Source of the DNA: an uncultured Candidatus Saccharibacteria bacterium
Lineage (GTDB): Bacteria > Patescibacteriota > Minisyncoccia > 2-02-FULL-40-12 > GWA2-44-9
Direction of reading: 5' to 3'
DNA: 36,870 bases
NCBI GenBank assembly: GCA_964479835.1
Contig: CAYZRE010000004.1
Span: 1-36,870, forward strand
Positions 1-36,870 of the stretch are shown one piece after another; position 1 is the stretch's first letter; each line of letters opens with the position of its first letter. A program made the translations under genes and the position numbers. A model generated the notes under the pieces. That model was not told where the DNA came from. It searched no databases and saw only the letters and a list, made by a program, of their open reading frames with translations.

Positions 1-44
1 GGGTCAAAACACGTTGCAAACACTAAGGTTCAAACTTGGAAATC

Positions 45-134
45 TGGCGGAGACGGGAGGATTCGAACCTCCGATACCCTTTCGGGTATGCCGGTTTTCG
101 AAACCGGTGCTTTCAACCACTCAGCCACATCTCC
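45..134 (-). tRNA. tRNA-Ser(CGA)
   Basis: Reverse complement folds as a cloverleaf: acceptor GGAGATG/CGTCTCC, anticodon arm CCGGT-TTCGAAA-ACCGG, long variable arm, T-loop GTTCGAAT, G discriminator, encoded CCA. Confidence 0.96.
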
Positions 135-161
135 CAGTATTTCATTGTCTCGGTCGGGAAT

Positions 162-189
162 ATTATAGCATTTTTTGCGTTTTTTGCAA
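162..189 (-). promoter_or_regulatory. sigma70-type promoter for tRNA-Ser
   Basis: TTGCAA-16 nt-TATAAT with extended TG on the - strand, just upstream of the tRNA. Confidence 0.6.
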
Positions 190-235
190 TTGCATGGTAT
201 TCCATACATCAGTTCCTCAAAGGCAAGGAGGCGAC

Positions 236-424
236 ATGATTGAGGGTCCCAAGCTACCACGAATTCCTGATGAGCCGCTTGGGATAGCGGAATATGACTG
301 CATCTGCAGCATGTGCCAGCATTTCTGGATTGAGACGCTGGGCACGAGTCAGGCATCCTGCCCACGGTGTGGAAGTACCGTTTTCAGTCGGACCGAGCAC
401 CGCCGTCCACTCAAGCAGTACTGA
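236..424 (+). CDS. Small zinc-ribbon protein, 62 aa (FmdB-like CxxC...CPxCG)
   Basis: ATG at 236 has a strong SD (AAGGAGG, 225-231). Motifs CSMC and CPRCG. A terminator hairpin follows. The longer 14..424 ORF runs through the tRNA, so the start was shortened. Confidence 0.72.
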   Translation: MIEGPKLPRIPDEPLGIAEYDCICSMCQHFWIETLGTSQASCPRCGSTVFSRTEHRRPLKQY

Positions 425-427
425 CCA

Positions 428-449
428 GACCGCCCTCCATGGGGCGGTC
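428..449. terminator. Hairpin terminator between convergent genes
   Basis: GACCGCCC-6 nt-GGGCGGTC followed by GTTCTTT. Confidence 0.65.
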
Positions 450-457
450 GTTCTTTA

Positions 458-1189
458 CTAATAGTAAATCTCCTTGCGGGGAGGGTACTTGGAGATAATG
501 TTCATCGCCTCCTGGGCAGTGTCGACGAGGTGATATAGTTGCATGTCCTCTTTATCAATGGCTTTATATTTATCGTAGACCGTGTCACTGATATATGTCA
601 GCAACGGTGACCAGTACTCTTTGCCAACTAGAATGAGCGGGACCGACTCGCGGTCGATTTTGTGTGTCTGTACCAGCGTCACCAGCTCAAAGAATTCATC
701 CAGTGTGCCGAACCCGCCCGGAAAAAAAACGTACGCCTGCGCGGTGTAAAACAACATCACCTTGCGCACGAAAAAATAATAGAACGGCTGACTCTTGGTA
801 ATGTAGGGATTGCTGCGCTGTTCAAACGGTAGCCTGATAGAGATGCCGATACTTTCCCCACCCGTCTCATACGCGCCACGATTTCCGCCTTCCATGATGC
901 CGGGCCCGGCGCCTGTGACGACTCCGATTTTTTTCTTGGCCAGTAGTCCGCCTAGCTCGCGGGCAACTTGGTACCACTTATTATCTTCAGTGAAACGCGC
1001 AGAACCCAGAATGGAGACGGTGTTTTTATAGTCGGTGATGAACTGCCATCCATCGACGAATTCCGACATGATACGGAATACGCGCCAATGGAAACTTGAC
1101 CGGAAATCCAGAGGAACTTCGCCGAGCTCTTGGCCCCACGGAAGCTTCGACTCCGGAAGGTTCATGCTGCCTTTTTGCTGTCCGTCCAT
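458..1189 (-). CDS. LOG-family (TIGR00730-type) Rossmann-fold nucleotide phosphoribohydrolase
   Basis: Motifs WRVFRIMSEFVDG, GSAR, GPGIMEG, FFVRKVM and PGGFGTLDE. Start set at ATG 1189 (MDGQQ), just after an extended -10 TGCTATACT. Confidence 0.9.
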   Translation of the reverse strand: MDGQQKGSMNLPESKLPWGQELGEVPLDFRSSFHWRVFRIMSEFVDGWQFITDYKNTVSILGSARFTEDNKWYQVARELGGLLAKKKIGVVTGAGPGIMEGGNRGAYETGGESIGISIRLPFEQRSNPYITKSQPFYYFFVRKVMLFYTAQAYVFFPGGFGTLDEFFELVTLVQTHKIDRESVPLILVGKEYWSPLLTYISDTVYDKYKAIDKEDMQLYHLVDTAQEAMNIISKYPPRKEIYY

Positions 1190-1210
1190 AGTGTCTGCAG
1201 TATAGCACAC

Positions 1211-1232
1211 CACCCCGACGATTATCGGGGTG
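1211..1232 (-). terminator. Hairpin downstream of tRNA-Ala(GGC)
   Basis: CACCCCGA-6 nt-TCGGGGTG inverted repeat; no good U-tract on the - strand. Confidence 0.45.
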
Positions 1233-1238
1233 TTTGTG

Positions 1239-1309
1239 TGGACCTACGGGGAGTCGAACCCCGACTTCATCCATGCCATGGACGTGTGATACCGCTTCAC
1301 CATAGGCCC
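1239..1309 (-). tRNA. tRNA-Ala(GGC), CCA not encoded
   Basis: Acceptor GGGCCTA/TAGGTCC with G3:U70, anticodon loop AT-GGC-AT (A32-U38 typical of Ala-GGC), T-loop GTTCGACT. Confidence 0.94.
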
Positions 1310-1369
1310 GAAACGGTTGAAAAAATACCATAAAAACTGTACTATTACAAGGTATGATGTAGCGGGCAC

Positions 1370-1444
1370 GCCCCCGTAGCTCAACGGATAGAGCAGACCC
1401 GTCCTAAGGGTACGATGGAGGTTCGATTCCTTTCGGGGGCACCA
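1370..1444 (+). tRNA. tRNA-Arg(CCT)
   Basis: Acceptor GCCCCCG/CGGGGGC, D-arm with GGATA, anticodon loop GT-CCT-AA, T-loop GTTCGATT, encoded CCA. Confidence 0.92.
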
Positions 1445-1452
1445 AAACCACT

Positions 1453-2886
1453 ATGGAGATACATCCGAAAGTCAGAGAGATACTACAAACACTCGAAAAT
1501 AGCGGCTACAAATCCTTCGTCGTTGGCGGGTGTGTTCGCGATGTTCTGATGGGGCGGCATCCGACCGATTGGGACATCGCCACCGATGCACTGCCGGAGC
1601 GTATCCAGGAATTGTTCCCGGACAACTTCTACGACAACTCATTTGGCACGGTCACTATCAAAACGCGCGATGTTGACCCCATCGTGCGAACCGTGCAGGT
1701 AACACCATTTCGCATCGAGGGCACCTACAGCGATAAACGCCATCCCGACACGGTGCGATTTGCGCCGACCATCGAAGAGGATTTGTCGCGTCGCGATTTT
1801 ACGGTGAACGCCATCGCCGTGTCATCGGACGGTGCCGTCGTAGACCCGCACGGGGGACGAGAGGATATCGAGCACAAAGTCATCCGCGCAGTTGGCGATC
1901 CCGTGGCACGCTTCACAGAAGACGCCCTGCGCATGATGCGCGCCGTGCGGTTTGCGACCTCTCTCGATTTCGCCATCGATGACGCCACGCTCAAAGCCAT
2001 TACCGGCAACGCGGCATCGCTCAAAGACATCTCTGCCGAACGCGTGCGGGATGAGCTCATCAAAATCATCGACACACCGCGCGCATTGGATGGCATACAG
2101 CTCCTCGAAGATGTCGGGCTCCTGCAGTTCATTATTCCCGAACTGCGCGAGGGTCTTGGCGTCGAGCAGAACTTGCACCACATCTACACGGTCTGGGAGC
2201 ACAATCTGCGGACCATGAAATACGCGGCCGACAAAACATACTCATTCCCGGTGCGCATGGCATGTCTTCTGCACGATGTGGGAAAGCCACGGAGCAAGCG
2301 TGGTGAAGGGAAGCATTGCACCTTCTACGCGCACGACGGGGTCGGCGCTACCATGACAAAGAAAATTATGGAACGCCTGAAGTTCCCGCATGATGTCTCC
2401 GAGAAGGTGACGCTCCTCGTCCGTTATCACATGTTCTACTACAGCGTCGGAGAGGTAACCGAATCATCGGTTCGGCGTCTTGTCGCCAATGTCGGGCTGG
2501 AGAACATCGACGACCTCCTGCGCGTGCGGGAAGGGGACCGCATCGGTTCGGGCACACCCAAAGCGGTTCCATACAAGCTGCGGCACCTCAAATATATGAT
2601 CGACAAAGTGAGTCACGACGCGCTCTCGGTCAAAATGCTCAAAATAAATGGTGCCGACATTATGGAGACACTCGCGACGCCTCCCGGTCCGAAAATAGGC
2701 ATCATGCTCAATTCACTGCTGGCAGAAGTGCTCGATGATCCGTCGCTCAATGAGCGCGATGTGCTGTTGAAGCGAGTACGGGAGCTTGATAAGAAGACCC
2801 CGGAGGAACTGCGAAAGTCCCTCCAGCGCATCGAAAAAGCGCTCCAGCAGGAAGAGCAAGAGCGCATGAAGAAATACTACGTATAA
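1453..2886 (+). CDS. cca: CCA-adding tRNA nucleotidyltransferase (class II) with HD domain
   Basis: VGGCVRD..DWDIAT, RRDFTVNA, EDALRMMRAVRF, and an HD domain (HH..TVWEH..LLHDVGK). Confidence 0.9.
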   Translation: MEIHPKVREILQTLENSGYKSFVVGGCVRDVLMGRHPTDWDIATDALPERIQELFPDNFYDNSFGTVTIKTRDVDPIVRTVQVTPFRIEGTYSDKRHPDTVRFAPTIEEDLSRRDFTVNAIAVSSDGAVVDPHGGREDIEHKVIRAVGDPVARFTEDALRMMRAVRFATSLDFAIDDATLKAITGNAASLKDISAERVRDELIKIIDTPRALDGIQLLEDVGLLQFIIPELREGLGVEQNLHHIYTVWEHNLRTMKYAADKTYSFPVRMACLLHDVGKPRSKRGEGKHCTFYAHDGVGATMTKKIMERLKFPHDVSEKVTLLVRYHMFYYSVGEVTESSVRRLVANVGLENIDDLLRVREGDRIGSGTPKAVPYKLRHLKYMIDKVSHDALSVKMLKINGADIMETLATPPGPKIGIMLNSLLAEVLDDPSLNERDVLLKRVRELDKKTPEELRKSLQRIEKALQQEEQERMKKYYV

Positions 2887-2888
2887 CC

Positions 2889-2913
2889 AAAAGACCCCGA
2901 GAGGGGGTCTTTT
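2889..2913. terminator. Bidirectional intrinsic terminator
   Basis: AAAAGACCCC-GAGAG-GGGGTCTTTT between convergent cca and tRNA-Pro. Confidence 0.8.
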
Positions 2914-2922
2914 GTGATTCGG

Positions 2923-2993
2923 TCGGGCCGCCGAGAATCGAACTCGGTCTTCACGAACCCGAATCGCGCGTACTACCGGTATACTACGGCCCG
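2923..2993 (-). tRNA. tRNA-Pro(CGG), CCA not fully encoded (CCG)
   Basis: Acceptor CGGGCCG/CGGCCCG, anticodon arm CGCGA-TTCGGGT-TCGTG, T-loop GTTCGATT. Confidence 0.93.
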
Positions 2994-3036
2994 ACTCTGC
3001 TGCCGATTGCGCCGCGCCATAATACCACGACTTTGG

Positions 3037-3597
3037 CTAGATTTCCAGTTCGATAGTCGCAGATTCCTCCCGCTGCAAATCGCGCTCAAGCTCCCGGAGC
3101 TCCTTCTCGAGGTTATCGTTGTCGTCATCGGATTCTTTTTGGTCCTTCCGGTTGAGATCCTTCGTCTTCTCATCATCATTCAAATCCTCGTCCTGTTCTT
3201 TCTGTTCTTCGTCCGCAAGTGTTTCATCGAAGGCCCCTTCTTCTGCGTCCATCTGCCGTTCAAGCTGTTGCAACTCCACATCGAATTGGGCGTCTTCGCC
3301 CGACGTCACCGCCGCTTCGATGCGGTCATTTACTTGCAATCGGAAGTTATAGAGCGTGTCATTGGGGCCGGCCATGTGAGCGGAAACGCCGGTACCGCCA
3401 AGCACGAGCACTGTCGCAAGCAGTGAGGACGCCACGGCATGCCGGCGAACCCAGGACCACGCGACAGTTGCCGCTACCACGCGGGGATGATACGAAAGCG
3501 TGTATGCTAACAGCTTGTGGCGCATTGCCGCCTTCTCGGTGGCGGTCATGGAAATCTCACGGCCACGGGACATCAATTGTTCGGGTTGTTCTGTCAT
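3037..3597 (-). CDS. Putative anti-sigma factor: single-pass membrane protein with DUF5667-like segment and acidic tail
   Basis: Overlaps the ECF sigma stop by 4 nt (ATGA). Short N-terminal domain, TM helix, PNDTLYNFRLQVNDRIE motif, D/E-rich C-terminus. Confidence 0.65.
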   Translation of the reverse strand: MTEQPEQLMSRGREISMTATEKAAMRHKLLAYTLSYHPRVVAATVAWSWVRRHAVASSLLATVLVLGGTGVSAHMAGPNDTLYNFRLQVNDRIEAAVTSGEDAQFDVELQQLERQMDAEEGAFDETLADEEQKEQDEDLNDDEKTKDLNRKDQKESDDDNDNLEKELRELERDLQREESATIELEI

Positions 3598-4091
3598 GTG
3601 TTCATTAATTCACGGAGTTTCTGCATGCCACGGGTGATACGTACGGAAACGACATTCTCATTCTCTCCGATAATCTCCGCAATCTCGCGCGGCATCAGGT
3701 CTTCAACATAGCGGAGCAGGACGGCTTCCCGATAGGGCTGTTCCAGCATCCCGGCAAATCGGAGTACCTCTGCAGCTGCGGCCGTCATGAGGGGACTGGA
3801 GGTGCGCTCGTCAGCAACATCAAATCCGGACTCCTGCATCTCGTCCAACGACTGCGCGGACGGTCTGCGCGAGTGGTCAATGATTGCGTTACGGGCCGTT
3901 TGGTATAAGAAAGGACGCATCTGCTGAACGATTTTCCCTTGTGTCAGGTACCTCCACACGCGAGCGAAAGTGTCCTGGGTCAGGTCCAGCGCAAGCTCGC
4001 GCTGACTGGTCTGCGCGAAGCAGAATCGGAAGATGGCATTCGAATGGTCGTCGAACGCCGCTACAAACCGTTCTTCAAGGGTCTGCTTCAT
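3594..4091 (-). CDS. ECF RNA polymerase sigma factor
   Basis: Region 2 (ALDLTQDTFARVW...FLYQTARNAIIDHSR) and region 4 HTH (YREAVLLRYVEDLMPREIAEIIG...VSVRITRG); 165 aa. Confidence 0.93.
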   Translation of the reverse strand: MKQTLEERFVAAFDDHSNAIFRFCFAQTSQRELALDLTQDTFARVWRYLTQGKIVQQMRPFLYQTARNAIIDHSRRPSAQSLDEMQESGFDVADERTSSPLMTAAAAEVLRFAGMLEQPYREAVLLRYVEDLMPREIAEIIGENENVVSVRITRGMQKLRELMNT

Positions 4092-4095
4092 AGTA

Positions 4096-4124
4096 TATGA
4101 CGCACAATAACGGCTTCTCTTTCA
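4096..4124 (-). promoter_or_regulatory. Putative ECF promoter, copy 1 (TGAAAG-16 nt-CGTCAT), leaderless to the sigma gene
   Basis: TGAAAGAGA-N13-CGTCATA ends 4 nt before the sigma ATG; a second copy is at 4786-4814. Confidence 0.7.
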
Positions 4125-4132
4125 TGATGCAA

Positions 4133-4167
4133 CACAGAGGGAAGGCGCATTACGCCTTCCCTCTGTG
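4133..4167. terminator. 15-bp perfect hairpin between the secreted-protein gene and the sigma gene
   Basis: CACAGAGGGAAGGCG-CATTA-CGCCTTCCCTCTGTG. Confidence 0.7.
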
Positions 4168-4181
4168 AGCTCTGAAATGGG

Positions 4182-4751
4182 TTACGGAGTGGGGGTGGGG
4201 GCGGACATTCCACGGGTCGAGACGACTACAGCAACCAACGCCTTGTGTGCTTCGCGAATCGCAGCAAGAACGTTTTTGTGCAGTACGCGGACACGAGCCA
4301 TAATCTCACTTGTCGGCTTGTTTTGCTCGATGAGAGCCTTTAGTTGCGTGTCTGCCGAAGCGCTCGTCAGTGCAGTTTGCGCGTCGGTAATCTTCAGGCG
4401 GGCGGTTGCAAGAAGGGCTTTCTGTGAGGAAACATTTTTGCCCGCATCTTCAAGCTTCTGGAGACGCTTTCCTATCTTATCAGCCATTTTCGTCTCGAGG
4501 TCGATCAATCTCTGGAGGCGTTCGCCGGTCTTGCGCCAGAATTTGGTAATGCGTTCCTGACGATCCGCTTCATGCTTTAAGCGCAATGCTACGCTCTTGG
4601 ATTCCGCGTCATCGCGACGGTCGTCCTGGCGTCCCTGTTGGAATTTCTGGAAAAATCCGCGAATTCCGGAGCCGTTGTCGGCAAATGCAGGGGAGATGGA
4701 ACCTCCCAGAACCGCTACGAGCGTAAGGGTTGATACGATGTATTTTTTCAT
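4182..4751 (-). CDS. Secreted alpha-helical/coiled-coil hypothetical protein, 189 aa
   Basis: Start reset to MKKYIV. Sec signal peptide ending AFA-D, basic helical body, C-terminal PTPTP. Confidence 0.8.
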   Translation of the reverse strand: MKKYIVSTLTLVAVLGGSISPAFADNGSGIRGFFQKFQQGRQDDRRDDAESKSVALRLKHEADRQERITKFWRKTGERLQRLIDLETKMADKIGKRLQKLEDAGKNVSSQKALLATARLKITDAQTALTSASADTQLKALIEQNKPTSEIMARVRVLHKNVLAAIREAHKALVAVVVSTRGMSAPTPTP

Positions 4752-4785
4752 GGGATAGAGCGTAACACAAAGACAGTACAAGCGG

Positions 4786-4814
4786 TATGACGACGCCGGC
4801 GCTAATCTCTTACA
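4786..4814 (-). promoter_or_regulatory. Putative ECF promoter, copy 2 (TGTAAG-16 nt-CGTCAT)
   Basis: TGTAAGAGA-N13-CGTCATA, same spacing as copy 1 with 15 of 16 motif positions identical. Confidence 0.7.
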
Positions 4815-4859
4815 ACCCTGGCCAAATACGGCGTTTTATGCTATTTTCCACTGGCTCAT

Positions 4860-4930
4860 GGGCCTGTAGTAAAGTGGCATTACACGGCATTCGCATTGCT
4901 GAGGCGGGAGTTCGATTCTCCCCAGGTCCA
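4860..4930 (+). tRNA. tRNA-Ala(CGC), CCA not encoded
   Basis: Acceptor GGGCCTG/CAGGTCC with G3:U70, anticodon arm CGGCA-TTCGCAT-TGCTG, T-loop GTTCGATT. Confidence 0.93.
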
Positions 4931-5101
4931 CATGTACTCGTTGGGATGCCATTTGGCATGCCAACGAGTAACTTGTAGTCTTGGTGGAGAGAATCGAACG
5001 CCGGACGGATGCGACGCCAGCTGGCGTTGCCCGGAGGCGGTGGCTAGCCCGAGATACGCGACGGCGCGCCGAGAGGCGAAGCCGATTCTCCCCAGGTCCA
5101 C
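4913..5101 (+). repeat. 19-bp direct repeat of the tRNA-Ala 3' end bracketing a structured insert (170-bp period)
   Basis: CGATTCTCCCCAGGTCCAC at 4913-4931 and 5083-5101. Internal hairpins at 4935-4970 and 5011-5030; inverted T-arm copy at 4989-4999. Confidence 0.85.
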
Positions 5102-5157
5102 TATTCGGCCGCTCCTTATTACCCAAAAGACTGCTGGTAGTGCTATGCTATAACCCC

Positions 5158-5550
5158 ATGAACCAATATCTTCGCACCTGCATCATTTCGCTTGTCTTGA
5201 GCGGCTCTCCGGCTCTATTGTTGGGGGCGGCGAGCGCAAGAGCAGTAGGCTTTGAGGGTGGGCCGATGGTACTTTTTTATCTACTCTGCCAACTTCTTAT
5301 TCTTCTTGTAGTTCCAATAGTTTCTAGCAGGCCTAGCCAATCTGGAACAACGCGCGCTTATCAAATGTTTTTCCATTTCGTTATCTGCCTGTTTGTCGTA
5401 GTTGCAGTAACGGCACCGATGGTCATCAGAAATAGAAACAGAGCACGAGTGTGGTGTGAGGAGGGTAACGCTCGGACGAAAATTATGAATGAGCAGGGCC
5501 TAGCAAGGGACCCAAATTTTCAGCTGTTTAAGCTGGATCTTTGCGACTAA
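5158..5550 (+). CDS. Hypothetical membrane protein (~3 TM), 130 aa
   Basis: Start reset to ATG 5158 (MNQYLR), just after TGCTATGCT; three hydrophobic segments. Confidence 0.6.
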   Translation: MNQYLRTCIISLVLSGSPALLLGAASARAVGFEGGPMVLFYLLCQLLILLVVPIVSSRPSQSGTTRAYQMFFHFVICLFVVVAVTAPMVIRNRNRARVWCEEGNARTKIMNEQGLARDPNFQLFKLDLCD

Positions 5551-5614
5551 TCGCTTCCTGTATTTTGCTTGTGGGAGCTCTCTTTCAGTATTTTCTGCTA
5601 TCCTCAGCGCATTT

Positions 5615-7582
5615 ATGAATCATATCCTCGAAGGCCTCAATGAAAAGCAGGTCGAGGCCGTCACGACGACGGACGGCCCTGTATTGGTCATTTCCGGGCC
5701 CGGCTCGGGCAAGACGCGCGCGCTGACGCACCGCATCGCATATTTGTTGTCATCGGGCATCCCCGCCACCAGTATTCTTGCCGTGACCTTCACCAACAAG
5801 GCCGCCGCAGAGATAAAAGAGCGCGTACACAAACTGTTGGGCGCGAAAAGCGCGCAACCGACGCTGGGAACATTCCACTCGGTCGGTTTGCGTATTTTGC
5901 GCGTACACGGACAGAAACTGGGATACGGTCCCAACTTCACCATTTTAGATTCCAGCGACCAGCAGGCGCTCATGCGGCGTCTTCTGGTGCAGTTGGAGTT
6001 GGACCCGAAACGCCATACTCCCGGCGCGATGTTGGCAAAAATTCAGAAACTTAAAACCGAACTGACCTCACCACAGAACTACGAAGGGACAGGATACACC
6101 GAAAAAATTGTCGCGCGACTGTACCGCGCCTATCAGTCACAACTGGAAGCAATGAACTCGGTTGATTTCGGCGACCTCATCATGCTTCCCGTGCGCCTGT
6201 TCCGCGAACATCCCGAAGTGCTCGCGCGGTATCAGGACGCGTGGCGCTATATTTTGGTGGATGAATACCAAGATACCAGTCACGACCAGTACACGCTCAT
6301 CGGTATGCTCGCCGCGCGGCACGGAAATCTGTTTTGTATCGGCGATGATGCCCAGTCCATCTACCAATTCCGGCAAGCCGACATCCGCAATATTCTCAAC
6401 TTCCAGAAAGATTGGCCCAAAGGAAAGGTAATTCTGTTGGAGCAAAACTATCGGTCAACGAAAACAATTCTCGCCGCTGCACAGGCAATCATTTCAAATA
6501 ATAAAGCACAGATTCCCAAAGACCTCTGGACCCACAACGCGTCGGGAGATGCTATCACGGTCACTGAAACGGTCAGCGAACGGCACGAAGCACAACATCT
6601 CATTGACACTCTGCGCACATTGCAACGCCAACGCTACACACTTTCCGATTGCGCGGTGCTGTACCGCACGCATGCGCAAAGCCGCGCGCTGGAAGAACAG
6701 CTGGTTCGCGCCGGCGTGCCCTACCGCATCGTGGGCGGCATCCGGTTTTACGAGCGCCGTGAAATCAAAGACTTGCTGGCCTATGCGCGACTCGTTAATA
6801 ATCCCGTCGATGTCGTCAGTCTCGGACGCATTGCCAATGTGCCTACGCGCGGCATCGGACCCGTCACGGTTGACCGTATTTTTGCTGTCGAAGCCTCCGA
6901 CCGCATCTCTGCCATCGGCGTGCTGTCGGGCGACTATCCACCCACCAGCAGAACCGGTAAGTCACTCGCCAGCTTGCACTCGCTATTAAAAACACTCAAA
7001 CGTACTGCGGAGCAGAAAAAAACCAGCGAGGTGGTGCGCGCCATCATCAAATTGACGAACTACGAAGAATATCTGCGCACGCAAAAAACACTCGACGGGC
7101 CGGGTGCCGCCGAGGAACGCATCGAGAATGTTCGCGAACTGCTCACCGTGGCAAAAAAATATGACAGCGCCGGTCCGGCCGGACTGGGACAATTTCTTGA
7201 AGAGGTCGCGCTTCTGCAGGACACCGACCAGCTAGCGGTGGGGGATGAGGCGGTCACGCTGATGACGATGCACGCGGCAAAGGGTTTAGAATTCCCCATC
7301 GTGTTCATTTGTGGCATGGAGGAGGGATTATTCCCGCACAGCCGCACCATCTGGGCGCCACATGAGTTGGAAGAAGAACGGCGGCTGTGTTATGTGGCAA
7401 TCACGCGGGCGAAGGAGCGCCTGTTTGTGAGTCTGGCCAAGTGGCGCAACATCTACGGTTCACGACAGGCCAATATACCGTCACGCTTTCTGTCCGAGGT
7501 GCCCGCTCATTTGCTCTCCTGGCAGAAGCTGGAGCCCGAAGATTGGGTTGAAGCCGATACCGCCATCGACTATGACGACTAA
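5615..7582 (+). CDS. pcrA: UvrD/PcrA ATP-dependent DNA helicase
   Basis: SGPGSGKT, VTFTNKAA, VDEYQD, GDDAQSIYQFR, LEQNYRST, TMHAAKGLEF, EERRLCYVAITRA. Confidence 0.96.
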   Translation: MNHILEGLNEKQVEAVTTTDGPVLVISGPGSGKTRALTHRIAYLLSSGIPATSILAVTFTNKAAAEIKERVHKLLGAKSAQPTLGTFHSVGLRILRVHGQKLGYGPNFTILDSSDQQALMRRLLVQLELDPKRHTPGAMLAKIQKLKTELTSPQNYEGTGYTEKIVARLYRAYQSQLEAMNSVDFGDLIMLPVRLFREHPEVLARYQDAWRYILVDEYQDTSHDQYTLIGMLAARHGNLFCIGDDAQSIYQFRQADIRNILNFQKDWPKGKVILLEQNYRSTKTILAAAQAIISNNKAQIPKDLWTHNASGDAITVTETVSERHEAQHLIDTLRTLQRQRYTLSDCAVLYRTHAQSRALEEQLVRAGVPYRIVGGIRFYERREIKDLLAYARLVNNPVDVVSLGRIANVPTRGIGPVTVDRIFAVEASDRISAIGVLSGDYPPTSRTGKSLASLHSLLKTLKRTAEQKKTSEVVRAIIKLTNYEEYLRTQKTLDGPGAAEERIENVRELLTVAKKYDSAGPAGLGQFLEEVALLQDTDQLAVGDEAVTLMTMHAAKGLEFPIVFICGMEEGLFPHSRTIWAPHELEEERRLCYVAITRAKERLFVSLAKWRNIYGSRQANIPSRFLSEVPAHLLSWQKLEPEDWVEADTAIDYDD

Positions 7583-8339
7583 GATACGCGTACACGCCAA
7601 GAAATCGCTCGGACAGAACTTCCTCGTCAACGAGGGAGTGCTCGACCGTATCGTTACTACAGCGCAGCTATCTCCCGATGATACGGTTGTTGAGGTTGGT
7701 CCGGGAACGGGCGCTCTTACCCAACGCCTTGTAGCAACCGGCGCTCGCATCATCGCTATCGAGAAAGATGGGTGGCTCGTTGAACTCTTACGGGAAAAAT
7801 TCGCCGACGCTTCAAATCTTGAGATCATTGAGGGCGATATACTGAAATTTGAACCCTCCGCCTACCGGCTACAAGCTAACTCCTATAAACTCGTAGCCAA
7901 CATTCCGTACTACCTGACCTCGCACCTGCTACGGTTGATGTTGGAGCAGTGGCCAGCACCCTCATTGGCCGTACTTATGGTGCAGGAAGAAGTTGCACAT
8001 CGCATGATGGCCACACCGCCCGACATGAACTTGCTGGCACTATCGGTACAGCTGTACGCGAATCCTTCGGCGGTGATGCGCGTCTCCCGTGGAAGCTTCC
8101 GTCCGATACCGGATGTGGATTCGGCGGTCATAAGAATTGAAACGACAGCAACCGATGAGCAGCGAAAAATTGCGGAACGCGTACTGCTCGTCGCGAAAAA
8201 AGCGTTCGGGCAGAGACGGAAGCAACTCAAAGCGACGATACCCGTGGAAACGCTGGAGCGTGCTGGTATCTCTCCGATGGCCCGCCCACAGGAACTCTCG
8301 GTTCCCGACTGGCTTCGCCTGGTCTCCGCACTTGAATAG
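7572..8339 (+). CDS. rsmA: 16S rRNA dimethyladenosine transferase
   Basis: KKSLGQNFL, EVGPGTGALT, VANIPYY, MVQEEVA, FRPIPDVDS. Start reset to ATG 7572. Confidence 0.95.
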   Translation: MTTKIRVHAKKSLGQNFLVNEGVLDRIVTTAQLSPDDTVVEVGPGTGALTQRLVATGARIIAIEKDGWLVELLREKFADASNLEIIEGDILKFEPSAYRLQANSYKLVANIPYYLTSHLLRLMLEQWPAPSLAVLMVQEEVAHRMMATPPDMNLLALSVQLYANPSAVMRVSRGSFRPIPDVDSAVIRIETTATDEQRKIAERVLLVAKKAFGQRRKQLKATIPVETLERAGISPMARPQELSVPDWLRLVSALE

Positions 8340-8396
8340 ATATACACACGAAGCCTAGATTTTTCGCGCACAAGTTTGTGCTAGAATGAGGGGAAT

Positions 8397-9317
8397 ATGA
8401 GCGGAAAGCTCCGAATTGTTTTGGGCGTTCTGGTACTCGCAGCCGCGGGTTCTGTTTCGTACCTGCTCCCGTCACTATCGCCCGGTTCGCCATCCGGTAA
8501 AACAGCGGCGGCGGGAAACGCCTTGGCCCTGAAAAACGACCTCACAGACTCGGATAACGATGGTCTCATCGACCGCGATGAGACTTACTGGCGTACCGAC
8601 TCCAATAACCCCGATACCGACGGTGATGGATTTGTGGACGGGGAAGAGGTCCTCACGGGACACAACCCGCTCGTGAAGGGTCCCAATGATTTTCTCGATC
8701 CGACACAGAACGCCACAAAGCGCATCACCAATCTCGCCGTGGGCGGCCTCATGGCCGGAGACCTCGACCCCAACAGTCCGAACTACGAAGCATCAGTGAA
8801 GTTGCTCGCCGAAGCCATGGCCACTCAATACGGCCGGAGCATCACGATACCGCGTGACACCCTCAAGATTATCGAGGACAGCGACGAGTCGAAGATTGCG
8901 TATGTGCGTGCGATGTCTGTGGCATTTCTGAAAATCATTCTTCCCGCGACTACCGACACCAGTGCGTTCTTCGATACATTCCGCGATGTTCCGCTCGCGA
9001 GTCCGTCCTGGACAACCGATAACCCCAAGCGTTATGCGGTGTTCTCTAAGGAAGCTCATCGACTCGCCTCGATCATGCAAGACCGTGCCCTGAAAATCGT
9101 GGCGATTGAAGTGCCGAAATCATTCGAACCACAGCACACGGGCGCGGTACAAATGTTGCGTGCACAACAGCGCTATTACGAGCTTCTTGCCACATTCAAG
9201 GAGGACCCCTTATTGGGCTCTGCGGCATTGAACGGTCTCCTGCGTTTGCAGTATGAGGGAACGCAAAACCTGATGTATGATTTTACGAAGGCGATTTCCG
9301 TCAAACTCAAACAATGA
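8397..9317 (+). CDS. Membrane-anchored/secreted protein with bacterial TSP3-like Ca-binding repeats (T4SS cluster gene 1)
   Basis: N-terminal hydrophobic segment; DSDNDGLIDRDE...TDSNNPDTDGDGFVDGEEV...NPL. Upstream TGCTAGAAT and GAGGGG. Confidence 0.75.
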   Translation: MSGKLRIVLGVLVLAAAGSVSYLLPSLSPGSPSGKTAAAGNALALKNDLTDSDNDGLIDRDETYWRTDSNNPDTDGDGFVDGEEVLTGHNPLVKGPNDFLDPTQNATKRITNLAVGGLMAGDLDPNSPNYEASVKLLAEAMATQYGRSITIPRDTLKIIEDSDESKIAYVRAMSVAFLKIILPATTDTSAFFDTFRDVPLASPSWTTDNPKRYAVFSKEAHRLASIMQDRALKIVAIEVPKSFEPQHTGAVQMLRAQQRYYELLATFKEDPLLGSAALNGLLRLQYEGTQNLMYDFTKAISVKLKQ

Positions 9318-10843
9318 TAGACCGCCGTACTATCTTTAGTACCCTTATCGTAGCTGCACTATTCGCGCTGCCCGTCGTTGTTCGTGCGTTCACGATAAAC
9401 GACATCCAGCAAGCTAGTGAAGATATCCAGTGCGCCGCACAGAACATCGGCAATATCGTTGACCGCTTCAACAGCAATTATCTCCGGCAGTCGATAGCAC
9501 GCACCCGACAAGCATACCTGGAATCATTTTCAAACTTTCCGGAGCAATGGCTCATGTGCATCTTAGGGAGCATCCATACTTCGCCAGGCGTGGGAAACTC
9601 CGCGAGAGCGTGCGCGACCGATATAGCCTCCGCAAATCTACGGGAAGCACAATTTCAAGTAGTGACAAATTTTGAGAATGACCTCATCACAGATTGTGCG
9701 GCGCAGTCAGATATACGCGCCATTATTAATGCCGCCCGAGAAATTTTGTTGCAAAACGGCCGCGACGGCGGAGCGGTGTATGTGCAAGATTGGCGTGCAT
9801 TCCAGGCCGACAACCGTTACCGCGGCCTGCAAATCGCCCGTAACGAGATGGCAAACACCAAACATTGTTCATGGGTGAGCGGACAACTCCAAGGTCTCTT
9901 CAGCTACGACCCCACAAATGCGGCCCCTCCGCTGAGCGGGAATGAAGACGGCCAAAATTCTTACATCCGTGATGCCGGGTGCTCACTGCCCGACGACTTT
10001 AACCCCGCAGCCCCGCAGTACCAAACGACGGAAGCGTTTGCCGCTATGATGCTCCCGCAAAACAATATCTGGGGCTCCTATTTGTTGGCACAGGAAGAAG
10101 TCAGGCGACAAGTTGCCGATGAGGAACAGGCCGCACAAAACGAATTCGCAAATACGGGAGGCGTCGGTGCTCTGCGCGCAATAAATCCCGCAACCGGTAA
10201 TAGCTGCGCGGTCATGGCTGCAGACGGCAGTACCTGTCTGCAGTATTCAAACATCGAACAGCCCGCCGCGGGAGTCGTAGCAGAAGTCAACGCCCAGCGT
10301 CAGGCACTCTATGACCTGATTACCAACCCCCGCACAACCAGTGAGGTCGTTAACGATGTCAGAGCGAATCTTGTCAGCTCATTCATGTCACTGACCCAGC
10401 CTCTCGCACAGCTACAGTACAGGCGCGATCCGGCTGATCAAAGCACTCCTTCTCCGTTACCGGTACCCGGGTCCGGAGATAGAGACGACCCTATATGTAC
10501 CGGCGGTATTCCTGGTTGCAGTTGTGCAATTAATGACCAGGCCGCACAAGCACTTGCCCGCGGGGCAGTACTAACCGCAACGCGCGCTGCTATCAGTCAA
10601 AATCCGCAAATGCTGACCCCCGATGGCGGCTCGGTGCTCCAGGGCATGAACATTCCGTTTCTCCAGGCGGTATGTCAAGCAGGAAATCTGTCAGCTATCG
10701 GCAGTTGTCGTCCCAACAACTCCGGCTTTGGATTGGTCATCACATTTGAACTTGAAGTGAATGTCGACGTTCTACTCCCCAACAATGTTATCCGCCAGCC
10801 CGGCGTGACAACCCTCATCTGCACAGAACCTGGGAATATGTAA
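9314..10843 (+). CDS. Secreted cysteine-rich hypothetical protein (T4SS cluster)
   Basis: Signal peptide ending VRA, 14 Cys, Pro-rich linker before a C-terminal domain; ATGA overlap with the previous gene. Confidence 0.75.
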   Translation: MIDRRTIFSTLIVAALFALPVVVRAFTINDIQQASEDIQCAAQNIGNIVDRFNSNYLRQSIARTRQAYLESFSNFPEQWLMCILGSIHTSPGVGNSARACATDIASANLREAQFQVVTNFENDLITDCAAQSDIRAIINAAREILLQNGRDGGAVYVQDWRAFQADNRYRGLQIARNEMANTKHCSWVSGQLQGLFSYDPTNAAPPLSGNEDGQNSYIRDAGCSLPDDFNPAAPQYQTTEAFAAMMLPQNNIWGSYLLAQEEVRRQVADEEQAAQNEFANTGGVGALRAINPATGNSCAVMAADGSTCLQYSNIEQPAAGVVAEVNAQRQALYDLITNPRTTSEVVNDVRANLVSSFMSLTQPLAQLQYRRDPADQSTPSPLPVPGSGDRDDPICTGGIPGCSCAINDQAAQALARGAVLTATRAAISQNPQMLTPDGGSVLQGMNIPFLQAVCQAGNLSAIGSCRPNNSGFGLVITFELEVNVDVLLPNNVIRQPGVTTLICTEPGNM

Positions 10844-10849
10844 CGCCAC

Positions 10850-13351
10850 ATGACCGCCACTCACCAACGAATACACAGACTCCTCCCCATCGTCTTAGGC
10901 ATGGCGGTCGCATTTTTCATTGTAGCCAAACCTGTGGCGGCGCATGCTGCGTGGCTTGATATTGTCGTTCCATTCGATGCGCTACTGAGCATGATTCTCA
11001 GCATGCTCGTTGCTGTCAACGATTTACTCGCTCAACTCCTCAACGCATCGGGTGGCGCACTCAAATGGGTGCTGTCGCTTGAGATTACCACTCAACTGAA
11101 GGTCGTCGGGGTCGCGTGGACCACCATCCGCGATATGGCAAATCTTGTCTTCATCGTTATATTCATCGGTATCTCGTTCGGTACAATATTTAACGCTACC
11201 GGCTGGGTGCCGGGGGGTTGGCACTACCGCACGGCGCTGATGCCGCTCATTATTGCAGCGATACTGATGAATTTTTCACTGGCAATCGGAAAAACAGTCG
11301 CTTTGGCCTCCAATCAGGCCGCAAAGGTTGTGCTGGGAGTCATGGGAGACCCGGGAGCTATCCTCATTGAGAACATGAAGCCCAACACGCTTGCTATCGG
11401 GACATCGATTTCGAACATAGCGGCAGCACTCTCTGCTCCCATTGTCGATACCATAAAAACACGCACCGACGCTGAAAATATACGATACCAGAAATGCCTC
11501 CTAGAGGAGAAGACGGTTGTCGACACGGATTTTATATTTATCAGTTTCGGCACCCAAGACTACACGGTTCGTAAGGGCATCGGAGACTGTAATTTGGAAA
11601 TCCTCGCCGCGCGTCTTAATACCACACCCGCCGAGATTGCCCGAGTTGGGGCGATGACCCAGCAAGAGCGAGTAGCGGCTGCTATCCCAACCCTACCAAT
11701 AAACGATAAGCTCATGTTTATTGGAAATGCAATTTTCAGCGCACTGATGATTTTACTCCTCATCTCGTGTCTTCTATCCGCGTTTATTTTTCTTGCCTTG
11801 CGTATCATCATGGTATGGGTACTTCTTGCCACTGCGGCATTAGCATGGGCAAGTTATGCCATTCCTGGAAACAACGGGTTCTGGCATAAATGGTGGACTC
11901 ATATGATTGCATGGAATTTGTTCGCGCCGTTGTACTTACTCTCGCTCATCCCAGGCCTTGTGATGCTGGGCGGGTCGGGAGAGATGATGGCACAGTTGGC
12001 GCGGGCCGGGGGGACTATCGGTGTATCAGGAATGCTCATACAGCAATTTTTCTTCTATGCTTTTGCGGTGCTTATCTTCGTCGGCGGACTCGCGCTGTCT
12101 CTGAAGTCGTCATTTGCGACCACTGTCGCAGGAAGCGGGGTCATCGGTGGATGGGCCACCAGGATGGGTGTCTTCCAAGAAGGGAATGCCAAGCTTGGTG
12201 CCATTGGGCGTGCCACTGGCCGGGCAACCGGCGTCACTGCATACGGAGGAGCGGCGCTTGATCGGGCACAACAAGCACGGCAAGACATTACCGCTGCGGC
12301 GCGTGGGAGATTCCCCGCATTGATGCGCACAGAGGAAGAAGCAAGAGCGCTGGCCCGTGCTCGTTTGGGCGTGCGCGGCGGTGCCGCAGAATTTGAAAAA
12401 GCGATTTCCGGACGAGTTAAGGCAGAGCGTGAACGGGTTGAGGAGCCCCTCAAACAGCAAGTTCAGGTACTGGAGAATCAACTCGCCCAAGCCAGGACAC
12501 CGGAGGAACGGAAGAGACTCCAGGACCAAGTTAAGGAGCTCAAGGATAGAAATACCCAGAGTCTCAAGACGCTCACACGAAGCGGTAACCGCGATGCAGC
12601 ACTTGCGGCAGCGGAAATGCTCATGGAAGACGACAAACTAGATGCGGACGAACTGCGTGCTGTCGGCCAACGCTATACCCAGATATCGCCCACAGCGATG
12701 GCTGCTTTCGTCAAACGACGAAACGAAAAACTCATCAAGAATGTCCCCAAGCATAAATTCAAAGATGCCGCAGAGCTGCAGTCGTTTATGACTCTTATCG
12801 GCGACCCTAAAGATGCCAAGAAGTACTACGATGCGGCCAAGGGGGGAAGGAATAAGATTATGGTGCTCGAAGCAGGGGCAAATATGAAGATAGAACAGAA
12901 ACCCGACGGCACAGCGTATTCATTTAACGAACTAGCCCTCAAAGAGGCGCCGAAGTTTAAAGATGAAGATTGGGTTGCCGCCGAAGAGTCCTTTGCTCAG
13001 CGTGCAGAGGCAGCAAATGATGCAAACCCCGGTGGTCTTCCAATTTCTTCACTAGATGCAATGAAAGAGGTCGGCGAGAATTTCCACGATCGCTTCAAGC
13101 GACGTTTCCTCAACGCACGCCAGCAGGAAAATATGCGTATGGCTGCGGGAACAACGGATCAGGCTGTGCGTCTGCAAAAAATCTCGGATACTCTTATTAA
13201 AGATGAGATGGAAAAGAAGCGTCTAAGAAGGACCATTAAAGAAGAAAGGGATACGGCAGAGACGGCAGAAAAAGAATTCACCGAACCCGAAGAAAAGAAA
13301 GGAAAAGAAGAAAGTCAACCAAGGGAGGAGGGGCCGAAAAAAACAGTCTAA
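10850..13351 (+). CDS. Polytopic membrane protein, VirB6/TrbL-like, with long charged C-terminal tail
   Basis: W...RDMANLVFIV and LIIAAILMNFSL segments, extracellular loop, TM cluster (LRIIMVWVLL...WW...FAPLYL), then Gly/Ala-rich and coiled-coil tail; lies upstream of prgI/virB4. Confidence 0.65.
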   Translation: MTATHQRIHRLLPIVLGMAVAFFIVAKPVAAHAAWLDIVVPFDALLSMILSMLVAVNDLLAQLLNASGGALKWVLSLEITTQLKVVGVAWTTIRDMANLVFIVIFIGISFGTIFNATGWVPGGWHYRTALMPLIIAAILMNFSLAIGKTVALASNQAAKVVLGVMGDPGAILIENMKPNTLAIGTSISNIAAALSAPIVDTIKTRTDAENIRYQKCLLEEKTVVDTDFIFISFGTQDYTVRKGIGDCNLEILAARLNTTPAEIARVGAMTQQERVAAAIPTLPINDKLMFIGNAIFSALMILLLISCLLSAFIFLALRIIMVWVLLATAALAWASYAIPGNNGFWHKWWTHMIAWNLFAPLYLLSLIPGLVMLGGSGEMMAQLARAGGTIGVSGMLIQQFFFYAFAVLIFVGGLALSLKSSFATTVAGSGVIGGWATRMGVFQEGNAKLGAIGRATGRATGVTAYGGAALDRAQQARQDITAAARGRFPALMRTEEEARALARARLGVRGGAAEFEKAISGRVKAERERVEEPLKQQVQVLENQLAQARTPEERKRLQDQVKELKDRNTQSLKTLTRSGNRDAALAAAEMLMEDDKLDADELRAVGQRYTQISPTAMAAFVKRRNEKLIKNVPKHKFKDAAELQSFMTLIGDPKDAKKYYDAAKGGRNKIMVLEAGANMKIEQKPDGTAYSFNELALKEAPKFKDEDWVAAEESFAQRAEAANDANPGGLPISSLDAMKEVGENFHDRFKRRFLNARQQENMRMAAGTTDQAVRLQKISDTLIKDEMEKKRLRRTIKEERDTAETAEKEFTEPEEKKGKEESQPREEGPKKTV

Positions 13352-13356
13352 TCAAC

Positions 13357-13833
13357 ATGGAAATCACCGTCGAAGAATACAACGCGTATAATCCCTTGTC
13401 TGCTTATTTGGATGGGAAAACCGACAGTGAGCAGGGTGTCGTCCTTGGAAGATTTGTGAATCTTCCGGAATCAGAAAAACTGGTCCTCGTAGGAACAGAC
13501 ACCGCCGAGGCCATCGCGAATCTCATCGTTGCCGGCACGCTGCCACAGAGCTATGGCAAGGCCGTTGCCAAAATCATCTACCTTGTGCTGGCAGGAGAAG
13601 TTCAACCCGCTGGCGTGAGCGCGCTATTGGAGCGCCTCGGTCTTTCAACTCCGCTGGCACAACAGGTCTCTTCAGTGATTGGTACCCTCGCAGCACCGGT
13701 CGTCCGAGAGCGTGCCGTGACACCCGTTGCTATGCCGGAATTACCACCGCTAACCCAACGGGTACCACCCGTGATGCCCGGTCCCGATTCGTCGAAGACG
13801 CCCGCTCGTAATATAATAGACTTGCGGAAATAG
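13357..13833 (+). CDS. Hypothetical cytoplasmic protein (T4SS cluster)
   Basis: Tightly packed in the operon (5 and 2 nt gaps); helical domain plus Pro-rich tail ending NIIDLRK. Confidence 0.75.
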   Translation: MEITVEEYNAYNPLSAYLDGKTDSEQGVVLGRFVNLPESEKLVLVGTDTAEAIANLIVAGTLPQSYGKAVAKIIYLVLAGEVQPAGVSALLERLGLSTPLAQQVSSVIGTLAAPVVRERAVTPVAMPELPPLTQRVPPVMPGPDSSKTPARNIIDLRK

Positions 13834-13835
13834 AG

Positions 13836-14153
13836 ATGAAATTCCAAGTTCCACAATTCATCGAGACGGAGACGAAGATTATCGGGCCGCTGACGCTCAA
13901 ACAGTTTATGTTTGTTGCCGGAGGCGTCAGTATGACGGCGCTCGCATACATCCTTCTGAACGGAATCCTGTTTGCGGTCGTAGCTCTTTTGGCGATTAGT
14001 TTTTTCGGAGCGTTGGCATTTTTGAAAATCGACGGCCAACCGTTCCTCAATTACCTGGCCTATATGTTGGCATACGCGCTGGGAGCCAAACGCTACATCT
14101 ACCGCATCAAAGAGGACCCTAACCAATTCATTCCGCCTCCCAATGGCCAATGA
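13836..14153 (+). CDS. PrgI-family (VirB3-like) membrane protein
   Basis: FQVPQFIETETKIIGPLTLKQF, two TM helices, then FLKIDGQPF; this is the PrgI pattern. Confidence 0.85.
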   Translation: MKFQVPQFIETETKIIGPLTLKQFMFVAGGVSMTALAYILLNGILFAVVALLAISFFGALAFLKIDGQPFLNYLAYMLAYALGAKRYIYRIKEDPNQFIPPPNGQ

Positions 14154-14784
14154 CCCCTCCACAACAGATTTGATTCAGCTCAAAGAACTCCGTGATGGGG
14201 TGGCCCTCCTCAAAGACGGGTCGTTGCGCGGTATCGTGCAGGTCAGTGCTATTAATTTTGAACTGCGTTCCAGTGATGAGCAGGCGGCGATTCTCCAGCA
14301 ATACGCATCATTCCTGAATTCGATTGATTTTCCGATACAGATGATTGTACACTCCCGCCGATTCGACATCTCGGAATACCTGGCGAATGTGCAAACAGCA
14401 GCAGAACAGCTGACTAATGAGCTATTGAAAGTGCAGGCGACCGAATACATTCGATTCATCGGCGAACTATCTTCGCTTTCCAATATCATGGCGAAGAATT
14501 TCTATGTTGCAATTCCGTTGTCAGTGACGCCGACGAAAGAGGGGAAAGGATTTATCGCGGGCATCAAAGATGTTTTCAAAAAAAGTCCCACCGCACAGCA
14601 GTCAGTCACTTCCGAGCAATTGACTTCCTACAAGGGACAACTGCAACAGCGCGCTGACTTGATTATCGGCGGGCTGTCGGGCATGGGTCTGCAGGGACAC
14701 ATGCTCGAGCAAGCGGAACTGCTGAAGCTCTTCAACGAACTTTACAACCCCGTCGTGCCGCCCCCACAGAAAACTAACGCGTAA
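14143..14784 (+). CDS. TrsD/TraC-like protein resembling the N-terminal region of monoderm conjugative VirB4
   Basis: DGVALLKDG...INFELRSSDEQAAI..Y.SFLNSIDFPIQ motif; lies between prgI and the ATPase. Confidence 0.7.
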   Translation: MANDPSTTDLIQLKELRDGVALLKDGSLRGIVQVSAINFELRSSDEQAAILQQYASFLNSIDFPIQMIVHSRRFDISEYLANVQTAAEQLTNELLKVQATEYIRFIGELSSLSNIMAKNFYVAIPLSVTPTKEGKGFIAGIKDVFKKSPTAQQSVTSEQLTSYKGQLQQRADLIIGGLSGMGLQGHMLEQAELLKLFNELYNPVVPPPQKTNA

Positions 14785-14787
14785 TCC

Positions 14788-16533
14788 ATGCCCTCCACTG
14801 ACACCACATCATCATTGACTATCGCGCCCTCGGCGATGCAAATCACGCCCAACTACCTGCAAATCGGAGATAAATATGTCCGCACTATTTTCATCGCGAC
14901 CTACCCCCGGTTCCTCAACGCGAACTGGCTCTCTCCTATCGTAAACCTCGACAAGGTGCTGGATGTCGCCATCTATATTAATCCGCGACCCACCGCCGAT
15001 GTGCTGAAACAGCTACGCACCCAGCTTACCAAAGTACAGGCGCAAATCATGGAAGAGGAGGCGGCCGGCAAGGTCCGTGACCCGGTATTGGAGACCGGTG
15101 CACAAGACCTCGAATCACTGCGCGACGACCTCCAGCAGGGGACTGAGCGGTTCTTTCATGTTGGTATGTATCTGACCATCTATGAGAATAGTCCCAAAGA
15201 CCTCGATGAGACCGAGGGTACTATTAAAAGTATGCTCGACGGACTCCTGGTGGTACCAAAGCAGTCCACATTTCGGATGTTGGAGGGCTTCCTGACCACC
15301 TCACCGCTTGCCGATGATCGTCTCCAGGCACTTACCTCACTGAACACCCATCCGGTTTCCTCCACATTTCCGTTCGTTTCCAGCGACCTGACCTCAAACA
15401 CCGGTATCCTGTACGGTATTAATACCACCAATAACAGCTTGGTATTGTTTGACCGATTCTCGTTGGAAAACGCAAACGCAGTGATGTTCGCAAAGTCCGG
15501 TGCCGGCAAAAGCTATACGGTGAAACTGGAAATTTTGCGGTACCTCGTGCTGGGTACGCAAGTGTTGGTTATCGACCCCGAAGATGAGTATAAATATCTG
15601 TCTGATACCGTTGGCGGCACGAACATCAAGATTTCAATCAACTCCGACCAACACATCAATCCATTCGATTTGCCGACCCCGAAGGACGAGGAGTCGTGGA
15701 GCGATGTATTCAATTCTCACATCCTGAACTTGAGCGGCCTTATCAAACTGCTGATGGGCGGTAACCTCACCCCCGAAGAGGAGTCGATGCTGGACCAGGC
15801 GCTTATTCAGACCTACGCCATCAAAGACATCGTTCCCGAAACTGATTTCTCAAAACTCCCACCACCGATTCTGGGCGATTTGCAAAATGTGCTCGAGGGC
15901 ATGACCGGCGCGGAACGAATGGCGACGCGCCTGACAAAGTTCACCACCGGCACCTTTGCAGGATTTTTGAACAACCCTACGAATATCCCTCTCGAAAACC
16001 AGCTTGTTGTGTTCGGTATACGCGACTTAGAGGACGAGCTCCGTCCTATTGCCATGTATTCGGTACTCAACTACATCTGGACGCAGGTACGGCGTGAAAA
16101 GAAAAAACGCATTATGGTCGTCGATGAGGCGTGGTATGTTATGAAGTTCCCGGTCGGCGCCGAATTTCTGTTCAACATCGCCAAACGCGGCCGCAAATAC
16201 TATTGCGGCGTGACCACCATCTCACAGGACATCCCGGATTTCATGAGCACCGCACAAGGCAAGGCCATTGTTACTAACTCGTCCATGCAGATGCTCATGA
16301 AGCAGTCTCCGGCTGCCATCGACATTATTCAACAGACATTCAACCTCACCGATTCGGAAAAATACTATCTCCTGGAGGCCCGTGTCGGGTTCGGTCTGTT
16401 CTTCCTCGGCTCCAACCATGTGGGACTGCGCGTACTCGCTTCGTACGCCGAAGACCAGATCATCACCTCCGACCCCAAACAGCTTTTGGAAATTGAGAAA
16501 GCGAAACAGGAGTGGGCACAAATAGGGAAGTAA
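14788..16533 (+). CDS. virB4: VirB4/TraC-family T4SS ATPase
   Basis: ILYGIN...LVLFDRF, Walker A AKSGAGKS, VIDPEDEY, INPFD, Walker B VVDEAW, KRGRKY..G.TTISQD. Confidence 0.9.
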   Translation: MPSTDTTSSLTIAPSAMQITPNYLQIGDKYVRTIFIATYPRFLNANWLSPIVNLDKVLDVAIYINPRPTADVLKQLRTQLTKVQAQIMEEEAAGKVRDPVLETGAQDLESLRDDLQQGTERFFHVGMYLTIYENSPKDLDETEGTIKSMLDGLLVVPKQSTFRMLEGFLTTSPLADDRLQALTSLNTHPVSSTFPFVSSDLTSNTGILYGINTTNNSLVLFDRFSLENANAVMFAKSGAGKSYTVKLEILRYLVLGTQVLVIDPEDEYKYLSDTVGGTNIKISINSDQHINPFDLPTPKDEESWSDVFNSHILNLSGLIKLLMGGNLTPEEESMLDQALIQTYAIKDIVPETDFSKLPPPILGDLQNVLEGMTGAERMATRLTKFTTGTFAGFLNNPTNIPLENQLVVFGIRDLEDELRPIAMYSVLNYIWTQVRREKKKRIMVVDEAWYVMKFPVGAEFLFNIAKRGRKYYCGVTTISQDIPDFMSTAQGKAIVTNSSMQMLMKQSPAAIDIIQQTFNLTDSEKYYLLEARVGFGLFFLGSNHVGLRVLASYAEDQIITSDPKQLLEIEKAKQEWAQIGK

Positions 16534-16542
16534 CTGAAATCC

Positions 16543-17673
16543 ATGGCCCGCGAACTTACCTCACAAGAAACCCAGATACTCTCCCGCATCAGGGATCGGA
16601 TGGCCGACGCCGCCCGTGATATGGCAGACGCTATCCGCACGCGACGGCTATTAGAGGCACAGCTCCGCGAAGTCCAACACCAGATGGCCTCGCCGGACGG
16701 TATCGCATCTTCCCAGCAATTCGTTGACGATGTTTCCCGTTTGCGTCGTGAGATTCAAACCGCCATCGCGCGCGAACAGGAGGCAGACACCACCCGCAGT
16801 CGTTTGTCTGCGGAGGAAATGCGCGTTTTCGCGCTTCCTGCGAGAAAACAGGTCGAACCAGCGGGTTTGAACCGCACGCAGCGTGCCGATGCTACATCTC
16901 CGACCGGAGGCGTCTCCATAGTAACGGCCGGACGTATGAAGAGTGGACTGGACGCATTACGGCGTGCGCAGGCACAATACGCACGCAACAGTGCCGCGCG
17001 CGGGGATCTCGAGAAGAAACTCGCCAACAACATCAAGAAAACGATTCTCATCGTATTCGTAGCGGCACTCTTTGTCGCCACACTCGCTGATATTTTAAGT
17101 TTCTTCGACTTCGGGTGGGTTGTCTCCTGGGCAATACCGATGATTGTCTGGTTCATGGTTCGGCGCGTCACGGCAATCAATAAGGGAGGGGATGCCATCG
17201 TTGGTGTCCACGCGACAGCACGACGCCAACTGACACTTCTGCAACAACGCCTCCGCCCCGCGCTACAGTCTTCCGGAAATATCAGGCTTCTCGTCTCCAC
17301 GAAAGTCGAGGGTATGGCATTTGCGGGAAAGTCGTATGTCTCGACATTTGTGCGCGACACCATCATCACCCAGCTCATCGAGCTCATTCCTATTATCGAT
17401 GTGCTGCCATTATATATCGGGCAGGTGATAAAAGTATTTGTTGACCAAAACATTGCATATCAGAAGGTGAAAAAACTTATGCCGCATCTGGAGCATGTCC
17501 ATCAGCAAATCGACCGTTTGGAGCAATTCGAAATTCAATATGTCGCCCGACAAATCGCTACGGTCGTGCGCGCACAACAATTGGTCAGCACGCGACAGCG
17601 CCAACAAATGCCCATTACTCAACCGCGGGAAACGCAAGTGCCTTCTTCTCTCGCTCTGGGTTACGCAACCTAA
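16543..17673 (+). CDS. Hypothetical membrane protein with N-terminal coiled coil (T4SS cluster)
   Basis: Coiled-coil N-terminus, central TM pair, IELIPIIDVLP hydrophobic motif; 9 nt from virB4. Confidence 0.7.
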   Translation: MARELTSQETQILSRIRDRMADAARDMADAIRTRRLLEAQLREVQHQMASPDGIASSQQFVDDVSRLRREIQTAIAREQEADTTRSRLSAEEMRVFALPARKQVEPAGLNRTQRADATSPTGGVSIVTAGRMKSGLDALRRAQAQYARNSAARGDLEKKLANNIKKTILIVFVAALFVATLADILSFFDFGWVVSWAIPMIVWFMVRRVTAINKGGDAIVGVHATARRQLTLLQQRLRPALQSSGNIRLLVSTKVEGMAFAGKSYVSTFVRDTIITQLIELIPIIDVLPLYIGQVIKVFVDQNIAYQKVKKLMPHLEHVHQQIDRLEQFEIQYVARQIATVVRAQQLVSTRQRQQMPITQPRETQVPSSLALGYAT

Positions 17674-17675
17674 TT

Positions 17676-18818
17676 ATGCCGTCACATACCGGTCTCAATT
17701 TTCTTCCGCAGGGAAACCGCCTCCGCCTGTTCCAGGCGGGTGCGCTTTCGGCTGTTGTGATGTCCGTGGTGATGATGGGACTGATGTTTCGCTCTTCCGG
17801 CGTGCAGACGGCATCGCTTTCGGATGCAGTCGCCTCGCCCCTGACTTTAACTTCTGCGTCTGATCGTGTCTGGACGCGACCGAAATCAATCAGTGAGAAT
17901 ACGGTCGTTTCTGTTACCGCCGGTGAACAGAGCGACACAGCCAAGTACTACGAACGAGAAACCGGCAAGGCGTTCTCGGTGAATCTCCGAACTCTGAAGA
18001 CCGACACCCTCTCCGCTACCCGGTTGCCGGGGTTCATCCGTACCTACTGGCTTCCCTACAGTACAGTGGTTGTTTCCGCATTTCAGGATCCTGCTGGTAT
18101 CAACTATCGTTCATTCGATTATAAGACTAAGGCAACCACCATTATTGGGTCAGATATTACGGCTCTTGCGGTATCTCCCGACGGCCGTCAGGTTGCGTAT
18201 ATACAACCTACGAAAGACGCATCAGCACTATTCATTAGTGCCCATGACGGTACGGACCCGCGGAAACTGATGACGACTCGCGCACAAGAAATCCGTTTGT
18301 ACTGGCCCATTAAGAATGCGCTCTCGATGGCCTCTCGCCGCCCTGACCGCCCGGGAACCGATCTGTCGGCCGTGGACCTCGAGGGCGCACTGACCGTCAT
18401 GATGTCCAACCGTGAAAATCTCGAATATCTGTGGTCTCCCGACGGCACACGACTGCTGTACTCGTACTTTACTCCCGAGCAGGGCGTCTCGCTCTGGTAC
18501 CGCGAAGCGGGGTCCGGCCTGGACATTTCACTCGGACTTTCGACCAGTGCGCGGAAATGCGCCTGGCATGGCACTGCGATGATAATAACTTGTGGTGTCC
18601 CCGCTAAAAACTCGTTGAGCCGCGATGTGCCCGCAGACCGCTCCGCAACGGTGGACGACATCGTCACGCTCGATATGTCGACTGGAGAACAAAACCGCCT
18701 CTACGGCGGAACAAGCGCAACGCTTATCGGAGTTATCGACCCTCTTGTCTCTTCGTCCGAGGATTATTTCGTTTTTACAAACCTGTTCGATCAGCGATTG
18801 TATCTTTTTCCGCTCTAG
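17676..18818 (+). CDS. Membrane-anchored beta-propeller (TolB/PD40-like) protein
   Basis: N-terminal TM; repeats AVSPDGRQVAY and WSPDGTRLLY. Confidence 0.75.
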   Translation: MPSHTGLNFLPQGNRLRLFQAGALSAVVMSVVMMGLMFRSSGVQTASLSDAVASPLTLTSASDRVWTRPKSISENTVVSVTAGEQSDTAKYYERETGKAFSVNLRTLKTDTLSATRLPGFIRTYWLPYSTVVVSAFQDPAGINYRSFDYKTKATTIIGSDITALAVSPDGRQVAYIQPTKDASALFISAHDGTDPRKLMTTRAQEIRLYWPIKNALSMASRRPDRPGTDLSAVDLEGALTVMMSNRENLEYLWSPDGTRLLYSYFTPEQGVSLWYREAGSGLDISLGLSTSARKCAWHGTAMIITCGVPAKNSLSRDVPADRSATVDDIVTLDMSTGEQNRLYGGTSATLIGVIDPLVSSSEDYFVFTNLFDQRLYLFPL

Positions 18819-19273
18819 AGTGGCTTGATGACGACTCTGCGAAGCGGGTCTTGCCCGACACTTTCGGTCGACAAATCGCTGTAGGTGGCCAGTTCGGTGT
18901 GAACAATGCGCCGTTCATACGATGTCATCGGTTCAAACGCCTCTGAACGCCGCGTCTGTTGTACGCGTGTTGCGGTTTCCCGTACCAGTTGAATGAGTTC
19001 CTTAGAGCGCTCTGCGCGATAATCATTGACATCAACAATGACGGAGCGGTTTTCCGGATTCTGCCGGAGCCACATCACCCGGACGACATGTTCGAGCGCT
19101 TTGAGATTTTGTCCGTTTTTTCCGATAAGAAGCCGTCCGTTGTCCTGGGCCTGTACGGCAACATGGACCGGGCCGCCCTCAACGGAGACGACGGAAACCT
19201 CGCAGGGAATCTGCATATATTCGGCGACGCGCCGTACAAAATCATCAATGATTGAGGTGTTTTCCGAATTCAT
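18815..19273 (-). CDS. jag: Jag/EloR (KhpB) RNA-binding protein, KH + R3H only
   Basis: LIGKNGQNLKALE (KH), VDVNDYR, PMTSYERRIVH (R3H), TESVG.DP.RRVVI. Start reset to MNSEN, overlapping the yidC stop. Confidence 0.88.
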   Translation of the reverse strand: MNSENTSIIDDFVRRVAEYMQIPCEVSVVSVEGGPVHVAVQAQDNGRLLIGKNGQNLKALEHVVRVMWLRQNPENRSVIVDVNDYRAERSKELIQLVRETATRVQQTRRSEAFEPMTSYERRIVHTELATYSDLSTESVGQDPLRRVVIKPL

Positions 19274-19968
19274 GGGGCCAGTATGACTGAACGACGACGC
19301 AAATACAACTGCTCTCCGATGGACCACAACGAGGTGGTAACCCAATAGAGCGCGAGCCCGGCCGGAAGGTTCCAGCTGATGACAATAATCATCACCGGCA
19401 GGAGATAGGTCATCTGCTGATTGAGCGCGGCGGTTTGCGGGGTCGTCGGCTGATTCGCCATGGCTGCACGGGCCTGAATGAATTGCGTAGCGCCTGCGAG
19501 GATTGCTAAGACGGGGTTACTCTTACTGATATCCAATAATCCCAGCATGATGTGGTTGATGCTTCCCGGATGGGGGACGAAGCTGTACAACAGGTCGAGC
19601 GTTTCCGGTTTAAAAATCTTCAAAAACACCTGGTATACCCCTATGAGTATCGGAAGCTGGAGAAGTAGTGGCAGACAACCGGCCAGCGGACTGACACCTT
19701 TCTCTTTATATAGCTTCATGACCGCCTCCGATTGGGCGGCGGTATTTCCTTTGTGCTCCGCCTTTACCTTTTCGATGTGCGGCGCCAAGTGCGCCATTTC
19801 CCTCTGCGAGCGCGCCGTCTTCATCGACAGCGGTAACAACAAGGCCCGGATCAGGATGGTCATCGCAATAATAGCAACGCCCAGATCTCCGAAGCCGACC
19901 GTGCCGTACAAAAAGATAGTAAGGTTCAGTATCGGTTGATAGATGACCGTGGTGAAAATATTACCCAT
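19270..19968 (-). CDS. yidC: Membrane protein insertase YidC (short form)
   Basis: GVAII.MTILIR.LLLPL, GCLPLLLQLPIL, LPAGLALYW; canonical location. Confidence 0.95.
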   Translation of the reverse strand: MGNIFTTVIYQPILNLTIFLYGTVGFGDLGVAIIAMTILIRALLLPLSMKTARSQREMAHLAPHIEKVKAEHKGNTAAQSEAVMKLYKEKGVSPLAGCLPLLLQLPILIGVYQVFLKIFKPETLDLLYSFVPHPGSINHIMLGLLDISKSNPVLAILAGATQFIQARAAMANQPTTPQTAALNQQMTYLLPVMIIVISWNLPAGLALYWVTTSLWSIGEQLYLRRRSVILAP

Positions 19969-20188
19969 GGTTTTGAACCGGCCAGAGCGAGTTACACCGT
20001 GCTAAGCGCGCAAGAGCTTTGGCGGTGCCTTTGAGCGCACCGTCTCGCTCGATAGCCTCCAGCGCGTACTCCGAACAGGTCGGCCACGAGCGGCATCCTG
20101 AAAATCCCCCTAAAAGCAGCGGGCTTGTGGTCCCACTCCTACTGATGGCCTGATATGCGCGCAGGGCGCGGGTCATGATGCGTTTCAT
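19961..20188 (-). CDS. yidD: Membrane protein insertion efficiency factor YidD
   Basis: YQ.IS, CRSWPTCSEYALEAI..G.LKG, RLARCN. Confidence 0.9.
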   Translation of the reverse strand: MKRIMTRALRAYQAISRSGTTSPLLLGGFSGCRSWPTCSEYALEAIERDGALKGTAKALARLARCNSLWPVQNHG

Positions 20189-20198
20189 AGTGTAATCT

Positions 20199-20546
20199 CT
20201 ATAAGATACCAGATTTCTTTATCAGCGACAGCAGTTCTTGCTCCAGCACGACTGCTTCGGGTAAACGCGGCGTCCTGACTGATATGACAGCACGAATACC
20301 GGACGAGACTTTCGCTGTACGAATAATGCGGGACAAGGCCGCCGAGGTTTGGCGTCGGAGTAGATTGCGTGCAGATGCGAGCGGGACAATTTTTGCAGGC
20401 ACGACAACCGCAAAGCGCATTTCGGTGCCTGATTGGTCCCGAGTGACACGCAAGGCAAAGTTTTCCGATGCGGCCGGGCGTGTCTCTGAAAACAATCTCG
20501 AGAACTCACGCTTTCCTTTCAATTGGTTCTTTTTTGGAAGTGCCAT
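20199..20546 (-). CDS. rnpA: RNase P protein component
   Basis: LPKKNQLK...F..., RFAVVV, ASARNLLRR (RNR motif); lies between rpmH and yidD. Confidence 0.88.
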   Translation of the reverse strand: MALPKKNQLKGKREFSRLFSETRPAASENFALRVTRDQSGTEMRFAVVVPAKIVPLASARNLLRRQTSAALSRIIRTAKVSSGIRAVISVRTPRLPEAVVLEQELLSLIKKSGIL

Positions 20547-20561
20547 GTGCGTGTGCGGAAA

Positions 20562-20588
20562 ACCGCCCCGATCGTTTGTCGGGGCGGT
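20562..20588 (-). terminator. Terminator/attenuator after rpmH
   Basis: ACCGCCCCGA-7 nt-TCGGGGCGGT followed by T residues on the - strand. Confidence 0.65.
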
Positions 20589-20593
20589 CGTAG

Positions 20594-20731
20594 CTATACG
20601 GAAAGCCTTTTTCGCCCCCGACTGCGGCGGCGCGCCACTACCTTTCTGCCGGACTTGGTCTCCATGCGTGACAGAAAGCCATGCTTACGGCTGCGCTTCG
20701 CTTTCTTTGGACGATATCGTGTGATTTTCAT
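20594..20731 (-). CDS. rpmH: 50S ribosomal protein L34 (not in the ORF track)
   Basis: Hand translation: [45 protein letters not shown]. Confidence 0.96.
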
Positions 20732-20740
20732 ACCATCAAC

Positions 20741-20769
20741 AATCTACACTGTTTAAACTTACTGGTCAA
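20741..20769 (-). promoter_or_regulatory. sigma70 promoter of the rpmH operon
   Basis: TTGACC-17 nt-TAGATT, 9 nt before the ATG. Confidence 0.65.
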
Positions 20770-20902
20770 TCTTTACCCGCCGTTCTCCACTTGTTATAAA
20801 CACTCTGTCCACTAATTCGGGCTAAAGGCGTGCTTGAGTGTGACGGGTGACACTGTATACTGGCGACACAGCGAACAGTTGGAGGTGCCCACAAACACGA
20901 TT

Positions 20903-22285
20903 ATGACATCCCTACCGCACGAAGATATTTGGAAAGCGGTGCTCGGAGAAATGGAACTTTCTCTTTCCCGAGCGCACTTCTCAACATGGTTTAAGAATAC
21001 CAACATCGTTGCACGAGACCAGAACTCTGTTACCGTCAGCGTGCCCAACGGTTTTGTAAAAGAGTGGCTCGAGAACAAGTTCAACCGCCAAATCCTCACT
21101 TCCATACACAAACTCTCAAATGAAATCCGTGAAGTGAAGTATATCGTCGGTCAACCGAAACCGGAACCGATGCGACAGGACATATCAAAAATTATCATTG
21201 AAAAAGAGTTCCAAGAACAAACTGCGGCTGACCAGAGCCAAGAAATCGACAAGGTCACCCACTTGAACAAAAAATACTCGTTTGACTCGTTTGTTGTCGG
21301 TTCCTCTAATGAATTCTCCTTTGCCTGCTCGCAGGCGGTTGCCGCAAGCCCCGGCAAACACTACAACCCACTTTTCATGTACGGCGGCGTAGGTCTTGGA
21401 AAAACCCACCTCATCCAATCAATCGGGAATCAAGTGCTCCGCGATTGGCCGGATAAAAAAATACTTTACACAACAGGAGAGAAACTCACCGGTAATATCG
21501 TTGAAGCAATCCGGAACCGGACAATCGAAGATATTAAATCCCAGTACTCCCGCCTGGATATTCTTATTATTGACGATATTCAGTACATCGCGGGAAAAGA
21601 CAAAACCCAGGAGATTGTGTTCACTATCTTTAACGAGCTCCACAATCGCAATAAGCAGGTTGTCTGTACATCAGATCGCCCTCCGAAAGCGATTCCCGCG
21701 ATTGAAGAGCGCCTCCAGTCACGACTTGAAGGGGGAATGCTTGCGGAGATTAATATGCCGGATTTTGAAACTCGATTGGCGATTCTGAAGTCAAAAGCTG
21801 TTGAAAAATCGAGTCAACTAAGCGACGAGGTTCTTTCCTATATCGCAACCCACATTCAAAAAAATGTCCGCGAACTCGAAGGTGCGCTCAACCGCGTTAT
21901 TGCGCTCTCACAAATCTACAACCGCACCCCGGACCTTAAGGAGGTCAAAAACATCCTTAATGCATATCTTGCCATCCCGTACCGTAAAACGTCGCCTCAA
22001 GTCATTTTAAAGACCGTGGCAGACTTCTATAGTATCGCCTCGGCAGACCTTACAAAACGAAGCAGGAAGAAAGAGATTGTAAAACCCCGGCAGGTTGCGA
22101 TGTACCTCTTACGCGAAGAGATAAAACTTTCATTCCCTGAAATAGGCCAAAAACTTGGTGGGCGAGACCACTCTACTGTTATTCATGCGTGCGAAAAAAT
22201 AAGACGGGAAGAGGGTATAGATGAACCTCTTAAGAACGAGTTGGTTATGATTCGACAACGCATTTACGACTCCTTCGACCGTTAA
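20903..22285 (+). CDS. dnaA: Chromosomal replication initiator DnaA
   Basis: [51 protein letters not shown]. Start reset to ATG 20903. Confidence 0.98.
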
Positions 22286-22519
22286 TTAATAGGGTGTGGA
22301 AAAATCTGCGGATAACATGAGGAGAAAATTGTGAATACTGTAGGGTGTGGTGTCTGATAGTAAAATTATCAAGACAAGACCGCGACTTATACGGTACTCA
22401 TCCACAATATGAAAGATGTAAAAAATATAAGCGGGCCGGGCCGGAGTAGAATAGTATCCCCATATCCACAGGCATAGTAGTAAGTAGTAGTATGTAATTA
22501 TCTTATTAATACAGAACAC
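22286..22519. other. oriC (dnaA-dnaN intergenic region)
   Basis: DnaA boxes TGTGGAAAA (22295, consensus), TGCGGATAA (22307), TGTGAATAC (22330), TCATCCACA (22398), ATATCCACA (22462). These are followed by GGCA, a TAG-repeat run (22475-22492) and an AT-rich tract. Confidence 0.85.
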
Positions 22520-23611
22520 ATGAAAGCGCTTGTACATAAAACACGACTCCAGCGAGCACTTGGTTTTGTAGAGAGAGTCACTTCGCGTAATACAACACTT
22601 CCTATTTTAAGTAATGTGCTTTTGCGTACCGAGAATGGGCGGATTAGGGTTTCGGCAACGAACTTAGAAGTCGGTGTGAGTTCGGTTATCGGAGCGAAGG
22701 TAGACTCTGAAGGGCAAATTGCGGTTCCCGGTAAAATGCTTGCGGATTTTGTGCGAAATGCGCCCGGGGAGAATGTTATTCTTGATCTCAAACAGAACAC
22801 CCTCTCCGTACAGGCAGGGTCTTATAAAACAACCATACTTTGCTTTAATGCTGCTGAATATCCCATCACTCCAAAAGTAGAAGGCGGACATCACTATACT
22901 GTGTCGGCTCATGTATTACGCCAACTTATTAATACCGTGTCAGATTCTATCGCCCTATCAGATTCACGCCCGGAACTTGCAGGTGCACTTCTACGGTTTG
23001 ATAGCGACGCAATTGTTATGGCGGCAACTGATATTTTTCGTCTCGCGGAGCGCACGGCGGTCGGACAACACGGAGTAACTAACTCCGCTATTGTTCCTCG
23101 AGGTACTATCTCTGAGTTGGGACGAATTCTGGGAGATATTGATGGTGATATAACAATACGCGTCGCCGACAATCAAATATCGTTTTCCCATGAAGAATTT
23201 GAAATCGTTTCACGTCTTATTGATGGTCGATATCCGGATTACCGAAAGGTAATTCCGGAGCGCGCGCTTGCAAAAGTATTGGTTCGGCGGGATGAATTGG
23301 AAAATGCGGCAAAAGTTGCCGCGCTATTCTCGTCGAGTATCTCTGATATTAAACTGGAATGTGACGAGAAAGGGCTCCGTATTAGTGGAAAGAATTCCAG
23401 TAAAGGTGAGGCATTGGCGGGAGTGGAAGCAAACCTAAAGGGAGACCCTTTTGACGTCTCTATGAACTTCCACTACTTTCTCGATGGCCTCAAAGCAATT
23501 CAAACAGATAAAGTTATTCTGGAGTTCACTGGAAAAGGGAGCCCTTTTATTATGAGGCCCGATACTCAAGAAAGAGATTCTGTGTACCTTATTATGCCCT
23601 TGCGTAGTTAA
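22520..23611 (+). CDS. dnaN: DNA polymerase III beta clamp
   Basis: TLPILSNVLL, ATNLEV, ATD.FRLA, SRLIDGRYPDY, YLIMPLR. Confidence 0.97.
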   Translation: MKALVHKTRLQRALGFVERVTSRNTTLPILSNVLLRTENGRIRVSATNLEVGVSSVIGAKVDSEGQIAVPGKMLADFVRNAPGENVILDLKQNTLSVQAGSYKTTILCFNAAEYPITPKVEGGHHYTVSAHVLRQLINTVSDSIALSDSRPELAGALLRFDSDAIVMAATDIFRLAERTAVGQHGVTNSAIVPRGTISELGRILGDIDGDITIRVADNQISFSHEEFEIVSRLIDGRYPDYRKVIPERALAKVLVRRDELENAAKVAALFSSSISDIKLECDEKGLRISGKNSSKGEALAGVEANLKGDPFDVSMNFHYFLDGLKAIQTDKVILEFTGKGSPFIMRPDTQERDSVYLIMPLRS

Positions 23612-23616
23612 GAGGC

Positions 23617-23898
23617 ATGTTTAAATCAATCCAAAACACACTGTCCCGGCGTCAGCAATTGGTCGGACAGCAAGGGAATGTTGCGGACATTACACAACAG
23701 GCAGTGTTGGAATTTTTACAACAAAGCTACTCAGACACCTCCGCGCGCATTTCTGTGCGGTATCAGGAGGCGGATAAGGTTCTTACTATTGTCACGTCGA
23801 ATAAAACACTCGCAGGCGAATTGTTATTGCACGCCCCGGAACTTCAGTCGTATCTTATATCTCGCAATATCCGTGTGGAGCGGATTATTGTCCGGTAA
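23617..23898 (+). CDS. Small protein, possible DciA/DUF721-family helicase loader
   Basis: 5 nt after dnaN; pattern VLTIVTSNKTLAGELL.....L...L......V..I.V resembles DUF721. Confidence 0.55.
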   Translation: MFKSIQNTLSRRQQLVGQQGNVADITQQAVLEFLQQSYSDTSARISVRYQEADKVLTIVTSNKTLAGELLLHAPELQSYLISRNIRVERIIVR

Positions 23899-26031
23899 TT
23901 ATTGGAAACCGGAAAAAGCCTGGACAGCCCACTCCCAATTAGCAAACTGGGGGTCATTTCCCGGTGTCGACGGGTAGGGTCCGAGCGGATCATTTTTTGA
24001 AACGAAATACAAAATCGTGTGGGCGTCCGGTGTGCCATTGAGTATCGTCTTGTCGGTTATAATAGGATTCGGATTTACGAATGTTTCAGAGGGTAAACCC
24101 CTAAGCGCAGCGTTCATAAACGCGTTCCAAAGCGGTCCCGAGGCGCTGATACCGGCTCCGGCGGCTGTCATGGATTCATTGTGATTATTTCCAACCCACA
24201 CACCTACCGCGAGTGAGGGCGCATAACCAACAACCCATGCATCCCTGTTCTCCTGTGTTGTGCCCGTCTTTGCGGCCACATCACGACCGGGTAGATAGAG
24301 AGAGTTATTGAAACCGAACGCCGGCGCACGGGCGTTATTATCACTAAGCACATCGTTAATCAGTCGGGCAGTTTGGGCATCCAGTACGCGTTCCGGAGTT
24401 GTCTGGCGCTCTTCTAGTAGGGTACCATCGCTAATCTCAATGCGCTGGATGAGACCCCACGGTAAACGGACCCCTTCGTTGGCGAAAACGCCATACGCCG
24501 ATACGAGGTCGATAGGGCGGACCTCAGCGCCACCCAGTACCAACGAAAGACCAAATCGTGAACGGTCACCTAGTGTGGTGATACCCATACGTGTCGCCAG
24601 ATCAATAACCGAATCGATGCCCGCGAGGTACAATGTTTTTACTGACGGGACATTTAATGAGCGTGCAAGTCCTTGGCGCATTGTCACCGGGCCGGAGAAT
24701 GTGCCGCTATAATTTCTGGGGTGGTAACAATCCTGACCAGTTCGATCTTTTGTGGCCGTTGCGGTGGGCGGGCACGACGGATTAAATTCAGTTTTCACAT
24801 CCCAAAGGATGGTGCTGTCGGGAAATCCTTCGGCAAATGCGGCGGCATATGCGAACGGTTTAAACGCAGAGCCGGGCTGCCGTTGTGCAGTGACGACATT
24901 GTAGTTTCCTTCATTGCCGGTATCGAAATAATCGGCGGAACCGACCAGCGCGAGCACCTCACCGGTTTTCGGGTCGATGGCCACCAGAGCAGCATTGGTG
25001 GCTTTGTATTTCTCACGGTTGATTGCCGCATACTTTGCCACCAACTCCTCCGCTTTCTTTTGTAGGTCTGCGTCAAGCGTGGTGATAATCTTGAATCCGC
25101 CACTGGTCACAATATCTGCGCCATACTTTGAGATTACATAATCGCGTGCCATGAGCACAAAATGCGGAGCTGCGAGAGTGCTACCCTTCGGTCTAAACTC
25201 GAGAGTCACCGCTAATGCGTCTCGGTACTGCTGTTCGTCAATCGAGTGTAACTGACGCATGCGTCCGAGCACATAATCCTTGCGCCCCAACAGTTCATCG
25301 ATATGTGTGCCATACGGAGACAAGTACGACGGACGTTGCACCATTGAAGCTAATGCCGCAGCCTGTGCCAGGGAGAGATCGGATGCGGGAATACCGAAGT
25401 AAGTCTGACTTGCCGATTCAATACCATACGCGTTAGAGCCATAGGGGACCTGGTTCAGGTACATCGTAAAAATCTGGTCTTTGGTAAATTTCCGTTCAAC
25501 TTCGATTGCCAAAATAAGCTCTTGAACTTTTCGAGTCAGGTTTTTCTCTCTTCCCACTAATGCGTTACCAACGAGTTGCTGGGTGATTGTCGAGCCGCCG
25601 CCGGACCCGAACCCCTGTTCGAGGTTGTTTAGGAGCGAGCGAGCGATGCCCTTAAGATCGAATCCTTTATGCTCATAGAAACCACTGTCCTCAACCGCCA
25701 TCGTCGCCTTCTTGATGGTGTCGCTGATGCGTTCCCAGGGAACCACCGTCCGACGCTCTTCGTCGTAGATGTCGTAGAGCACTATCTTCCCGGTTCGGTC
25801 ATAAATCTTCGTCGACTCTTTTACTTGACGCGAGATAATTGACTCGGGGTCGGGAACTTGGCTCTTCGCGTACATCACGAACAAGGAAACACCAATAACA
25901 CCGAGCGTCACTGCCCATGCTGCAAGAACGAGTGCATGGGAGAGCCAGGTACGCCAAGGGGTGTTGCCGCGGCGAATACGCCGTAGGAACGGCTGTAGGT
26001 TCGGTATGTGAAGCCAGGATGGATATGACAT
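23899..26031 (-). CDS. Class A penicillin-binding protein (transglycosylase/transpeptidase)
   Basis: EDSGFYEHKG, GGSTITQQLV, RKVQE, YLNQVPYG; SAFK, SLN, KTGT. Start reset to MSYPSW. Confidence 0.95.
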   Translation of the reverse strand: MSYPSWLHIPNLQPFLRRIRRGNTPWRTWLSHALVLAAWAVTLGVIGVSLFVMYAKSQVPDPESIISRQVKESTKIYDRTGKIVLYDIYDEERRTVVPWERISDTIKKATMAVEDSGFYEHKGFDLKGIARSLLNNLEQGFGSGGGSTITQQLVGNALVGREKNLTRKVQELILAIEVERKFTKDQIFTMYLNQVPYGSNAYGIESASQTYFGIPASDLSLAQAAALASMVQRPSYLSPYGTHIDELLGRKDYVLGRMRQLHSIDEQQYRDALAVTLEFRPKGSTLAAPHFVLMARDYVISKYGADIVTSGGFKIITTLDADLQKKAEELVAKYAAINREKYKATNAALVAIDPKTGEVLALVGSADYFDTGNEGNYNVVTAQRQPGSAFKPFAYAAAFAEGFPDSTILWDVKTEFNPSCPPTATATKDRTGQDCYHPRNYSGTFSGPVTMRQGLARSLNVPSVKTLYLAGIDSVIDLATRMGITTLGDRSRFGLSLVLGGAEVRPIDLVSAYGVFANEGVRLPWGLIQRIEISDGTLLEERQTTPERVLDAQTARLINDVLSDNNARAPAFGFNNSLYLPGRDVAAKTGTTQENRDAWVVGYAPSLAVGVWVGNNHNESMTAAGAGISASGPLWNAFMNAALRGLPSETFVNPNPIITDKTILNGTPDAHTILYFVSKNDPLGPYPSTPGNDPQFANWEWAVQAFSGFQ

Positions 26032-26097
26032 GTTGGGCGAATATACCACAAAAATGTCGTATTTACAATATTTTTTCTTCTCGGTACAATACACAGC

Positions 26098-27231
26098 ATG
26101 TCGCCAAAGAATCGGCTCACACAAACGCAGGACACCCTTAAGAGGCGGGTTCAGAACGCATTCCCCTCGCTTGAAGATGTTACCGAGCGTTTAGCGGGTC
26201 AGGAGAAACTAACCATATATCTCGGCATTGATCCGACGGGAACCGAGCTTCATCTTGGACATACGATTCCGATGCTCCTATTGGCGGACCTTGCGGAACT
26301 GGGCCACGACACAGTACTCCTTATCGGCGACTTCACTGCACGTATTGGAGACCCCACAGATAAGAGTGCGGCACGGCAGGCGCTGACAGCTGACCAGGTA
26401 GAGGAGAACATGGCAACCTATCTGGACCAGGCCTATAAAATTATTCCGAAAGATTCATTTCGAGTTGCGTACAATAGTGAGTGGCTCAGTAGTATGAATA
26501 TGGAGCAGGTATTGTCGCTGACCGCACGGGTAACGGTACAGCAAATGTTGGCACGCGACATGTTTCAAGAGCGTCTGAAAAAGGAACAGCCTATTCATGT
26601 GAGCGAGTTCTTATACCCTCTCATGCAGGGGTACGACTCTGTCGCTCTTCGTACCGATGGCGAGGTTGGCGGTAATGACCAAACGTTTAATATGTTAGTA
26701 GGCCGAGAGCTCGAGAAAGAAATTCTCGGCAAAGATAAAATAGTACTGGCTACGCGTCTTCTTGTGGATGTGGTCTCCGGTAAGAAGATGAGCAAGTCAG
26801 AGGGCACGCTCATTGCTATCGATGACAGTCCACAGGAGATTCGCCGCAAAGTTCTCGCGCTTGACGATAAGATGACTAAAACTATATTTGAACTGTGCAC
26901 CCGGAAAGATGCGGCATGGATAGATGAGCAAGCGGCGGGTGATCCGCGACAGTTCAAAGAAGCTTTAGCCGCAGAGCTGGTGCGCATGTATCACGGAGAA
27001 GGTGCTGTTTCCGAAGCAAATGAACCGTCCCCATCACCAGCGGATACAGCAGGATCGCTAGCTCATGCCCTGAAAGTTAGCGGGGCTGCATCATCTACCA
27101 CGACAGCGAAAGCACTTATTAGTCAGGGGGCAGTGTCGGTTAACGGGAAGACTGCGACCCGGTGGGATGTTGAGGTTAATAGTGAGGATATCATCAAAGT
27201 TGGCAAGGGAAAGTTGGTAAAGGTGAAATAA
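26098..27231 (+). CDS. tyrS: Tyrosine--tRNA ligase
   Basis: YLGIDPTG.ELHLGH, YPLMQGYD, GGNDQTFN, KMSKS, C-terminal S4 domain. Confidence 0.96.
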   Translation: MSPKNRLTQTQDTLKRRVQNAFPSLEDVTERLAGQEKLTIYLGIDPTGTELHLGHTIPMLLLADLAELGHDTVLLIGDFTARIGDPTDKSAARQALTADQVEENMATYLDQAYKIIPKDSFRVAYNSEWLSSMNMEQVLSLTARVTVQQMLARDMFQERLKKEQPIHVSEFLYPLMQGYDSVALRTDGEVGGNDQTFNMLVGRELEKEILGKDKIVLATRLLVDVVSGKKMSKSEGTLIAIDDSPQEIRRKVLALDDKMTKTIFELCTRKDAAWIDEQAAGDPRQFKEALAAELVRMYHGEGAVSEANEPSPSPADTAGSLAHALKVSGAASSTTTAKALISQGAVSVNGKTATRWDVEVNSEDIIKVGKGKLVKVK

Positions 27232-27262
27232 TAAAACACCCCGGAAACCCGGGGCGTTTTAT
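27231..27262. terminator. Bidirectional terminator
   Basis: ATAAAACACCCCGG-AAAC-CCGGGGCGTTTTAT. Confidence 0.75.
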
Positions 27263-27414
27263 ATCAGAATCTCTTCTTCTTGTTTCTCTTCTTCCTCCTC
27301 GTCTTCCTCTGTTTTTTTCTTGTCCTCTTCGTCCTCATCCTCCTCGTCTTTGTCGTCGAACACCTCTTCGACGGGCCCTGCGACGGTGCTAAGTAGTAGT
27401 TCGTCTTTGTTCAT
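27259..27414 (-). CDS. 51-aa highly acidic small protein (not in the ORF track)
   Basis: MNKDELLLSTVAGPVEEVFDDKDEEDEDEEDKKKTEEDEEEEEKQEEEILI*; 26/51 D+E; has its own promoter and ends in the terminator. Confidence 0.7.
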   Translation of the reverse strand: MNKDELLLSTVAGPVEEVFDDKDEEDEDEEDKKKTEEDEEEEEKQEEEILI

Positions 27415-27420
27415 GGGGTT

Positions 27421-27448
27421 ATTGTAGACAGTCATTTGGCGATGTCAA
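27421..27448 (-). promoter_or_regulatory. sigma70 promoter, leaderless, for the acidic ORF
   Basis: TTGACA-16 nt-TACAAT, 6 nt before ATG 27414; the -35 overlaps the ruvC stop. Confidence 0.7.
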
Positions 27449-27918
27449 TACTTGCGTTGTGCGGTCGAGCAGCACAACGCAAGCGCGAGTGCATCAGCGG
27501 CGTCATCCGGACTTATTTTCTCTTTGATGCGCAACAGCATGCGCACCATGTCCTGCACTTGCGGTTTTTTTGCCTGGCCGTTACCACAGACGCCGCGCTT
27601 TACCTGTTGGGGCGTGAATTCGACAACAGGGACTCCGTGTTGCGCGAGCGTGAGCATAATAACGCCGCGCATCTCGGCGACCGCCATAGCTGTTTTTGCG
27701 TTGTTCATGAAGAACAGGCGCTCCACGGCGGCCGACTGCGGTTTGTAGGAGGTGATGAGCTTGGTCAGCGCCAGGGCAGTCGATTGTTTGTCCTTCATCG
27801 AATCGGTTCCCGGGTTACGGAAGACACCCCAGGTGAGCGGCTGAAGTGAGCCGGCGGCATCTTCGACGATGCCGTAGCCAATGATTGTGGTCCCCGGATC
27901 AATACCAAGATAGCGCAT
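27445..27918 (-). CDS. ruvC: Holliday junction resolvase RuvC
   Basis: LGIDPG, VERLFF, EMRGV, G.G.AKK.QV..MV, PDDAADALALA. Confidence 0.96.
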   Translation of the reverse strand: MRYLGIDPGTTIIGYGIVEDAAGSLQPLTWGVFRNPGTDSMKDKQSTALALTKLITSYKPQSAAVERLFFMNNAKTAMAVAEMRGVIMLTLAQHGVPVVEFTPQQVKRGVCGNGQAKKPQVQDMVRMLLRIKEKISPDDAADALALALCCSTAQRKY

Positions 27919-27922
27919 ATCT

Positions 27923-28153
27923 TCAGGAGAGTTCGGACCCTCGTTTGACGGCCCGTTCGATAGTATCTTTTGGCATGTTTATTTTTCGAGCACGCTCGAT
28001 TTCTCCTTTTAATCGCATATTCGTGCCGGGGTCGGGGTTACCTCGCGCGGCTGCCGCTATTGCCTGCGATAACTTTCCGAATTCGTGGCTCTTTTTGGCA
28101 TCAGCGGCTCCCTTTTTGTGTTTTATCTGACCCCATTTATTGTGTCCGGACAT
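27923..28153 (-). CDS. yebC: YebC/PmpR family protein, N-terminal domain only (76 aa)
   Basis: [31 protein letters not shown]; the stop is 4 nt before ruvC. Confidence 0.85.
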
Positions 28154-28162
28154 GGTAACAAT

Positions 28163-29185
28163 TTAGAAATCCAACTTCAGAGACGCAGGATCCGGTACGC
28201 CAACATGATCACGCCCTGCTTTTGTAATGACGCGTCCCTTGGTAGTTCGGGCAATGAAGCCCAAGCGCATGAGGTACGGTTCGTAGACATCCTCGACAGT
28301 GCTTTCTTCTTCGGATATCGAAGCCGCAATTGACTTCAGTCCGACCGGACCGCCGCTGAATGTTGTCGCAATGGCAAGTAATATCTTTCGGTCGGTTTCC
28401 TCAAGGCCCTGTGGATCGACTTCCAACATGTGCAGTGCGGCTTTTGCGGTCGACTCATCGATGTCCGCGATGTTATGCACCTGCGCATAATCGCGGACGC
28501 GCTTCAGAAGTCGGTTGGCAACACGAGGAGTGGCGCGCGCCGAGCGGGCGATAAGCGCGAGTGCAGGCTTAGTGACCGTGATGCCCAAGAGTCCGGCCGA
28601 GCGGGTGATGATGCGTTCGATCTCGTCAGGCGTGTAGTATTCAAGACGGAAGCTGGAACCGAAGCGTGAGCGAAATGGGGCCGAAAGCATCGATATTTTC
28701 GTGGTCGCGGCAACCAGTGTGAAGCGGGGAAGATCAATTTGGAGTGTCTTGGCCGCGTTGCCTTTGCCGATGACGATGTCGAGCTTGAAATTCTCCATCG
28801 CTGGGTAGATGACCTCCTCAACCATCTTGTTGAGGCGGTGGACTTCATCAATAAACAATACATCACCGTCCGACAACCCTGTCAGTATAGAGCCCACATC
28901 GCCGGCCTTCTCGAGAGCAGTTCCGGAGGTCATGCGCATATTGGCATTGAGCTCACGCGCGACCAGATAGGCCAGTGTTGTCTTGCCCAGACCCGAGGGA
29001 CCGTGCAGGAGGACATGCTCGGGAGACTCCTTGCGCTTTTTGGCGGCACCCAGTACGATGCGGAGGTTTTCCTTTGCTTTCTCCTGCCCCACATACTCCG
29101 CAAAGCTTTTTGGGCGTAGGGTCAGGTCCAGTAACTGGTCGTCGGGACCGCTCCGGGGGGTTATCTGGGGCTCCTTGACATTCAT
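28163..29185 (-). CDS. ruvB: Holliday junction branch migration ATPase RuvB
   Basis: LRPKSF.EYVGQ, GPSGLGKTTLA, FIDEVHR, EDVYEPYL. Start reset to MNVKEP (ATG 29185). Confidence 0.96.
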   Translation of the reverse strand: MNVKEPQITPRSGPDDQLLDLTLRPKSFAEYVGQEKAKENLRIVLGAAKKRKESPEHVLLHGPSGLGKTTLAYLVARELNANMRMTSGTALEKAGDVGSILTGLSDGDVLFIDEVHRLNKMVEEVIYPAMENFKLDIVIGKGNAAKTLQIDLPRFTLVAATTKISMLSAPFRSRFGSSFRLEYYTPDEIERIITRSAGLLGITVTKPALALIARSARATPRVANRLLKRVRDYAQVHNIADIDESTAKAALHMLEVDPQGLEETDRKILLAIATTFSGGPVGLKSIAASISEEESTVEDVYEPYLMRLGFIARTTKGRVITKAGRDHVGVPDPASLKLDF

Positions 29186-29203
29186 AGAAAAATGGAATAG
29201 AAT
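29175..29203 (+). promoter_or_regulatory. Near-consensus sigma70 promoter driving the intergenic RNA
   Basis: TTGACA (29175-80)-17 nt-TAGAAT (29198-203); no + strand CDS follows. Confidence 0.75.
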
Positions 29204-29209
29204 ATATGC

Positions 29210-29397
29210 TGGTACGCTGCAATAAGGACCTCTATAATCTGTAGGCAACTGAACCCAGTGCCCTAAGCATGCCGGTTCAGTCGGGATACTCTCTTAGCTC
29301 GGAAGATTTGGTTTCGACTGGATCTCTCCTCGGAATTATCCTGTCCCGTGACCCTATGGTCGTGGATATTGCCTACAGGTTATAAAGGTTCTTTTGC
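29210..29397 (+). ncRNA. Structured ncRNA, ~180-190 nt four-way junction (family unassigned; 6S-like size)
   Basis: ~28-bp closing stem 29219-29248/29369-29397 plus three internal helices, a UUCG loop, nine G-U pairs on the + strand, and an upstream promoter. Confidence 0.7.
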
Positions 29398-31070
29398 TAT
29401 CCCAAAACGCGGTGGATCTCCTCTACCGATGTGATTCCTTGTAACAGCTTAAGATAGCCATCCTGCAGCATGGTGACCATGCCCTCCTTGATGGCCAAGT
29501 CGCGGATGTCGGTAACCGAGGCCTCATCAAGAATCAATCGCTCCATCGCGCGGGTCACCTCAAACACCTCGTAGACCCCGACACGGCCCTTGTAGCCAAT
29601 ACTATTGCACTTGCCGCACCCGACCGGACCGTACACGGCGGACGATGCATCGGTGGCAGAAAGATCAAACCGCTTACTGATCGGAGCAATCTGCTCCTCT
29701 AGTTTTTGTGTATCCTTTTCCTCTAAGGGAAGTTTCTTTTTGCATGACACGCACAGTCTACGCAGAAGTCGTTGGCCCATCGCCATGGTCATCGCCGGGG
29801 CGATTGTTTCCGGCTTGGCTCCAAGGTCGATGAGGCGGGGGATGGTGCCGGCCGCATCGTTAGTGTGAATGGTGGACAGCACCATGTGGCCGGTCAGCGC
29901 AGCTTCCAACGCGATACTCGCGGTCTCAAGGTCGCGGATTTCACCGATGAGAATAATGTCGGGGTCTTGGCGTACGATAGCACGCAGTCCTCCCGCGAAT
30001 GTATAGCCCTTGGACGGTTCAACTTGCGTCTGATTGACCCCCTTGATGTGGTATTCGATAGGGTCCTCCACGGTGATTATTTTCATGTCCGGCGTGTTCA
30101 GGTGGTTCAGAAACGCGTACAGCGTTGTGGTTTTTCCGGAGCCGGTGGGCCCTGTCGTGAGCAGTGTTCCCTGGGGTCGCGCCAGTAGCTCCTTCACCTG
30201 GGTGAGCACATCGGTGCGCATGCCAAGGTCTTCTAGGTTTGCTTGGATACTGCGCGGATCCAACAAGCGCATCACAATAGATTCTCCGTATTCGCTCGGA
30301 AGAACGGAAACACGAACCTCGATGGCGACATCGCTCTGGCGGATAGTAAATCGTCCGTCCTGGGGCGCTTTGGTGATATTCAACTTCATCTTCGACAGCA
30401 CTTTGACGCGATTGAGTACGCGTTGATATCGCGCCTTGTCGATGGTGGCAACTTCGTGCAGAAGACCGTCGAGGCGATACCGCAGACGGCACACATCAGA
30501 TTCCGGTTCGAAATGGATGTCGGATGCGCTCGTTGAAAGCGCTCCGGCGATAAGAATCTCAAACAACTGTGTTACCGGAATCTGTTCCAACTGGCCTTTA
30601 AGGTCGTTGATGTTCTTAATCTTTTCCTGTGCCTGCTCCATTACCGCGTCGTCCACACTAATGGCACCCACCTCGAATGTTGCGATGGTTTTAATAGTCG
30701 CGTAGCGCGTCCAGATGACCTCCATAGTTGCGTGGGCGACCATGAGTATCTTCAGCGTTGTGTAGCGCGTGCTGAGTTCCTTTAAGAGTGTTGCGGCTTC
30801 AGGCGTGCGCGGGTCGAGGACTGCAACAACAGCTACTGCACCTTTTGTTTGCACAACAGCGAGGCCGGCTGCGCGGGACTGCACCTCGGGAACAACCTTG
30901 AGTGCCTCGGGATCAATAGGCAGACCTTTAATGTCTGCGAACGACAGGCCGAGCTCTGTGGCAAGCGTTTGCGCAGAGAGCGATTGCTCCTTTGCGCCGA
31001 TACTGGACAACTTCTTTTCCAGTTCGGCCGCGATGTCGGGCTTTGTGGGCTGTGCGGGTGAGGTCGGCAT
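29397..31070 (-). CDS. Type IV pilus assembly ATPase, PilB/GspE family
   Basis: ASDIHFEP, PQDGRF, TGPTGSGKTTTLY, TVEDPIEY, RQDPDIILIGEIRD, STIHTN, CxxC...CxxC, GYKGRVGVYE. Confidence 0.93.
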   Translation of the reverse strand: MPTSPAQPTKPDIAAELEKKLSSIGAKEQSLSAQTLATELGLSFADIKGLPIDPEALKVVPEVQSRAAGLAVVQTKGAVAVVAVLDPRTPEAATLLKELSTRYTTLKILMVAHATMEVIWTRYATIKTIATFEVGAISVDDAVMEQAQEKIKNINDLKGQLEQIPVTQLFEILIAGALSTSASDIHFEPESDVCRLRYRLDGLLHEVATIDKARYQRVLNRVKVLSKMKLNITKAPQDGRFTIRQSDVAIEVRVSVLPSEYGESIVMRLLDPRSIQANLEDLGMRTDVLTQVKELLARPQGTLLTTGPTGSGKTTTLYAFLNHLNTPDMKIITVEDPIEYHIKGVNQTQVEPSKGYTFAGGLRAIVRQDPDIILIGEIRDLETASIALEAALTGHMVLSTIHTNDAAGTIPRLIDLGAKPETIAPAMTMAMGQRLLRRLCVSCKKKLPLEEKDTQKLEEQIAPISKRFDLSATDASSAVYGPVGCGKCNSIGYKGRVGVYEVFEVTRAMERLILDEASVTDIRDLAIKEGMVTMLQDGYLKLLQGITSVEEIHRVLG

Positions 31071-31127
31071 ACACGGCTACCATACGCGAGAAGCCCTTTT
31101 TGTAAACGATTTTTTGTGGACAACAAC

Positions 31128-31154
31128 TAAACGGCTCACGGAATGAGCCGTTTA
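31128..31154. promoter_or_regulatory. 11-bp perfect inverted repeat between divergent pilB and nusA promoters
   Basis: TAAACGGCTCA-CGGAA-TGAGCCGTTTA abuts the nusA -35. Confidence 0.5.
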
Positions 31155-31182
31155 TTGACTTCTCCTGCCAACCTGCTATGAT
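31155..31182 (+). promoter_or_regulatory. sigma70 promoter of nusA-tig
   Basis: TTGACT-16 nt-TATGAT with extended TG. Confidence 0.65.
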
Positions 31183-31248
31183 GGTTGTACTGAGGTCCAC
31201 GAGAGTGGGCCTCCATTTGTAGGGTAGTAACAACTAAATACGCAAGTC

Positions 31249-32496
31249 ATGATAGATATTAAGCAGTTCGTATCGGCCATCAAACAGATTGCCGAGGAAA
31301 AGGGAATCCCACAGGAGAGCGTACTGGAGACCGTTGAGGCCGCACTTGCGGCCGCATACAAGCGCGATTATGGCAAGAAGGGTCAGATTATTAAGGTCAA
31401 ACTCAACTCCGGAAGCGGAGAAATGGACATCACCCAGACGCACTATGTCGTAGAAGGGGTTGATGAAGAGGGATATGTTACCGGACCGTTGCCGGAGAAA
31501 GTAACCCAAGACCGCATTGATATCGTCGACATTCAGCGCCAGCGCGAGTTGGGCCAGGCAATTACCGGCGAGCACGAAGTCAACGCCGAAGGTCAGATTC
31601 GCGTAAAGTTCAACCCGGAGAAGCACATCATCCTGGAAGATGCACGCAAACAGCAGAAAAATTCGCAGATTGGTGATGAGGTTGTCGTTATCCTCGAGGC
31701 CAAGAGTGATTTCGGACGCATTGCCGCTCAAACCGCCAAGCAGGTGGTGATTCAGCGTCTCCGTGAAGCGGAGCGTGGCGCGATGATGGCGGAGTACCGC
31801 GGCAAAGAGGGAACACTTATCAGCGGTATCGTACAGCGCAGGGAGGGACCGTTGGTGTTCATCGACCTCGGGAAAGCCAGCGGCTTGTTACCGGCAGCCG
31901 AGCAGATGCCTTCAGACCACTACCGCATCGATCAGCGCTTGCGCTTTTACATCGTCAAAGTTGAAGACGCGGCACGCGGCCCGGTTATTGTCTTGTCGCG
32001 CTCGCACCCCAACCTGGTGCGCGAATTATTCCGTATGGAAGTTCCGGAGATCGACAGTGGCGCCGTTATCGTGATGGGTATTGCCAGAGAGGCCGGCAGT
32101 CGCACGAAAATTGCTGTTGCATCGAATGAAGAGGGAGTAGACCCGATCGGTTCGTTGGTGGGTCAGCGTGGCGTTCGCGTGCAGACCGTCATCAACGATT
32201 TGGCCGGTGAAAAAATCGATATTATCCAGTATGACACCGATGCGTCGCGCTATATCGTCAACGCCCTCTCTCCCGCAAAGATTCTCCAGGTAAACCTGAC
32301 CGACATGGAGCACAAGATTGCACTGGCGGAGGTCGCTGACGACCAGTTCTCACTCGCAATCGGCAAAGGCGGACAGAATGTGCGCCTTGCCGCAAAACTA
32401 ACCGGCTGGAAAATCGATGTGCGCAGCCCCAAGGAAGTAGCATCATCGGAAGAACCGGCCGCACCGGTAGCCGCCGAAACCGAACCAGTTGTATGA
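31249..32496 (+). CDS. nusA: Transcription factor NusA
   Basis: FGRIAAQTAKQV, S1 domain, LSRSHP, AREAGSRTKIAV, G.RG.RV, SLAIGKGGQNVRLAAKLTGWKID. Confidence 0.97.
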   Translation: MIDIKQFVSAIKQIAEEKGIPQESVLETVEAALAAAYKRDYGKKGQIIKVKLNSGSGEMDITQTHYVVEGVDEEGYVTGPLPEKVTQDRIDIVDIQRQRELGQAITGEHEVNAEGQIRVKFNPEKHIILEDARKQQKNSQIGDEVVVILEAKSDFGRIAAQTAKQVVIQRLREAERGAMMAEYRGKEGTLISGIVQRREGPLVFIDLGKASGLLPAAEQMPSDHYRIDQRLRFYIVKVEDAARGPVIVLSRSHPNLVRELFRMEVPEIDSGAVIVMGIAREAGSRTKIAVASNEEGVDPIGSLVGQRGVRVQTVINDLAGEKIDIIQYDTDASRYIVNALSPAKILQVNLTDMEHKIALAEVADDQFSLAIGKGGQNVRLAAKLTGWKIDVRSPKEVASSEEPAAPVAAETEPVV

Positions 32497-33776
32497 ACAT
32501 AACGACCAAGACGACGGACGCCTCCACGCTTACTGCGGACATTACGCTCGACGCGCCCGAGCTCTCCCATTATATAGAAGAAGCGAAGAAACAGATTGCT
32601 CAAGAGGTGACCGTCGAAGGATTCCGAAGAGGGAAAGCACCACAGCATCTCGTTGATAAACAACTCAACACCGAAGTTGTACGCACCGAAGCATTAGAGC
32701 TTGCCCTGGAGGGAAGTTTCAGTGAGGCGGTCGTCAAACAAGAGTGGGATATCATCAGAACGACTGACCTGAAAGTCGAGCGCAACGACGCAACAGGACT
32801 GCACTACAGTGTACAGGTGCACCTATGGCCGCAGGTGACTCTGCCGGATTTGGAGACAATCAAAGTCCCGCGCAAGGCGGTTGAAGTTTCCGAAGTGGAG
32901 ACGGAGGAGGCACTGGATACCGTACGCAACATGCGCGCGACATTTCTGGATAAGGTGGAAGCGGCACTTGTCGGAGACCGCGTCGAAGTTGACTTCGACG
33001 CTTCAATAAACGGCACGCCGATCGAAGGGGGCTCAAGTCGGAATCATCCGCTTGTCATCGGGGGCAAGAGTTTTATGCCGGGATTTGAGGAAGAGCTGGT
33101 CGGCCTGACGGCAGGTCAGACCAAACAGTTCTCGCTCACCGCACCGGCTGACTACTACGAATCGGCGGTAGCCGGTAAACACGTCGATTTTTCCGTTACG
33201 GTGCGTCGTGTGCAGACCGTTCTCAAGCCAATCGCAGATGACGCCTTTGCAAAATCGCTCGGCAATTTCACGCTCATGGAGCAACTTCGGGTGAGTCTTC
33301 GGGAAGGCATCGTAAACGAGAAGCGCGCCAAAGAGAAACAGCGCGTCCGTCTCGCAATCCTCGATGCTATTATCGCAACATCTTCCGTGCCGGCACCGGA
33401 TGCGCTGGTGAAGAGTGAGCTCGATGATATGGTACATCGGTTCGGACACGACCTTCAGGGTCGCGGTATCGAATTGAGTATGTATCTTGCGCGCATGAAG
33501 AAGACCGAAGACGACCTTAGAAAAGACTGGAATGCGGAAGCCCAGCGACAGGTGCGCATCACACTGGTACTGCGGACGACGGCAAAGCAAAAAAGCATCA
33601 CCGTATCGCCTGATGAGGTGGAGGCGGCGCTCAATGAAGCAATCGGTGAACTTATTCGTCAGGGGCAGGCGACTGAAGAACAGGTTGACCCGCAACGAAT
33701 TCGCAACGCTCTTCACGAGCGCATGCTGACCGACCGCACGCTGGATTTCCTCGAGGGGGCCTGTGCAACGGCGTAG
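32493..33776 (+). CDS. tig: Trigger factor
   Basis: GFRRGKAP ribosome-binding motif; FKBP domain (GDRVEVDF...FMPGFEEELVG). Confidence 0.95.
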   Translation: MNITTKTTDASTLTADITLDAPELSHYIEEAKKQIAQEVTVEGFRRGKAPQHLVDKQLNTEVVRTEALELALEGSFSEAVVKQEWDIIRTTDLKVERNDATGLHYSVQVHLWPQVTLPDLETIKVPRKAVEVSEVETEEALDTVRNMRATFLDKVEAALVGDRVEVDFDASINGTPIEGGSSRNHPLVIGGKSFMPGFEEELVGLTAGQTKQFSLTAPADYYESAVAGKHVDFSVTVRRVQTVLKPIADDAFAKSLGNFTLMEQLRVSLREGIVNEKRAKEKQRVRLAILDAIIATSSVPAPDALVKSELDDMVHRFGHDLQGRGIELSMYLARMKKTEDDLRKDWNAEAQRQVRITLVLRTTAKQKSITVSPDEVEAALNEAIGELIRQGQATEEQVDPQRIRNALHERMLTDRTLDFLEGACATA

Positions 33777-33839
33777 AACGCATCTGGATAGGGTTATGCA
33801 CCATTGTGACAGAACATACAGGCCCTATAATGGGCGGGT

Positions 33840-34214
33840 ATGTACAAGTCGCTTCACGCATCACAGATGTCGATTCGGATTGGGCTGGCGGTGGTCTTTC
33901 TGTGGTTCGGGGTGAACAAATTTATCCAGCCGCAGTACTGGGTTGATGCGTGGATGCCGCAATGGGCACAACATGCCGCACAAGTTATCGGCATGAGCGC
34001 CACGGATGTCATATTTCTCAACGGTATCTTCGAGGTACTTGTCGCGGTCAGCTTCGTGACCGGATTTTTCACACGCGCATTTGCAATGGCAGCAATCGTT
34101 TTTCTGGGAGCAATACTGGCGATACACGGACTCGATGAAGTGATGGTGCGCGACATCGGCCTCATCGCCGCACTCGTGGCGCTTGTCATATGGCCGGAGC
34201 GACGGTACGCTTAG
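33840..34214 (+). CDS. DoxX-family membrane protein
   Basis: RIGLAVVFLWFGVNK, G.FE, GFFTR..A, RDIGL; four TM segments; TATAAT 8 nt before the ATG. Confidence 0.75.
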   Translation: MYKSLHASQMSIRIGLAVVFLWFGVNKFIQPQYWVDAWMPQWAQHAAQVIGMSATDVIFLNGIFEVLVAVSFVTGFFTRAFAMAAIVFLGAILAIHGLDEVMVRDIGLIAALVALVIWPERRYA

Positions 34215-34221
34215 CCGTCGA

Positions 34222-35400
34222 ATGCCAAAAGAGATTTATCTTGATTATGCTGCCGCAACGCCAACCGACCCCCGGGTGGTGCGTGCCATGGAGCGCACAC
34301 TACGGCTGTCGGGTAACCCATCGTCGTTTAACGACGCAGGCCGTCGTGCGGCCAAGGTCTTAGAATCTGCGCGCTCAGGTGTGGCGAGTTTTCTCTACGC
34401 ACGCACCGGCGAGATTGTGTTTTGCTCGTCAGGTTCGGAGGCCAACACCCTGGCTATCCTGGGAGTTGCCCACGCACAGGGAAGGGGCGGTCATATCGTC
34501 ACTACGCCCATTGAACATCTTTCGGTGCTCGCACCGGTGAGCCGACTTGTCGCGGAAGGGTTCGGCGTGTCTTTTGTTCCTGTTGATGCACAGGGGGTCG
34601 CGCGCGAACAAGATGTCATCGGCGCAATTAATAAGAAGACAATCCTGGTGTCAGTGATGTACGCAAACAATGAAATCGGGACCATCCAACCGATTGTCCG
34701 CATCGGTCGCGCGATTGCGAATTGGCGGCGAGCCCACCGAAGCGTGTACCCGCTGTTTCATGTCGATGCATGTCAGGCGGCCGCGTATCTTGATATGGAT
34801 GTTCAGCGTCTTGGCGCCGACCTTTTGACACTCAACGGCGCTAAAGTATACGGACCGCATGGTGCTGCTGTGCTTTTTGTACGCCGTGGCGTTGCCGTCG
34901 CGCCGATTATCCTTGGCGGTTCTCAGGAGGGTGGCAGACGCGCAGGCACGGAAGATATCCCGTCAGCGGTGGGCCTTGCGACTGCGCTGTCGTTGGTAAA
35001 AAAGTCCGATAGCGTTGGCGTTTCGAAACTGCGGGACCGTCTGATTGAGGGTATTCTTGCGGCGATTCCGGATGCCCGATTGAACGGTCCCGATGGTTCC
35101 GGACGATTGGCAAACAATGCGAACATCTCGATTCCGGAAGCTGACAGCGAAAATCTTCTATTGGAGCTGGACAGGCACGGTATTCGGGCAGGCTCGGGGT
35201 CAGCGTGCACCGCGCACAGCGTAGAACCGTCTCATGTGTTGCGTGCCATAAAAACGCCGAAGCAGTATCTCGACGGTGCGCTTCGTTTCTCTCTGGGTCG
35301 CGATACTACCCGCGCAGACATTGACCGCGTTATCCATGTGCTACCATCAGTAGTGGAACGCGTCCGCACGCGACGAAACAGGGGAGGGGCGGTTTCTTGA
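34222..35400 (+). CDS. iscS: Cysteine desulfurase (IscS/NifS type)
   Basis: IYLDYAAATP, GNPSS, NNEIGTIQ, HVDACQ, PLP Lys in AKVYGP, GSACT, LRFSLGR. Start reset to MPKEIY. Confidence 0.92.
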   Translation: MPKEIYLDYAAATPTDPRVVRAMERTLRLSGNPSSFNDAGRRAAKVLESARSGVASFLYARTGEIVFCSSGSEANTLAILGVAHAQGRGGHIVTTPIEHLSVLAPVSRLVAEGFGVSFVPVDAQGVAREQDVIGAINKKTILVSVMYANNEIGTIQPIVRIGRAIANWRRAHRSVYPLFHVDACQAAAYLDMDVQRLGADLLTLNGAKVYGPHGAAVLFVRRGVAVAPIILGGSQEGGRRAGTEDIPSAVGLATALSLVKKSDSVGVSKLRDRLIEGILAAIPDARLNGPDGSGRLANNANISIPEADSENLLLELDRHGIRAGSGSACTAHSVEPSHVLRAIKTPKQYLDGALRFSLGRDTTRADIDRVIHVLPSVVERVRTRRNRGGAVS

Positions 35401-35425
35401 ACTGTCACCGTTTTTGTGCTAGAAT
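35397..35425 (+). promoter_or_regulatory. sigma70 promoter for tRNA-Arg/tRNA-Lys
   Basis: TTGAAC-17 nt-TAGAAT with extended TG. Confidence 0.6.
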
Positions 35426-35448
35426 ATATCCGTTCGGGTTCTTCACGG

Positions 35449-35520
35449 GTCCCCGTAGCTTAATGGATAAAGCATCAGCCTTCGAAGCTGTTGATGGGGG
35501 TTCGATTCCCTCCGGGGACA
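35449..35520 (+). tRNA. tRNA-Arg(TCG), CCA not encoded
   Basis: Acceptor GTCCCCG/CGGGGAC, D-loop GGATA, anticodon loop CT-TCG-AA, T-loop GTTCGATT. Confidence 0.93.
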
Positions 35521-35547
35521 CAAGAGTGACCCCGTTACAGACACAGA

Positions 35548-35620
35548 CCGCCCTTAGCTCAGTTGGTAGAGCTGCTCCCTCTTAAGGAGAAGGTCCCTGG
35601 TTCGAATCCAGGAGGGCGGA
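35548..35620 (+). tRNA. tRNA-Lys(CTT), CCA not encoded
   Basis: Acceptor CCGCCCT/AGGGCGG, TAGCTCAGTTGGTAGAGC, anticodon loop CT-CTT-AA, T-arm CCTGG-TTCGAAT-CCAGG. Confidence 0.93.
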
Positions 35621-35623
35621 CAA

Positions 35624-35657
35624 AAAGCAAAACACCCCGTGAGGGGTGTTTTGCTTT
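35624..35657. terminator. Bidirectional intrinsic terminator
   Basis: AAAGCAAAACACCCC-GTGA-GGGGTGTTTTGCTTT. Confidence 0.85.
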
Positions 35658-35661
35658 GAGG

Positions 35662-36216
35662 TTACTGAATAACCTCAATCTGGCAGGTCCGGCGTCCGAA
35701 CTTTACAGCAACGGAATGGTCAGCGAACCAGATGTCAACGTTATTCTGGTACCGCGTATTCATGCGGTCCTCAACAACGAAGATCTTATCCGGGTCTATG
35801 CCGCCACAGTTCTTGAACTTAATGGCGGTACCGAACGGGAACATGTTGGCCGCAACGATACCGTCGCGTACGTAGGTTCCCTTAGCTGTAATGAACGGGC
35901 TGGCATCGGTCTGAGCGACCTCTGAGTTGTATCCTGACACCTGGACTGTGTGGATCCGGCGGAGAGCCTTCGAGAGGCCACCAACCGGTGAGTTCACCGG
36001 AGCAACAGCATTTGCTACCAGAGTAGGCTGTTCCTCATCGGCCTGCGTTGCTCCCATAACGGAAGCGTACAGGGCATTGAAGGAACCGCTATCGGACTCC
36101 TGGGTTGTGGCGCCGTTAGAACGGAACCAGTCCAAGAAGCCGGCCTGAGCGGTCAGGGAGGTCATCAGTGAGATGGTAACGATCGAGACTACCAGGATGC
36201 GATTTAGCGTCTTCAT
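35662..36216 (-). CDS. Secreted 3D-domain (DPBB/MltA-like) cell-wall protein
   Basis: Signal peptide ending AQA; YNS...QTDASPFITA.G, GIVAAN..PFGT.I, VVEDRM, VDIW, A.KFGR. Confidence 0.85.
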   Translation of the reverse strand: MKTLNRILVVSIVTISLMTSLTAQAGFLDWFRSNGATTQESDSGSFNALYASVMGATQADEEQPTLVANAVAPVNSPVGGLSKALRRIHTVQVSGYNSEVAQTDASPFITAKGTYVRDGIVAANMFPFGTAIKFKNCGGIDPDKIFVVEDRMNTRYQNNVDIWFADHSVAVKFGRRTCQIEVIQ

Positions 36217-36375
36217 GGTATTGCCGTCTCTGTCTCCGGCGGGTCCCGCTAGGGGACCTTCCTTCGATGGAGTGGCGGTGTTGCAATCCGGCTCATCAGG
36301 CAGTGCAGAGGGACGAAAAAATGGCCTATTGAGCCATTCATTTACCCCTCATAATACACGCTGGATTGTACATAC

Positions 36376-36404
36376 AGTATAGCAAATACGACCCCTAAAG
36401 TCAA
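36376..36404 (-). promoter_or_regulatory. sigma70 promoter of the 3D-domain gene, giving a ~150-nt 5' UTR
   Basis: TTGACT-17 nt-TATACT with extended TG. Confidence 0.7.
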
Positions 36405-36411
36405 TGGCCAG

Positions 36412-36434
36412 AAAGGCCCTAAAATGGGGCCTTT
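36412..36434 (-). terminator. Terminator after tRNA-Gly
   Basis: AAAGGCCC-7 nt-GGGCCTTT. Confidence 0.6.
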
Positions 36435-36470
36435 TTGAGCACTAGAGGGCTATAACAGGGAAGTGGTCTT

Positions 36471-36544
36471 TGGAGCGGGTAACGAGAGTCGAACTCGTTT
36501 CTGGTCCTTGGCAAGGACCCATAATACCGGTATACGATACCCGC
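36471..36544 (-). tRNA. tRNA-Gly(GCC)
   Basis: Acceptor GCGGGTA/TACCCGC, U discriminator, anticodon arm GGTCC-TTGCCAA-GGACC, encoded CCA. Confidence 0.96.
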
Positions 36545-36601
36545 AACGAACAGGGACATTATAGCACGGAAATAGCTTCAAGCAATCAGTTCGGCAGGTG
36601 A

Positions 36602-36742
36602 TATGTCGCGAAATACTTATGTCGCACATTACTAAGAAAATACGGAAGGAGTGGATATCGATCTGGGGATAACGATGCGTCGCACATTATAGTATTGCCG
36701 TAGAGAGTGTGGATAGCTTGTAGGGATAAGTCTATTGTCGCA
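36602..36742. repeat. Intergenic cluster of GTCGC(ACATTA) repeats interleaved with degenerate DnaA boxes
   Basis: GTCGCACATTA at 36621 and 36679; TGTCGC also at 36604 and 36736; TGGGGATAA at 36664 and TGTGGATAG at 36708. Confidence 0.5.
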
Positions 36743-36751
36743 AAAGGGCAC

Positions 36752-36786
36752 AATCAGAAAGCCGCCCCTTAGGCGGTTTTCTGATT
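36752..36786 (-). terminator. Terminator after tRNA-Phe
   Basis: AATCAGAAAGCCGCC-CCTTA-GGCGGTTTTCTGATT. Confidence 0.75.
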
Positions 36787-36795
36787 CATCAATCT

Positions 36796-36870
36796 TGGTG
36801 CCGGGCCCCAGAGTCGAACTGGGCACGCCTGCCTCTTCAGGGCAGCGCTCTACCGATGAGCTAGCCCGGC
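36796..36870 (-). tRNA. tRNA-Phe(GAA)
   Basis: Acceptor GCCGGGC/GCCCGGC, anticodon arm CTGCC-CTGAAGA-GGCAG, encoded CCA; the window ends exactly at its 5' end. Confidence 0.95.

Follow-up and report, generated by a model that had tools for sequence, protein, structure and literature searches.

What does the stretch between ruvB and pilB encode in the window, the whole 36,870 nucleotides of DNA analysed here, when its promoter has no coding sequence behind it? The sequence-only reading had proposed an RNA gene with four helices, P1 to P4, and had seen in it either a divergent 6S RNA or a new class of non-coding RNA. Every element of the promoter (TTGACA-17-TAGAAT) and of P1 to P4 was recovered where it had been placed (table 1), and Pfam confirmed RuvB (28166-29185, -) and a T2SSE/PilB ATPase (29400-31070, -) as the neighbours on either side. 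The structured-RNA gene occupies 29220-29397 on the + strand, and the RNA is about 170 nt long. It diverges from ruvB, which heads the ruvB-yebC(N-domain)-ruvC genes on the - strand. The two genes are closely packed: only 35 nt separate P1 from the ruvB ATG (29185-29183), and the -35 box of the RNA promoter overlaps the first ruvB codons on the opposite strand. On the other side pilB converges on the RNA gene, and its stop codon shares the last base of the P1 3' strand. The element contains no open reading frame of at least 40 amino acids. The listed frames that enter it are an extended ruvB frame, pilB and two short frames ending by 29225.

Table 1. Features of the RNA gene and its neighbours (positions in the window).
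Feature	Position	Strand	Description
RuvC	27445-27918	-	Pfam
YebC_N	27923-28153	-	Pfam
ruvB	28163-29185	-	Pfam RuvB_N, AAA_lid_4, RuvB_C
sigma-70-type promoter of RNA gene	29175-29203	+	TTGACA 29175-29180, 17-nt spacer, TAGAAT 29198-29203
leader between promoter and P1	29204-29219	+	short; length differs among relatives
P1 5' strand	29220-29248	+	inner part CUGUAGGCAA nearly invariant class-wide
P2 hairpin	29249-29280	+	structure kept, sequence varies; 7/7 pairs with compensatory changes
P3 long arm	29282-29343	+	UUCG apex; most conserved part of the RNA
P4 hairpin	29346-29365	+	structure kept, sequence varies; 8/8 pairs with compensatory changes
P1 3' strand	29369-29397	+	UUGCCUACAG..., then U run; pairs with 29220-29248
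pilB-type T2SSE ATPase	29397-31070	-	Pfam T2SSE, 411 bits

Folding of the + strand reproduced the proposed four-way junction as the minimum free energy structure (-79.2 kcal/mol, z = -5.9), and none of 200 shuffled sequences folded equally well; the corresponding value for the - strand is -68.3 kcal/mol. The junction is tight, with linkers of 0-3 unpaired bases. P3 carries two conserved asymmetric internal loops and an invariant tandem G-U block (UGG/CUGG). Its apex is about 16-20 nt longer in some families, and the pair closing its tetraloop covaries (UA in 47 and CG in 7 family sequences). Under the consensus structure of 61 pairs, the window copy forms 52 Watson-Crick pairs, no A-C pair and the nine G-U pairs that had been counted on the + strand. 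Across the homologue alignment we counted 385 G-U cells against 39 A-C cells, and two G-U pairs are invariant in the family alignment. A promoter of the form TTGACA-N16-18-TAnnnT stands on the RNA strand, at most 140 nt upstream, in 86 of the 88 homologous loci from the order. The excess of G-U pairs, together with this conserved promoter, places the RNA on the + strand.

Over 130 sequences were collected (88 order-level and 40 class-level loci, and 8 more from genomes without ruvB). In an alignment of 55 family sequences, 95.6% of cells were paired and 38 of the 61 pairs showed compensatory changes, which none of 500 shuffles reached. With 54 class-level sequences the number of compensatory pairs rose to 57 of 61, and 92.6% of cells were paired, compared with 68% after shuffling and about 50% when the structure was slid by one column; both alignments were fitted to the covariance model and lean towards the structure. 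A MAFFT/RNAalifold alignment gave 23 compensatory pairs among 53 predicted pairs. All of the 36 best column pairs by mutual information are predicted pairs, and the same measure, used to look for tertiary pairs, gave no convincing pair outside the helices. Judged from these alignments, the covariation is very strong, about as strong as that of long-established housekeeping RNAs. Invariance is limited to the inner helix of P1 and the loops of P3, and variation in the remaining helices is free; this combination is typical of RNAs that make protein or tertiary contacts.

The region upstream of P1 is less uniform. Spacing between the -10 box and P1 ranges from 9 to 115 nt across 86 loci, and many relatives have an extra leader hairpin (AAUCCC..GGGAUUUU) that is absent from the window copy. 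The leader is probably unstructured or removed from the transcript. At the other end, 51 of 88 loci show at least four consecutive T, or a tail rich in T, after P1, and the window copy has such a run of U.

A search of the whole window against Rfam at gathering thresholds returned eight tRNAs only. No Rfam family accounts for the element even with E values up to 10: the matches in 29100-29480 were four at chance level, involving three small-RNA families, all unrelated, and a lncRNA, and 20 homologues searched at E up to 5 gave two weak, unrelated matches. Neither the locus (E up to 10) nor the 20 homologues matched the hammerhead, twister-sister or hairpin ribozymes in Rfam. The hallmarks of SRP RNA, RNase P RNA and tmRNA had been noted as missing, and no Rfam match to any of these was obtained; RNase P RNA and tmRNA genes were found elsewhere in the same genome. 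We found no published description of such an RNA in Patescibacteria, Parcubacteria or the candidate phyla radiation in the literature outside subscription journals. The two comparisons suggested with the initial reading, with Rfam and among homologues, thus gave no strong match and abundant compensatory changes, and of its two proposals it is the new class of non-coding RNA that is supported.

The other proposal, a divergent 6S RNA, is not supported. As a mimic of an open promoter, such an RNA would be expected to associate with the sigma-70 RNA polymerase holoenzyme and to serve as the template of short product RNAs. Several features fit: the size, a long helix that closes the molecule, a long terminal arm interrupted by internal loops, a strong promoter and the presence of one copy. 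The genome itself has no RF00013 match. However, no 6S-type Rfam match was obtained at the locus (E up to 10) or in the 20 homologues (E up to 5), and both strands of what would be the central bubble form helices, P2 and P4, in which every pair shows compensatory changes. With both strands helical and linkers of 0-3 nt, no single-stranded template is left for a 6S-type product RNA. Moreover, separate RF00013-like loci occur elsewhere in 7 of 151 class genomes, alongside the new RNA; one of the seven lies above the Rfam cut-off (52.1 bits), and the four compared share sequence blocks with one another. When four 6S-like loci from the class were made into a profile, a single weak match came up in the window's own genome (E = 0.063), which by eye is a small hairpin and not 6S. 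To our knowledge, strong sequence invariance of helical segments is not typical of 6S RNA. We consider the 6S reading unlikely.

We then looked at how widely the RNA occurs. It is present once in its own 608-kb genome, and blastn detected it in 57 of 62 genomes of the family. Within the order, 100 of 105 genomes carry it, one copy per genome. Two covariance models found it in 84 and then 107 of 151 sampled class genomes; the class-level model spans P3, P4 and the 3' strand of P1. When stretches upstream of ruvB were taken from genomes without a match and searched with filters off, 11 of 20 scored at E <= 0.001. The RNA-bearing class includes Yanofskybacteria, Azambacteria and Parcubacteria, and the RNA was found in none of 144 sampled genomes from other classes of the phylum. 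Among the genomes searched, the new class of RNA is confined to Parcubacteria/Paceibacteria. We also searched larger collections with a 20-base pattern. Among 80 matches listed of 111 in the genome collection, 76 are true members by model R1. IMG/VR yielded two matches whose interior is different (model R1, 27.6 bits), and their 300-nt flanks showed no RuvB or PilB similarity. In collections this large, a pattern of only 20 bases should turn up a few times by chance.

The 25-29-nt terminal inverted repeat formed by P1 is what a miniature inverted-repeat mobile element, or some other DNA-level palindrome, would also present. Dispersed copies had been named as the sign of such an element; we saw one copy per genome, at a fixed position with the same flanking genes throughout the class. 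Both the G-U pairs and the compensatory changes indicate that selection acts on RNA. Copy number and synteny refute a mobile element, to which we attach a negligible probability. The earlier proposal of an RNA gene on the + strand is upheld by the single copy, the covariation, the G-U excess and the conserved promoter.

In its genomic position the RNA is linked both to pilB and to the ruvB-yebC-ruvC operon. On the upstream side RuvB is found at 26 of 32 class loci, and on the downstream side 26 of the 31 open reading frames tested are T2SSE. In 6 of the 8 loci that lack ruvB, the RNA sits on the upstream side of yebC, either next to it or with one gene in between, and at one rearranged locus (L296) its upstream neighbour is RuvX. 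At the same time the RNA is independent of its neighbour genes. It is retained in 10 of 12 class genomes without a RuvB_N match (8 of the 10 were checked). It also occurs at L323, L326 and L288, where it has no ruv/yebC operon beside it, and at L324, L325, L329 and L330, where it has no pilB beside it.

The persistent position beside the ruv/yebC operon and pilB could instead mean a local, cis or antisense role. Transcriptional interference, or pairing with the fully complementary part of an mRNA that reads through from pilB to ruvB, would then insulate or tune ruv expression. If strongly transcribed, a gene lying head-on between pilB and the operon would be well placed for this, and its position is widely kept, including beside yebC in loci without ruvB. 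Since the promoter of the RNA lies over or right beside the ruvB start, upstream transcripts reaching ruvB must cross the gene in antisense. However, such a role alone needs neither a conserved four-way junction nor + strand G-U pairs nor invariant loops, and the RNA is kept at the seven loci just named, where one or other neighbour is no longer adjacent. We rate a local role as rather improbable.

The same neighbourhood also brings to mind the Holliday junction. By analogy with 6S RNA, which mimics an open promoter, the RNA junction might be a decoy or regulator of RuvA, RuvC or RuvX. The near-perfect junction would suit this, as would a location adjoining ruvB-yebC-ruvC across the whole class and RuvX at the rearranged locus. 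If true, such a mimic would titrate or regulate junction-processing proteins and be the recombination counterpart of open-promoter mimicry, in hosts that depend on recombination and scavenge DNA. Several points speak against it. Junction shape alone does not explain why the P3 loops are conserved and the P1 sequence is invariant, and overlapping promoters and conserved gene order can explain the linkage, with pilB an equally constant neighbour. Junction enzymes recognise DNA, the RNA persists in most class genomes that have no RuvB_N match, and a literature search for RNA mimics of Holliday junctions gave nothing relevant among the matches listed. We regard this idea as a long shot.

Because its long terminal stem is common to stable RNAs, we also considered a highly divergent SRP (4.5S) RNA or a Y RNA. 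The lineage has no recognisable SRP RNA: the bacterial SRP models of Rfam found none in 62 family genomes. The partner proteins are missing as well. The SRP M domain (PF02978) was found in none of 151 class genomes and none of 201 phylum genomes, the SRP54-type GTPase domain (PF00448) gave only three weak partial matches in 105 order genomes, and no frame of the window's own genome has a DTAGR motif. A paper of 2015 (PMC4508563) already reports Parcubacteria without ffh and ffs. Neither the locus nor the 20 homologues gave an Rfam signal for SRP or Y RNA, and the window's own genome, at 93.5% completeness, yielded no TROVE/Ro60 domain. An SRP RNA was rejected since Ffh and FtsY, its partner proteins, are absent from the lineage, and a Y RNA since there is neither a TROVE domain nor an Rfam match. 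Both identities are close to refuted, with very little probability left to them.

Transcript data were sparse. One metatranscriptome contains a 178-nt contig that covers 29244-29402 with three differences and so holds hardly anything besides the RNA; as a single low-depth contig without strand, ends or level, and with DNA carry-over possible, it is a weak hint of a transcript. Contigs from two other RNA sequencing runs do not cover the RNA. Most matching sequencing runs share about 0.14 of the sampled words, which is roughly the RNA's share of the query.

The data show the gene, its strand, secondary structure, promoter, copy number, distribution and synteny, whereas stability, action in trans, protein binding and processing are inferred. 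We give about an even chance to the reading that joins them: an independent gene whose product is a stable structured RNA of an undescribed class that acts in trans and most likely works together with a protein. Transcription would run away from ruvB, starting from the gene's own sigma-70 consensus promoter, and the transcript would fold into the tight four-way junction, its mature 5' end probably coming from processing of the variable-length leader. The RNA might then serve as the subunit of an RNP or as a protein-sequestering RNA. A putative partner protein would bind at two places, the invariant 10 bp of P1 nearest the junction and the conserved P3 internal loops with the tandem G-U block. 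The remaining helices, namely P2, P4 and P1 in its outer half, would act as structural struts.

The ultra-small Parcubacteria/Paceibacteria rank with the most abundant of all uncultured bacteria, and their genomes measure 0.4-1.4 Mb. These tiny genomes have lost even the SRP, yet a 170-nt RNA gene is kept in nearly every member of the class. Its retention, promoter, invariant loops and covariation argue for an important, lineage-specific function based on RNA. With a consensus structure and two covariance models, the family is defined well enough for deposition, for searches of metatranscriptomes and for use as a bait for its partner.

How does this RNA compare with known systems? 6S RNA (ssrS; RF00013) resembles it as a single-copy RNA of about 170-190 nt with its own strong promoter, whose ends form a long closing helix and which has a long terminal arm with internal loops. 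Unlike 6S RNA, the new RNA has no covariance-model similarity to that family, its helical segments are invariant in sequence, and two hairpins in a tight four-way junction replace the central bubble. The DNA Holliday junction, the substrate of RuvABC, likewise has four helices and almost no unpaired bases, and the gene lies beside ruvB-yebC-ruvC; the new molecule differs in being an RNA with conserved features outside the junction that is kept without a RuvB_N match. Y RNA/YrlA, the partner of Ro60 (Rsr), also has a stem of its 5' and 3' ends that closes a multi-helix module, and the conserved stem sequence of the new RNA suggests a protein site. In contrast to that system, no TROVE/Ro60 gene was found in the genome, Rfam gives no match, and no tRNA-like T-arm was seen, the apex of P3 having the behaviour of an ordinary tetraloop. 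The stable RNAs of RNPs (4.5S/SRP RNA, RNase P RNA and tmRNA) differ in that the new RNA occurs in one class only and matches none of these families. Like them, it is single-copy and near-universal within its lineage, it has invariant loop and helix sequences among freely covarying helices, and its variable-length leader suggests processing.

Both the promoter and the four helices (P1, the closing helix, and the junction arms P2, P3 and P4) that the sequence-only reading had placed between ruvB and pilB match the window sequence base for base (table). The four-way junction is the minimum-free-energy fold of the + strand over 29205-29400, at -79.2 kcal/mol (z = -5.9), compared with a mean of -51.6 kcal/mol for shuffled sequences, none of which was as stable (0/200); the reverse strand of the element folds at -68.3 kcal/mol. 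The element contains no ORF of at least 40 aa, in line with the earlier remark that the promoter has no coding sequence behind it. Since ruvB and the T2SSE/PilB gene both lie on the - strand, and a YebC N-domain ORF and then ruvC follow past ruvB, the order on that strand is pilB, the antisense of the RNA gene, ruvB, yebC(N) and ruvC. The RNA promoter includes the start codon of ruvB (29185-29183), and the last base of P1 is shared with the pilB stop codon. YebC is a full-length protein of ~240 aa in relatives, while the window holds its N-terminal domain only. Elsewhere in the window we observed a 34-nt direct repeat, 79% identical (4898-4931 and 5068-5101), in which the 3' end of a tRNA (4860-4930) is copied ~170 nt downstream, perhaps a trace left by an element that integrated there.

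Features at the RNA locus and its flanks
Feature	Position	Strand	Basis or context
RNA-gene promoter (TTGACA, 17-nt spacer, TAGAAT)	29175-29180, 29198-29203	+	sequence
P1	29220-29248 paired with 29369-29397	+	sequence, fold
P2	29249-29280	+	sequence, fold
P3	29282-29343	+	sequence, fold
P4	29346-29365	+	sequence, fold
RuvB gene	28166-29185	-	Pfam
T2SSE/PilB ATPase gene	29400-31070	-	Pfam
YebC N-domain ORF, 76 aa (73-residue N-terminal domain only)	27923-28153	-	between ruvB and ruvC

In alignments fitted to the model and therefore biased in favour of structure, 55 sequences from the family of the window's genome, aligned to the covariance model R1 (built from 28 family sequences), formed standard pairs in 95.6% of 3343 cells, with changes on both sides at 38 of 61 pairs, and 54 sequences spanning the class (Parcubacteria/Paceibacteria) were paired in 92.6% of cells, compared with 67.9% when shuffled, with 57 of 61 pairs compensatory. 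These changes support the selection at the RNA level that had been proposed from the window alone. For the 55 family sequences, no shuffle out of 500 attained any of five measures, and sliding the partners by one column reduced pairing to about 50%. Of the 53 pairs that an independent MAFFT/RNAalifold run on 28 sequences predicted for P1, P2 and P3, 23 were compensatory. Predicted pairs filled all of the first 36 places in a mutual-information ranking, in which no extra tertiary pair stood out. The assignment of the RNA to the + strand is settled on sequence grounds: G-U/U-G cells outnumber A-C/C-A cells (385 versus 39), two pairs are invariant G-U in the family sequences, and the window copy has the nine G-U pairs counted previously and no A-C.

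The window's own genome (607,982 bases, 31 contigs, 93.5% complete) carries one copy of the RNA. Matches were found by blastn in 57/62 genomes and 22/23 genera of the family, and with R1 in 100/105 genomes and 48/49 genera of the order, at one place each, the second match listed per genome being the same place on the opposite strand. In the class sample, R1 detected the RNA in 84 of 151 genomes. A second model, R2, which comprises P3, P4 and the 3' strand of P1 and was built from 43 class-level sequences, detected it in 107, an underestimate, since 11 of 20 ruvB-upstream stretches, taken from among the 44 genomes that had given no match, reached E <= 0.001 when rescanned with filters off. The sole R2 matches in the phylum sample were five of the seven same-class genomes, with none in 144 sampled genomes of other classes. 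A pattern scan of a species-genome collection found 111 stretches; among the 80 listed, 76 reached 64-190 bits with R1 and four were not in that range, including three titled Verrucomicrobiales, Enterobacteriaceae and Rhodohalobacter. Record titles among the matches listed were Candidatus Yanofskybacteria, Azambacteria, Parcubacteria and Paceibacterota, and many TPA records there carry the label 'uncultured Candidatus Saccharibacteria'. A mobile inverted-repeat element, which the sequence-only reading had considered in the form of dispersed MITE copies, was ruled out by the single copy and the constant neighbours. In two IMG/VR contigs of ~34 kb (L333 and L334), this 10-base inverted repeat recurs with comparable spacing, but what it encloses differs: a single long nested hairpin (z = -9.1), which scores just 27.6 bits with R1. 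The 300-nt flanks there have no similarity to RuvB or PilB. This repeat may be due to chance or may mark a distant relative.

At the order level, where neighbours were called by ORF size and orientation only, nearly all 88 loci have a divergent ruvB-like ORF upstream and a convergent pilB-like ORF downstream. At the class level, Pfam was run on the ORFs flanking 32 of the 40 loci (the eight left out had a similar ORF pattern) and identified RuvB upstream in 26/32 loci and T2SSE downstream in 26/31 ORFs tested; exceptions include RuvX upstream in one locus (L296) and NYN or beta-CASP genes downstream. RuvB_N had no match in 12/151 class genomes (G106, G107, G123, G125, G132, G168, G171, G194, G196, G224, G226 and G248). 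As several of these are 100% complete and RuvC is encoded beside yebC in the three loci tested, some Paceibacteria appear to have lost RuvB. The RNA is kept in 10 of the 12, eight of them confirmed. In six of the eight confirmed loci, the RNA is encoded on the strand opposite to yebC and lies upstream of that gene, either next to it or with one gene in between, with ruvC after yebC in 3/3 cases where the next ORF was tested and no pilB beside the RNA in four; in the remaining two, the RNA is near pilB without ruv genes. Its retention in these genomes argues that the RNA gene is autonomous, able to do without RuvB and without PilB next to it, and that it usually remains close to the ruv/yebC operon. 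Three accounts of this linkage are conceivable: promoter overlap together with a conserved order of genes, a role exerted locally through antisense or interference, or a connection in function with the processing of junctions. In the RNA promoter, the -35 box coincides with the first ruvB codons (ATG AAT GTC AA on the - strand, 29175-29185), an overlap seen again in many family members as CTTGACATTCAT, and this may help freeze the gene order.

In 86 of the 88 order-level loci, the RNA strand carries a promoter of the form TTGACA-N16-18-TAnnnT no further than 140 nt upstream, almost always with a 17-nt spacer. Between 9 and 115 nt separate the -10 box from P1; this variability of the leader, set against the invariance of the body, suggests processing of the transcript to its mature 5' end. 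When the leader is longer, a small hairpin, AAUCCC..GGGAUUUU, is often present between promoter and P1 (for example in L014, L037, L044, L098, L109 and L123, and not in the window copy). The strands of this hairpin are similar to those at the base of P3 (GGGAUA / UAUCC), which makes alternative pairing or attenuation conceivable. A T run or T-rich tail follows P1 in 51/88 loci, so that intrinsic termination is plausible at many loci. Many metagenome runs contain about 0.14 of the sampled words from a 1.2-kb query, close to the share of the RNA in that query, which fits a very conserved element. Weak evidence for a transcript comes from one RNA-seq metatranscriptome, in which a low-depth 178-nt contig, lacking strand or end information and possibly due to DNA carry-over, spans the RNA and almost nothing else (positions 20-178 map to 29244-29402 with 3 differences).

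The Rfam search that the sequence-only reading had recommended, run on the window, the locus and 20 homologues, returned no Rfam 15 family for the RNA. This agrees with its apparent lack of SRP, RNase P and tmRNA identity; RNase P RNA and tmRNA were found normally elsewhere in the window's genome, indicating that the search method works there. SRP RNA was ruled out by a lack of model matches and of partner proteins: SRP RNA models had no match in the window's genome or 62 family genomes, PF00448 (SRP54-type GTPase) gave just three weak partial matches in 105 order genomes, PF02978 (Ffh M domain) none in 151 class or 201 phylum genomes, and the window's genome lacks the DTAGR motif in all frames. 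No signal recognition particle was seen in that genome or in the order, class and phylum samples. Passages of Nelson and Stegen (2015, PMC4508563) report neither ffh nor ffs detected in Parcubacteria, and our phylum-wide sample suggests that the absence may extend further. Y RNA was ruled out as well, the window's genome being without a TROVE/Ro60 gene.

A literature search, which may have missed subscription journals and recent work, found no description of the RNA among the papers listed. This is almost certainly a real + strand RNA gene that is in neither Rfam 15 nor the literature searched, and in our assessment it forms a new RNA class, one of the two outcomes initially envisaged. P2, P4 and the outer half of P1 vary freely in sequence and keep their pairs. 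Although proteins and the remaining helices of the RNA differ greatly within the class, three parts hardly change across it: the 10 bp of P1 next to the junction (CUGYAGGCAA / UUGCCURCAG), the base of P3, including its invariant G-U, and the 3' strand CCUCGGAA with the UGG/CUGG tandem wobble block. The sequence of the P3 apex is dispensable; it is a tetraloop with a covarying closing pair, extended by 16-20 nt in some families. We would expect such a pattern if defined faces of the RNA were held in place by a protein or through tertiary contacts within the RNA itself. Taken with the consensus promoter and the near-universal presence as a single copy, the pattern points to a stable, trans-acting, protein-bound RNA, a mechanism that we give an even chance of being right. 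The boldest reading the data allow, an RNA mimic of a Holliday junction, seems very improbable.

The other outcome envisaged was a divergent 6S RNA, which the four-way-junction RNA resembles in overall shape, in that its closing helix leads through a central region to a long terminal arm. However, 6S models gave no signal at the locus, in the window's genome or in 20 homologues. The Rfam 6S model RF00013 identified a separate locus in 7/151 class genomes, all of which also carry the four-way-junction RNA elsewhere, and none in the window's own genome. These loci are ~140-170 nt long (L337-L340, from G113, G156, G200 and G150, and three more). The four that were fetched have common sequence blocks and long closing helices. 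The loci appear to represent the genuine 6S RNA of this lineage, which Rfam detects poorly, with just one exceeding its cut-off (G113, 52.1 bits). That the four-way-junction RNA is a second, unusual 6S is thus unlikely: where 6S RNA has a central bubble, both strands form hairpins with full compensatory support, joined to the other helices by 0-3 unpaired bases, leaving no single-stranded template available.
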